A stretch of DNA of 64,000 bases from Candidatus Peregrinibacteria bacterium (lineage in GTDB: Bacteria; Patescibacteriota; Gracilibacteria; Peribacterales; Peribacteraceae): the NCBI GenBank assembly GCA_043798355.1, contig JAZDOT010000010.1, forward strand, positions 53,729 to 117,728. Reading direction: 5' to 3'. Positions 1 to 64,000 of this stretch are shown piece after piece (position 1 is the first letter of the stretch; each line of letters opens with the position of its first letter). The notes beneath the pieces are model-generated. The model had not been told where the DNA came from. It was given only the letters and a program-made list of their open reading frames with translations, and ran no database searches. A program made the translations under genes and the position numbers.

Positions 1-555
1 CTCCTGCGTTCCATGGGAGTTGCGATGCGTGAAGTGCGCTCGATGAAAGATTTGAACGGAGTGGATCACCTCATCATTCCCGGGGGGGAGAGTACGGTCA
101 TGGCAAAATTTCTGCGGGATACCGGACTATGGGTGGAGATTCGGCGAAGGGCGGGGGAAAAGGGCAAAGAGGAAAAAGAGGGCAAAGAAGGCAGAGATCG
201 TCTCCGTGGGATTTACGGTACCTGCGCCGGCGCCATTCTCCTTGCGAAGGAGGTGACGGGAGGCGGAAAGATCACTCCGCTCGGGCTGATCGATATCTCC
301 ATCGAACGCAACGCGTACGGGACGCAGAGAGACAGTTTCGAGGCGAAGATCCATATCCGCGGGGTACGCCTTCCCGTTCCGGTCGCCTTCATCCGCGCGC
401 CGCAGATCACGCGGGTGGGGAAAGGCGTGGAAGTCCTCGCGGCGTGGAAAGGCGACCCTGTTCTCGTACGGCAGGGCTGCATTCTCGCAGGGACGTTTCA
501 TCCTGAAGTGAGGGGGGAGAGAGCGATTCACAGGATGTTTCTGAGATTAGAATGA
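1..555 (+). CDS. pdxT: Pyridoxal 5'-phosphate synthase glutaminase subunit (5'-partial)
   Basis: IIPGGEST, GTCAGAILLA, RNAYG, FIRAP and FHPE motifs; frame is open to the window edge. Confidence 0.95.
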   Translation, partial: LLRSMGVAMREVRSMKDLNGVDHLIIPGGESTVMAKFLRDTGLWVEIRRRAGEKGKEEKEGKEGRDRLRGIYGTCAGAILLAKEVTGGGKITPLGLIDISIERNAYGTQRDSFEAKIHIRGVRLPVPVAFIRAPQITRVGKGVEVLAAWKGDPVLVRQGCILAGTFHPEVRGERAIHRMFLRLE

Positions 556-696
556 GGGTTGAGGGGAAATCCCCGAAGGAAAAAGGGGGCGAAATACTTG
601 CATCTTGCTGATAATTATTGTATAAAAAGATTAGTCCCCCACGTTGGGTGGCAAGAGCAGTTGGTCTTTCATAGATTTTGAATAAGGAACGGAACC

Positions 697-1086
697 ATGA
701 AGATCGTAAAATGGTTTACTGTGGTGATGGTGTTGTTCACTGTGGGGATACCCTTCCTCCTTGTGCCCACCGTTGCCGTGACTCGTGGAATGCAGTGCTT
801 TATGAATGCCGCCTTGGTGGTCTTGGGTGCGACCACTAGTGCGTTATTGATGAGCTCGCGCGTCGAAGCCCTTGAAAAGGAGTTGCGCGAAACGCAGATC
901 GAACTGGGTGGGACCAGACGCATCACAGATCCGCTCCTTTCGGCGTTTAAGTCTTTGCTCATGCCTGGGAGCAAGAAGGAGATCTGGTTTGTTCGTGGTG
1001 ATGAACTGCGGGTGCAACCATTCGCGCCGAGCGGACCGGGCCCCCAAACGTTTAATGTCATTGTTACAAACGTTCCCAGAGGATGA
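697..1086 (+). CDS. Hypothetical membrane protein
   Basis: Two N-terminal hydrophobic segments; purine-rich RBS-like sequence; TTGCAT-N17-TATAAA upstream; terminator downstream. Confidence 0.6.
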   Translation: MKIVKWFTVVMVLFTVGIPFLLVPTVAVTRGMQCFMNAALVVLGATTSALLMSSRVEALEKELRETQIELGGTRRITDPLLSAFKSLLMPGSKKEIWFVRGDELRVQPFAPSGPGPQTFNVIVTNVPRG

Positions 1087-1108
1087 ACATTGCTCGACTG
1101 CTCGCAGA

Positions 1109-1140
1109 GCCCCTGCCAAGGATGGCGGGGGCATTTTTTT
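1109..1140 (+). terminator. Intrinsic terminator
   Basis: GCCCCTGCCA-agga-TGGCGGGGGC stem followed by ATTTTTTT. Confidence 0.75.
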
Positions 1141-1146
1141 GTGAAC

Positions 1147-1176
1147 GGCAGCCGGGATTCATGAATCCCGGCTGCC
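1147..1176. repeat. Perfect 30-bp palindrome (REP-like)
   Basis: GGCAGCCGGGATTCA|TGAATCCCGGCTGCC, next to a RAYT remnant. Confidence 0.8.
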
Positions 1177-1195
1177 AACCGGGCCGGATGGAATA

Positions 1196-1321
1196 TCAAC
1201 CCAACCGGATTTCCGTTGGCTCGACCAGGTGAGGAAAACGAATGGAAGACCATGGCCATTGTTCCGGATCATCAACGAGCCCGTGCCGCCATGCGTTGGA
1301 TTGTACGTATGCAATAGTAAT
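1196..1321 (-). pseudogene. C-terminal remnant of a Y1/RAYT (IS200-like) transposase
   Basis: Manual translation ITIAYVQSNAWRHGLVDDPEQWPWSSIRF...* fits the YxxxNPxRHGLVxxPxxWxWSS motif. Confidence 0.7.
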
Positions 1322-1374
1322 CTCCCCCTTATCCCTTTACTTCCCGACTGTGGATTATAAACTTGTCCTCTTTT

Positions 1375-1386
1375 CGCTCTTTAACA
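1375..1386 (+). promoter_or_regulatory. boxA-like antitermination motif in a structured leader
   Basis: CGCTCTTTAACA matches the boxA consensus; two hairpins follow before the ORF at 1535. Confidence 0.5.
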
Positions 1387-1534
1387 GCATATCTCCCCCA
1401 TTCATCCTCTTTTCGTTTCGTGGCGGAGAGCGTCTCTGCCACATCCATGTTGCCGTGTTTGTTTCCCCGGTACCTTCAACCCAAACACGCGCGAGCGTGA
1501 GGAAGGAGGATGCCGTGGGGGAAAGGAGTCTAAC

Positions 1535-2044
1535 ATGACTCTCCAGTTGATGAGTCGGGTGGTAGTTGGTGCGCCGGCGGGCCTAGTCGAGTTGCTCATG
1601 CGGAGCCTCGGCCATCCCCGATGGATGTACCGCGTGTTCGCGGCGATGCCCAAGGAGTTGCCGGAGCAGGAGAAGCGCAGGGCTGCCTACTTTCGTTGGG
1701 AAAAGGCGGGGAGGCCGTGGCGGTCGGCCCAACAGGACCGCGACAGAGAGTACGCTGCGGCTGTCGAGGAGTTGCGTGAGACCCAGCAGCTGGGCGGCTG
1801 CGCGGTCACATACCTCGATGGAAGCGACCTGAAGATCCTGCTGATCGTGATCCCTGCGACTATCGGCTGCAGCGATAGCCGTGACATCGCCCGATCGCTC
1901 GTCGAAGGGATCGTCGCCTTCGCGCGCGGCAATGGTTGCCGGAAGGTGGTTTGCCTGTGTGCGTTCCAGCGGGAGGTGGAGGACATCCTGCGCGACCAGT
2001 GCTTCTCGTGGGGAGAGGAGGTTTGGATGAAAAACATCCGATGA
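1535..2044 (+). CDS. Hypothetical protein (C-terminus weakly GNAT-like)
   Basis: 169-aa ORF with AAGGAG SD; GC-rich codon usage. Confidence 0.55.
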   Translation: MTLQLMSRVVVGAPAGLVELLMRSLGHPRWMYRVFAAMPKELPEQEKRRAAYFRWEKAGRPWRSAQQDRDREYAAAVEELRETQQLGGCAVTYLDGSDLKILLIVIPATIGCSDSRDIARSLVEGIVAFARGNGCRKVVCLCAFQREVEDILRDQCFSWGEEVWMKNIR

Positions 2045-2118
2045 AGGCTTGTCGGATGACTTCGCCTACGGCACTCGGCCGCTTTGCACATGATGATGCG
2101 AAGCGGCCGGTTTTTGCG

Positions 2119-2148
2119 TTAGGATTAGGGTTAGGATTAGGGCTAAGT
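2119..2148. repeat. (TTAGGR)n hexamer tract
   Basis: ttagga ttaggg ttagga ttaggg ctaagt; reverse complement of the tract at 2517-2540. Confidence 0.85.
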
Positions 2149-2155
2149 CATAAGC

Positions 2156-2509
2156 CTATTTTTCGTATCGGCGAATAAGTCCTGAAAGCATTTTGCCCGT
2201 TTCATCCAGAAGATGGCATGCACGGTCGGCTTGGGTTATTGCGATGTACCCAACCGCGATGCTCGCGAGTAAGAATGCCTTTGTCTCTGTGCATTCTCCG
2301 CGCGCAATGGTGAACTTGTATGCCTTGTCTGCCGGTGTTGTTCTGCTTAATCCTTCTGCGGTGTTGGCGAGAATGCTTGTTGATGATCTTCGCATCTGCA
2401 TGACAAGGACAAATTTCTCTTCGGCAGGAAACAATCCAGTTAATCGATAAATTTCCCGGATGAGTTCCGTTGCTCTTTGCCAGACGTGTAAGTGTTCAAA
2501 GCCATTCAT
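2156..2509 (-). CDS. Four-helix-bundle protein (23S rRNA IVP/Avd-like family)
   Basis: FEHLHVWQRA..FPAEEKF..QMRRSSTSILANTAEG..ARGECTE motifs. Confidence 0.9.
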   Translation of the reverse strand: MNGFEHLHVWQRATELIREIYRLTGLFPAEEKFVLVMQMRRSSTSILANTAEGLSRTTPADKAYKFTIARGECTETKAFLLASIAVGYIAITQADRACHLLDETGKMLSGLIRRYEK

Positions 2510-2536
2510 AATTGAAACCTAATCCTAACCCTAATA

Positions 2537-4033
2537 CTAAACACTTTGTCGATACTGCAGCGCCTCCGCGATGTGTGCCGTCGCGATGTCTTTCTCACCC
2601 GAGAGATCGGCGATGGTGCGGGCGACCTTGATGATGCGGTGGTAGGCGCGGGCAGAGAGGCCGAGGCGTTCGACGGCTTGCCTGAGGAGCTGGAGCGACG
2701 CTGTGTCCAAAGGACAGAGCGTATCGATGTGCTTCACGGTCATTTCCTTGTTCGTCCGGATGCCCAGCCCGTGGAATCGTTGTAGTTGAGCTGCGCGTGC
2801 CTGCATGACACGTTTCAGGATATCTTTGCTCGACTCCGTACTCGCGGATGGACGGCGTTGGAGATCCTCGATGGGAACCGGCTGGACGGCGATGGTGAGG
2901 TCGATGCGGTCGAGGAGCGGCGCGGAGATGCGGCGCAGGATCCGGCTCTCGCCTCTTGCAGTGAACTGCGGGGGATTCATGGCGGCGATCATGATGAAGT
3001 CCGCAGGGAAGGTGACGGCGCCCTGCGCGCGGGTAATGGTGATCTGCCGGTCTTCCAGCGGTTGGCGCAGCACCTCGAGAACCTGCGAAGGAAACTCCGC
3101 CAATTCATCGAGGAAGAGCACGCCCTTGTGCGCGAGGCTGATTTCGCCCGGTCCCGGGATCTGCCCGCCTCCGACGATACTGACACCGCTCGCGGTGTGG
3201 TGGACCACGCGGAAGGGGCGCCTCTTCATGAGGGGCGCTTCCGGCGGGAGGAGATTCGCCACGGAGTAAATCTGCGTCACTTCGATGGACTCTTCTTCAG
3301 TCAGAGGGGGGAGGATCCCGCGAAAGGCGCGTGCGAGGAGAGTCTTCCCGGCTCCGGGTGCTCCCGAGAGGAGCACGTTGTGTCCGCCTGCAGCGGCGAT
3401 CTCGAGAGCCCGCTTCGCGTGTTCCTGTCCGCGCACGTCGGCGAAGTCAGTGAGGCCTTCTTCCGCGAGAGTGGTTACTGCACAGGCGGGAGTTTCGATG
3501 GGATCCGCTGCGCGGTCACCGAGGAGGACGGCAATGAGCTCCTGCAGATGTTCGGCGCCGATCACCGTGAGTCCAGAGATGAGCGCAGCTTCGGGTGCGT
3601 TCACGGAGGGGACGACGAGGGTCGAAATGCCGAGTCTCCGGCAGGCGATGGCAGCCGAGAGGACGCCGGTCACATGCCTCAGCGATCCGTCCAGAGCCAG
3701 CTCTCCGAGGAAAGCCATGGAGGCGAGTTGTTTCTCCGGAAGGACGAGTGCATCCGAAACGATGAGGAGCCCGAGGGCGATGGCCAGGTCGTAGCGGGGT
3801 CCGACCTTGCGCAAATCAGCGGGTGCGAGGTTCACGGTGACCGTCCGGCCGGTGGGAAGTCGGTAGCCGCGGGTACGGAGCGCCATCTTCACCCGCTGCT
3901 TACTCTCCTGCACGGCGGTATCGCCGAGGCCGACAATCTGGACGACCCCCTCTCCGGGCAGAGAACCGATTTCAACGGTGATGCGCTCGCTCTTCAGTCC
4001 CACGGTGGCGAACGATGTCAGTTTTGTGAGCAT
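2537..4033 (-). CDS. comM: YifB/ComM Mg-chelatase-like AAA+ ATPase
   Basis: VNLAPADLRK, GELALDG, GAPGAGKT, PGEISLAHKGVLFLDE, VARTIADL. Confidence 0.93.
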   Translation of the reverse strand: MLTKLTSFATVGLKSERITVEIGSLPGEGVVQIVGLGDTAVQESKQRVKMALRTRGYRLPTGRTVTVNLAPADLRKVGPRYDLAIALGLLIVSDALVLPEKQLASMAFLGELALDGSLRHVTGVLSAAIACRRLGISTLVVPSVNAPEAALISGLTVIGAEHLQELIAVLLGDRAADPIETPACAVTTLAEEGLTDFADVRGQEHAKRALEIAAAGGHNVLLSGAPGAGKTLLARAFRGILPPLTEEESIEVTQIYSVANLLPPEAPLMKRRPFRVVHHTASGVSIVGGGQIPGPGEISLAHKGVLFLDELAEFPSQVLEVLRQPLEDRQITITRAQGAVTFPADFIMIAAMNPPQFTARGESRILRRISAPLLDRIDLTIAVQPVPIEDLQRRPSASTESSKDILKRVMQARAAQLQRFHGLGIRTNKEMTVKHIDTLCPLDTASLQLLRQAVERLGLSARAYHRIIKVARTIADLSGEKDIATAHIAEALQYRQSV

Positions 4034-4124
4034 GGAAGTAAAGGAGAATGGACAGGAACAAGTGTACTTACGTACACCTCCCTCTTCCTAGGAAAAAGAC
4101 TGGACGAACGTACACCTTTGGAGT

Positions 4125-4556
4125 ATGGTTGGCTTCATGAAGAGATATTCTCCGGCTCCTGTTCGTACGGTTGTCCGAAGTCAAGTAAAGCAGACCGTCG
4201 CAAAGCATATGAAGGTTGGCAGGAGCGGCGAGGAAGCCGCAGAACGATTTTTGAGGCGCCTCGGATACAGGATCGATGGAAAGAATATCCGTCTCGGGAA
4301 AGACGAAGTGGACATTCTCGCGTGGGACCCGCGTGACGATGTGGTCGTGTTCGTGGAGGTAAAGACACGTTCCATTCCCAGCGAGGATTTCTGCCCGGTC
4401 ATCAATGTCACGCGGAAGAAGCGGTGGAGCATGCGACGCGCAGCGAGAAGATGGGTCGCGGACCATGAGTATGAAGGCGGCTATCGCATCGACGTGGTCA
4501 GTGTTTCCGGATCCCGCGTGACCGATCACATCATCGAATTGTCGTGGACGCGATGA
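4125..4556 (+). CDS. yraN: YraN family endonuclease (start could be 4137 or later)
   Basis: GEEAAERFL, EVDILA, VFVEVKTR, YRIDVV; adjacent to comM. Confidence 0.88.
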   Translation: MVGFMKRYSPAPVRTVVRSQVKQTVAKHMKVGRSGEEAAERFLRRLGYRIDGKNIRLGKDEVDILAWDPRDDVVVFVEVKTRSIPSEDFCPVINVTRKKRWSMRRAARRWVADHEYEGGYRIDVVSVSGSRVTDHIIELSWTR

Positions 4557-4667
4557 GCTTTGGGCTTTGAGTCGTCAGTAGACAGACCGTACCATCGGCT
4601 TCCCATTCGATGGGCGGAATATGTTGTTCAGAAGCAGCTTTCCAAGCTGCGGTAGCTCCGAACGATT

Positions 4668-5363
4668 TTAGGGACAAAACAGCGCGATACACTGTGTATC
4701 GCGAATAATGCGTTTTGCAGGCCACCGTCGCTCATCCTCTTTGCTCTGCGTCATCTCCTGCCAAACTTTTTGTTTTGCTTCCCCTTTCAAGAGGAACATA
4801 CAGGATCGTGCGGAGGCGAGAACGGGAAGTGTTGCGGAGATCCTCCGCCGGACAGCGAAACGATCCGTTTCGGTGCTGATGATCGCATGTTGCGGGTCGA
4901 GAGCGTCGTCATCTGCGAGCGGCGGGAAGAGCGAGGCAATGTGACCGTCCTCTCCCATACCGAGGATGACGAGATCGGGGGTGCTGTCCCGGAATTTTTT
5001 TGAGAGTACTTGGTCGTAGGAGGCGGCACATCGATCGTAGGGAAGGGTAGTATCCGGAAAGAGGAGATTTTTCTCCGGGATTCTTGCCACCGAAAGAAGT
5101 GTCTCTCGGATCAGCCGTTGATTGCTCTCCTTTTCATTTGCAGGGACGTAGCGTTCATCAACGAGGAAGAGGAACACTTTCGCCCACTCGATGGGCAGTG
5201 CTACGAGGGCATTGTAGACGGGGCCCGGTGTTGATCCCCCCGAGAGGCCGACAAGGCACTGTCCGCGCGAAGCGATGTTTTTATTGATGTGCCTGGCGGT
5301 TTCGTTCGCAGCGGTGCGGATAAATTCCGTCTCCGATGTTGCGATCATCGTTTGGAGGGACAT
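4668..5363 (-). CDS. pgl: 6-phosphogluconolactonase
   Basis: LSGGSTP, DERYVP, LGMGEDGHIASLFP. Confidence 0.93.
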   Translation of the reverse strand: MSLQTMIATSETEFIRTAANETARHINKNIASRGQCLVGLSGGSTPGPVYNALVALPIEWAKVFLFLVDERYVPANEKESNQRLIRETLLSVARIPEKNLLFPDTTLPYDRCAASYDQVLSKKFRDSTPDLVILGMGEDGHIASLFPPLADDDALDPQHAIISTETDRFAVRRRISATLPVLASARSCMFLLKGEAKQKVWQEMTQSKEDERRWPAKRIIRDTQCIALFCP

Positions 5364-5385
5364 GGGGGCATCATAGCATCTGTAA

Positions 5386-5456
5386 GTTTTTTATTTTTCG
5401 TTGCTCGTTTTTCGTTCTTTCGCATGAAGAACGAAAAACCAAAAACCAACAACCTC
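5386..5456. repeat. Inverted heptamer-like tracts forming an imperfect hairpin
   Basis: tttttcgttctt...aagaacgaaaaa core with degenerate 7-mer extensions. Confidence 0.7.
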
Positions 5457-5465
5457 TCGTATTCG

Positions 5466-6920
5466 TTATAACCATTTGATCCCCTCCCGTGCGATCCATT
5501 CCTCCGCCGCCTTCGGTCCGTCCGTTCCCGCTCTATAGGAATGGAGCGCCGTCGCAGGATCGTCGAGATAGGCCTGCAGAGGATCAATGAGTCTCCATGC
5601 GGCATCGACCTCCTCCGGTGAGAGGAACCATTGTTTTTTTCCATGGATGGCTTCGAGGAGAAGCAAGCCGTGTTCGGGGAGGCAGTCGCCCTCGCAGACA
5701 AGCGGATCGGAGAGGATGAGCGGGCGGAACGCAGGCTCGGTGCCGCCCAGCTTCGTCTGCAGGTGGAAACGCATTCCTGCTTCGCCCTGCAGGATGATGT
5801 CGAGGCGGTTGGGTCCTGCCCCCTTCCCGACGGACCACGGCTCCTGAAAGCTGAGGGTCAGGCGCGTCTCTTTACCGGCAAGGCGTTTGCCGGCACGGAA
5901 GAGGAAGGGGATGCCTTCCCATCGTGGCATGCGGCTCCGGAGCCGGAGGGCGACAAACGTATTCGTTCGCGAATGCGGGGGAACGCCTTCCTCATTGCGG
6001 TACCCCTTTACCTGTTCTTTGCCGATGGTTCCGGCAGCATACTGCCCCTGGATGATGACGTCTTTGAGCGAGCGGGCGGGGGGAACGTAGAAGCGGCGGA
6101 GAGCTTCCAACCGGGAACGTGCGAAAGAGACCGGCGTTTCCGTAAGACGCATGGTGAGGAGAGACGCCACCATAAGCAGGTGACTCTGGAAGATGTCACG
6201 GAGCGTTCCCGTATGGTCAAAATATCCCGCACGCCCCTCGATGCCGGCGGATTCGGGGGCGGAAATTTCCACATACTGGAGGAGCGTATGGGCAAAAATT
6301 TCCTCGAGAATGGGGTTGGCAAGACGCAGGTAGTAGACGTTGCGGGCCGCTTCTTTGCCGAGGTAGTGATCCAGAAAATAGATATGCTTCTCGTGCACGC
6401 AGTGTTTGAGCGAGGATGAGATCGCCCGAAAGTCGTCGAAGTTGTGGCCGACCGGCTTTTCCAGGATGCAGCGAAGCTCCTTCCGGTCGTGGGCAAATCC
6501 GCTTTTACAGAGATTCTCAGAGATGGGAGAAAAGATGGTCGGGGGGACGGAGTAGTAAGCGAGACGGACCCCCTTCCTCCATCCTTTTTCGACGGAGGTC
6601 AGGCGATGCCGCAGCGCATGATAATCCCCTTCCTCCGTGTACTCTCCGGTGTGGTACCAGCAATGAGTTAAAAACTCTTTCAGGACGCTCTCATTCGCCG
6701 CCCCCATCATGTCTGTCCGCACGGACTCGGCGACGCATGTGCGGAATGACGCGTCATTCATGGCTGTGCGCGAGAAGCCGACGACGGCGTAGTCCTTCGG
6801 CAGGCGCTTTTTCAGCGTCAACGTGTAGAGTGCCGGGTAGATTTTGAACCGTGCCAAGTGCCCTGATGCTCCGAAGAGGAGCAAGGAGAAGGGGGATGGC
6901 GCGGAGAGCATTTCTGACAT
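5466..6920 (-). CDS. zwf: Glucose-6-phosphate 1-dehydrogenase
   Basis: FGASGHLA, EKPVG, DHYLGKE, RDIFQSHLL, RWEGIPF..RAGK; start placed 6 nt after a TGcTATGCT -10. Confidence 0.93.
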   Translation of the reverse strand: MSEMLSAPSPFSLLLFGASGHLARFKIYPALYTLTLKKRLPKDYAVVGFSRTAMNDASFRTCVAESVRTDMMGAANESVLKEFLTHCWYHTGEYTEEGDYHALRHRLTSVEKGWRKGVRLAYYSVPPTIFSPISENLCKSGFAHDRKELRCILEKPVGHNFDDFRAISSSLKHCVHEKHIYFLDHYLGKEAARNVYYLRLANPILEEIFAHTLLQYVEISAPESAGIEGRAGYFDHTGTLRDIFQSHLLMVASLLTMRLTETPVSFARSRLEALRRFYVPPARSLKDVIIQGQYAAGTIGKEQVKGYRNEEGVPPHSRTNTFVALRLRSRMPRWEGIPFLFRAGKRLAGKETRLTLSFQEPWSVGKGAGPNRLDIILQGEAGMRFHLQTKLGGTEPAFRPLILSDPLVCEGDCLPEHGLLLLEAIHGKKQWFLSPEEVDAAWRLIDPLQAYLDDPATALHSYRAGTDGPKAAEEWIAREGIKWL

Positions 6921-7069
6921 GGAGGAAGCATAGCAGGACAGGCTCATTATGGATGAGTGATTTAAGATTTTTGATTGCCAGTTGGGAGAGTCTCACCTGA
7001 TACCAGTTGCACTGGTACTCCTCCTTTTCTTTTGTTAAGATACCCCCCGTTCTTTCCCCTCCCCTCCTG

Positions 7070-7318
7070 ATGGCTCCGCAACCCTTCAATCCTGTGCGTT
7101 TTGGCCTTGCCCTCGGCCTCACGTGCGCTGTCGGCGTGCTCTTCCTCGGCGTCTCTGCCCACTACTTTGGGTGGGGGGAAGAGATGGTCCGGATCTTTTC
7201 GACAGTGTACCGCGGGTACGACTCTTCACTCCCCGGTACGTTCTTCGGCATGGGCTATGGCATCGTTACCGGCCTCGTCACCGGCTGGCTGTTCGCGTGG
7301 TTCTACAACAAGCTGTAG
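7070..7318 (+). CDS. Small two-TM membrane protein (holin-like/DUF5676-like)
   Basis: 82 aa, FGLALGL..YRGY..GWLFAWFYNKL pattern. Confidence 0.65.
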   Translation: MAPQPFNPVRFGLALGLTCAVGVLFLGVSAHYFGWGEEMVRIFSTVYRGYDSSLPGTFFGMGYGIVTGLVTGWLFAWFYNKL

Positions 7319-7534
7319 TGAGGCGCGAGAGACAAACCTCCGGTTTTTCTCTCGCGGACTCTCTTTTCCCTTAAAGGTGCGGCTCCAGCGCGGGTACCCC
7401 GAGACCCGCGCTTCGCCGCAATTGTTGTATTGCTTCAGCCCGCTCTCTGTTCCGGCAATAACCAGGGATACTATCAAAGTGCTCATGTCAGTGGTGTTGG
7501 TATTTTTTTGAGGTTGATCGTTTCGGATGGCCTT

Positions 7535-7864
7535 TTAAACCTCAAGCAACGGGTCGAGTAGGGTCAAGAGATGGTTACGTTGTGCTTCTGTCAGCTTATT
7601 TGGATCTGTGGTGGATGCAGGGTCTGATAGATCCAATAGGTAGCTTACAGGTTCCCGGGCAAGCAAATCAGCCAAGACACTTGCTTGGTGAAACGCCCTG
7701 GTTTCCTCTTCATTTCCACGCAATCGTAGAATTCTCTCAACGTCCTCTTTGTAGAGAGTAAATATTGGAGTTTCTTCCGTTGCTGGTATCGGACATTCTG
7801 GTGTCTCATCTCCTATGGAGAGCTGTGCGACAGGTTGCTGGTCTAATTCAGATGTGGTTGGCAT
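7535..7864 (-). CDS. Hypothetical acidic protein
   Basis: 109-aa ORF, more AT-rich than its flanks; TAGTAT 6 nt before the ATG. Confidence 0.55.
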   Translation of the reverse strand: MPTTSELDQQPVAQLSIGDETPECPIPATEETPIFTLYKEDVERILRLRGNEEETRAFHQASVLADLLAREPVSYLLDLSDPASTTDPNKLTEAQRNHLLTLLDPLLEV

Positions 7865-7975
7865 GTCTGTATACTATCATTCCGTACCATGTCAGATACC
7901 TCTGCAATGCTCCCGAAGTCGGGAGACAAAGGATTTCTCTCTTTGGTCTGTCGTGCAATCAGCCCGGCGATGTTC

Positions 7976-8004
7976 TTGCATGCCGACCTCTCCGGGGTTA
8001 TAGT
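7976..8004 (+). promoter_or_regulatory. Sigma70-type promoter of the metK leader
   Basis: TTGCAT-N17-TATAGT. Confidence 0.6.
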
Positions 8005-8020
8005 GCAAGAGACATCATCG

Positions 8021-8160
8021 CCTATCCAGAGAGGCGTCGAGGGCAGCCTTCGCTCCAAAAGAGCTTCGGCCGCCGCGGGATCTGGCCCGCTAGAGACGCC
8101 CCCCAACCACCCCCGCAGGGGGAACGGTGGGAACTCCAGCCCCCATTGGGGGAAGATAGC
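8021..8160 (+). ncRNA. SAM-I (S-box) riboswitch with an insertion
   Basis: CTATCCAGAG..GAGGG[insert]ATCTGGCCC..CCAACC..GGTGGGAACTCCAGC..GAAGATAG; P1 CTATC/GATAG; lies upstream of metK. Confidence 0.8.
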
Positions 8161-8213
8161 TTTCCAAGCTCACGCTTCCACTCACTGAGAGGTGATTTTC
8201 CCCTTATCCCTTC

Positions 8214-8265
8214 TTAACCTTAACCTTAACCTTAACCTTAGCCTTAGCCTTAATCCCCTAACCCT
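8214..8265. repeat. (CCTTAA/CCTTAG/CCCTAA)n hexamer tract abutting the metK ATG
   Basis: Direct reading of the sequence. Confidence 0.85.
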
Positions 8266-9462
8266 ATGTCCTACTTCTTCACTTCCGAATCAGTCACCGA
8301 GGGCCACCCTGATAAACTCTGTGACCAGATCAGTGACGCCATCCTCGACGAAGCACTCCGGCAGGACCCGACGGCGCACGTCGCCTGCGAATGTCTCGCG
8401 ACGACTGGCCTCGTGGTGGTCGCCGGAGAGATGCGCACCAAGGGCTACATCGATATCGCGGGGACGGCGCGTCGCACCATCCGGGAGATCGGGTACGACG
8501 ATGCCACGTACGGATTCGATCACAAGGCCTGTGCGGTGGTGGTGAGCGTGGGGGAGCAGAGCGCCGATATCCAGTTGGGCGTGGATCAGGACAAGAACGT
8601 TTCCAAGGAGCAGGGCGCGGGCGATCAGGGGCTCATGTTCGGGTTCGCCTGCGACGAAACGCCGGAACTCATGCCGCTGCCGATCTCGCTGGCGCACCGC
8701 CTCACGAAGAAACTGGCGCAGGTCCGGAAGACGAACGGTCTCACGTATTTGCGCCCCGACGGGAAGAGCCAGGTGACGGTGCAGTACAGTGACTCCGGCA
8801 AGCCGGAGCGCGTCTCCTGCGTCGTCATCTCTACGCAACATGCGGATGCCGTTTCGCAAACGCAGATCCGCGAAGACATCATCCGCGAAATTATCACGCC
8901 GGTCTGCGGGCACTACCTCGATGCCCGGACACTCTACCACATCAATCCCACGGGGCGTTTCGTTATAGGCGGACCCCCGGGCGATTGCGGCCTCACCGGA
9001 CGCAAGATCATCGTGGATACGTACGGAGGGTACAGCCGCCACGGCGGCGGGGCGTTCTCCGGGAAGGATCCGAGCAAGGTGGACCGCTCGGCGGCCTACG
9101 CGGCGCGCTGGATCGCGAAACACGTCGTGAAGTCCGGCCTCGCGAAGAAGTGCGAGGTGCAGATCGCCTACGCCATCGGCGTCTGTCAGCCCGTCTCCGT
9201 GCACGTGGACACCTTCGGGACCTCGACCGTGAATGACCGCATCCTCGAACAGGCGCTCTCGATGGTCTTCGATCTCCGTCCTGCAGCCATCATCAGAGAT
9301 CTCGACCTCCTCCGGCCCATTTACCGGAACCTCGCGACCTATGGTCACATGGGCAGAGAGGACCTGCGGGTGAAGTGGGAGGAGACTCCGCGGACCGAAG
9401 CGCTGCTGAAGGCAGTGATTGAGTTGACGCAGAAAAGAGAGCCGGGAGCTATCAGCTTTTAG
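8266..9462 (+). CDS. metK: S-adenosylmethionine synthetase
   Basis: [35 protein letters not shown]. Confidence 0.98.
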
Positions 9463-10291
9463 CTTTTAGCTTGGAGAAAAGATCTGCTCGTGCATCGCCG
9501 ATGATATCGTCCTTCCCCATGAGCACTTGCTTCATGGCATCACGGAGTGTTTCCTGGAGCAGGCCGGGGCGTCTCTCCGGTGTCGGGAGCTCATCCGGCG
9601 CGAGGAGAATGCGGAAGATGTTCCGGAGCTTGGACGGCATCGTTTGCTGGCATATCTTCTCTTGGACGCGCTCTCTCACGAGAGCCTCATAGTCCCTCTT
9701 CCTGCCGAAAGTTTCACGGAGAATACTTGCCGAGTGTGCGATGCGGGGCGCCACGCGCTCGTCACGCATGACCTCCTCGCAGACGCGCCGCGCAATCTCC
9801 GTGTCAATCGTCTTGGCGAACGCCTCTGCCTCCTTCCACCATGCACGCCATGCGTCCGCCTCCGTTCTATGCTCCGGCGAGAGATCGTCATAACGTTGGA
9901 GAGAAGACGGCAGGACGGCGCGGAAGTCTTTTGTCATGAAGTCGGGAGTCGCTGTAACGGTCATGCGTCCATGAGCACGGTGGACGTCCTTCACAACCCC
10001 GGTCATTTTCTTTTTTTTAGTGCTCCAGACGATGTCTCCTGGCTGGAAGCGCCGACTCGCACCTTCATTAGCGGCTCTGTATCCGAGGATGGCATTGCCA
10101 AAAGCGGTGCACGCCCGGGAAATCCGTTCTATGATCTGCGCGGGGACATCGTCTTGAGGCTGCCCCTGTTTGAGCTCGCGGAGAAGCGCGTAAAGAGCGA
10201 CTCTCTCATCTCTAGCGACACTGAAGAATAGATCCTCTCGAGCATCCAAGAAGTGCGTGAGGCTGACAATTTCAGCGCTGTAAGTGGACAT
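9452..10291 (-). CDS. Hypothetical protein
   Basis: 279-aa ORF; TTGCAT-N17-TATAAT-N6-ATG promoter; bracketed by a duplicated metK 3' end. Confidence 0.65.
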
Positions 10292-10336
10292 AATAGTATT
10301 ATAAAATCTTTTATTACTAAATGCAAGAGCTATGGG

Positions 10337-10413
10337 CTCCGCGTACCGAAGCGCTGCTGAAAGCAGTGATTGAGTTGACGCAGAAGAGGGAGCCGTCAGC
10401 TATTAGCTTTTAA
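10337..10413 (+). repeat. Diverged duplicate of the metK 3' end (9386-9462)
   Basis: Encodes [24 protein letters not shown] versus ...REPGAISF* in metK. Confidence 0.9.
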
Positions 10414-10485
10414 CCATGAGCGAGCAGCGGCCTTCCAGGCTGCGGTAGATTTGATCCGTCAGCGGTCATCTGGAGCGCAGAGTCA

Positions 10486-10584
10486 TCACCCGTACACATC
10501 CTTTCTGTGACCGATCCTGAGAATCGTCACCGTCACGATCTCTTTCTCTGCGCGTTGCACGACGAAAACATGGTAAGTTTTCAT
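10486..10584 (-). pseudogene. Internally deleted RelE/ParE toxin
   Basis: MKTYHVFVVQRAEKE+IVTVTILRIGHRKDVYG*, only 32 aa; ATGA overlap with the antitoxin stop. Confidence 0.75.
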
Positions 10585-10850
10585 ATCCCGAGATTCTTCT
10601 TAAATTGCTTCAGTGAAACCACCTTCCCCCTCTTCTTCTCCCGCATGCCTTCTTCTATGGCAGTCACCTCTTCGGGATGCGACATGATATCCATCGTCTC
10701 CATCCATCCTTCGAACTCATCGTACGACATCAAAACGCCCTTGGGATGGCCTTCGTAGGTGATGACCACCGATACGCCGGGAACCTCAATCTCACGCAGC
10801 ATTGCAAAAAAGCCGTTCCTTGCTTCCGATGCGGTACACGTTTTATTCAT
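10581..10850 (-). CDS. Phd/YefM antitoxin
   Basis: TASEARNGFF..VVITYEGHPKGVLMSYDEFEGWMET. Confidence 0.88.
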   Translation of the reverse strand: MNKTCTASEARNGFFAMLREIEVPGVSVVITYEGHPKGVLMSYDEFEGWMETMDIMSHPEEVTAIEEGMREKKRGKVVSLKQFKKNLGI

Positions 10851-10947
10851 ATGGCCATTATAATGTACAACGGTATGGTGCAGCAAGAAAAAATATCAAC
10901 TCAAGAGTAACGATCCTAAGAAGCTAAAAAGCTAACCAACTAAGAAG

Positions 10948-13371
10948 CTATCCCCGCCCCAAGTCCTCTATCGTCGTTCCCGGGTAGTAGTACTTCAGGA
11001 TCGCTTCCGCTTTCTTCCCCTCCAGCGCCTGTCCCTTGGCGCCGCAGCCGGACATCCCGACGCCGTGACCGTTGAGAGGGAGACCTTCGCACCACGGGTC
11101 CGGTTTGCTTCCATAGATTTCCTCGAACGGGAAGTGGTTCCAGCCGACTTCCTCCGGCGAGCGCGTGCGGCCATCGTCCGAAGAGAAGTACGGCGGCTTG
11201 ATGATTTCGCTGTCTTTCTTCAGGACGAGCTCCTTCGTTCCCCGAACCGCGCGGACCCACGCTGGATTCTGTCGTTCGAAGACCAATCCTCTGTAAGACT
11301 GGAAGCGGGCGGGGGAATCATCCCCGTCATAGGGAAGGCCCGGGAATTTCCGGTGGAGAGGGTGAAGGTAGTACGCGGCATACGTGCGGGCGGCAACGGC
11401 GAATGCACGCTGCTTCTCGAAGGGTTCGCTGTCGGGCTCTTCGGCAAGGCCCGCGAGGTAGTCCTCCAGTGACAGTTCATTGATCAGGGTCAGTTTCCCC
11501 TCGATGACCCTGCACTCGATGATCCCGCGGAAGCGGTTCTGGGTACGGGGCCAGCTGAGGATGGCAGAGGATTCTGCCAGAGGGTCGAAGCGGACCGCGG
11601 GTGCGGATATGTTCAGTCCTCCGAAGGATGCGGTACAGGCATCGTCCCCCTTCGTGAACTCGATGCTGTGCAGAGCAATCGTCTTGCCATTGACGGAGGG
11701 GAAATTGTCCGAAGTGACCGTGGCGGATTCTCCTTCGTAGGACAGACGGATACGGATGGCATTGCGAATGGATAAAGAAACCGGTGCGGCAGAGGAGGAC
11801 TGCTCTGTCGTGCCGTTGGGATTTCTGGGTGTCGGGATGAAGAGGGATTCATTCATGCTAGATTGCATCGCCCCGGAACCGGTGCGCGGGAGCGGGATGC
11901 GCCGCCCCTCCGCGAGGAGGTTGAACGTGATGTTCCCGATGATGAGCTGGTAGCTCCTCGTCTGGCGCGGGACGAGAACACGCAGATGGATGACCGCAGT
12001 CTCGCCGGATTTCACCGAGGACGGGGAGAGCAGTTCTTTTTGGACGCGGATATCCTCATCGCCGAACGTTTCCCAGAGACCGATTCTCGGGCTGGAGCGT
12101 TCGACGACGGCGATGCGGGCTCTCCGCGGGATCAGAGCGCTCCCGGCAGTGAGGGAGAGGGAGAAGAGCGCCTGTCCCCCCGGACGGACGGTGATATCGG
12201 TCGAACCGACCGGCCTCATGACGGGGGCGGTGAACGGCTTTTCTTTGGGGAGCCGGGCCGCCTTGCGTTCAGATGTTCTGTCGTTATAGACGCGCTTGGG
12301 GGGGTAGGCAATGGCCGCACCCAGCTTTCCGGCCAGTACATGCGTGCGGATCTGCGGAAGCATTTCGCGGAGTGTGTATCCCGGGCAGGCGGTATGGCCG
12401 ATGTCGCCGTGTCCGGTGATCGTTTGGAGGAGGGTTCCATGGAAAGAGACTTTCTCCCGCAGGTTGATTTGGTACTTCTTCGCGAGGAAATCGAGGAGCC
12501 ACTTGAGGCTCTTGATCTGGTCCTGCGGCGGGTCCTCGAGTTCGAAGTTCCCCATCAGCGCGATGCCGATCGTCCCGACGTTCCCGCAGAAGACGTGCCC
12601 GCCGATCACGCGGTCGCCGCCGGTGCGTCCTTCATAGATCTTCCCCGCCTCGTCGATAACGAAGTGGTAGCCGATATCGCCCCAGCCAAGGCTGCTTCCA
12701 TGGTACTGGTAGAGGGCGCGCATGCGTTCTACAGAGGGGCGATCGTCGCCGAGCACCCGAATGGCCGTGTGGTGCACAACGAGGAGGCGGATCCGCGGGG
12801 AGTAGCTGAGCGGCCACCTGTACGTTTGGCCGTCAGGTGATTGCGTCGCCGTGTTTTCCACCTTGAACTCATCGGGATATTTCTTTCGCGCATCGTCGCA
12901 CTCCTTCATCCGGTCTGCGATGTTGCCGTCCTCTCCGACGTTGATGGGAGTGGGATCTTCTTCTGTGGCTGCATGGTTATAGAGGAGAGAAGCGTCGGCG
13001 CCCCACTGGCTGCGGGTGACAATGCGCGATGGAACGAAGGGGGTCGCCGCAGCGATGGCATAGTGCGAAGGTTCAGAGGAAATCCGGAGCGGATGGAGGG
13101 TGAATGTGCGGGTGGGCGACTGAACGGCGACGCTCTTGACCGGTTTTGCGAAGAGCACGAATGCGGTTTCCAGGGCATTCTCTTCGCTCGGTGGAAGCTC
13201 CTGCCACGGCGTTTGCCCGCTTCGCACGCGGAACGGCGCACCTTCTGCCGTCATGCCGATACTCAGTCCATCGATGGGGTCTGTAAACGAAAACGTGCGC
13301 ACGGCGAGACTGTCCGCCGCAAGGAGGAGAGTGAGAGCGGCGATAGCGAAGAACCCATGCGCGTAACGCAT
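10948..13371 (-). CDS. Secreted N-acetylmuramoyl-L-alanine amidase (Amidase_2) fused to a SpoIID/LytB domain
   Basis: Signal peptide; VVHHTA, GWGDIGYHF, HTACPG; LINELSLEDYLAG, AVAARTYA, GHGVGMSG, ILKYYYPG. Confidence 0.85.
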   Translation of the reverse strand: MRYAHGFFAIAALTLLLAADSLAVRTFSFTDPIDGLSIGMTAEGAPFRVRSGQTPWQELPPSEENALETAFVLFAKPVKSVAVQSPTRTFTLHPLRISSEPSHYAIAAATPFVPSRIVTRSQWGADASLLYNHAATEEDPTPINVGEDGNIADRMKECDDARKKYPDEFKVENTATQSPDGQTYRWPLSYSPRIRLLVVHHTAIRVLGDDRPSVERMRALYQYHGSSLGWGDIGYHFVIDEAGKIYEGRTGGDRVIGGHVFCGNVGTIGIALMGNFELEDPPQDQIKSLKWLLDFLAKKYQINLREKVSFHGTLLQTITGHGDIGHTACPGYTLREMLPQIRTHVLAGKLGAAIAYPPKRVYNDRTSERKAARLPKEKPFTAPVMRPVGSTDITVRPGGQALFSLSLTAGSALIPRRARIAVVERSSPRIGLWETFGDEDIRVQKELLSPSSVKSGETAVIHLRVLVPRQTRSYQLIIGNITFNLLAEGRRIPLPRTGSGAMQSSMNESLFIPTPRNPNGTTEQSSSAAPVSLSIRNAIRIRLSYEGESATVTSDNFPSVNGKTIALHSIEFTKGDDACTASFGGLNISAPAVRFDPLAESSAILSWPRTQNRFRGIIECRVIEGKLTLINELSLEDYLAGLAEEPDSEPFEKQRAFAVAARTYAAYYLHPLHRKFPGLPYDGDDSPARFQSYRGLVFERQNPAWVRAVRGTKELVLKKDSEIIKPPYFSSDDGRTRSPEEVGWNHFPFEEIYGSKPDPWCEGLPLNGHGVGMSGCGAKGQALEGKKAEAILKYYYPGTTIEDLGRG

Positions 13372-13394
13372 GGATGCGAGTATACAGATGCAGC

Positions 13395-14492
13395 TCACGG
13401 ACGCGAATCCAAGAGCGAGAGATACTCATCCGTCATGCGGTCGACCGCGAACAGCCGTTCTGCGGTTCGTTTCCCCTCCCCGGCGATCGCCGCCCGCTTC
13501 GCAGGATCATTTGCGAGGAGCGCGAGAGCTTCCTGCAGGGCGACTGCGGAATCCGCCGGGACGATCACGGCGTCTTGATCCTGTGTGAGGTAGCCCGCGA
13601 TGCCGCATTGATCGGTTACAACTACGGGGATGCCCAGCATCATGGCTTCGGCGGCAACCAGACCGAACGGGTCATGGAGGCGCGATGGAAGCACGAGGAT
13701 ATCCAGCGAACGGACAAAAGCCGTAATATCAGGAATGGACGGGTGGAGAACCGCACGATGGCCGAGGATCTTCAGATGATCTTTGACGGCGGCTTCCTCG
13801 CGTCCAAAGCCGACAATGGTAAGGCGGGCATTTTCGACACCGCGCACGGCTTCGATGAGGAGATCGACGCCTTTATCGTACGAAAGTCTCGCGATGCAGC
13901 CGATGTGCACGCCATCCGGTTTTTTCATGCCGTTCGGGTGATGAGTTGAGGATGGTCGCTCGATGCCATTGGGGATTGCAACCGTACGATCAGGATCAAA
14001 TCCGATATGCACGTACAGGCTTCTGCTGAGCTCGGAGACGGTGACCGTGGTGACGCGTCGGCTGAGGCGAAGGAGCTGCGGGAGCCATGGGTTCCACCGG
14101 AGCCACCGTCCGATGCGGTCATGTTCGATCCAAAGGACTCGGATATTTTTCCCGAGAGCAACCGGCGTGAGGAGCAGTTTTTCATTGAGGCTGAGCATCA
14201 TCACGGCGTCCAGTTGTCCTATGCTATCCAGCGCGTCGGCGAGGAGACGACGCATCCGCCGTTTTCTCCAGAGGAAACTGATCGCACTGAAAGGCGTCAC
14301 AGGAGGGGGGCCGATGTTCAATTCTGCCGCGGGGATCGCCAATTTCTTGCATTCCTGAAGGAGAATAGGGCAGCTCCCGAGGAAGGCCACGCGGTGTCCG
14401 CGCGCGCGAAGATTCCGCATGAGGGAGATGGTCTGCACCTCCGCACCGCCATGGCGGCTCTCGAGTGGAAAGCGGGTGAATAAGATATTCAT
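13395..14492 (-). CDS. Glycosyltransferase family 4
   Basis: GGAEVQ, ARLSYDKG, DPFGLVAAEAMMLGIPVV. Confidence 0.9.
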   Translation of the reverse strand: MNILFTRFPLESRHGGAEVQTISLMRNLRARGHRVAFLGSCPILLQECKKLAIPAAELNIGPPPVTPFSAISFLWRKRRMRRLLADALDSIGQLDAVMMLSLNEKLLLTPVALGKNIRVLWIEHDRIGRWLRWNPWLPQLLRLSRRVTTVTVSELSRSLYVHIGFDPDRTVAIPNGIERPSSTHHPNGMKKPDGVHIGCIARLSYDKGVDLLIEAVRGVENARLTIVGFGREEAAVKDHLKILGHRAVLHPSIPDITAFVRSLDILVLPSRLHDPFGLVAAEAMMLGIPVVVTDQCGIAGYLTQDQDAVIVPADSAVALQEALALLANDPAKRAAIAGEGKRTAERLFAVDRMTDEYLSLLDSRP

Positions 14493-14553
14493 TGTCTGAA
14501 GGGCAGAGCGAAGCGATGGGGTGAAGATAGAGAGTCGTACCGGCGGTACGACT

Positions 14554-15864
14554 CTACTGACAGATTGCCGTGATCTTCTCCTGTCCTCCCATATACGTCC
14601 GCAGCACCTCCGGAATCGTCACCGATCCGTCTTCATTCTGGTAAAGCTCCAGAATCGGGATTAAAATGCGGGGACTGGCGATACAGGTGTTGTTCATTGT
14701 GTGGACGAAACGCTTCTTGCCGTCCGGGGATTCGTATTTCATATTCAGCCGTCGTGCCTGGAAATCGCCGAGGTAACTGCAGCTGTGGGTCTCGCCGTAG
14801 GATTTCCTGCTCGGCATCCACGTTTCGATGTCCTGCTGACAGAGTTTTCCCTTGCCGAGATCGCCGGTACAGATGTCGAGAATGCGGTAGGGGAGATTGA
14901 GTGCCTGTAGTACCTCTTCGGCGTTCGTGCGGATTTCCTCGAACATCCGGAGACCGGCATCGCCGTCCGCTTTACACAGGACGACTTGCTCTACTTTGTC
15001 GAATTGGTGGATGCGGTAGAGCCCTTTCGTATCCTTCCCGTACGTGCCAGCCTCCCTGCGGAAGCACGGCGAAAATCCCACGTAGCGCTTGGGCAGTTCG
15101 CTCTCCTTCAGGACTTCGTCCTTGTGGTAACTGGCGACCGAGACCTCGGACGTTCCGATGAGGTAGAGGTCATCCGGGATGAGGGGGTCGGCTTTCGTCT
15201 TCCGTCCGCCGACGGCGTAGGTATTTTCCTCGTCCGCGCCGGGGAAGAACCCCGTTCCCATGAAGCAGTCGTACCCGGCCAGGTACGGCGGTGTGAAGTG
15301 GGTCCAGCCTTTTTTGAACAGGTGATCGAGTGCGAACTGCAGAACGGCACGGTGCAACCGCGCGCCGTCGCCCTTCAGGAAGTAGCTGCGTGCCCCCGCG
15401 ATCTTCACGCCGCGGGAGATATCCAAGATTCCCAATGCTTCTCCGATGGCCACGTGATCTTTCGGCTCGAAGGGGAATGTGCGCGGGGTTCCCCATTTCT
15501 TCACTTCTTTGTTCTCGCGTTCGTCATTCCCTACGGGGACGTGCGGGAGCGGGATGGCAGGAAGCAGAAGTTGCATCTCCTTCCAGAGTTCCTCCGTCTT
15601 CGCGCCCTCAGCCTCCATGTTCTTCAGCTTCTCCGAAAGTTTTTTCATGTCCGCGAGCGCCGTCTCTTTCTCCTTTCCCTTCATTGCCGGAATTTTCTTA
15701 CTCACCGCGTTCTTCCTGGAGCGTAAATCATCCATGCGGCTCTGCAGCTCTCTGCGCTCTGCATCGATCTTCAAAAATTTCCCGATGGAGACATCTATTT
15801 TTTTCTGATTTGCCGCTTTCTGGTAGGCGTCAGGGCGCTTCCGGAGATCATCAAGGTCGATCAT
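14554..15864 (-). CDS. serS: Seryl-tRNA synthetase
   Basis: N-terminal coiled coil; LIGTSEV, FRREAG, GLYRIHQFDKVE, DFQARRL. Confidence 0.97.
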   Translation of the reverse strand: MIDLDDLRKRPDAYQKAANQKKIDVSIGKFLKIDAERRELQSRMDDLRSRKNAVSKKIPAMKGKEKETALADMKKLSEKLKNMEAEGAKTEELWKEMQLLLPAIPLPHVPVGNDERENKEVKKWGTPRTFPFEPKDHVAIGEALGILDISRGVKIAGARSYFLKGDGARLHRAVLQFALDHLFKKGWTHFTPPYLAGYDCFMGTGFFPGADEENTYAVGGRKTKADPLIPDDLYLIGTSEVSVASYHKDEVLKESELPKRYVGFSPCFRREAGTYGKDTKGLYRIHQFDKVEQVVLCKADGDAGLRMFEEIRTNAEEVLQALNLPYRILDICTGDLGKGKLCQQDIETWMPSRKSYGETHSCSYLGDFQARRLNMKYESPDGKKRFVHTMNNTCIASPRILIPILELYQNEDGSVTIPEVLRTYMGGQEKITAICQ

Positions 15865-15915
15865 GAAGCAGATTGTAGCAGAAATATCGGTGTACCATTT
15901 GACAGATAGTCTGGT

Positions 15916-16305
15916 ATGGCGGATTCTTTCTCCCTTCCCCCTGAATTTATGTCTTTTCAGTCGTCGGAATGCTCACTTCTTCCAGGTACGAGAGTAGCTT
16001 GTACGCCGGAAGTTGAACAGCAGATGCCTCGCCCGACTCCACACGTAGATACCGGAGATCCATTAGCGGATGCTGATATAAATATCGTAGGTTCCGCGCC
16101 AATATACATTGAGGTTGTCCGTGTTGCGGCAGAGACAGTAATTTTGCGGGAGGTTGGGACAGACGGCGCCGGACAACAGCATCCCGAGTTTTCGGTTTCG
16201 AAGGATGTTGCGGTCAGCGCCGCATACGAAGCAATCACCAGGTTGCCCGATGAGGCGCTTGAGGAGCCGGATGCCCAAGATGAGAAACCAGGAAGTGAGA
16301 GCTGA
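15916..16305 (+). CDS. Hypothetical acidic protein
   Basis: 129-aa ORF filling the serS-uvrB gap. Confidence 0.5.
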   Translation: MADSFSLPPEFMSFQSSECSLLPGTRVACTPEVEQQMPRPTPHVDTGDPLADADINIVGSAPIYIEVVRVAAETVILREVGTDGAGQQHPEFSVSKDVAVSAAYEAITRLPDEALEEPDAQDEKPGSES

Positions 16306-16365
16306 TTTCTCTTTTCTCGCCGAGACGCTGGCAGGGATCTTCCCAGAGCGCTACACTGCTTCGTC

Positions 16366-18345
16366 ATGTCCAAGGACAAACCATTCCGGCTCGTAGCGCC
16401 TTTCAAGCCGACGGGAGACCAGCCCATGGCGATCAAAAAATTGATTGCGGGGCTGAAGAAGGGGGAACGTCACCAGACGCTGCTCGGGGCGACCGGCACC
16501 GGCAAGACCTTCACGATGGCAAACATCGTCGCGGAGCTCAACCGTCCGACCCTGGTTCTCGCGCACAATAAGACGCTGGCGGCCCAGCTCTGCAGCGAGT
16601 TCAAACTGTTCTTCCCCGACAATGCCGTCAGTTACTTCGTCTCTTACTACGACTACTACCAGCCGGAGGCGTACCTGCCCGCGACCGATACATATATCGA
16701 GAAGGATGCCAGCATCAACGAAGAGATCGAGAAGTTCCGCCACGCGGCGACCATGAACCTCCTCACGCGCAGAGACGTCCTCATCGTCGCATCGGTCTCC
16801 TGTATCTACGGACTCGGGAGCGTTTCCGATTATGAGGCGCTTGCCATTGCGCTCAAGCGCGGTGACGCTATTCAACGCGACCAGTTTTTGCGGCGCCTCA
16901 CGGACATCCAGTACCGCCGCAGCGGCATCGAATTCAAGCAGGGGATGTTCCACGTTTTAGGCGATACCGTGGAGGTTTTCCCGCCCGGCGGGGAGACGGT
17001 CATCCGCTTCGAGATGCCGTTCAACGAGGTGGAGACCATTGCCGAGGTGGACGGCTTCACGGGGGAACTCATTCAGGACATCGAGCATGCGACCATCTTC
17101 CCCGCTTCGCATCAGGTGACAACGAAGGAGAAGATCGACCGCGCGGTGGACGGCATCCTTGCCGAGATGAAACTGCAGGAGAAAGTCTTTCTGGATCGCA
17201 AGGAGTTTGCGAAGGCCGAGCGCATCCGCCAGCGCACGGAGTACGACGTTGAAATGCTTCGCGAAACCGGCTACTGCACGGGGATCGAGAATTACGTCCG
17301 TGCGCTCGAGGGCAAAGAACCCGGATCGCCGCCATCGACGCTGCTCGATTACTTCCCGAAAGACTTCCTCCTCTTCGTGGACGAGTCACATATGTCCATT
17401 CCGCAGGTTTCGGGGATGCAGGAGGGGAATTTCAGCCGGAAGCAGACGCTCGTGGACTTCGGTTTCCGCCTCCCGAGCGCGCACGACAACCGGCCGCTCA
17501 AGTTCCCGGAATTTGAGGAGCGCGTTTCCCAGGCGGTCTACGTGTCGGCGACTCCCGGCAAGTACGAGTTCGCCAATACGCCAAAAGATTGTCTCGTCGA
17601 GCAGATCATCCGTCCGACGGGCCTTCTGGATCCCGTCGTGGCCGTGAAGCCGAGCAAGGATCAGATCAAGGACGTGCTGCGGGAGATTGAAGCGACCATC
17701 AAGAGGAAAGAGCGCGTTCTCCTCACGACGCTCACAAAGAAGATGGCGGAGGACCTCACGCAGTACCTGCAGGATGCCGACTTCAAGGTGCGGTACCTTC
17801 ACAGCGATGTGGAGACGCTCGAGCGCATAGAGATCCTGCGGCAGCTGCGTACCGGCGAGATCGATATCCTCGTCGGGATCAATCTTCTGCGCGAGGGGCT
17901 GGATCTGCCCGAGGTGAGCTTTATCGCCATTCTGGATGCCGACAAAGAGGGGTTCCTGCGTTCCAGGGACGCTCTCATCCAGACGATCGGTCGCGCAGCC
18001 AGAAACATTCTCGGCCACGTGACGCTCTACGCCGACAGGATGACGAAGGCCATGGAGGCGGCCATTGCGGAAACCAACCGCCGACGAAAAATTCAGGAGG
18101 CTTATAACAAAAAACACGGCATCACGCCGAAGAGCATCGAGAAGGCTGTCCACGACATCGGCGAGGCTCACCGCAAGGCGGAACTCAAGCGTCCGCGCTA
18201 CGATCACCAGAAGATTCCCGCCGATGAAAAAAAGAGATTACTGGAGGAACTGGAAGCGCAGATGGAACTCTCCGCGGAAAATCTGGAATTTGAAAAAGCG
18301 GCGGATCTCCGTGACGAAATCGAACTCCTCAGAAGGGGCAGATAA
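16366..18345 (+). CDS. uvrB: Excinuclease ABC subunit B
   Basis: GATGTGKT, SYYDYYQPEAY, DESH, GINLLREGLDLPEV; C-terminal UVR domain. Confidence 0.98.
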   Translation: MSKDKPFRLVAPFKPTGDQPMAIKKLIAGLKKGERHQTLLGATGTGKTFTMANIVAELNRPTLVLAHNKTLAAQLCSEFKLFFPDNAVSYFVSYYDYYQPEAYLPATDTYIEKDASINEEIEKFRHAATMNLLTRRDVLIVASVSCIYGLGSVSDYEALAIALKRGDAIQRDQFLRRLTDIQYRRSGIEFKQGMFHVLGDTVEVFPPGGETVIRFEMPFNEVETIAEVDGFTGELIQDIEHATIFPASHQVTTKEKIDRAVDGILAEMKLQEKVFLDRKEFAKAERIRQRTEYDVEMLRETGYCTGIENYVRALEGKEPGSPPSTLLDYFPKDFLLFVDESHMSIPQVSGMQEGNFSRKQTLVDFGFRLPSAHDNRPLKFPEFEERVSQAVYVSATPGKYEFANTPKDCLVEQIIRPTGLLDPVVAVKPSKDQIKDVLREIEATIKRKERVLLTTLTKKMAEDLTQYLQDADFKVRYLHSDVETLERIEILRQLRTGEIDILVGINLLREGLDLPEVSFIAILDADKEGFLRSRDALIQTIGRAARNILGHVTLYADRMTKAMEAAIAETNRRRKIQEAYNKKHGITPKSIEKAVHDIGEAHRKAELKRPRYDHQKIPADEKKRLLEELEAQMELSAENLEFEKAADLRDEIELLRRGR

Positions 18346-18381
18346 AAGTTCGGCTTTTCACCCTGAGCGTAGTCGAAGGGC

Positions 18382-18435
18382 GAAAAAGCTGCCGATCTCA
18401 GAGAGGAGATCGAATTGCTCAGGAGGGGGAAGTGA
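18382..18435 (+). repeat. Diverged duplicate of the uvrB 3' end (18292-18345)
   Basis: EKAADLREEIELLRRGK* versus EKAADLRDEIELLRRGR*. Confidence 0.88.
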
Positions 18436-19234
18436 ATTCCTTATACACTTCCTCGAAGAACTCCTGATCATTCTGCGTGTGCTTTGCCTGCAGGATCGTT
18501 TCCGCCTCTTTGCCGACGGGATAACGTAGCCGCCAGGAGCCGTCCGTGGCAGCAGAGAAAATGATCTGTGCGACATCTTCTGCGGATGCGGCATCCGAGG
18601 CGAGGCTTGCTCTGTGTTTTTGAATCTTCCGCTCGCACATTGCGCGGTACGGGTCAGAGATACGTTTGAGTGTCTCCTGCCCATAGGCGCGGTCGAAGAA
18701 TGCCGTCTTCACGCGACCGGGCTCTACGATTTTGACGTGGACACCGAGCGCGCGCATTTCGTGTGCCAAAGCCTCGCTGAACCCTTCCACCGCCCACTTC
18801 GTCGATGCGTACACGCTGTAGAGCGGGCTCCCGCGCTGTCCCGCGACGGAGGAAATATTGATGATTGTACCGCCCTTCTGTTTGCGCATGATCGCACATG
18901 CATGGCGGGTGACTTCCATGAGTCCGAATACGTTCGTGCGGTACATCTCCTCTGTTTCTTTTTGTGTTGTATCCTCGAACGGAAGGAAGAGCCCCCATCC
19001 GGCGTTATTCACGACGCAGTCGAGATGATCCGCTTGTTCCTTGATTGCCTTGAATGCGTTGGCAATCGCACGCGGGTCATTCACATCGAGGAGCATGGGT
19101 ACGGTATTTTTCCCTGCAGGGGAAGACGCCCGTTTGCGGTCCGTAGCGAAGACACACCAGCCTTTGCGGGCAAAGAGCTTCGCAGTTGCCTGTCCGATGC
19201 CGCTCCCGGTTCCCGTGATGAGAATGGTCTGCAT
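18419..19234 (-). CDS. SDR family oxidoreductase
   Basis: TGTGSGIG, NNAG, YASTKWA. Confidence 0.92.
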   Translation of the reverse strand: MQTILITGTGSGIGQATAKLFARKGWCVFATDRKRASSPAGKNTVPMLLDVNDPRAIANAFKAIKEQADHLDCVVNNAGWGLFLPFEDTTQKETEEMYRTNVFGLMEVTRHACAIMRKQKGGTIINISSVAGQRGSPLYSVYASTKWAVEGFSEALAHEMRALGVHVKIVEPGRVKTAFFDRAYGQETLKRISDPYRAMCERKIQKHRASLASDAASAEDVAQIIFSAATDGSWRLRYPVGKEAETILQAKHTQNDQEFFEEVYKEFTSPS

Positions 19235-19322
19235 GGAAGGTTATTTTCCCTGAAAAGGATCCATTTTAAAAGGGGTTGGAACTACTTGACTAGTATATAA
19301 AAACAATTAATATAGCACCCTT

Positions 19323-19745
19323 ATGCGCATGTTCCTCTCTCTTTTCGTCGGTCTCTTCACTTTTCTCATGGCTCCGTCCGCTCTCGCGGAAATGGGCAGC
19401 ACGTTTGGATGGAGCAATGGCAGCGGATACTACGGGACACATGCGTGGAACGTGCGTGTCCGAAGGGCCTATTCCAAAAATGGCGAATTCGTTCGCCACC
19501 ATGATGACTGGTACTACATGGCGCATCCCGACTACACGAAGACCTATGCGTTACACCCGTACTACCGCAAGAATTATTACGATCCGCCCGTGACGGTCGA
19601 CGATCTCCCGGTAGTGGACTATGGCCAGTACCTTCCCGGAGATGCGTACGTGCCCGAGCGCGCATCAATTGCAGACTGCGACAGCTATTCGTTCTCGAAA
19701 CCGAATTATCGCGTGGCGCCGTACGGGTACGAGTGTGAGGATTAA
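19323..19745 (+). CDS. Secreted Tyr-rich hypothetical protein
   Basis: Signal peptide ending ALA; 140 aa. Confidence 0.7.
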   Translation: MRMFLSLFVGLFTFLMAPSALAEMGSTFGWSNGSGYYGTHAWNVRVRRAYSKNGEFVRHHDDWYYMAHPDYTKTYALHPYYRKNYYDPPVTVDDLPVVDYGQYLPGDAYVPERASIADCDSYSFSKPNYRVAPYGYECED

Positions 19746-19765
19746 GGTTAGGGTTAAGGCTAGGG

Positions 19766-20596
19766 TTAGGACTTCAGTTCACCAAAACTCTTCACTGCTT
19801 CCGCGTACCCTTCCGGTGTCCCCGTATCGATGCGCGTGCCTTCGCACTCATAACCGTGGATGGGGATGTTTCCCATTTCCGCGATGAGCGCGTCGATGAG
19901 GCGGATCTCGCCTCCGTGGCCGACTCCCACACTTGGGAGGATCTTCAGTGTCGATTGCGGAATCAGATAACGCCCGACGATCGCCAACGTTGACGGCGCA
20001 TCTTCATTCTTCGGTTTCTCAACGAGTCCATTCAGTTTTTTCAGGCGGGGGTTCCGTTTGTCTTCATACTCGACCTCGACGATGCCGTAGCGGGAGACCG
20101 CTTCGCGCTCTACATTCTCCAACGCGACCATTGCTCCGGTATTTCCCGCGACATCGTATGCCCTGATGAGCTGGCTCAAGCCCGAGTCGGTTCCGCGGAA
20201 GAGGTCGTCCCCGAAGAGGACGGCGACTGGAAAGTTCTTCACCCAGTCCGCCGCCTGCAGGATGGCGTGGCCGTCGCCCAGCTGCCGATCCTGATACGCG
20301 ATGTGGAAATCGACATTGTCATAACGTTTCAGTTCCTCGAGGTGATGGAGTTTCCCGCGGCGGCGCAGCTCCTCTTCGAGGGCAAGGTCCTTGAAGAAGT
20401 ACTGCGGGATCATTTCCTTCCCTTTGGAGATGATGAAACAGATCTCGCGGATACCGGCATCCAAACATTCATCGACGATGTGCGCGATGATCGGAGTGTT
20501 GCCGAGTGGCAACATCTCTTTCGGCACGGTCTTCGTCCACGGCAGGAACCGCGTTCCGAGGCCGGCGACAGGGAGAATGGCTTGGGTGATCTTCAT
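19766..20596 (-). CDS. galU: UTP-glucose-1-phosphate uridylyltransferase
   Basis: AILPVAGLGTRFLP..PKEMLP, LGDGHA, VEKP. Confidence 0.92.
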   Translation of the reverse strand: MKITQAILPVAGLGTRFLPWTKTVPKEMLPLGNTPIIAHIVDECLDAGIREICFIISKGKEMIPQYFFKDLALEEELRRRGKLHHLEELKRYDNVDFHIAYQDRQLGDGHAILQAADWVKNFPVAVLFGDDLFRGTDSGLSQLIRAYDVAGNTGAMVALENVEREAVSRYGIVEVEYEDKRNPRLKKLNGLVEKPKNEDAPSTLAIVGRYLIPQSTLKILPSVGVGHGGEIRLIDALIAEMGNIPIHGYECEGTRIDTGTPEGYAEAVKSFGELKS

Positions 20597-20717
20597 GGGA
20601 AGAAGGCGGAATACTTCACTCTGTGCGTGGTGCGAAATCCTTTGGAGAGATCGGGGGACATTTGACACTGTACTCAATTTCGCCTACAATGGGGAGAAAT
20701 TTTCCACACAAACTCCC

Positions 20718-21029
20718 ATGGCCACACTCGACGAACTCGCGAAAGTCCAGGAACTCTATCTTCTCCAGATGGAACTCTGGAAGGTTCTCGATGCAACCCC
20801 ATCCGATCGTTCTGAGATACGCCGTGCCCGGGAGACGATCGATACGTTCACGAAGCTCCTGAAGAACGTGAGCTGGCGGTACATGGGCGGAGAGGATGTC
20901 TACGCATCCATGAAGACCATGGCGGATGAGGCGGATCAGAAATTAAAAAGCCTCAAATCACATTCGGTCCGGACACCGGTGCGGGTGCTTGCGAAGCGGT
21001 CTGCAGCGAAGACCAAGAGGCGGAATTGA
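20718..21029 (+). CDS. Hypothetical protein
   Basis: 103-aa helical ORF with a basic tail. Confidence 0.6.
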   Translation: MATLDELAKVQELYLLQMELWKVLDATPSDRSEIRRARETIDTFTKLLKNVSWRYMGGEDVYASMKTMADEADQKLKSLKSHSVRTPVRVLAKRSAAKTKRRN

Positions 21030-21044
21030 CACTTTAGAATGAAA

Positions 21045-21075
21045 TGTAGAGGCGGACCGCCGGTCCGCCTCTACA
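21045..21075. repeat. GTAG-type REP palindrome between convergent genes
   Basis: TGTAGAGGCGGACCG-c-CGGTCCGCCTCTACA, perfect 15-bp arms. Confidence 0.8.
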
Positions 21076-21088
21076 ATATTTTTCAATG

Positions 21089-21559
21089 TTATCCTTCATT
21101 AATGCGGATGATTTTCACCCGCTCTTCCTTCGGAATGAGAACTTTTAACACGCAGTCTTTGCTGAAGGTCGCCTTTACGCGCTTGGGGTCGATCGTGCAG
21201 GGGAGCGTGATCGACCGGCTGAATTCCCCCCAGAAACATTCCTTGAGGTAGTACTGATCCTCCGGGATGTCCTCCGAAGGTTTGCGATTGCCCCGGATGG
21301 TGAGGCTCTTCCCGTCCACTTCGATGTCGAGATCCGATAGTTTCACTCCTGCGATGGGGGCACGGATGATGTAGTAGGCGTCCTGCTCGAAGATATCGAC
21401 CGTGATGTGGCCGTTTTGTCGCGCATCCGTCGTTTTTCCGGTGGAGGACTGTTGCGGCTCGGCCGCCGCAAACGCGGCTTCTTCCGCTTCATCTGCCACC
21501 GATGACGATCCCTGCCCGAAGGCCGTAGAAAAGATCCCGTGGAAGGGGGAGTTCGTCAT
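21089..21559 (-). CDS. Hsp20/alpha-crystallin small heat-shock protein
   Basis: VDIFE, LTIRGNR, WGEFSRSITLP, VLKVLIPK. Confidence 0.92.
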   Translation of the reverse strand: MTNSPFHGIFSTAFGQGSSSVADEAEEAAFAAAEPQQSSTGKTTDARQNGHITVDIFEQDAYYIIRAPIAGVKLSDLDIEVDGKSLTIRGNRKPSEDIPEDQYYLKECFWGEFSRSITLPCTIDPKRVKATFSKDCVLKVLIPKEERVKIIRINEG

Positions 21560-21775
21560 TTCAAGATATCTTACACACTCACTTTTCCGCTTGGCAAAGA
21601 TGATCTGTAGCGCTTCTGCGCAAGTTGTTTGTTATTAGTTAATAGTTATTGGCTCTTCATCCTGAGAAAGCCCTTCATAATACGAAGAACCAATAACCAA
21701 CCCTTCGGCTACGCTCAGGGCAAGAAACCAATAACCAGTAACCTATGATGATGGCTTCTGTTACAGTGTCTTGGA

Positions 21776-22564
21776 ATGACGATCACACATGCCCTCTTCC
21801 TCGGTTTTCTGCAGGGGATCACCGAGCTCCTCCCTATTTCAAGCTCGGGCCACCTCGCGCTCGCCGAGCACTTTTTTGCTTTTTCCTTCGATCCGCTCAC
21901 GTTGCAGGGCTTCGATGTCACGCTCCACGCGGGCACGCTCCTCGCGCTCCTCCTCTGCTACGACGCCCGTTGGCGGGTCATCATTCTGTCGGTCTTCACT
22001 GCGGAGAGGAGCGGCCGCGTTCTTCTTTTCTCCATCGTGATTGCGACTATTCCGGCCGCCGTGAGCGGTTTTTTCTTGGAGAGAATCATCGCTGAAACGC
22101 TGAGGGGTCCGTTCATTCTCGGATTGTCCTTCATCGCTACGGCAGTCATTCTTCTCCTGACGGAATCCATCGGTTCGAGGAGTCCGGCGCGCCCGCTCAC
22201 GCCCGTGCGTGCATTCGTCATCGGGTGCGCTCAGGCTCTTGCGCTCGTTCCTGCTCTCTCGCGGAGCGGTCTCACGGCAGGCACGGGGCGAATGATGGGC
22301 CTCTCTCGGATCGAAGCAGTGGACTTCTCGTTCCTGATGGCGGTCCCGGCCATCGTCGGCGCGCTCCTCCTCACCATCAATGGTGCTTTTCGCGGAGAGA
22401 TCGCTCTCCCGGGTCTTCCCATACTCGTCTCGGGGTTTCTTTCCGCCTTCGTCGTGAGCATGGTGGCGGTCGTTTTCCTCCGGAGATTCGTCCGTACGCG
22501 GAGCCTTGCGTGGTTCTCCTGCTATCTCATTCCCGTCGGGATCGCAGCTATGCTGTGGAGATAA
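21776..22564 (+). CDS. uppP: Undecaprenyl-diphosphate phosphatase
   Basis: QGITELLPISSSGHL, PALSRSG, FSFLMAVP. Confidence 0.93.
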   Translation: MTITHALFLGFLQGITELLPISSSGHLALAEHFFAFSFDPLTLQGFDVTLHAGTLLALLLCYDARWRVIILSVFTAERSGRVLLFSIVIATIPAAVSGFFLERIIAETLRGPFILGLSFIATAVILLLTESIGSRSPARPLTPVRAFVIGCAQALALVPALSRSGLTAGTGRMMGLSRIEAVDFSFLMAVPAIVGALLLTINGAFRGEIALPGLPILVSGFLSAFVVSMVAVVFLRRFVRTRSLAWFSCYLIPVGIAAMLWR

Positions 22565-22658
22565 AAAATGTCGAGAGAATGATGGAGATTTTTCTCTTGA
22601 TCGGAGAAGATCGATCAGTACAATGCGCCCACTCACCTCATTTCCTTCTTCATCTCCC

Positions 22659-22883
22659 ATGTCTGCTGCCGTCCTCAAGAACGCCATTCGCCGTCTGCGC
22701 TTCGAGCACAACATGACGCAGGAGGAGCTGGCGCTGCGCACGGGCGTCAGTCGGCAGACCATCATGAGTATCGAGCGCGGGCAGACGAACCCCTCGGTTC
22801 TCCTTGCTCTGAAAATTGCCGCCGCGCTGGATACGCCGGTTATTCAGACGTTTTGGATGGAGGGGACGCTGGTCCCGGTTTAA
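22659..22883 (+). CDS. XRE-family HTH regulator
   Basis: MTQEELALRTGVSRQTIMSIERG..PSV. Confidence 0.88.
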   Translation: MSAAVLKNAIRRLRFEHNMTQEELALRTGVSRQTIMSIERGQTNPSVLLALKIAAALDTPVIQTFWMEGTLVPV

Positions 22884-22922
22884 AGTTCAGCAGAGGTGTG
22901 AGGAAGTTGAGCCTCGGGAGAG

Positions 22923-23019
22923 GGGTTTTTGGTTGCTGGTTACTGGTTTTTGGTTCTTCGCCCGATGTGGGTATTCTCTTCGCGAAGAACCAAAAACCAA
23001 AAACGAGAAACAAAAAACG
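22923..23019. repeat. Inverted heptamer-like tracts
   Basis: tggtttttggttcttcgc...gcgaagaaccaaaaacca. Confidence 0.75.
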
Positions 23020-24735
23020 TCAGTGCCGTTCGTTCGCGGATATCTCTTCTTTTATTTGTCCTACTCGTTCCAGGTTTGTCGTGGGACGCAAGTCTTCGAT
23101 GACGATCTGCGGTGCATGCGCGCCGTTCCACGTATCCGTCTCCAGCCGACAGGCGACGTCGAGCGGCTCGGAAGCATGGGGAAGCAGACGTCCCAGGCGC
23201 CAGCCGATTGCTTTGAAGCCTCCGATGCGGCCGGAGAGGTGCGTCGCGTCCGCGCCGACGCAGCGCGCAGAGTCCAGACGGGCATTCTTCAGGAGGAACA
23301 CGGGTTCGGGGTTTCCCTGCCCGAAGGGCTCGAGGAGGGAGAGCGACTGGAGAAGTTTCATCGAGAGATCGTTTGCGCGTATCTCGGCATCGATGGAGAG
23401 GACCGGGACAAGATCGGACGGGGAAACGCGGTCTGTGACATCGGTGAGGAGGTCTTCAATGAATGCGCCGCTCCTTTCTGCCGGGAGTGAGCAGCCTGCC
23501 GCCTGCGCGTGACCGCCGAAACTCAGGAGGGAAGCGCTCAGGCGCTCCAGTCCTTCCGTGACGTGGTAGGCGGGAGTGCTGCGGAGCGATGCGGTGCAGA
23601 GACCACCACGAAGGGTCCCGACGAAGCTGGGGCGCCCCGTCATCTCCGTGAGCTTCCCTGCAATGAGCCCCACGATGCCCTCCGGGAAGTCCGCGCTCAC
23701 GGAAGAGAGGAGCGGCGGGAGGGAAGCGAAATCGGACGCGCCGGGGGTGATGCCAAGGGACTTGAGCACGCCGTCCATGAGAGAGACGGTGCTCTTCTGT
23801 CGTTCACTGTTGAGGAATTCCAGCTTATGAAGTGCGTCTCCGCCATCGAGAATGGCCGTGAGAGCGAGGGTAGCATCATCCATGCGGCCGGCGGCGTTGA
23901 TGCGGGGGGCCACGCGGAAGGCAATGTCGCGGCTGGTCGGCGGTTTGCTGTCGTTGAGGAGTCCTGCGGAAAGGAGGAGGGACTTGAGCGGACAGGCAGG
24001 GAGCATAGAAATGGCATTGATCCCTTCCTGCACGATGGCACGGTTGCCCTCTCTGAGTTCGACCAGATCCGCGACGGTACCAAGCATGGCAAGGACACGG
24101 TCTTCGCTGATACCTTCCCATTCGGATGATCCTTCGAGCGCGAAGAGGAGGATGTGCACGACTCCCGCTCCCGAAGGAAGAGGATCAATCGAAGGACTCA
24201 TGAGTCCCGGATGCACGATGGCGAATGCCTGCGGAAGCGTGTCCGGAAGGTGGTGGTGATCGGTGATGATGAGGTCTATGCCGAGTTCTCTTGCCTGTAT
24301 CGCAGCATGGGTGGCAGTGATGCCGCAGTCGGCGGTGATGATCAGGGTGGCGCCTGATGTGTGGAAATCCTCCACGGCGCGCACGGTCAGCCCATAGCCG
24401 TCGTGCACGCGGTGCGGGAGCTTCACGATGGCGTGACCGCCGTATCGCCTGTAGAACCGGACCAATTGGGCTGTGGCCGTGATACCGTCGCAGTCGTAGT
24501 CACCGAAGACCCCAACAGTTTCCTTGCAATCGATGCTGTGCCGGATGCGCTCTACTGCCTTCTCGCAATCGGGGAGAATGGAAGGGGACGGGAGCAGAGA
24601 GAGCGCTCCATCCATGGCGATTCCGCGCGCGCGGGCGATCGCAAGGGGGAGCGTGGAGACAGGAAGGGAGGGAGATATCCCGCACGATCCGTTCATCACC
24701 CATTTTTTCCCGGTGAAGGAGAGATGTCCGGTCAC
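23020..24735 (-). CDS. recJ: ssDNA exonuclease RecJ (start approximate)
   Basis: GDYDCDG, DGYGL, TDHH, GTVADL, PRINAAGR, FGGHAQAAG, EPFGQGNP. Confidence 0.94.
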   Translation of the reverse strand: MTGHLSFTGKKWVMNGSCGISPSLPVSTLPLAIARARGIAMDGALSLLPSPSILPDCEKAVERIRHSIDCKETVGVFGDYDCDGITATAQLVRFYRRYGGHAIVKLPHRVHDGYGLTVRAVEDFHTSGATLIITADCGITATHAAIQARELGIDLIITDHHHLPDTLPQAFAIVHPGLMSPSIDPLPSGAGVVHILLFALEGSSEWEGISEDRVLAMLGTVADLVELREGNRAIVQEGINAISMLPACPLKSLLLSAGLLNDSKPPTSRDIAFRVAPRINAAGRMDDATLALTAILDGGDALHKLEFLNSERQKSTVSLMDGVLKSLGITPGASDFASLPPLLSSVSADFPEGIVGLIAGKLTEMTGRPSFVGTLRGGLCTASLRSTPAYHVTEGLERLSASLLSFGGHAQAAGCSLPAERSGAFIEDLLTDVTDRVSPSDLVPVLSIDAEIRANDLSMKLLQSLSLLEPFGQGNPEPVFLLKNARLDSARCVGADATHLSGRIGGFKAIGWRLGRLLPHASEPLDVACRLETDTWNGAHAPQIVIEDLRPTTNLERVGQIKEEISANERH

Positions 24736-24884
24736 TGGCAGATGTAAGCCTAGCAGCTTTTTTGAGCGGGGTTGGGAGATCAGAATATTTTCTTGGGGTG
24801 AAGCCTTACTTTGTGCTTGGGTGAGCGGGAAAAGACGTTCCATGGGTGGATGGAGCGCCCGGCATTTTTTAACAGTCGGTTCCT

Positions 24885-25409
24885 CTACTCTGGCTTCTTT
24901 GCATACACCTGCCACCTCTTCGCCCTCAGCATCGTCCAGCTCACCGCTCCGAGCATCACGATCGCTGTGAGGATGCCGCCGGCGCCGGTTGAGGACAACG
25001 GTTGGCCTCCGATGGGCGCGCCTGCATGCGCATTCAGGTAGAGCACCTGCTGTTGATTGGAGACGCGGCCGAGGAGGCGCAGTGTACTCAGGAGCTGACG
25101 ATCCGTCGCGGACATCTCCATTGTCTCCGTTTCCGGTGCCTTCTCCTCGGGTACCTCGGGGGGTGCGGGGTGCTGGCGCGCGAATTCCGCTGCCTGGATG
25201 GCCTCGCGGCGCTCGGCACTCACCTCCGATTGCTGCAGCGTGCGGTCGCCTGCTTCTCTCGTTGTCGGCGGGAGCGCAAGGTCGCTTCGCAGGAGAACAT
25301 CTTCCGGAATGAGATAGGCTGCAGTCATCGTCGGGATCACGAGGAGCGCTCCTGACAGGAGGATGGAAGAGATGGCGCGGAAGAGGAGGGTGTGTTTCAT
25401 AGAGTTCAT
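24885..25409 (-). CDS. Exported protein with a C-terminal membrane anchor
   Basis: Signal peptide; LSSTG followed by a TM segment and basic tail. Confidence 0.65.
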   Translation of the reverse strand: MNSMKHTLLFRAISSILLSGALLVIPTMTAAYLIPEDVLLRSDLALPPTTREAGDRTLQQSEVSAERREAIQAAEFARQHPAPPEVPEEKAPETETMEMSATDRQLLSTLRLLGRVSNQQQVLYLNAHAGAPIGGQPLSSTGAGGILTAIVMLGAVSWTMLRAKRWQVYAKKPE

Positions 25410-25410
25410 A

Positions 25411-26439
25411 TTATTTTACCTTAAATGAAGAATATTTACAAGGAGCTCCGGTCTTGAGGACGCAGTTGAAATATTCCTGCTCGTCGATTGTTCCATCTCC
25501 ATCCGAGTCGATCTTGCGGGGATCCGTTTCTCCGCTGTCCACGCTGCCGTTCAGGTTCACGTCTTCCCCCCTCAGTTCCATGCCGTTGCGGCCCGCCCGG
25601 CAGAGTCCGTCGCACAGTCCGTCGTGGTCGCTATCCTGAGAAAACGGGTTCGTCTCGTTGCCGTCGAGCACGCCGTCGTGATCCGCGTCTTCGATGCCGT
25701 CGATGAGTCCGTCTCCATCGCTGTCACGAACGAGTGGGTTGGTCGGGGTAGAAGAGAGGATCTCCACATTGTCATTGAGTCCGTCCCCGTCGGTATCCTT
25801 CCGCTTGGGATCCGTTTTATAGTCCCGCTCGAGCTTATTGTTCAGGTCGTCCCCGTCGTCATCGATCCCGATGGGCAGCGGTTCCGATGTCATGATGTAA
25901 CATGTTTCCCCCGCCTGAAAGATTTCTTTCTGGTGGCGGATGCGGCCGTTCTTCAGATCTGTTTCGTTCAGGCGCGATTCTTTCAGTTGAGAGATGGGGA
26001 TGGTCAGGGTGGCCGACCGCAGCTTCTTCCGCTCCTGTTCGGTGCGATACTCGCGCTCTTTCTCGGACAGGAACAGGAGGCCCGGCGGAGAGCGGCGCAT
26101 GGCGGTTGCCAGATTTTTCGTATCATCGGGGAAGCAGTAGCCCCAGTAGCGCGTGCGCTTTCCGCGAAATCCCAGGAGCACTTCGCGCTGGATGGAGCCT
26201 GTGCCGCTCGGAATATGAATGAGGACATTCGTATCCGAAGGTACCGTGGCGCCGACTTTGATCTCCTGCTCCGAGATGGTCTTCCATGGAACAACCCCTT
26301 TCTCGGCGTTCGTCGCCAGACGCGCAGTGACGTCCGAACGGTATTCTGTGACGGCGTAACCCACCATAGAGACACAGAGAACGGCCAGACTGAGGGTCAG
26401 CCACTGCATCGTTATCTGTATTGGAGGTCTCTTGGACAT
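25411..26439 (-). CDS. Membrane-anchored protein with DxDxDG Ca-binding (TSP3-like) repeats
   Basis: N-terminal TM; repeated DTDGDGL/DSDGDG/DSDHDG. Confidence 0.8.
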
Positions 26440-26503
26440 ATCGGGATATTGTACCACGTTTTCGGCTTCGTTTCTACTGTCCTTTTCGCTATGCTGCGGC
26501 TCA

Positions 26504-27601
26504 ATGCCGCGTGATTTCTACTCCGTTCTCGGCGTCGCGAAAGAAGCTTCGAAAGAGGAAGTCAAGAAGGCATACCGTCGTTTGAGTAAGGAGCTCCATC
26601 CCGACAAGCATCCGGGGGATAAGGAAGCCGAACGAAAATTCAAGGAGATCAACGAAGCGTACGAAGTCCTCAGTGATCCGGAGAAACGGCAGCAATACGA
26701 TCAGTTCGGGACGACGGCGGGGCCGGGAGGACAGGGAGGGCCGGGAGGATTCGGCGGCTTCGATTTCTCCGGCTTTCAGGGGTTCTCCAACGGAGACTTC
26801 GGCGGCTTAGGCGATCTCTTCGAGGGATTTTTCTCCGGCGGAGGACGCGGCCGGAAGCAGAAAGTCTCCGATCGCGGAGGCGACCGCGAAGCGAGATTGA
26901 GCGTCCCGTTCATGGATGCCGTTCATGGAGCCGAAAAGCAGATCATGATCGATCGGCTGACGCAGTGCGGGGCATGCAGCGGATCGGGAGGGGCAAAGGA
27001 CTCTTCGCTGAAGGATTGCGAGGCCTGCGGCGGGACGGGGCAGCGCACGGAAGCGTCGCAGTCGTTCTTCGGCGTCATCCGCAGGTCGTTTGCGTGCGAC
27101 GCGTGCTCCGCCTCGGGCAAGGTGCATGCCAAGCCGTGCGGAGCGTGCAAGGGGGAGGGGCGCCTTCGCGAGCATTCCGCCGTCTCCGTTCAGATTCCAG
27201 CCGGGATTCAGACCGGCCAGACGCTCCGGGTGAACGGTTACGGCGATGCGGGGCGGAGGGGAGACGAAGCGGGGGATCTCTATCTCCATATCGAAGTGGA
27301 AGAGGATCGGCGCTTCCAGCGTGACGGTGATGACATCCGCACCGCGCTCTCCGTGTCCGTGGTCGATGCCATCCTGGGCGCGGAGAAGGAAATCGAAACG
27401 GTGCACGGTCGAAAGACATTGAAAATCCCCGCCGGAACGCAGCCGGGGCAGGTGTTCCGCATGAAGGGTAAAGGTATGCCGATTTTAAGCAGCAGCCGCA
27501 CGGGCGATCATTACACGGAAGTGAAGGTCATCATTCCGGAAAAGCTCTCCCGTGCGGAGAGAGAGGTTGTGGAGCAGTGGAAGAAGATGCAGGGTGACTG
27601 A
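26504..27601 (+). CDS. dnaJ: Chaperone DnaJ
   Basis: J domain with HPD; G/F region; four CxxCxxxG-type repeats. Confidence 0.97.
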
Positions 27602-27631
27602 TAGGCTCAAAGCTCAAAGCTCGCAGCTTCG

Positions 27632-28180
27632 TCAAATGTCCAGATTCTCCAATCCATCCTCCGTGCCCTTCTCGACCATGACGGGCGAGAGTTCCTCAGC
27701 CTCTTTGATGATGCTGGATTTCTTCAGGCGAAGGACGACTTGCCGGTAATCCCCCTCTCCGATGCTCTCTGTCGTGAGGTCCTGCAGACTCGGGGTGTCG
27801 GCGACATGGAGGTGCACGATGCGGCGGAAGTAGGGACTCATGGGAGCCAGCGCGACGCGGTTGCCCGTGCGCCGGACGAAATCAGCTTTCTGTTCCGCGA
27901 TGCGCCGCACCTTCTCCTCCTGTGCCCTTCGGTAGCCGTCAACATCGAGGACGATGAAGGGGCTGCGTTCGAGCTTCTCTGCAGAGCGCACGATGGCTTT
28001 CACGAGGTGTTGCAGGGAATTCAGGGTCTCGCCGTGCCACCCGATGATGCGACTGGCATCGGTCGAGACGATGTCCACGCGGACGAATTCCCCCTCTTCC
28101 TTTACGGAGATTTCATCAAAGGGGAGGTCGAGGTGAGTGAGGAGGGCACGGAGGGTGTCCTGAATGAAGGTGTGATCCAT
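27632..28180 (-). CDS. jag: Jag/KhpB-like RNA-binding protein (KH + R3H)
   Basis: IIGWHGETLNSLQ, LDVDGYR, RRIVH, TESIGEG. Confidence 0.88.
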   Translation of the reverse strand: MDHTFIQDTLRALLTHLDLPFDEISVKEEGEFVRVDIVSTDASRIIGWHGETLNSLQHLVKAIVRSAEKLERSPFIVLDVDGYRRAQEEKVRRIAEQKADFVRRTGNRVALAPMSPYFRRIVHLHVADTPSLQDLTTESIGEGDYRQVVLRLKKSSIIKEAEELSPVMVEKGTEDGLENLDI

Positions 28181-28212
28181 GGTTGGACGGAGGATAGCGG
28201 GTGAGTGGGGAT

Positions 28213-28243
28213 AAAAGAAAGCCCCCTTACGGAGGCTCTCTTT
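28213..28243 (-). terminator. Intrinsic terminator after hup
   Basis: Minus strand AGAGAGCCTCC-gtaa-GGGGGCTTTCTTTT. Confidence 0.65.
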
Positions 28244-28263
28244 CTACAAACAAGATTCGATGA

Positions 28264-28539
28264 TTACCGTACGGCGTCCTTGAGAGTCTTGCCGGCCTTG
28301 AAGGACGGGACCTTCATCGCGGGGATGGAGATCTTCTGGGTCGGGTTCCTGGGGTTGACGCCGGTGCGCGCCGCGCGGCGAGAAACTCGGAACGTGCCGA
28401 AGCCCGTGATGGTCACGTTATTGCCCTTCTTGAGTTCCTTTGTGATGAGCGTGCAGAGGGCCTCGAGGGCGGCGGCGCCTGCGCGCTTCGTGACGCCCGC
28501 GGCGTCGGCGATGGTATTGATGATGTCTTGCTTGGACAT
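28264..28539 (-). CDS. hup: HU DNA-binding protein
   Basis: VTITGFGTF, RTGVNPR, PSFKAGK. Confidence 0.95.
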   Translation of the reverse strand: MSKQDIINTIADAAGVTKRAGAAALEALCTLITKELKKGNNVTITGFGTFRVSRRAARTGVNPRNPTQKISIPAMKVPSFKAGKTLKDAVR

Positions 28540-28920
28540 GGGCAAGGGGGGAAAAGAAATACGGTCCACGTAGGAGTGTACGCACGCGAAGGGCTTCTGC
28601 AAGCCAAAAGCAAACTCCCGGCAGCGGTTTTTTCGCTTAGTATCGTCAGAATGGCTTTTGTAAGCCAAATACTGTGAATACCAAAGGTAGTCATCTGAAG
28701 AGAGTTCTCATTCATTTTTTTGGCACAATAATCACATTTAGACAATCTTTTGTCGGTATTTTGAGCCCTATCTGTATTCGTCCTACGAAAGAGAGATGTC
28801 TCGAGCTAAAGCGTTTCTTTCTTTGACACCTCTACCGGGCATCACTACCCTCTCGCCCTGTACCGGAAACTCACTCCGCTCGTTCGGTACAGGGCAAGCT
28901 CCGATCTTTTCCCGCCCTCA

Positions 28921-28987
28921 TCCTAACCTTAGCCTTAGCCTTAACCCTAGCTCTAGCCCTAACCCTAACCCTAACCCTAACCCTAAC
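28921..28987. repeat. About 11 (CCCTAA/CCTTAG-like) hexamers abutting the topA ATG
   Basis: Direct reading; ends ccctaa x5 then c-ATG. Confidence 0.9.
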
Positions 28988-31330
28988 ATGCACCTCGTCA
29001 TCGTCGAGAGTCCGACCAAAGCCAAGACCATCAAGCGGTTCCTCGGGAAAGACTATGTCGTCTTTGCCAGTATGGGGCACGTGCGGGATCTGCCGGACTC
29101 CATGCTCGGGGTCGATACGGAGCATGACTTCGAGCCCAAGTACCTCGTTCCCAAAGACAAGAAGGCTGTCGTGAAGCATCTGCAGGAAGAACTGGATGAG
29201 GCTCTGGATCTCTGGATCGCGACTGACGAGGACCGCGAAGGGGAAGCAATCGGCTGGCACCTGGTGGAAGTATTAAAGAGGAAGAAAAAGCAGCCAGTGA
29301 AGCGCATCGTCTTCCACGAGATCACCGAAGAAGCCATCCGCGAAGCCATAGCGCATCCGCGTGCGATCGATGAGAAACTCGTGGATGCCCAGCAGGCGCG
29401 GCGCATCCTCGACCGCCTCGTGGGCTATACGCTCTCGCCGTTCCTCTGGAGCAAGGTGTACCGGGGGCTCTCCGCGGGGCGCGTTCAGTCCGTTGCGGTA
29501 CGCGTCATTGTGGACCGGGAACGGGAAATCCGCGCGTTTGTGCCGCGCGAGTACTGGTCCGTGACCGCACAACTCAGGAAGAACTCCGGCGGGGAATTCT
29601 CCGCTTCACTGAAGGAACGTAATGGTGAGAAGTGGGAACCGGTAAACGAGGGCGAAGCTCGGGAGGTGCTCGCTGCCTGCAAAGACGCCTCCTATCAGGT
29701 AGCCAAGACGGAGGAGAAAGAACTGAAGAAGACGCCGCCCCCTCCATTCACCACCTCCACCCTTCAGCAGGAAGCAGGACGGAAGCTCGGTTTCTCCGTG
29801 AAGCAGACCATGGTGGTGGCCCAGCAGCTTTATGAAGGCATCAGTCTCGGCAAGGGGGAAGGGAGTACGGGTCTCATCACGTACATGCGCACGGATTCCG
29901 TGAGTCTGAGTACGAAGGCCATGAATGATGCTACGGAAGTCATCATCCGTAAGTTCGGCCGCGAGTACATTCTCTCCGCCCCCCGAACGTATAAAACGAA
30001 ATCCAAAGGAGCGCAGGAGGCGCACGAAGCCATCCGTCCGACGGAAATGGCGCGCACGCCCGATTCCATGAAGGACATCCTCGATCATCAGCAACTCAAG
30101 CTCTATACCCTCATCTGGAACCGGACGGTTGCGACCCAGATGGCCGAAGCGCAGCTCAAGCGGGTCGCTGCGGATATCACATCCGGTATCTATACGTTTC
30201 GTGCGACGGGACAGACGACGATCTTCGACGGGTTTCTCCGCGTCTATGCCGAAGGGCGCGACGAGGAAGCGGAAGAAGCCGAGAAGGATGACGAAGAGCG
30301 AACATTGCCTCCGCTCAGGCAAGGGGAAAATCTTTCCTGCGTCGATCTCATGCCCGAGCAGCACTTCACGAAGCCGCCTCCGCGCTACACGGAAGCGAGT
30401 CTCGTGAAGAAGATGGAGGAGGAGGGCATCGGCCGTCCGAGCACCTATGCGCCGACCATCTCCACCATCCAGCAGCGCGGCTACATCGAGAAGAATGGCA
30501 AGCAGCTGGTTCCCCAGCAGGTCGCTTTCACCGTAATCGATCTCCTCGCGGAGCATTTTCCGGATATCGTGGATCTCTCTTTCACGGCGAAGATGGAGCA
30601 GTCCCTCGACGATATTGCCGAGGGGGACGAAGACCGCGTGAAATTCCTCGCGGGTTTCTACGGCCCGTTCAAAGATCTCATCGCCGTGAAGTCGAAGGAG
30701 ATCCGCAAGGAGGATGTTCTGCAGGAGCGCGAACTCGGGATCGATCCTGAGACGGGGTTCCCCGTGCTCGTCCGCACCGGTCGCTTCGGGCCGTACGTGC
30801 AGCTTGGACGACCGGAGGATTGGAAAGAGAAGAAGCAGAAGCCGAAGAGCGCCTCGCTCCCCTCTTCGTTACAGAAAGGCACGGTGACCATTTCGCAGGT
30901 GATCGGACTGTTGCGGTTTCCGAAGACAGTCGGGGTCATTTCCGGCGAGAGCGTGACGGTGAATCTCGGACGGTTCGGGCCGTACATCCGTTGCGGAAAA
31001 ACGACGGCCGCGCTCCCGAAGGACGTTGATCCCGCTGCGATCGACCTCGCGCAGGCGAAGACGCTCATGGCACAGGCGGCGGACAAGAGGAAGCGCGCCG
31101 CCGAGCCGCTCCGGATACTGGGGGAGGATCCCGAGACGAAAGCTGCCGTACACGTGAAGGATGGCCGCTACGGTCCGTACGTCACCGACGGCACGACGAA
31201 CGTCTCCATTCCGAAGAAATTTTCCGCGGAGACCATTTCCCTTGCCGATGCCGCACAGTTCCTGAAGAAGAAGCGCGAAGCGGGGCCGAGCAGATGGAAG
31301 GGAAGGGGGAAGTGGAAGAAGAGGACTTAG
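28988..31330 (+). CDS. topA: DNA topoisomerase I with C-terminal Toprim_C repeats
   Basis: LVIVESPTKAKTI, ATDEDREGE, SAGRVQS, ITYMRTDS, GRFGPY repeats. Confidence 0.97.
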   Translation: MHLVIVESPTKAKTIKRFLGKDYVVFASMGHVRDLPDSMLGVDTEHDFEPKYLVPKDKKAVVKHLQEELDEALDLWIATDEDREGEAIGWHLVEVLKRKKKQPVKRIVFHEITEEAIREAIAHPRAIDEKLVDAQQARRILDRLVGYTLSPFLWSKVYRGLSAGRVQSVAVRVIVDREREIRAFVPREYWSVTAQLRKNSGGEFSASLKERNGEKWEPVNEGEAREVLAACKDASYQVAKTEEKELKKTPPPPFTTSTLQQEAGRKLGFSVKQTMVVAQQLYEGISLGKGEGSTGLITYMRTDSVSLSTKAMNDATEVIIRKFGREYILSAPRTYKTKSKGAQEAHEAIRPTEMARTPDSMKDILDHQQLKLYTLIWNRTVATQMAEAQLKRVAADITSGIYTFRATGQTTIFDGFLRVYAEGRDEEAEEAEKDDEERTLPPLRQGENLSCVDLMPEQHFTKPPPRYTEASLVKKMEEEGIGRPSTYAPTISTIQQRGYIEKNGKQLVPQQVAFTVIDLLAEHFPDIVDLSFTAKMEQSLDDIAEGDEDRVKFLAGFYGPFKDLIAVKSKEIRKEDVLQERELGIDPETGFPVLVRTGRFGPYVQLGRPEDWKEKKQKPKSASLPSSLQKGTVTISQVIGLLRFPKTVGVISGESVTVNLGRFGPYIRCGKTTAALPKDVDPAAIDLAQAKTLMAQAADKRKRAAEPLRILGEDPETKAAVHVKDGRYGPYVTDGTTNVSIPKKFSAETISLADAAQFLKKKREAGPSRWKGRGKWKKRT

Positions 31331-31356
31331 GACATTGGACGTAGGACTTAGGGCAT

Positions 31357-31734
31357 ATGCTAAAAGACTTTACTCAACTGGAGGCATGGAAAAGAGCGAT
31401 GGATCTTGCGGAAAGAATTCACACGCTCACCAAAGAATTCCCGCGAGAAGAGATCTACGGAGTCACCTCTCAAATGCGCAGAGCTGCGCTGTCGATTGCC
31501 GCGAATATCGCAGAAGGATTTGGTAGATATACCTATGCGGATAAAATGCATAAGTACGTGCAGGCGCGAGGTGAATTGATTGAACTGATGACATTCGTTC
31601 ATTACTGTCGTCGGGTCGGGTACATCAGGATAGATGAAGATCTAGCCTCACTCCTGAACGATTGCACGACGGTTCACAAACTCTTGAACGGGCTGATAAC
31701 GAAGATGGACGCTCTTGATCGTCCTAAGTCCTAA
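31357..31734 (+). CDS. Four-helix-bundle protein flanked by inverted heptamer arrays
   Basis: FTQLEAWK..FPREEIYG..QMRRAALSIAANIAEG; (AGGACTT)x5 at 31322-31356 and (AAGTCCT)x5 at 31719-31753. Confidence 0.92.
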   Translation: MLKDFTQLEAWKRAMDLAERIHTLTKEFPREEIYGVTSQMRRAALSIAANIAEGFGRYTYADKMHKYVQARGELIELMTFVHYCRRVGYIRIDEDLASLLNDCTTVHKLLNGLITKMDALDRPKS

Positions 31735-31806
31735 GTCCCAATCCCCAAGTCCTTCTCTGCTGCATCTCTCCCTCGCACAATGTAAGATGCTCTCAGTTCC
31801 TCTCCC

Positions 31807-31827
31807 CGTAGGCGCGTAGCTCAGTTG
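31807..31827 (+). repeat. 21-bp duplicate of the tRNA-Trp 5' end
   Basis: CGTAGGCGCGTAGCTCAGTTG is identical to 31903-31923. Confidence 0.9.
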
Positions 31828-31828
31828 C

Positions 31829-33412
31829 CTAGCCGAGCGGCAGCGAGGCGAAAAGAATAAAATGTGCTCGGCTGTTGATCTTTATCTCCATAAAACTCTG
31901 ATCGTAGGCGCGTAGCTCAGTTGGTAGAGCACAGGTCTCCAAAACCTGGGGTCGCAGGTTCGATCCCTGCCGCGCCTGCCAATCACGAAAATGCGGTTGC
32001 TGGCGCAGAACGCGCCAGCCTTTTTTGGCTTCGCAGCGCAGCCTTTGCCGTTCCAAAAGAAGGTTCGAGCCGACGCGGAGCAGAAATGCGCGCATTTCCA
32101 GTTTCTTTTCTGATGAGGCCAATTCATTGGCTTGCACTGCGTCTTTGATGAGCATCCGGACAGGTTCGAGCCGATCCGTTCCCCCGTTGCGGCACTGCCT
32201 GATTTGCTCCTCAAGTCCTGATTTGCAATGAAGCAGGTCGCTCTTCTTTGCGCGGTACTCGTCTGTCGTGAGTTCTCCTGCGAGGCGCAAGTCCAGAAGC
32301 GTCTGCAACTGCGCTTCAATATTGCCCTTATCGTCCATCAGTAATTGCGCAGATGCTTGATTCTCTCGCTTCGTGTCTCCGGCTTCGCCGTCGAGTTTCG
32401 CAAGCATCTTTTTGCCGATGTCATCAGGCAGTGAAAACTGTTCGATGGTTTCTTCCATCTGGTCAAAAAGGGCTTCCTCACGGGTATACCGTTCACTGCA
32501 TGAACCCTTTTTCTTCGTGCAGCGGTAGTAGACGTGTCCTTTTTGCCTTTCGGCAGTGATCGAACATCCACAAGTTGCACACTGCATCATACCAAGAAAT
32601 GGGTACTCGTTCTTTCTCTGTCTGTGTTTCTTGCCGCGTCTCACGAAGACCCGCTGCACCTCGTCGAACAGTTTTTTGGGAACGATCGGCTCGTGTACGC
32701 CTTCGTACAGCTCGCCCTTAAACAGCATCAGTCCGCAGTAGATGGGACGCTTGAGAAGTTTTTCGACGCCGGAAGCATAAAGCGCGTTGCCGTGGCCGTT
32801 CCGCAAGCCTTCTTCTTCCAGCATGTTTCTGATCTGCTTGAGCGTGTACTCGCCAGTTGAATAGGTTTCAAAGGCTTTGCGGATGAGCGGCGCCATCTCG
32901 GGGTCGGGATCTATACCCCTGGTCTTGCGGTTGTTGATGTACCCGAGTGGCGCCACGGTCGGCCAGAGGCCACGGCGCAATTTCTGCCTGTTCCCACGTT
33001 TCACGTTCTCGCTAAGATTATCGATGTAATACTTGCTCTGTCCGAAAGCGATATTGAGCATGAACTTGCCCTGTGGGGTGCTTTCGAACCAGAACGTAGG
33101 GAACTTGAGATCAAGGAGCTTTCCGGTGTCGAGCAGGTAGATGATGCGGCCACCGTCGATGCTGTTTCGGGCGAGCCTGTCCGGATGCCATGAGAGTATT
33201 CCCTGTGCTTCACCCTGTTCAATACGGGCAAGCATTTCTGCGAACACGGTTCGGCCGGGTTCTTTGGCGGTTTTGGCTTCCTCGAAGGAAGCCGCGATTT
33301 CAAGGCGTTCTTTTTCGGAATGCTCGGCCAGCTCCGCGAGCTGTGCCTCGATGGAGAGGACTTGTTTATCCTCCGTATCCGTGAATTTACGAACGTAGAT
33401 GAAGTACTTCAT
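31829..33412 (-). CDS. Large serine recombinase, catalytic Ser replaced by Phe; C-terminus reads through the tRNA antisense
   Basis: YVRKFT..Q..SIEAQ, DRLARN, LSENVKRG, PLGY, HEPIV, zinc ribbon CATCG..YYRC. Confidence 0.9.
   Translation of the reverse strand: MKYFIYVRKFTDTEDKQVLSIEAQLAELAEHSEKERLEIAASFEEAKTAKEPGRTVFAEMLARIEQGEAQGILSWHPDRLARNSIDGGRIIYLLDTGKLLDLKFPTFWFESTPQGKFMLNIAFGQSKYYIDNLSENVKRGNRQKLRRGLWPTVAPLGYINNRKTRGIDPDPEMAPLIRKAFETYSTGEYTLKQIRNMLEEEGLRNGHGNALYASGVEKLLKRPIYCGLMLFKGELYEGVHEPIVPKKLFDEVQRVFVRRGKKHRQRKNEYPFLGMMQCATCGCSITAERQKGHVYYRCTKKKGSCSERYTREEALFDQMEETIEQFSLPDDIGKKMLAKLDGEAGDTKRENQASAQLLMDDKGNIEAQLQTLLDLRLAGELTTDEYRAKKSDLLHCKSGLEEQIRQCRNGGTDRLEPVRMLIKDAVQANELASSEKKLEMRAFLLRVGSNLLLERQRLRCEAKKGWRVLRQQPHFRDWQARQGSNLRPQVLETCALPTELRAYDQSFMEIKINSRAHFILFASLPLG
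31906..31981 (+). tRNA. tRNA-Trp (CCA)
   Basis: Acceptor AGGCGCG/CGCGCCT; anticodon loop CTCCAAA; GGTTCGATCC; encoded CCA end. Confidence 0.97.
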
Positions 33413-33429
33413 GGGGCGAACGAGAAGGG

Positions 33430-33693
33430 GGGAGAAATTTGCGTTTGGCCACCGACAAAGGCTGCGCTGCGAAGCCAAAAAAGGCTGGCGCGTTCTGCGC
33501 CAGCAACCGCATTTTCGTGATTGGCAGGGGGTGCTGCAAAAAATCCGAACTGATCTGGGCTGCTAGCGGCGCGGCGGCTGCCAAATTGCGCGCGCCCAGC
33601 CGCACGCGCCGCCGCCGTTTTCCGGAAAACCGCCAAAGAACCCGACCACCGCGTCGGCTCGAACCTTCTTGTGGCCAAACGCAAATTTCTCCC
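33430..33693. repeat. 23-bp inverted repeats enclosing a 218-bp segment with an inverted attP
   Basis: GGGAGAAATTTGCGTTTGGCCAC (33430-33452) / GTGGCCAAACGCAAATTTCTCCC (33671-33693); 33456-33528 = RC of 31975-32047; 33522-33625 = RC of 38905-39008. Confidence 0.92.
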
Positions 33694-33703
33694 GTTCATA
33701 GTG

Positions 33704-33736
33704 TGCTAACTATAGTATGTAGAACTATAGTTAGCA
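33704..33736. promoter_or_regulatory. C-box-like operator
   Basis: TGCTAACTATAGT-N7-ACTATAGTTAGCA perfect inverted repeat, 20 bp upstream of the C-protein gene. Confidence 0.75.
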
Positions 33737-33756
33737 ACTGATACGATTCCTGCTCA

Positions 33757-33969
33757 GTGAAACAGGACATTGTTGCTAGTTTCGGCAGAAAAATACGTGA
33801 TCTTCGCATTGAAGCAGGTTTGTCTCAGGAGGAGCTTGCTGCGCGAACGAAGGTTCATCGAACCTATATCGGAATGATTGAACGAGGAGAGAAAAACATC
33901 ACGATACGAAATGTCGAAAAACTGGCACAGGCTCTTAATATTTCTATCGATCAACTTTTCCGTTTTTAA
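33757..33969 (+). CDS. R-M controller (C) protein, XRE HTH
   Basis: GLSQEELA..VHRTYIGMIERGEKNITI; directly upstream of the REase. Confidence 0.85.
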   Translation: MKQDIVASFGRKIRDLRIEAGLSQEELAARTKVHRTYIGMIERGEKNITIRNVEKLAQALNISIDQLFRF

Positions 33970-33970
33970 T

Positions 33971-34903
33971 ATGCCATCCGTTAGTCATAAATTCCGACGG
34001 CAACTTGATGAGATTCGTGCTTTGCTCTCAGCACTTGGTTTTACCACAAAGCACAACACAGACTTAACTTCATGGGCAATACTTGCTTTGCAGGATGAAA
34101 AAAAGAGAGACACTAAAGCAGGATTCGGCTCATTAGCTAGCGGCGCAACAATCAGAGATATTCTCGACTATTGCCGCAAATGCGGCACTGGATATGCTGA
34201 GAACACACGAGAAAGTCTTAGGAAGCATAGTGTCAAATATCTCGTTCACGCGGGAATGGTTATCAGCAATCCCGATGACCCAAGCAGACCGACGAACTCT
34301 GCGAAGACCAATTATATTTTGCATCCTGAATTTCAAGCCATCTTGAAGTCGGGAGGTGCACAAAGAAAAACACTGATTGAGCAATGGCAAAAACATGCGA
34401 AACAGACGAAGCCAACCGAATGGCGTAGGGATAAATCATTATCTGTCCGATTGAACGGCAAGAGATTCAAGATCCACCCATCGAAGCATAATCTTCTTGA
34501 GAAGTTTGCCATTGAAGTTTTTCTTCCTGCATTGTGTGGAAAATTCGATGTCCTGTATTTTTCAGATACGGATGACAAGTCTCTTCACGTTGATAAAAGA
34601 CTGGAGAGCTATCTCGAAACCAAATTCGATGTGCACAAAAAAATACCTGACATAGTGGTCTCATCAAATGATCGACGGACTTTGTTTTTCATTGAGGCTG
34701 TTGCCTCTTCCGGTGAAGTGGATTATCTGAGGAAGGATGAGATTGACCGGGTGTTTCCTTTGCAAAAAGGAATCCGGAGAAGGTATGTGAGCATGTTTAT
34801 GAATCGCAAGGATTTCCGCAAGTTCAGCGATAGTATCGCGCTTGGAACCGAGGCATGGATTGTAGAAGAGTCGCCGCATGTGATCGATTTATCACCGCTG
34901 TAA
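33971..34903 (+). CDS. BsuBI/PstI-family type II restriction endonuclease
   Basis: YAENTRESLR, NPDDPSRPTNSAKTNY, KIPDIVV..FFIEAVASSG. Confidence 0.88.
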   Translation: MPSVSHKFRRQLDEIRALLSALGFTTKHNTDLTSWAILALQDEKKRDTKAGFGSLASGATIRDILDYCRKCGTGYAENTRESLRKHSVKYLVHAGMVISNPDDPSRPTNSAKTNYILHPEFQAILKSGGAQRKTLIEQWQKHAKQTKPTEWRRDKSLSVRLNGKRFKIHPSKHNLLEKFAIEVFLPALCGKFDVLYFSDTDDKSLHVDKRLESYLETKFDVHKKIPDIVVSSNDRRTLFFIEAVASSGEVDYLRKDEIDRVFPLQKGIRRRYVSMFMNRKDFRKFSDSIALGTEAWIVEESPHVIDLSPL

Positions 34904-36445
34904 TACATAGTCCGACTCCTCTTTGCTCAATCCGTACGCCTCATTTATCTTCCTTTCTAAATCTTGCCAGTTTGTGCGATCGGCTTTATGGAGCTCCTCT
35001 ATGTTATGAGGGATCGGTAGAGCCCGGATTTCCCCGGCTGAAACCTGTGTATTGCCGTTAATCAACCGAAATAACCTATCCCAGAGGGAGCTATTAAGCA
35101 GAAGTTCCATGATATTAAGCGGAGGAGCTGCATCATCCTCACGAACCATGTAGTTCAAATGGTTTTCAAGGAAGAAACCGCCTTTCCCTGTTTTTACCAG
35201 TGCCGCCTCAATTCTATGTCGCTGCTCTTTCGCTGAAATGCGCTTGAATACCACAGTATCCTGATTGAGTATTTCCGGTGTTGTTTCTTTACAGTCTCTC
35301 ATAGTCTTAGGGCGACTCTTATGCTCTTTGTTTGGATTGAATGTGAAACGCGAAACCTGATGCGGCCAATACAAAGGACGAAAGCCTTTTCCTTCTTCAT
35401 TCGACAAATACTGTTTTCTTCTGAACGCCACAACAGGTCCGGTAGAAACACGAAGTCCGCTATCCGAAACCTTTTTGAATCCATTCTTAAAGCACCTTTT
35501 TATAAGCAAGGCATCAAGCTCTGTTTCGGGGATACAAATAATGCTTGAATTCCAAAACACGATATCTCGACCTATAGCAAATTTGGAAATTTCGAATTTC
35601 CCGTTGGTGATTGCTGTTCCCACAATCACGCTATCACTGCTTGGAGTCGTATTGCTCAACGTCAGCAAAATTTGCTCCTGTAAGACATCCATAAAAGCTT
35701 TATCTCTCTCAAAGAGCGTTACTAATTCTTCCGTACTAACTTGGTTTGTCAGAATATCCCTGAGGCGACGGAAGTAGGCACCGGAAACAAAACTTTTTGG
35801 GATGATATAGCCAAGTTTTCCGCGTGGCTTTAAATACTTTATTCCAGCTTCCACGAAAGACGCATAGAGATTTGGATGCCCCAAGTTTTGCTTCGGGTTA
35901 GTTTTGAGATATGGCGGATTGCCTAAGACGCAATCGAATTGCATATTGGAATCAAACAGACCACCAACTTTCTCGAGCATATCGGCTTCTCGTATGTGAA
36001 AGGTTTCTTGCATGGAAATCTTGTAACCGTTTTTCGCAAGACATCCTCGGACATTGGCGAGCGCAATTCGCACAAGAATAGGATCAATATCAAAACCGTA
36101 AATGGACGCCTGAATATGGCTTAAATCCATCGATTTTTGAATCATTGTTTCCAATGCACCGAGTAAAAACCTTCCGCTTCCGCAAGAAATATCGGCAATA
36201 CTTTGTTCCGGCGTGTATTGAGTAGATCGAATGAGATATTTCACAATTGCTTTCGGCGTGAAGAATTGGCCGTGTCCACTTCGGTATTCTTTGTCAGTTA
36301 TTTTGCAATAGTACTCGCCGAGTCCGTCCCACTGATGCGGATCGAATGGAAGCTCTGTCTTTTTCTTTGCACCACAAACACCATGTACAGCCTCATAGGT
36401 TTCGCATAGTGATTGCCAGCAGCTGAGAGAATGTGCATTAGACAT
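34892..36445 (-). CDS. N6-adenine DNA methyltransferase (gamma class, PstI/Eco57I-like)
   Basis: GQFFTP, DISCGSGRFL, GNPPY, STGPVVAFR, ENHLN, GNTQVSA. Confidence 0.92.
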   Translation of the reverse strand: MSNAHSLSCWQSLCETYEAVHGVCGAKKKTELPFDPHQWDGLGEYYCKITDKEYRSGHGQFFTPKAIVKYLIRSTQYTPEQSIADISCGSGRFLLGALETMIQKSMDLSHIQASIYGFDIDPILVRIALANVRGCLAKNGYKISMQETFHIREADMLEKVGGLFDSNMQFDCVLGNPPYLKTNPKQNLGHPNLYASFVEAGIKYLKPRGKLGYIIPKSFVSGAYFRRLRDILTNQVSTEELVTLFERDKAFMDVLQEQILLTLSNTTPSSDSVIVGTAITNGKFEISKFAIGRDIVFWNSSIICIPETELDALLIKRCFKNGFKKVSDSGLRVSTGPVVAFRRKQYLSNEEGKGFRPLYWPHQVSRFTFNPNKEHKSRPKTMRDCKETTPEILNQDTVVFKRISAKEQRHRIEAALVKTGKGGFFLENHLNYMVREDDAAPPLNIMELLLNSSLWDRLFRLINGNTQVSAGEIRALPIPHNIEELHKADRTNWQDLERKINEAYGLSKEESDYVLQR

Positions 36446-36459
36446 ATTGCAACGATTGA

Positions 36460-37080
36460 TCAGATCTTCGAAAAAAGTATACATCGAACAATACCATGAA
36501 TTTTTAGAGAATCTGGATCCTCCACAACATGGCTCTTGTAGCGAGCATTCTCTGACTCAAGAAGAATGCGCTTACCGGAAGTCGTGTATCGCTTGATCTT
36601 GGTTTCGTTGTTCTCATCGCAAACAATGACCTTTCCTTCCAAGTTGTGTCTTCCATCAATATACGGTTCCACAAGAACAACATCGCCAGCGTGAATGCGT
36701 GGCTCCATGGAATCGCTCTCGGCACGCACTAAAAATGCATTCTTTAATTTTGCGGGTATGAAACTTGACCGCACAGGCAGCCGTTCTATTACATGCTGTT
36801 CGTTATCAATACCTTCGCCACAGGCAGCCAGTGCCAAAAGAGGCAGAAAAGTGAACGAGTCTTCGGATTCATCCTCGCCAAACACGGTGAAGTGAGCCGG
36901 ATTATCGGGATCTCTTTTTACGAGACCTCTCTCCTCAAGCTGTTTCATATGATGGACAACTTGGCTCTTCGATGACGCTCCGATGGCTTTTCGTAACTGC
37001 TCGAGGGAATATCCCTCGTCTTCGGATATATTCTTCAATACCTCGAGGAGCCGTGCCTGAAAGCGATGGAGGGGTCTCAC
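36460..37080 (-). CDS. LexA-like repressor (wHTH + S24 peptidase)
   Basis: SLEQLRKAIGASSKSQVVHHMKQLEERG, AACG cleavage loop, SDSMEP, IKRY, LESEN. Confidence 0.85.
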   Translation of the reverse strand: MRPLHRFQARLLEVLKNISEDEGYSLEQLRKAIGASSKSQVVHHMKQLEERGLVKRDPDNPAHFTVFGEDESEDSFTFLPLLALAACGEGIDNEQHVIERLPVRSSFIPAKLKNAFLVRAESDSMEPRIHAGDVVLVEPYIDGRHNLEGKVIVCDENNETKIKRYTTSGKRILLESENARYKSHVVEDPDSLKIHGIVRCILFSKI

Positions 37081-37186
37081 CGCTCGATCATATATACAGA
37101 CGTACAAATTTACAAGACGTTATTGACATCGTCTAGTATTCCTGTACCCTGTTGTGCGGCAAATACTTCTTTCCTCTCAATCTCTC

Positions 37187-37393
37187 ATGGCAATAGATGC
37201 TTCAGGAATGAAAGGCTATCGTCCTCGCAATAAAACCGGGGAACTCCGTGACAAGCGCGACGACACGCTCATGGGCACAATCGAAAAACAGTACAAGCGT
37301 GATTTTGATGTTCGCGACGATATGAAACTGGGCAATTTCCTCAAACGCGAAGGTTACGAGTCCCTCAATGATCTCCTTCACAACCAACACTGA
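37187..37393 (+). CDS. Small uncharacterised protein coupled to the CD-NTase
   Basis: 68 aa; TGATG overlap with the next gene; TTGACA-N16-TACCCT upstream. Confidence 0.7.
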   Translation: MAIDASGMKGYRPRNKTGELRDKRDDTLMGTIEKQYKRDFDVRDDMKLGNFLKREGYESLNDLLHNQH

Positions 37394-38295
37394 TGACGAC
37401 CACGCTCACCCCTGCCTTGAACCTTGACTTACTCGCCGCAGCACCGAGCATCGGTGAGCAGAATGCCGCTGCTACAACGCACACAATGATCCGAACATTC
37501 ATCGAAAACGAATCTACGCTGAGTAAATATTCCATTGAGACTCAGCTGCACGGCTCGTATAAGAACAGCACGAATGTTCGTCGGGAAAGCGATGTCGATA
37601 TCGGAGCAATGAGTGAACAGATATTTCTCTACGACATCAGTGGTTTGCCAGCGGATCAAGTGGCAAGGTTTCATGAGACTACATCTGCCGGATCCTTTAC
37701 CTTTCAAGAATATCGGAATGACGTCCTTGCAAGCCTGAGACGGAAATACGGATCGGAGGTCATTGATGGAAATAAAGCCATCACGATTTCGGGGAATACC
37801 TACCGACTCTCAGCCGATATACTTCCATGTGTTGAATTCCATCATTACTGGGATTACATGCGTTCCTCGGGAAATTATGCAAAAGGCATTGCGTTCTTAA
37901 CAAAGGATGGCAAGCGCGTTGTGAACTTCCCACAGCAGCACTTTGAGAATATGACAACGAAGAATACGGCTACAAATGAGTATTTCAAGGGATGTGTCCG
38001 AATCATGAAGCGTATCCGGAACGATCTTATCTGCGATAGAGTCATCAGTGAAAAGCACTCCCCATCGTGCTATATCGAATCTTTGCTTTGGAATGCGCCG
38101 AACGTCCTGTTCTCAGGTGGTTATAGTGCCGCAATGCGAGGAGTGTTAGCACATCTCTACAAAACGCTCGACGACGGCAGTGCCACTTCCTATGTTCAAG
38201 CGAATAGGGTGTATGTGCTATTCCACTCCGAGTTCTGGTCGATGGGTCAGGCAAAGGAACTGATTCTTTATGTTTGGAGCCGCATCTTCCCATGA
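37393..38295 (+). CDS. CBASS cGAS/DncV-like nucleotidyltransferase (CdnE-like)
   Basis: HGSYKNSTNVRRESDVDI, GNKAI, ADILPC, NFPQQH, KN..T..FKGCVRIMK, IESLLWN. Confidence 0.9.
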   Translation: MTTTLTPALNLDLLAAAPSIGEQNAAATTHTMIRTFIENESTLSKYSIETQLHGSYKNSTNVRRESDVDIGAMSEQIFLYDISGLPADQVARFHETTSAGSFTFQEYRNDVLASLRRKYGSEVIDGNKAITISGNTYRLSADILPCVEFHHYWDYMRSSGNYAKGIAFLTKDGKRVVNFPQQHFENMTTKNTATNEYFKGCVRIMKRIRNDLICDRVISEKHSPSCYIESLLWNAPNVLFSGGYSAAMRGVLAHLYKTLDDGSATSYVQANRVYVLFHSEFWSMGQAKELILYVWSRIFP

Positions 38296-47550: not shown

Positions 47551-47709
47551 TGTCTCATTTGTCTCATATGACAGACGAAATTCTTGTTGTCCAGTATGGC
47601 TCTGGAAGCCTCCTAAGTACTGTCACATTTGTCACATTCAGCCCCATCAGTACTATTCGAAATTGTTCGGATTACCTCCTCCAAAGTACTGTCCGATTCT
47701 GTCCAATTC
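47551..47709. repeat. Periodic TGTCnnATT doublets
   Basis: Doublets start at 47551, 47621, 47654 (degenerate) and 47690; the last three are preceded by AGTAC. Confidence 0.65.
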
Positions 47710-47798
47710 ACCTCCGACCCGTCCCCCTCCGCATCTTAGTTTTGACCCTCCGAAAGGGCTCCGAAAACTCCCGCAAGGCTCGGCTCTGGACTCACCCT

Positions 47799-47902
47799 CC
47801 CTGCCACCATGTGCATGTGACCGTTCTGCCTATACGCTACAAATTCTGCATTCTATCCAGGTTCGATTCCCTCTTGGGTCAGGCTGGTGTCCGTGGTGCC
47901 CT
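47799..47902 (+). repeat. 104-bp att-like direct repeat, copy 1
   Basis: Four mismatches to copy 3; contains CCTGCCA and a T-arm-like AGGTTCGATTCC. Confidence 0.92.
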
Positions 47903-47963
47903 GAAATATTAACTTTATAAGTTCTTGCAAACATGCTAAACTTTATATAGTTTCATATTCGCT

Positions 47964-48887
47964 ATGACTATTCCTCAAAAACTGCAGACGCTACAGCGGC
48001 TTTCCGGCCTGAGCCAAACCGAGCTCGCAACAAAGCTCGGCGTCACCTTCGTGGCATTCAACCGGTGGATGAACGGCAAGGCTGTACCACGAAAGAAAGC
48101 GCAGGAACGCATTGATGCTCTGTACCGGGAGTACACGGGTCTGAAGGTCATTCCTGAGAAAGAGCTCGATGCAAAGAAGGGTATCGTTCTCCTCAAATCA
48201 AAGGGTGGCATAAACGTGCTCAATACCATCCTTGAGAATACGGATATTCGTGACCAGTTCGTTCTCACTCTGACCTACACCAGCAACTCCATCGAAGGAA
48301 GCACGCTCACAGAAGCGGAAACGGCAGTGGTGCTTTTCCAGAACGCAGCTCTGCCGGAAAAAACTCTGATGGAACAACTGGAAGCCAAAAATCATCAAAC
48401 GGCGCTCTTGCATCTCTTCGATCATCTCCATACACGCAAGCCTGTTGATGAGCATCTCTTGCTTAAGCTGCACGGGATGCTGATGAACGGTATTCGACCC
48501 GATGCCGGTTCTTATCGTCACCACGGCGTGCGCATCGTCGGTGCCGACCTTCCGACAGCGAATTATCTGAAAGTGCCTTCCCTCATGGGGGAACTTTCCA
48601 AAGATTTTATTGTCTCCCGCGGGGATATCATCACTGATACTGCGGATGTCCATGCCCGTTTCGAGCAGATTCACCCTTTCTCAGATGGAAACGGCAGGAT
48701 CGGACGGCTTTTACTGCATGCCATGTTGCTCGGGAAGAATCTTCCGCCGGCTGTGATCCGACCGGAGCGCAAGCGTCTGTATTATTCCTTTCTGAATATC
48801 GCTCAGAAAAAAGACGATACGAGCCTGCTCCAGGATTTCTTTTGTGATGCCATTCTTGATGGATGGGATATCGTCGACAGGAGATGA
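47964..48887 (+). CDS. HTH-Fic protein (class II, internal inhibitory helix)
   Basis: N-terminal XRE HTH; TSNSIEG; HPFSDGNGRIGR. Confidence 0.92.
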   Translation: MTIPQKLQTLQRLSGLSQTELATKLGVTFVAFNRWMNGKAVPRKKAQERIDALYREYTGLKVIPEKELDAKKGIVLLKSKGGINVLNTILENTDIRDQFVLTLTYTSNSIEGSTLTEAETAVVLFQNAALPEKTLMEQLEAKNHQTALLHLFDHLHTRKPVDEHLLLKLHGMLMNGIRPDAGSYRHHGVRIVGADLPTANYLKVPSLMGELSKDFIVSRGDIITDTADVHARFEQIHPFSDGNGRIGRLLLHAMLLGKNLPPAVIRPERKRLYYSFLNIAQKKDDTSLLQDFFCDAILDGWDIVDRR

Positions 48888-49409
48888 GGGTGCAGGCACG
48901 GACAGATCGCGCTGTCCTATGCCAGAAAACAAATCGGACTTCAACTTACGAGAATTCGTACAGGGATGATAGGTAAACGGAGGACCATAGCTGAGGGCAA
49001 GACGAGAACCTGATCCCAAGTTCAGAGTGGTTGTGTGCACATGGAAAAACCTCAAATGCAGCTTCAGCGAAAAAAGACTCAGTATTTCGCTCTCGAATGA
49101 TTCTGAGGAATAGCCAGAGGGAGAGGCAGTCAAAATGAGCTTCTCATCCTTGGTGTATTTCAATCTGTCCCCTTCAGCCAAGGTAACGCGCAGAGTGTAC
49201 GTATGGAGGGTATGGATGTAGCTGTTCTTGTGCATGTTGCCCCACGCGCTAATTAGACCATCTTCGTATTGCAGCATCCCACCGACTGAGCACTCAGAAA
49301 CAATTTCATGCTGCTCAATGTATCGCTTGCCTTCAGATATGCTCTTCGTTCGCTCCATTTCTCGAATCCAGAGCATCCGATCATCGGTATTCCTGTCTTT
49401 GATTACCAT
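48888..49409 (-). pseudogene. Probably 3'-truncated hypothetical gene
   Basis: About 170 plausible codons, then the frame runs antisense into the Fic gene. Confidence 0.4.
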
Positions 49410-49418
49410 GCAGCCATT

Positions 49419-49583
49419 TTACCCGTGCGGCGGATAAACCACACGAAGACTGCTGACTCTCGGATGCTCTTTGGGGGACTGATAGATGCCAGCGCGCTTC
49501 TCCATTTCGATGCGCCGAGCGATGTTCCCGAGAATCCTGAAATACTCGCGATAGGCCGCGAGCTGTTTTTCTGTGAAGTGCAT
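49419..49583 (-). CDS. Small helical hypothetical protein (54 aa)
   Basis: Manual translation MHFTEKQLAAYREYFRILGNIARRIEME...; TATAGT 8 nt upstream. Confidence 0.45.
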   Translation of the reverse strand: MHFTEKQLAAYREYFRILGNIARRIEMEKRAGIYQSPKEHPRVSSLRVVYPPHG

Positions 49584-49618
49584 AGACCTGCACTATATCG
49601 GACTTCCGAATTCAGAAT

Positions 49619-50656
49619 CTATCGCTCTTCAAACCAATATCTTGCCAGTACAGTGATAAGCAAGGCCGTGAAACACAATCCAAAAAACGTTTCAATCAGA
49701 TACCACACCTGCAACACTGGCGAGAGCGTGTTCAGCAATTCTGTACGTATGCCGATTGTCAGAAATGCGCCCGCTCCAAACAACAATCCTTGGAGTGAAC
49801 CAAAGACCGCGACAAAAGGAATCGAGAGCAACAGAAAGCCGAATATCATCAGGAGGAATGTGCTCTGCGGTCGCACACCATAGCCTGCAACTGCTTCGAG
49901 GAAATACCCTCCCACCTTCTCCATCCCTCTGCGGTTGTGACGAGTTACCGCCTGCTTTTCCAAGAAGAAGAACTGTCGGGATTGCTTGGTTACACGGCCT
50001 TCAAGAAACCCTTCCTTGATCCCCTTGTATACCTCCGCAAGATCGGTTTTCACCTGCTTGTACCCTTGGCTCTCGGGGAACCAATGACTGATCGGCGAAA
50101 AGTGTCTGAATTGTGTACTCTCATCGAACTTACAATCATGGAAAGTAGGCTGCTGGAAAAAACAATTTTCAAATGTGGCACCGGATAGTTCAGAATTACT
50201 GAACGCAAAATGCTCGACGAAATCGCAGTCGATAAATTGAACGTCCTCCAATGATGCGCCAAACAATCCCATATAGGCGAAACCGCAATCAATGAATTTA
50301 CATCTCCTGAAAATCGTATAAGCAAAATCACAGTTTGGGAAAGCGGCGCCGCGCAGAGTGCAGTCCTGAATCACGCCATACGAGAAATTGATGGCCTCAA
50401 AATTGTCACCACGAGGAAACTTGATATCCAAGTTTCCGATCCACATACCGCGCAAATCCCACTGGTTTTCCATCGTTGGAAGATTCCCGCTCTGAAAATC
50501 GTATTGCAGAAAATCCTCGCCACCTCCTTCCTTGATTTTTTCAATGATTGCCAGACGATCCTTGGCTCCTTGTTTCGTACCGTGTTGCCACCTATCGAAC
50601 AAACGATCTTTCTCTTTCTGGCTATATTGCGGCAGAAGATGAAGGGGTGTGAACAC
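49619..50656 (-). CDS. Pentapeptide-repeat protein with a C-terminal membrane (channel-like) domain
   Basis: Runs of five-residue F-x-x-C-x type repeats; GYGVRP followed by TM helices. Confidence 0.8.
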   Translation of the reverse strand: MFTPLHLLPQYSQKEKDRLFDRWQHGTKQGAKDRLAIIEKIKEGGGEDFLQYDFQSGNLPTMENQWDLRGMWIGNLDIKFPRGDNFEAINFSYGVIQDCTLRGAAFPNCDFAYTIFRRCKFIDCGFAYMGLFGASLEDVQFIDCDFVEHFAFSNSELSGATFENCFFQQPTFHDCKFDESTQFRHFSPISHWFPESQGYKQVKTDLAEVYKGIKEGFLEGRVTKQSRQFFFLEKQAVTRHNRRGMEKVGGYFLEAVAGYGVRPQSTFLLMIFGFLLLSIPFVAVFGSLQGLLFGAGAFLTIGIRTELLNTLSPVLQVWYLIETFFGLCFTALLITVLARYWFEER

Positions 50657-50806
50657 GAAAGTATCATAGCTGGATCATCAGGAACTCAAGAAATCAGTTG
50701 TGGCGTTGAGACGATAGCTGGAGGAGGAAGGTAATACCCTTCCAGCCATAGCACCTTCCTAAGTGGCTAGGAATGGCTAGGATTTGATGGTGCATCGTGG
50801 AATGAT

Positions 50807-51730
50807 ATGCGCATGTCCCTCTTCTCCCTCTCCGGTCGCTTCAGTCGCCTGAAGGAAGCCCCCTTCACGCAGGAGCGGGAGATGCAACGGCTGGTGGAGG
50901 GAGAGCTGCCAGAACTTTTCGGCCTCCAATTCGTCACGAGCGAATTTGCGCCACACAATCACCTCCGCATTGATACGCTGGCGTATGATCCCGAGCAGAA
51001 GAGTTTTGTGATCATCGAATACAAGAATGGCGGGAGCTGGTCGGTCGTGGATCAGGGTTTCTCGTACCTTTCGCTCCTCCTCAACAACAAGGCGGATTTC
51101 GTTCTCAAGTTCCAGAAATGCGGCGGGAAGAACTGCGACATTGCTGACATCAACTGGGAAGCATCGCGAGTGATCTTCATCGCTCCATCATTCAACGTCT
51201 ACCAGACGGAAGCTGTCGGCTTCCAGAACATGCCTTTCGAGCTATGGGAGATTCGACGGTACGAGAAGGGCATCCTCGCACTGAATCAGCTACAAACAAC
51301 AGCGCGAGCGGAGCTGCCGCAGATGAACCTCTCGAAAGAAGCGAAGCAAGTACGGTGCGAAGTGAAGAGCTACACCGTAGATAATCATTTCAAGGAAGGC
51401 TGGGGCGACGGCCGCGCTATCTTCGATGCGCTCCTGCCTCAACTGATGAAATTGCATCCGAGTTTCGCATTGCATACAACCAAGAGTCACATCAGCCTGA
51501 AGATCGGATGGAGAGTCGTGTGTTACCTCCACGCGCAGAAACATGGCCTTGTGATCGATATCGCACGTTCACGACCAAGGGACTTCAAAGACCCCGAGAA
51601 GCGAGTGAAGTACATACAGAAAAGCATGGAGCATTGGGGTCAGCACGTGTCAAAATTTATCCTCCGGTCAGAGGACGATGTCCCCTACGCCCTGATGCTG
51701 GCAAAGCAGGTGGTGAAGAAATACGTATAG
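50807..51730 (+). CDS. PD-(D/E)xK nuclease (NucS-like) with a DUF5655-like C-terminal domain
   Basis: RIDTLAYD..VIIEYK..QGFSY; HWG near the C-terminus. Confidence 0.75.
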   Translation: MRMSLFSLSGRFSRLKEAPFTQEREMQRLVEGELPELFGLQFVTSEFAPHNHLRIDTLAYDPEQKSFVIIEYKNGGSWSVVDQGFSYLSLLLNNKADFVLKFQKCGGKNCDIADINWEASRVIFIAPSFNVYQTEAVGFQNMPFELWEIRRYEKGILALNQLQTTARAELPQMNLSKEAKQVRCEVKSYTVDNHFKEGWGDGRAIFDALLPQLMKLHPSFALHTTKSHISLKIGWRVVCYLHAQKHGLVIDIARSRPRDFKDPEKRVKYIQKSMEHWGQHVSKFILRSEDDVPYALMLAKQVVKKYV

Positions 51731-51732
51731 CC

Positions 51733-52188
51733 ATGAACTTTGAACACCATGCAGATCGGGTATTCTTCGCCTCTCTTCTCTGCGAGGGCGACGTTGCGCT
51801 GTTGGCTGAACTGTACGGTCAACTCTTTGACTTCCGTCCTCCCGCCGTAAAACGTGCAGAGTTCAACCGTCTCCGGCCACGGCTCCTTGCCGATCTCATC
51901 AGACAATTTGGCCGCGTGTGCATGTTGCAGTACCCATCTCTCTGCCAAGGTGGTGCCATTCTGCAAGTTGATCACTTCATTCCGCTCTCATCCAACGTGC
52001 TCAACAAGATGATCCGCCAACTACCTTCGGAGACAGGGAAGAAAGTGCAGACACAAAGTTTCGGCTCGAACAACCCAGCAAATCTGCTACTCGCTTGTCC
52101 TCGGTGCAATGCGTTCAAGAAACACCGGATGCCGACCAGAGAACTCATGACGACAGTGAATGCGATCAAAACGGAGAGAAAGACTTGA
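51733..52188 (+). CDS. HNH endonuclease
   Basis: QVDHFIPLS..SNNPANLLLACPRCNAFK. Confidence 0.85.
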   Translation: MNFEHHADRVFFASLLCEGDVALLAELYGQLFDFRPPAVKRAEFNRLRPRLLADLIRQFGRVCMLQYPSLCQGGAILQVDHFIPLSSNVLNKMIRQLPSETGKKVQTQSFGSNNPANLLLACPRCNAFKKHRMPTRELMTTVNAIKTERKT

Positions 52189-52213
52189 CCCGTTCTGCAG
52201 CCATGACACACGA

Positions 52214-52864
52214 TTACCAACGATGCCAATCGCGAGAGGCGTTGGGATATCGCCAGAAATTCTGATATTCAATTCTCCGAAAGTCCGAAGAAGGTGTCTG
52301 CTTGGTGTGCAATGACACCGGAAAGAGAAAGCCGGCTCCAATGAGAAAGAGGCCGATAGCAAATACAACAAAATACAGCTTCCTTCCGAGAGACCACGGA
52401 GTCTGTTGAGCCATTGCGAACGAACCTACATTTGAATTTTCAGTGAACTGATTCTTCGCTGTCATGAGTTCTTTCTCTTTCTCCTCTGTCTGGTGATCGA
52501 CTAATTCATGGTATTTGTCCAGCAGTTTTGAAAGTTCGGCGTGCAGTTTTTCCGCTTTCTTCCATGCGAAATCCCGATTGATATGATGCTGCTCATCTTG
52601 GATGAAAAAATTCCAAAGTGCATTCAGGATGAGCACGGCCATACCGATCACTGTGATCAGGTTATCAATGCTTAATTCAGGATTCAGTGCAATCACGGCG
52701 CCGACGATTCCAAAAGCAAGAATGTTCATCTTACTGTGCTCCTCATCAATAATGCGCCGTTCTCCCTCATGCAGTTCACGATACTTTTGAAGATTCCTAT
52801 CGGTCTCTTCTTTGACACGAGTGATAATCGCGTAATGTTCATCGATGGTGCGCGTTAGTGCCAT
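52214..52864 (-). CDS. Hypothetical three-TM/coiled-coil membrane protein
   Basis: Hydrophobic segments alternate with charged helices. Confidence 0.65.
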   Translation of the reverse strand: MALTRTIDEHYAIITRVKEETDRNLQKYRELHEGERRIIDEEHSKMNILAFGIVGAVIALNPELSIDNLITVIGMAVLILNALWNFFIQDEQHHINRDFAWKKAEKLHAELSKLLDKYHELVDHQTEEKEKELMTAKNQFTENSNVGSFAMAQQTPWSLGRKLYFVVFAIGLFLIGAGFLFPVSLHTKQTPSSDFRRIEYQNFWRYPNASRDWHRW

Positions 52865-52940
52865 AACGAAAGTAGAATACACGATCATTCCCTGCGAGGC
52901 TGTCCGACTCCTGTTAATGGCTGTTCCCGTCGGAAGGCGG

Positions 52941-53888
52941 TTATTGTTCGTCTCCTTTCAGGCGACGATACTCCTCCATGCTCATGGAGCAGGAATCGCC
53001 CAACGTACCATCGGCCCCTACATGTTCAGGATTGAACACTGTCACTACTTTCCCACTGATAATCTCAACAGAATTCTTGGAACCACGATCGAAGACGAAG
53101 AGTTGGCCGTCCTTCAGAATGACAAGCAGGCCGGCTCGTGAAACGCCGCCTTCGCTTTGAGGGGGTGGCGGCAAACGAGAAGGAACCGAAACGCCACGAA
53201 CGCCGTTCACTTGAACACCGAACAGTTCGGATTTGCGAAGGTTTCTCCCGAGTATTGCTGCCTCACCGTCTCGAAGACGAATATTTCGATTTCCCAATGC
53301 AATCGTTACAACCCCATCGGCAGCCGCAGGGGAGACTTGATAGGACACACCGCTGTTCATGATGGTATGGCTCTCCGACGTTTCGAGGGCAAATCGCTCT
53401 GTAGGATCGAGTGTTTTATTCACTGCGTTCTTGCCGAAAGGATAGGCAACACGCGTCATGAGCAGCGCATCCTCACGGAAGAACGGTCGCTGCTGGAGAC
53501 CACGAAGCAGACTCACTGCACGCTCAAGGGCAGGCGGCGGAGCATTGGGAGGAACCAGTGCATGGTCTCCACGATACTGTTCGAGAAGAGCATCCGCGCT
53601 TTCATCGAAATCCAGTCGGCGGTCTTCCCGCAAACGATGGAGCAAATCCACGAGCAGGAGATATTCCTGGTACGAGAGGCTGGAAATTACTTGCGCAAGT
53701 TCTCGAACCTTTTGCTGAACAGCTTCCAGATGTCTTCCACCTTCGTGATCTCCTGAACGGAGAAGATCCCTTATGCTTCCGAGTGACTGTTCCGAGACAC
53801 TCTCAGCTTCATCCCGTATTGATCGTGGAAGTTCTGCTGGTACCCTGCTGCATTCTGAAGGAGAGCCAATGGAAGAGCTTTGCGCCAT
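52941..53888 (-). CDS. Hypothetical protein with a C-terminal FHA-like domain
   Basis: AILGRN..VSRAGLLV..DGQLFVFDRGSKNSV. Confidence 0.65.
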   Translation of the reverse strand: MAQSSSIGSPSECSRVPAELPRSIRDEAESVSEQSLGSIRDLLRSGDHEGGRHLEAVQQKVRELAQVISSLSYQEYLLLVDLLHRLREDRRLDFDESADALLEQYRGDHALVPPNAPPPALERAVSLLRGLQQRPFFREDALLMTRVAYPFGKNAVNKTLDPTERFALETSESHTIMNSGVSYQVSPAAADGVVTIALGNRNIRLRDGEAAILGRNLRKSELFGVQVNGVRGVSVPSRLPPPPQSEGGVSRAGLLVILKDGQLFVFDRGSKNSVEIISGKVVTVFNPEHVGADGTLGDSCSMSMEEYRRLKGDEQ

Positions 53889-54157
53889 TATGTATATAAT
53901 AACATAAAATGTACTATTTAAGCAAATCGCCGCCTTAAAAATGGACTGGCTGCACCAGATCAGGAATGCTCGGAACATCGTCGCCGGAGGACACGTAAAA
54001 GTTTCGGATTGCCTCTACGATGGGCTGCCATCCGGCTTCGTGTGGCTCACTTCGTTCGCCACACTACGCCGTGATTTTCCAAGAGAAATGCTCACTGGAA
54101 CGAGTAGGATGGCAGGGGTGGGAAGCCGCGGCGGAGCGCAGCGAAGACGGGCCGTGG

Positions 54158-54261
54158 GGCTGCCACTACGTGCACATGACCGTTCTGCCTATACGCTACA
54201 AATTCTTCATTCCATCCAGGTTCGACTCCCCGTTGGGTCGATCCCAAGTCCGTGGTGCCTT
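54158..54261 (+). repeat. 104-bp att-like direct repeat, copy 2 (more diverged)
   Basis: Colinear with copies 1 and 3; shares TGACCGTTCTGCCTATACGCTACAAATTCT and GTCCGTGGTGCC. Confidence 0.88.
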
Positions 54262-54299
54262 GGGGTACAACTTTGTCTCAAGTCCAGAGCTGGACCAGA

Positions 54300-54800
54300 T
54301 CATATTAACCTTTTCAGCATGTCGATATTTCTATCTCCATAGCCGTATTTCTCATAGAAGGCATGAGCATCGACGTTCGGTGCGAAACATGCGACACGGG
54401 CAAACTTGCATCCTTCCTGGAGGAAATACTCTTCCATGACCTTCATGAGTTCAGAGCCAAGACCGGATCCTCGCGACTTCTCCGAAACGATTAACTCCAG
54501 AATGGATCCTTCTTTCATGGGATAGGATTCGAGCATATCCGCATCAGACGGATCAGGGATACAGCCGATGATGCAGCCGGAAATTTCTCCATCTGTCTCT
54601 GCCACAAAGATTGCACCGTGCTCTTCCTGCACCTTCTTCAACGTCTTCTTCACATACGCCTCTGCATCAAAATCACTTCCGCTCTTCTGGCGATGATAGT
54701 GATCCAACGAAGCGATATGTTCCTGAAGCTGCACGATGAGACGTATCAGGTTCTCATGGTCTTCCTGCCTGTAGGGTCGAATCATCTTCATCTTCTTCAT
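54300..54800 (-). CDS. GNAT acetyltransferase
   Basis: IFVAE, LIVSEKSRGSGLGSELM, NVDAHAFYEKYGY. Confidence 0.9.
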   Translation of the reverse strand: MKKMKMIRPYRQEDHENLIRLIVQLQEHIASLDHYHRQKSGSDFDAEAYVKKTLKKVQEEHGAIFVAETDGEISGCIIGCIPDPSDADMLESYPMKEGSILELIVSEKSRGSGLGSELMKVMEEYFLQEGCKFARVACFAPNVDAHAFYEKYGYGDRNIDMLKRLI

Positions 54801-54869
54801 AATAAGCCTCTATTTGCTTTCTGTAAGCAAAATAGAGCATATAGCCGATTATTATGCTATAATGTAGAC

Positions 54870-55046
54870 GTGACCTTCGGCACAGGAATCCCTCTCCGGC
54901 AGCACTCCCCCTCTCTCCGCAGTAACAAAGAACGGGCGGTGCGCATCGTCGATGCTGCGGAGCGCAACAGCGTCATCGAAGGCCTCCCACGCTTCGGGAA
55001 ACAGCGGCGTGCGCAGATGATCCGGAAACTCACGAAGGCTTCGTAG
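54870..55046 (+). CDS. Putative VbhA-like Fic antitoxin (58 aa)
   Basis: NSVIEG inhibitory-type motif; TGcTATAAT 6 nt before the GTG. Confidence 0.6.
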   Translation: MTFGTGIPLRQHSPSLRSNKERAVRIVDAAERNSVIEGLPRFGKQRRAQMIRKLTKAS

Positions 55047-55683
55047 CATTGGTAAGAGCCTCGTGAATGACTGCCTCCATGAGAAGGTAATCCTGTTTTA
55101 TCAGAGCAGCTTTCGCAGCGGCAATGTATCGTTTCTTCCCGGTGGGAGTCATGTTGTACCGGAGAATCGGTCTCTTCGTCTGTGCGGAGAGAAGATCGGT
55201 GAGGAGTTTGATCGAACGAGCATTGCCTTCCCGGAACGGATGAATCGCGAGAAATTCGCCTTGGATATGCGCGAGAGCCTTACAGAAAGCGTCATCATTC
55301 TCTTGGATGCTCGAGGCTGGGTACTTCCTGAGGACATCCCGTTCATACTCTTTCATCGCCTGATCAAGATAATCCGGCGGAGGCCATGTCACCCCTGGCT
55401 TGCTGATGACAACCGTTCGGAAGCGTCCGGCCCAATCGTAGAGGTCGCCGAAAATGGAGTGATGGATATGCTTGAGCAGGGCATTGCTCATGGGAGTGTC
55501 GGATCGCACTTCTCCCAATAGTGCTTGATAGGCGTGCACGAGTGCATCTTCTTCTGCTTTTTGTAGTTCCTTGAGGACGATGATGCCATTCAAGTTTCTC
55601 ATGACTCTTCGCCCCGTATCCATGTATGCATTCTCTGATCCACCGACGGAGTAGCGCGATGTGCCCAGGTGATCATTAGTCAT
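55030..55683 (-). CDS. Fic-domain toxin (class I)
   Basis: IHHSIFGDLYDWAGRFRTV, HPFREGNARS. Confidence 0.9.
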   Translation of the reverse strand: MTNDHLGTSRYSVGGSENAYMDTGRRVMRNLNGIIVLKELQKAEEDALVHAYQALLGEVRSDTPMSNALLKHIHHSIFGDLYDWAGRFRTVVISKPGVTWPPPDYLDQAMKEYERDVLRKYPASSIQENDDAFCKALAHIQGEFLAIHPFREGNARSIKLLTDLLSAQTKRPILRYNMTPTGKKRYIAAAKAALIKQDYLLMEAVIHEALTNATKPS

Positions 55684-55779
55684 GTCAACATCGTACCAAA
55701 GATGCGTACTGCAAGCTCAAAAATGGCTTACTTGTCAGGCGACAAACTTCACAATATATCCAGGTTCGATTGTAATCGC

Positions 55780-55883
55780 CCCTGCCACCCTGCGCATGTG
55801 ACCGTTCTGCCTATATGCTACAAATTCTGCATTCTATCCAGGTTCGACTCCCTCTTGGGTCAGGCTGGTGTCCGTGGTGCCCT
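55780..55883 (+). repeat. 104-bp att-like direct repeat, copy 3
   Basis: Overlapped at its start by CAGGTTCGATtgtaatCGCcCCTGCCA (55761-55787), a degenerate tRNA-Trp 3' end. Confidence 0.92.
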
Positions 55884-55927
55884 CCCGCAATAAATTGCAC
55901 CTATACAGGTGCAATTCCCGATGATAA

Positions 55928-56923
55928 CTACTGTACAGCAGGTGCAAGGTATTGGATTTTTTTTCTGAAGGTATCAAGAAGACATGGGATCCCGATAGGG
56001 ATCGTTGCCAAAGGATCGGTATGGCCAAAATCCACGTTAGCGATGATCGGATAATTCGTTCCTTGTGTCACGCGCAGGAGAAGTTCACGAAGACGATTTT
56101 CGTCAAAGCCGACGATCGAAGGAAATCTCCCAAATAGCAATCCCCTTACATCTTTAAACATTCCTGCGAGTTGCATGTGCGTAAGAACCCGGTCGATATC
56201 GTGCGCTTTCATTTCCTCAGAATCTTCTAAGAAGAGCACCTTTCCTTTTGTAGTTGGTAGATACGATGTGCCGATCAGTGCTTGCAATGTGACAATATTT
56301 CCGCCCATGAGTGCACCCTCTGCTTTACCTTCGTGGATGATTGTCCATCCTGGATTCTGCTTTAATGCTCGAGTTTGTGGATCTTCCGGGCTTTTGAACC
56401 ATTCATCCTCTGCAAAGGTCGGACTCTCGGTGATGTCTACAATTGGCTTTGGGTCGCACAGTACTTCATCAAAATAACGCACGGTGTAGTCCATGGGATG
56501 GGGTTGTCCAAGAGTTGAGAAGTGAGGGCCGGAGAATGTGACGAGTCCGGTTTTCGCGTGGATACCGTTGTGGAGAGCTGTGATGTCACTATAGCCAAGG
56601 AAGATCTTCGGATTCTTCCGAATAGTTCCGTAGTCAAGGTGAGGAAGTAACTGATTGGAATTGAAGCCGCCGATAGCTGTGATGATTGCCTTGATCTTGC
56701 GATCTTCAAACATTTCCATCAGGTCGCTGACACGGTCTTCGATCTTCCCCCCTGTCTCATTCCAACGATCGGAACAGTGTGGCGCAAAACGAATGTCCAT
56801 TCCGCGATCACGAAAAAATTGCTGCGCAATCCCAATCCATTTCTCATGCACAATCGACAGCGATCGTGCAGGCGCTACGACTCCAACGGTGTCGCCTTCT
56901 TCGAGTCTTTTGGGGATCAACAT
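55928..56923 (-). CDS. S66 family peptidase (MccF/LdcA-like)
   Basis: IGGFNS, GYSDIT, GGNI, LFLED, DFGHTDP. Confidence 0.92.
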   Translation of the reverse strand: MLIPKRLEEGDTVGVVAPARSLSIVHEKWIGIAQQFFRDRGMDIRFAPHCSDRWNETGGKIEDRVSDLMEMFEDRKIKAIITAIGGFNSNQLLPHLDYGTIRKNPKIFLGYSDITALHNGIHAKTGLVTFSGPHFSTLGQPHPMDYTVRYFDEVLCDPKPIVDITESPTFAEDEWFKSPEDPQTRALKQNPGWTIIHEGKAEGALMGGNIVTLQALIGTSYLPTTKGKVLFLEDSEEMKAHDIDRVLTHMQLAGMFKDVRGLLFGRFPSIVGFDENRLRELLLRVTQGTNYPIIANVDFGHTDPLATIPIGIPCLLDTFRKKIQYLAPAVQ

Positions 56924-56968
56924 AGTAAGATATGATGCCAATGTTTCTTGTCTTATTCCAGTCATCTT

Positions 56969-57967
56969 ATGACCTTTCCTCGGAGACTTCAGCAGGGTGA
57001 CACGGTCGGTGTCATTTCACCATCGTCTCCCTTGGCCTACTTCTGTCCAAGACGTCTCGCGCGTGGTGTTGCAGCAATGGAGCAAATGGGTTTCACCATA
57101 TGCTTAAGCCAAAACGCCACGGCGAGAGAGGCGCACACCGCAGGGTCTATCTCACAACGTCTCAGTGATTTCCACTCTATGGTTGCAGATAATGAGGTGA
57201 AAGCAGTCATCGCAACGATCGGAGGGCTCAATGCGAATCAGCTCATCGATCATCTCGATTACGCGCTCATCGCGGCTCATCCGAAAATTTACCTCGGATA
57301 TAGTGACATCACGGTTTTGCTGAATGCGATCACTGCGCGCACCGGACTCGTGACATACCTCGGCCCTACCGTTCTACCTCAATTCGGAGAGTTTGGTGGT
57401 TTGCTGCCTTTTACAAAGAATGCTTTTCAGCAGACACTCATGCAAAGTGAGCCCTATTCACTTCCAGTTTCCGAGAAATGGACCGACGAACTTACGTTGT
57501 GGGATAAAGAGGACGATCGTCCGCGAACCATGAAGGATAACTCCGGACTTACGGTGATGAAACCCGGGCAGACGGAGGGTCAACTCCTTGGAGGTAATCT
57601 CGGAACGTTCCTTCTCTTGGCAGGCACGGAGCACATGCCGAATCTCGATGGTGCCATTCTTTGTGTTGAGGAGGATGAAGTGGAAACACCTGCAACGGTT
57701 GATCGCTTGTTTTTCCATCTTCGTCAGATAGGAGCATTCCAACGCATCCGCGGTATGCTCATCGGTCGGTTCCATAGCAAAGTTGGTTTCAATGATTCGG
57801 ACACTCTGGAAAAAATTGTTCTCTCTGCAACTGAAGGGTACAGCTTTCCCATTCTCTCCGGTCTCGATTTCGGGCATACAGATCCCATGTTGACCCTGCC
57901 GATCGGTGGGCATTGTGTGATGGATACTGCAAAGAAGAGCATTATCCTTTCTGAATTCATCGGATGA
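56969..57967 (+). CDS. S66 family peptidase (MccF/LdcA-like)
   Basis: IGGLNA, GYSDIT, GGNL, VEED, DFGHTDP. Confidence 0.92.
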   Translation: MTFPRRLQQGDTVGVISPSSPLAYFCPRRLARGVAAMEQMGFTICLSQNATAREAHTAGSISQRLSDFHSMVADNEVKAVIATIGGLNANQLIDHLDYALIAAHPKIYLGYSDITVLLNAITARTGLVTYLGPTVLPQFGEFGGLLPFTKNAFQQTLMQSEPYSLPVSEKWTDELTLWDKEDDRPRTMKDNSGLTVMKPGQTEGQLLGGNLGTFLLLAGTEHMPNLDGAILCVEEDEVETPATVDRLFFHLRQIGAFQRIRGMLIGRFHSKVGFNDSDTLEKIVLSATEGYSFPILSGLDFGHTDPMLTLPIGGHCVMDTAKKSIILSEFIG

Positions 57968-58241
57968 TCAATCGCGCAAATTGAAAAATTCCACAGCATT
58001 CTTTCCGAGAACTTTCCGTTGATCATCTGGACTAAGAACACGACGTATCCGTTCAATGGAATCCCAACGTAAATCATCCCAGTCATTCTCTGCGCCGACA
58101 TTCCAGCGGTAATCCGTACAGTGGGAACGGAATGCCAAGCAGGAGGAAAACAGGAAGGTTGATCGTCGAAGCGCCCCCTCCCGACATCGCGCTCAGGAAT
58201 GTGGCGAAGAGCGTCACGCAGAAGATAGCGAGGAATTTCAT
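57968..58241 (-). pseudogene. TauE/SafE-like transporter remnant
   Basis: MKFLAIFCVTLFATFLSAMSGGGASTINLPVFLLLGIP, then an early stop. Confidence 0.5.
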
Positions 58242-58367
58242 GAGTACAACATATGCCTTTTGTCGCTGTGTCGCTATTGTGCGCAGACGATAGCGAGCAA
58301 AAACGCCTTGTTAAGAAATCCGTCATCCTCTATTGACGGATATATTTACTTTCGCTATCCTGCCTCT

Positions 58368-59153
58368 ATGACATTCGATCCTCACCATCTCCGGCGACTA
58401 CGGAAAAAACGAAACATTTCCCAGGAGGAAATGGCCGGGGAAATCGGCATTTCGCGCCCTACATACCTTCAGATCGAGAAGGGGGAGCGCGAATTGACCG
58501 TGACCGAAGCGCAGAAGCTTGCCGGGATTTTTGGTATGAGCTTGGAAGATTTTCTCGGAGGAAAAGAATCGCAGTTTGCGTTGCCGACGTTGCCTTCTCA
58601 TCGGAAAATGGTGGAGGGGAAGACGGATATGCGCATCAATGTTCCGCAAGAACGGATGGAGAAGTTCAGGGAGGTGCTGCTCTACATTTTGCAAAAAATC
58701 GGGGCGAAACCGAATGTCGGGGAAACGGTCATTTACAAAATCCTCTATTTCATCGATTTTGATTTCTATGAGAAGTTCGAAGAGCAATTGATGGGGTTGA
58801 AGTACATCAAAAATCATCACGGTCCGTCCCCCGTCGGTTTCACTGAAATGGTTGCCAGGATGGAACAGGATGGAGATTTAATGAGAGTGAAAAGCAAATA
58901 TTTTCAGTATGATCAGAAGAAGTACATGCCGCTGCGCGCGCCGGATCTGTCGAAGATTGATTCGCGCGAATTGCAGCACATCGATGTGGAGCTATCCCGG
59001 TTATCGGATATGAATGCGGCGCAAATCCGCGAATTCTCTCACGGGGATCTTCCGTGGATCGTGCACAAGACAGGAGAGCCACTGGAATACGAATGCGCAT
59101 TCTATCGTGAGCAGCCCTATTCCATGCGCAGCTATGCAGACGATCCGCTTTGA
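58368..59153 (+). CDS. HTH + Panacea (DUF4065/SocA-like) antitoxin
   Basis: XRE HTH; KILYFIDF..YIKNHHGPSP..SHGDLPW; TTGACG-N17-TATCCT promoter. Confidence 0.85.
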   Translation: MTFDPHHLRRLRKKRNISQEEMAGEIGISRPTYLQIEKGERELTVTEAQKLAGIFGMSLEDFLGGKESQFALPTLPSHRKMVEGKTDMRINVPQERMEKFREVLLYILQKIGAKPNVGETVIYKILYFIDFDFYEKFEEQLMGLKYIKNHHGPSPVGFTEMVARMEQDGDLMRVKSKYFQYDQKKYMPLRAPDLSKIDSRELQHIDVELSRLSDMNAAQIREFSHGDLPWIVHKTGEPLEYECAFYREQPYSMRSYADDPL

Positions 59154-59481
59154 ATTCTTGCTTGCATTTCAGAAAGAATTTGCACGATTATCACGCAAAT
59201 TTCGTTCGCTTCCCGCGGATTTCGAATATTTCAAGCAGTACATCATCACTCCCAATCCCGCAGGACCCAGCCAGCACCGTACAGTCCTTTATCGCGGTGA
59301 GGGGCTGTGTATCGTCAAAGGACACTTGTTCTGCAGGTCGCTGCGGCGTGATTCCCTGCGCATCATCTATGCATACCACGCGGATCGCATCACGATTGTG
59401 TGGATCGAGGTGTATCACAAAGCCGAAAAGGCCAATGAGGACCGGGCGCGTATCGCGGAATATGTACGATCACTCGGCTGA
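59134..59481 (+). CDS. RelE/ParE-like toxin
   Basis: FQKEFARLSRKFRSL..LRIIYAY..IEVYHKAEK; overlaps the antitoxin stop. Confidence 0.75.
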   Translation: MQTIRFEFLLAFQKEFARLSRKFRSLPADFEYFKQYIITPNPAGPSQHRTVLYRGEGLCIVKGHLFCRSLRRDSLRIIYAYHADRITIVWIEVYHKAEKANEDRARIAEYVRSLG

Positions 59482-59494
59482 TCTCCATGTAGGT

Positions 59495-60823
59495 TCATGC
59501 GCACATTTTTGCCGGGTTCAGAGCCTCCTGCAGTTTCTCGAGCGGGATCTTCGTCTTCTTCTCCGCGATCGCGAGGATGGTCTCTTTTTTTGCGAGTGCT
59601 TCCTTCACGATGGCAGCGGACTGGTCGTAACCGATGAGGGGGTTCAAGGCCGTCGCCAACATGGGATTCTTCCCCGAACGTTCGGAGATGAGTGCGCGAT
59701 TTGCTTCTATTCCCCGGACGCACTTCTCTTCGAAGACCGCACTCACATTCGCGAGGTGTCTGATGCCGGAGAGGAGCGAATGCGCAATAACCGGCATGGC
59801 CGTATTGAGTTCGAACGCGCTCCCGATCGCGAGGCCGGCGTGCACGGTGGCGTCCATCCCCGTGATTTCCATGGCGACCTGCAGGACACTCTCGCACAGA
59901 ACCGGGTTCACTTTCCCCGGCATGATGGAGGACCCGGCCTGGAGGGCCGGGAGGAAGAGTTCGGCAAGTCCCGCGACCGGGCCGGATCCCATGAGGCGGA
60001 TGTCGCTTGCGATCTTCGTAAGAGCAGTCGTCGTCTCTTTGAGCGCTCCCGCTACGGACGAGAATGCGAGTGGACAGCTCTGCGCTGCGATGTGATTTTC
60101 CACTTCCCGCAGGGCTAAGCCTGTTTCCTTGGCAAGGCGTTCGATCACAGCCGGAGCGAAACGTTTATCCGCGTTGAGGCCGGTTCCCGCCGCCGTGCCT
60201 CCGAGCGGCAGCACGCAGAGATCAGAGATTGATTGCGTAAGCTTGTGCATCCCCTGACGGACGAGCGAGGCGTACGACAGAAATTCATCTCCCAGACGCA
60301 CGGGCACGGCATCCATGAGGTGTGTGCGCGCCGTTTTTATAATGTCCCGGAATTCCGCGCCTTTTGTTTCGAGTGACTCCGCGAGGAGCGTGAGGGCGGG
60401 GAGGAGCGCGTCCCGCAGCCCCTGCGCGCACGCGATCTGGATGGCCGTCGGGATGACGTCGTTACTCGACTGGCAGCGGTTCACGTGGTCGTTGGGGTGG
60501 ACCGCCTGTCCGTCCTTCGAGGCGAGATGGGCGATCACTTCGTTCATGTTCATATTGGTCGACGTGCCCGATCCCGTCTGGAAGATATCGATGGGGAACT
60601 GATCATGATGTTCCCTTCTCCGTATGGCCTGCGCCGAAGCCTCGATCGCTTCCGCACAGGATGCCGGGATCAATCCCAGTTCTCCGTTGACCGCCGCCGC
60701 ATGTTCTTTGATGAGGGCGAGAGCACTGAGAAATTCGGAAGGCATCTCTATCCCCGAGATCGGGAAGTTCTGGATGGCGAGGGCCGTTTCTTTGCCGTAG
60801 AGAGGGGGGGGCGCTGCGACCAT
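59495..60823 (-). CDS. fumC: Class II fumarate hydratase
   Basis: QTGSGTSTNMNMNEV, HPNDHVN, THLMDA, GSSIMPGKVNP. Confidence 0.93.
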   Translation of the reverse strand: MVAAPPPLYGKETALAIQNFPISGIEMPSEFLSALALIKEHAAAVNGELGLIPASCAEAIEASAQAIRRREHHDQFPIDIFQTGSGTSTNMNMNEVIAHLASKDGQAVHPNDHVNRCQSSNDVIPTAIQIACAQGLRDALLPALTLLAESLETKGAEFRDIIKTARTHLMDAVPVRLGDEFLSYASLVRQGMHKLTQSISDLCVLPLGGTAAGTGLNADKRFAPAVIERLAKETGLALREVENHIAAQSCPLAFSSVAGALKETTTALTKIASDIRLMGSGPVAGLAELFLPALQAGSSIMPGKVNPVLCESVLQVAMEITGMDATVHAGLAIGSAFELNTAMPVIAHSLLSGIRHLANVSAVFEEKCVRGIEANRALISERSGKNPMLATALNPLIGYDQSAAIVKEALAKKETILAIAEKKTKIPLEKLQEALNPAKMCA

Positions 60824-60889
60824 GTACGCACCATCATAGCACCCTCTATCGGACGGTTTCCGTGCGTGCAGACGTTGATTTTTCCACGC

Positions 60890-61444
60890 CTATTGCGGGG
60901 GGAGTGAGCTCGAACTCCAGAGGATGTGCGTATGGCGGCCGCCCTTTGATCCGCGGCGGCAAAGGGCACTGTCGAGCCTGTGACGGGTTTCGATGTTACA
61001 AGCGTCCAATTGTTCCCCAGGATCATCGTCACGCTCACGTTGCCTCGCCGTTTGTCTGTCCATGCTTTCGGGCGTGGTTGCCTCACGGGCAAGCTTCATT
61101 TGCTCTGCTGCCGCAGAGAAGACATCAACGAGAGGACGATCAACGTTCTTTCCGTGTGATTCTCTCAGCAGGGGGAAAATGTCGTATTCAACAACACTTT
61201 CCACCATATGCCCGGCAACGTGCAGATTCAATCCTCTGTTCACTTCATCCATCCACATTCCCAGAAGTTCCCGGGTGCACAATTCTATGACTCTTTCTCC
61301 ATCCGTGTTCCCGCGGAGGACAGGTCGCAGTTTTTGCGCGATGCCGCGCTTCAATTGCTCTCTCTGTTTTTCCTGTTCTTCGTGTTGCCTGTGAACATTC
61401 GGGCCTCGTCCTTGGCGGCCTGTTTCATGAGCATGGGAAGGCAT
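60890..61444 (-). CDS. Hypothetical protein
   Basis: 184-aa ORF with an AT-rich upstream region. Confidence 0.5.
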   Translation of the reverse strand: MPSHAHETGRQGRGPNVHRQHEEQEKQREQLKRGIAQKLRPVLRGNTDGERVIELCTRELLGMWMDEVNRGLNLHVAGHMVESVVEYDIFPLLRESHGKNVDRPLVDVFSAAAEQMKLAREATTPESMDRQTARQRERDDDPGEQLDACNIETRHRLDSALCRRGSKGGRHTHILWSSSSLPPQ

Positions 61445-61558
61445 AGTGTTTCTCTTGGTATTTAATACTATTATACATTAATTACTTGTTTATGTAAAAC
61501 ATCAAAATCGCGGTTTCCTTTCAGACGAAGAGCTCCTTCGTTACCATTCTCGTGTTCC

Positions 61559-61858
61559 ATGGCTCTCACTTCCTCCCAGGTCCGGCACATCGCTGCGCTC
61601 GCGCGCCTCACGCTTTCGGATGCCGAGGTTGAGCGGTTTACTGTGGAGCTCTCGTCCATCCTCGACTACGTATCCAAACTTCAGGAAGTGGATACGTCGT
61701 CGGTCGAAGCGTCCGCGCAGATCACGGGTCTCTCCGGCGTCGTGCGTCCGGACGCATTGATTCCTTCTTCATGCACGACGGACATGCTCCTCGGCACCAG
61801 TCCTTTGCCGATCGTGGAGCAGCAGATCGAAACGCCTTCCGCTCACGGATCACCTTGA
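61559..61858 (+). CDS. gatC: Asp/Glu-tRNA amidotransferase subunit C
   Basis: VRHIAALARL..LSSILDYVSKLQEVDT; upstream of gatA. Confidence 0.9.
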   Translation: MALTSSQVRHIAALARLTLSDAEVERFTVELSSILDYVSKLQEVDTSSVEASAQITGLSGVVRPDALIPSSCTTDMLLGTSPLPIVEQQIETPSAHGSP

Positions 61859-61875
61859 ACTTTTAACTATTAACC

Positions 61876-63429
61876 ATGAACAATGAACCCGAACCATTCA
61901 CTTTGCTTTCTTCCCTCTCCATCGCTGGGGCACATGAGAAACTTCGCAAGAAGACGATCTCTGCCGAAGAACTGACGCGCGCCTGCATCGAGCGAATCGA
62001 ACAGGTGGACGGGGCGCTGCATGCCGTCGTGCATCGGAATTTCGAACATGCTCTGAAAGAGGCTAAAACAATCGATGCCAAGGGAACATTTGATCATCCG
62101 CTCACGGGGATCCCCTACCTCGCCAAAGATATTTTCTGCGAGGCGGGCGTACCCACGACAGCGTGCTCCAATGTTTTGCGGGACCCCTCTTCGCCCTCCG
62201 GGCTCCGCGGGGCAGGTAAAGATTACATTCCTCCGTTCGATTCCACGACGACGAAGAGACTGAAAGCGGTCGGTGCCATCAGTCTCGGCAAGGCGAATAC
62301 GGATGAGTTCACGATGGGCTGCTCCACGGAAACCTCCTGCTTCGGCGTCACGAAAAATCCGTGGGACAAGAGCCGTGTTGCCGGAGGATCATCCGGGGGA
62401 TCCGCGGCGGCGGTCGCGGCGGACGAGTGCCTGTTCGCACTCGGAACCGATACGGGCGGGAGCATCCGCCAGCCGGCGCACTTCTGCGGGTGTGCGGGGC
62501 TGAAAGTCACCTACGGCCGCACCAGTCGATCTGGCGTCATGAGCATGGCGAGTTCGCTGGATTCCATCGGAACGCTCGCAAAAAACAGCGAGGACGCAGC
62601 CATCGTTCTGTCTGCGATCGCCGGGCATGATCCGCTCGATGCGACGACGGGGGACGTTCCCGTTCCTGCGTACAGGGCAGGCCTCGCGAAAGGCGTCAAA
62701 GGGCTGAGGATAGGGCTCCCGAAGGAGTACTTCATCGACGGCATGGACGGCGATGTCGAGCGTTCCGTCCGTGATGCGGCGGAGACATTCGCCTCACTCG
62801 GGGCCGAAATTGTCGATGTGAGTTTGTCACACACCCCCTTCGCGCTCGCTGCGTACTACGTCATTTGTCCGAGCGAAGTGAGCTCGAACATGGCGCGCTA
62901 CGACGGGGTGCGGTTCGGGCGGAGCGGCGGTGATGCCAAAAGCTTAACGGAATACTACGAGCGCGCGCGGTCGGGCGGTTTTGGTGCCGAGGTGAAGCGC
63001 CGCATCATGATCGGGACGTACGCGCTCTCGGCCGGGTACTATGACAAGTACTACCGTCAGGCGCAGAAGGTCCGCGCGCTCGTGAAGCGCGATTTTGAAG
63101 AGGCATTCCGCGTAGTCGATGTCATCCTCGCTCCGGTCGCTCCCACTCCGGCATTCACGATCGGCGCACACCAGAACGATCCCGTGCAGATGTACCTGGA
63201 AGATATCTTCACCGTCACTGCAAACCTTGCCGGTATTCCAGGTATTTCCATCCCATGCGGAATGACTTCGAAGCGGGCAGAAGCCCATTCGACAAGCTCA
63301 GGGCAAGTGCCAGCTCTGCCGATCGGCATGCAGCTCCTTGGGTCGCAGTGGGGGGAAGAAACAATTCTGCGTGCTGCGTACGCTTTCGAGCGGGTGACCG
63401 AGTGGCACACGAAAAAACCGCTGTTATAA
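61876..63429 (+). CDS. gatA: Asp/Glu-tRNA amidotransferase subunit A
   Basis: GGSSGGSAAAVA, GTDTGGSIRQPA, SSNMARYDG, EVKRRIMIGTY. Confidence 0.97.
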   Translation: MNNEPEPFTLLSSLSIAGAHEKLRKKTISAEELTRACIERIEQVDGALHAVVHRNFEHALKEAKTIDAKGTFDHPLTGIPYLAKDIFCEAGVPTTACSNVLRDPSSPSGLRGAGKDYIPPFDSTTTKRLKAVGAISLGKANTDEFTMGCSTETSCFGVTKNPWDKSRVAGGSSGGSAAAVAADECLFALGTDTGGSIRQPAHFCGCAGLKVTYGRTSRSGVMSMASSLDSIGTLAKNSEDAAIVLSAIAGHDPLDATTGDVPVPAYRAGLAKGVKGLRIGLPKEYFIDGMDGDVERSVRDAAETFASLGAEIVDVSLSHTPFALAAYYVICPSEVSSNMARYDGVRFGRSGGDAKSLTEYYERARSGGFGAEVKRRIMIGTYALSAGYYDKYYRQAQKVRALVKRDFEEAFRVVDVILAPVAPTPAFTIGAHQNDPVQMYLEDIFTVTANLAGIPGISIPCGMTSKRAEAHSTSSGQVPALPIGMQLLGSQWGEETILRAAYAFERVTEWHTKKPLL

Positions 63430-63439
63430 GACAGTCGAA

Positions 63440-63514
63440 TGGTGACCCTGGCGGGAATTGAACCTGCATTTATCCCTTAGGAGAGGATTGTTCTATCCAT
63501 TGAACTACAGGGTC
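63440..63514 (-). tRNA. tRNA-Arg (CCT)
   Basis: Acceptor GACCCTG/CAGGGTC; anticodon loop CTCCTAA; GGTTCAATTCC; CCA end. Confidence 0.93.
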
Positions 63515-63558
63515 ACGTCCCAAAGCGTACCTCATTTTCAATGATCCATTACCAATTA

Positions 63559-64000
63559 TCAATTTTTCTTCAAGACCACGACCTCCCTCCCCTCCTGCGG
63601 CAACGAACTCTTCCCCTTCAGTTTGAACTCGGGAACGGATTCTTTGCCTACCGCTCCGCATACCTTCAGAACCTCGCGGAAATCGTCCTCGTCTTTGGTT
63701 TGGAGCGGGATGAGGACGCGGGGGTCCACTTCGTCGATGAGCTTCTGGACGATCTTCAGGTCTTCGGCGGGGAGGCATAACACGTCGATGTCCCCGAGGA
63801 GTTCGATTTCATAGTCCGACCATTCGTGGAGCGGGGGGGCGATGAAGGCGGTGCGCACCCCTTCCAGTTCCACGACGAACGATACCTTGGCTCCGTCATT
63901 GTGTCCGATGCCGCGGATAGTCATGCCGTCCATGTCGTACTCTCCCGGCCATGAGATGGTTCCCTCCTCCGGAACCTCATCGGGAGACGATTTCAAAATG
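63559..64000 (-). CDS. MBL-fold hydrolase-like protein (5'-partial)
   Basis: WPGEYD..IRGI..LEGVR..GDIDVL..PRVLIP. Confidence 0.7.
   Translation of the reverse strand, partial: ILKSSPDEVPEEGTISWPGEYDMDGMTIRGIGHNDGAKVSFVVELEGVRTAFIAPPLHEWSDYEIELLGDIDVLCLPAEDLKIVQKLIDEVDPRVLIPLQTKDEDDFREVLKVCGAVGKESVPEFKLKGKSSLPQEGREVVVLKKN

Follow-up and report, generated by a model that had tools for sequence, protein, structure and literature searches.

Large serine integrases are prized in genome engineering for a one-way reaction that needs short sites only. Small elements such as Tn4451 and Tn5397 are moved by a large serine recombinase alone (TnpX and TndX, respectively), via a circular intermediate and without a separate directionality factor. 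The ssrA-specific islands of Dehalococcoides, reportedly described by McMurdie and colleagues in 2011, are said to have a serine recombinase which inserts cargo at the 3' end of a small RNA gene. The Hin and Gin segments are inverted by small serine invertases (~190 aa, with a C-terminal HTH), which work on 26-bp hix and gix sites together with an enhancer and Fis. On the replicating 2-micron plasmid the tyrosine recombinase Flp serves copy-number amplification.

The window analysed here, which is the whole stretch of 64,000 nucleotides (C39:53729-117728 of a source genome of 1.38 Mb in 48 contigs, which was searched as well), contains an island of 7.0 kb (31975-39008), inserted at the 3' end of a tRNA-Trp(CCA) gene. 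The family to which its large serine recombinase belongs is like the phage and island integrases (SPbeta SprA/YokA, Listeria A118/LI, phiC31, Bxb1) in its domains, its short core and the 5-bp motif shift between attP and attB. It differs from them in that attP lies inside the last codons of the recombinase gene and in that it targets the 3' ends of tRNAs, which are read through the T-loop. We know of no large serine integrase system with an internal second attP, whereas the segment 33453-33670 of the window is an intact attP in inverted orientation. Neither are we aware of a described internal copy of the joined ends in Tn4451 or Tn5397, and as far as we know the targets of these elements are not tRNA genes.

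The island shares with the 2-micron circle and flip-flop replicons two unique segments between long, identical inverted repeats which hold the recombinase target and are kept identical. In contrast to the 2-micron circle, it has a serine integrase, lacks a replication gene and has one of its repeat copies divided by integration. With the Hin and Gin segments it has in common a recombinase gene inside a segment flanked by inverted recombination sites. However, the enzyme is an integrase of about 480 aa with the domains of large serine recombinases (LSR), the arms measure 76-140 nt (76-104 nt in the window), the sites are of att type, and the features of the small invertases are absent. The portions of the literature that full-text searches brought up, those of a candidate paper on ocean integrative elements included, do not describe any serine-integrase island that has an inverted attP in its interior. 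The island family is apparently undescribed.

The island at tRNA-Trp and its inverted module

The target gene, tRNA-Trp(CCA), is located at 31906..31981 on the plus strand and was recognised by ARAGORN and by the Rfam tRNA model (71 bits), the sole Rfam match at gathering level. Its final 7 nt (31975-31981) are the crossover core CCTGCCA, here called O, at attL. The same 7 nt recur at attR (39002-39008) and are the only short core common to both ends. At attL the core is followed on the P' half-site side by the X arm (31982..32050, plus strand), which codes for the C-terminal tail of the recombinase, matches the module as an inverted repeat and contains a terminator-like hairpin by consensus match (31999-32019). 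At attR the W arm and the core together cover 38905..39008 (plus strand, P half-site side), with a GTTCGG motif located 5 nt farther out than the T-loop of the tRNA. Directly abutting the W arm is patch m' (38862..38904, plus strand), an inverted copy of nucleotides 77-119 of the recombinase gene with 86% identity. A search of relatives for an empty site found the right flank (39009-39500) in 0 of 40, and the island boundaries therefore rest on the core repeat and the family pattern.

Two repeats were seen on the host side of the tRNA gene. A 28-nt direct repeat (89%) relates 31800-31827 to 31896-31923, the lead-in of tRNA-Trp plus its first 18 nt, at a distance of 96 nt upstream of the gene; it may be the remnant of an older rearrangement at that tRNA. 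Just upstream of tRNA-Trp (31313-31758), arrays of a 7-nt unit (GGACTTA-like) form mirrored inverted repeats.

The cargo (33757..38870) comprises six genes, assigned by their domains: an XRE/C-protein HTH (33757-33969), a PstI/BsuBI-type endonuclease (33878-34903), an N6 methylase (34892-36484, minus strand), a LexA/S24-like protein (36460-37107, minus strand), a SMODS nucleotidyltransferase (37393-38295) and a Cap15-type effector (38274-38870). The LexA/S24-peptidase-like regulator sits between the restriction-modification (R-M) pair and the CBASS-like pair of SMODS and Cap15 proteins, and may provide damage-responsive control of the defence cargo.

The recombinase gene occupies 31829..33412 on the minus strand, with its ATG at 33412. 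Its reading frame continues through the X arm and the core into the antisense strand of the tRNA, and the tail coded by the X arm is conserved across three paralogs, namely those of the window and of contigs C24 and C25 of the same genome. The protein comprises a resolvase domain (PF00239, 2.4e-17), a recombinase domain (DBD1, PF07508, 3.6e-14) and a zinc ribbon (DBD2, PF13408, 2.1e-07). The closest solved structure is that of the SPbeta integrase (E 1.5e-7), and the A118 integrase matches weakly. In phage and plasmid collections no match above 30% identity and no close relatives were found, and the scores against the NCBIfam models for XisF and Ccr are far below the cut-offs.

As the preliminary description had already implied by speaking of a recombinase in need of serine repair, the catalytic serine is missing: the window reads RKFT, with Phe in its place, where RKS[ST] stands in 71 of the 72 family sequences that include the N-terminus. 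The nucleophilic serine is kept in the paralogs on C24 and C25 and in the closest relatives of the window, L011 and L127. Because of this substitution the recombinase of the window is probably dead and its arrangement probably frozen, short of an action of some other enzyme or of host recombination. The repeats of the window are still 95-100% identical despite the loss of the serine. A second serine recombinase is encoded in the window at ~46304-47347 (minus strand; G000:C39:100032-101075) and is 43% identical to the C24 enzyme over residues 1-331. It is presumably the second recombinase which the preliminary description mentions; short forms similar to it are found on C34 and C43.

Several short stretches of the recombinase gene, all on the minus strand, have partners elsewhere in the island. 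Patch c (32053..32078, in the ..VGSNLL.. codons; nt 1334-1361 of the gene), which is also found in relatives, and patch n (33253..33274, the KTAKEPG codons; nt 139-160 in the window, nt 137-156 in most relatives) have inverted copies in the module, while the inverted copy of patch m (33294..33336; ~nt 87-119) adjoins the arm at the right end. A hairpin within the coding sequence, hp (33275..33293), lies exactly between m and n. Throughout the family its stem of ~7-9 bp is kept by compensatory changes, which come at a cost, since they alter amino acids. Finally, q (33232..33241) pairs with q-bar (32080..32089), a conserved and covarying long-range inverted repeat of 7-18 nt in the family which closes off the gene body.

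The module itself (33453..33670, 218 nt, given on the plus strand) consists of the intact attP and two patches of the recombinase gene. It starts with the inverted X copy (33453-33521), followed by the core TGGCAGG (33522-33528; in reverse complement, the final 7 nt of tRNA-Trp), the inverted W copy (33529-33625), the n copy (33626-33647) and the c copy (33649-33674), which extends 4 nt beyond 33670 into the neighbouring palindrome arm. The palindrome arms B (33430..33452, adjoining the recombinase start codon) and A (33671..33693, cargo side) are 23 nt each, 100% complementary and 218 nt apart.

Every repeat listed in the preliminary description was found again at its stated position. The reverse complement of the right arm (38905-39008) is found at 33522-33625 over 104 nt with 100% identity, and the exact 73-nt repeat of the left arm proved to lie inside a 76-nt match of 99% identity (33453-33528 against 31975-32050). 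Both long arms overlap at TGGCAGG and so reconstitute an intact, inverted attP. The two patches that had been reported from the N- and C-terminal coding regions are slightly longer than described, with 22 nt at 95% for n (33626-33647 against 33253-33274) and 26 nt at 96% for c (33649-33674 against 32053-32078), and the pieces follow each other as X-core-W-n-c, the order they would have if the island ends were joined. The claim that removal of the segment restores a perfect palindrome of 38 bp holds for the palindrome, but not for its size: cutting out 33453-33670 leaves 46 bp, and 38 bp require one TGGCCA common to both arms. Perfect inverted repeats of 76-104 nt within 9 kb cannot arise by chance.

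Related islands in other genomes

The same genome contains two more islands with intact recombinases, whose DNA is ~70% identical to that of the window: one on C24 at tRNA-Glu and one on C25 at tRNA-Pro. Their arms are ~71% identical to those of the window. Both carry the same module, with palindrome arms of 22-23 nt, and each module copies the ends of its own island at 95-100%: the own left arm over 79 nt at 100% and the patches over 21 and 24-25 nt at 100%. The C25 module matches its own right arm over 110 nt at 95%, while the C24 contig ends before the right arm. A search of the whole genome for dispersed, MITE-like copies found the module only inside these three full islands.

A search with an alignment of the three recombinases revealed at least 308 matches in contigs of a collection with one genome per species and at least 489 in metagenome contigs. 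From each collection 80 loci were kept (160 in all; at least five of them are the same contigs in both), and 124 of them, with at least 340 nt upstream of the gene, could be scored. The module is present in its canonical form in 104 of the 124 loci and partially in seven; three loci are cargo-flipped, one is recombinase-only, and nine have no module within 450 nt, although in one of the nine (L087) it is displaced farther upstream. Palindrome arms were found in 107 of the 124 loci. Throughout the family the module lies 15-50 nt upstream of the start codon, and the boundaries of module and patches are constant among relatives whose proteins are only 50-60% identical. The module is thus a standard part of a large family of tRNA-targeting serine-integrase islands and not a stray insert.

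These numbers also bear on two points raised in the preliminary description. A hitch-hiking, non-autonomous mini-circle that landed in a palindrome does not agree with a segment that has the same place and the same internal boundaries in 104 of 124 relatives, with seven partial cases, and is never dispersed. The empty palindrome that was to be looked for in related elements is likewise absent, since an uninterrupted palindrome upstream of the gene occurs in 0 of the 124 scorable loci.

To go by the titles of their records, the hosts are mostly metagenome-assembled genomes (MAGs) of candidate phyla (Patescibacteria). Further hosts are MAGs of Nitrospira, Thermodesulfovibrio, Gammaproteobacteria, Margulisbacteria and Omnitrophota as well as the isolate Schleiferia thermophila DSM 21410 (L019). 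The recombinase genes of L019, L020 and L025, from the Schleiferia thermophila isolate, a Thermodesulfovibrio MAG and a Patescibacteria MAG, are 99.8-99.9% identical and are located at tRNA-Ser(GCT), tRNA-Ser(CGA) and tRNA-Ser(GCT), respectively, which is due either to very recent transfer across phyla or to mis-binning. The family is huge, it carries defence and other cargo across phyla, and it reads the near-universal T-loop and 3' end of tRNAs. The cargo differs between islands with near-identical recombinases. In 19 small islands examined, with cargo down to 0.5 kb, no conserved accessory gene was found; recombination directionality factors (RDFs) lack a common signature.

That the structure is an artefact of assembly or amplification limited to the contig of the window, the chimera which the preliminary description had named as a possible refutation, has a negligible probability. 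Such repeats do break assemblies: many contigs stop 100-400 nt upstream of the gene, and 33 of the 160 loci have less than 340 nt there, as would be expected. However, the same structure is found at three places in the genome and at more than 100 independent loci, obtained with different assemblers, on contigs of 685 and 771 kb and in the isolate genome, and this recurrence in independent assemblies refutes the artefact.

The repeats evolve together with their partners. The recombinase genes of the window and of L011 are 90.6% identical, and of the nine differences in X-O-W between these two islands eight are present in both copies of each island. The n patch of the module tracks synonymous variants of the gene, with at most three mismatches per 20-nt window in 45 of 52 loci, usually in the first base only. 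Over all inverted pairs 118 mismatches were counted in ~12,900 positions (34 G.T on the sense strand, 37 A.C and 47 transversions). The low number of mismatches between partners indicates that their identity is renewed much faster than the islands diverge. Module, palindrome arms and patches evolve with their partners at the DNA level and without RNA wobble bias. A function as RNA structure, or as a leader antisense to the own mRNA, was ranked low: stable folds (z -5.0 and -3.1) and the geometry would suit it, but there is no G.U bias on either strand, the patches are direct in L080 and L032, and Rfam recognises nothing besides the tRNA at gathering level.

Concerted change of this kind could also be the mark of a frozen accident, in which, in the ancestor of the family, an excised circle shortened by deletion entered a palindrome in front of the gene by recombination and persists without any function, by self-correction of inverted repeats (gene conversion, template switching) and because only the all-inverted form escapes deletion. 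We regard such an origin as quite improbable. The pieces are a circular permutation of the joined ends, the junctions lie at hairpin bases (hp, q:q-bar, palindrome) where template switches are expected, the mismatches have no strand bias and flipped forms decay, all of which would fit. On the other hand, the module is kept with constant boundaries across many phyla and between recombinases that are 50-60% identical, only one of the 124 loci (L080) has lost it while keeping an intact gene, and hp is maintained in spite of the amino-acid changes it costs. Constant retention, a single loss and a costly hairpin argue for selection and against an accident. Several attempts to obtain the layout in one event, starting from an inverted or a tandem dimer, also failed.

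The spare site as attP and the choice of targets

In serine integrases the motif for the outer DNA-binding domain sits nearer to the centre in attB than it does in attP, by ~5 bp, according to a rule deduced for these enzymes and given in passages of a published study (PMC11722253). The islands show the corresponding offset. In 28 of the 29 loci with both motifs, the distance of a GTTC[GA]A motif from the point where island and tRNA diverge is exactly 5 nt greater in the W arm than in the tRNA. In the window, the distance from the T-loop-like motif to the CCA end is 29 nt in the W arm and 24 nt in the tRNA. This +5 offset agrees with the half-site rule for attP and attB and shows that the module is a genuine attP.

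At several loci (L029, L030, L036, L103 and others) the identity between spare attP and attR ends after ..CACCG, ..CACCGC or ..CACCGCC, before the full CCA, which places the crossover in the end of the acceptor stem and not in the CCA itself. Past the core, the flank on the host side is not visibly conserved between islands whose arms are nearly identical. L011 and the window have an almost identical attP and different tRNAs, tRNA-Glu(CTC) and tRNA-Trp, respectively, and their targets share only the core CTGCCA. One type of enzyme seems to accept several tRNAs. At the far ends of L034, L094, L153 and L038 the sequence that borders attR on the host side belongs to another, older island, as its X arm; the islands thus form tandem pile-ups, and an occupied attL can be reused as target.

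Rearranged forms and possible roles of the module

With bars for reverse complements, the order of parts in a canonical island, on the strand that codes for the recombinase, is host - O - W - m-bar - cargo - A - c-bar - n-bar - W-bar - O-bar - X-bar - B - ATG ... m - hp - n ... q ... q-bar - c - X - O - tRNA(antisense), where X-O-W is attP and A and B are the palindrome arms. All internal repeats of this form are inverted, and a single flip turns arms and patches into direct repeats. The preliminary description had considered an invertible switch. Its geometry is borne out by the window, where the recombinase gene (31975 to 33528) and the cargo (33522 to 39008) each lie within perfect inverted repeats. 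Flipped forms occur in assemblies of relatives.

The orientation states of these relatives were taken from assemblies, mostly of short reads. In L032, L101 and L165 the cargo is inverted, so that the far end reads W-n-c-B and m adjoins W-bar. L076 is the cargo-flipped form minus the stretch between the two m patches, which are then direct, and its recombinase is without residues 1-29. L080 contains two elements: a recombinase-only form (host-O-W-n-c-B-ATG) and, at a neighbouring tRNA-Ser, a 360-bp scar (host-O-W-m-bar-first 120 nt of the gene, inverted-A-X-O-tRNA), which requires a flip of the recombinase segment as well as a deletion. L145 and L147 read gene-c-X-O-W-n-c-B-cargo and could be a recombinase-flipped state, an isomer of the circle or the result of an X repeat traversed wrongly. 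Such errors at the repeats could underlie any flipped form in short-read contigs, and these two especially. The rare variants fit an inversion of cargo or recombinase followed by loss between repeats that had become direct. By the geometry, a flip would make the two segments separately excisable, as claimed earlier; cargo-flipped relatives exist, and L076 and both L080 elements are what a flip with subsequent deletion predicts.

We tentatively favour, at somewhat less than even probability, a mechanism in which the inverted repeats recombine and the recombinase and cargo segments can flip, the all-inverted state guards against deletion, and flipped states split into parts. The repeats would recombine by homologous recombination or gene conversion, possibly also by action of the integrase on the spare attP and attL, and the island would be a two-segment flip-flop, geometrically like the 2-micron circle. 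Since every internal repeat is inverted in the resting state, recombination would lead to inversions only and to no deletion. Once a segment has flipped, the patches and the palindrome arms would be direct repeats, and the island could come apart into a recombinase-only part, a cargo-only part or a scar. Several points stand against a flipping island. Homogenisation of patches of 19-28 nt by ordinary recombination is hard to explain, and canonical serine integrases are, to our knowledge, not known to recombine attP with attL or attR. Unproductive tetramers and synapsis of the SPbeta integrase on two attP sites, mentioned in parts of the study cited above (PMC11722253), bear on any model with two attP sites per circle.

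Flipped states are rare (3-5 of 124 loci), and a tRNA replacing the W arm upstream of the gene, as integration via the spare site would produce, was found in 0 of 56 loci. Both observations indicate that the module is mostly static. It could then be a cis-regulatory element, the spare attP in the 5' leader being an operator or roadblock for autorepression of the recombinase as well as an insulator, and inversion an occasional side effect. We consider such a role rather unlikely, though worth weighing. Its position, always 15-50 nt upstream of the start codon, would suit it, as would an arrangement unchanged in more than 90% of the loci and the XRE repressor gene that often adjoins arm A. In the window the sole sigma-70-like promoter match facing module and recombinase (33709..33737, minus strand), a consensus match only, lies beyond the module, within a palindromic operator region that serves the divergently oriented HTH gene as well. 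Inside the module is a terminator-like hairpin, followed by a T run (33504-33484, minus strand), and the X arm would carry the terminator of the tRNA. However, binding needs ~50-60 bp only, while identity spans arms of 76-140 nt with sharp and conserved boundaries, and regulation leaves the patches n, c and m and the palindrome arms unexplained. By eye the terminator hairpin is not conserved in C24, and promoter and terminator calls alike are consensus matches.

The layout permits a further reading, in which the module acts as a splint in single-stranded or unwound DNA or in a three-site synapse, bridges both ends, joins the cores of attL and attR and so allows excision without a separate directionality factor. 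Both copies of W start 0-1 nt from the hp boundary in 17 of 17 loci, one following m-bar and the other n-bar, and with junctions this exact every partner on one strand can pair without gaps. W:W', m':m, hp and n:n' would form a four-way junction on one strand with no unpaired bases, X:X' would meet c':c and the palindrome arms in a three- or four-way junction, and q:q-bar would close the gene body; the missing conserved accessory gene in islands with cargo as small as 0.5 kb would also agree with it. But the support is purely geometric, the pairings are mutually pseudoknotted, and a history of nested recombination yields the same geometry. Furthermore, we know of no serine recombinase that uses folded single strands. 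We regard a splint as highly improbable.

From its gene content the family seems to manage without a directionality factor and yet keeps an inverted spare attP. A bolder proposal, which we hold to be very doubtful, is that the spare attP is a DNA-encoded substitute for that factor: it would pair or synapse with both ends via three- or four-way junctions fixed by hp and q:q-bar, so that the lone integrase could invert its own gene and excise the island, and the patches would let recombinase and cargo modules leave or be swapped as circles bearing an attP. If true, a serine integrase would here operate a cassette system comparable to that of integrons. The role of the module, once worked out, could reveal a new control of integrase direction or of cargo exchange. 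New here are, among the structural parts, patches n, c and m as found throughout the family, the palindrome arms, the exact junctions of both, hairpin hp and the q:q-bar pair. Also new are the +5 rule for the T-loop, the absent RNA wobble bias and the interpretation of rare variants as products of flip and subsequent deletion.

Several other candidates were considered and set aside. For a junction promoter across the core, as in Tn4451, only weak hexamers were seen by eye, which are not conserved in C24 and C25, and the promoter scan called none. A gene switched on by tRNA read-through after a flip is weakened in the window, since the terminator-like hairpin of the X arm precedes the gene in both orientations. 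A fusion peptide of n and c is in frame in the window and out of frame in C24, and the junctions of the palindrome are not at the core, which argues against a pseudo-attB.

The repeats described here would explain frequent assembly breaks beside tRNA genes in genomes of candidate phyla. None of the public sequencing runs searched for the element contains it (best share 0.10), and four runs gave contigs of relatives only. In one contig (run X2, 16.8 kb), from which no conclusion was drawn, a 28-nt tRNA-like stretch, the short side of the join, leads to position 33614, and the R-M cargo follows at ~93% identity.
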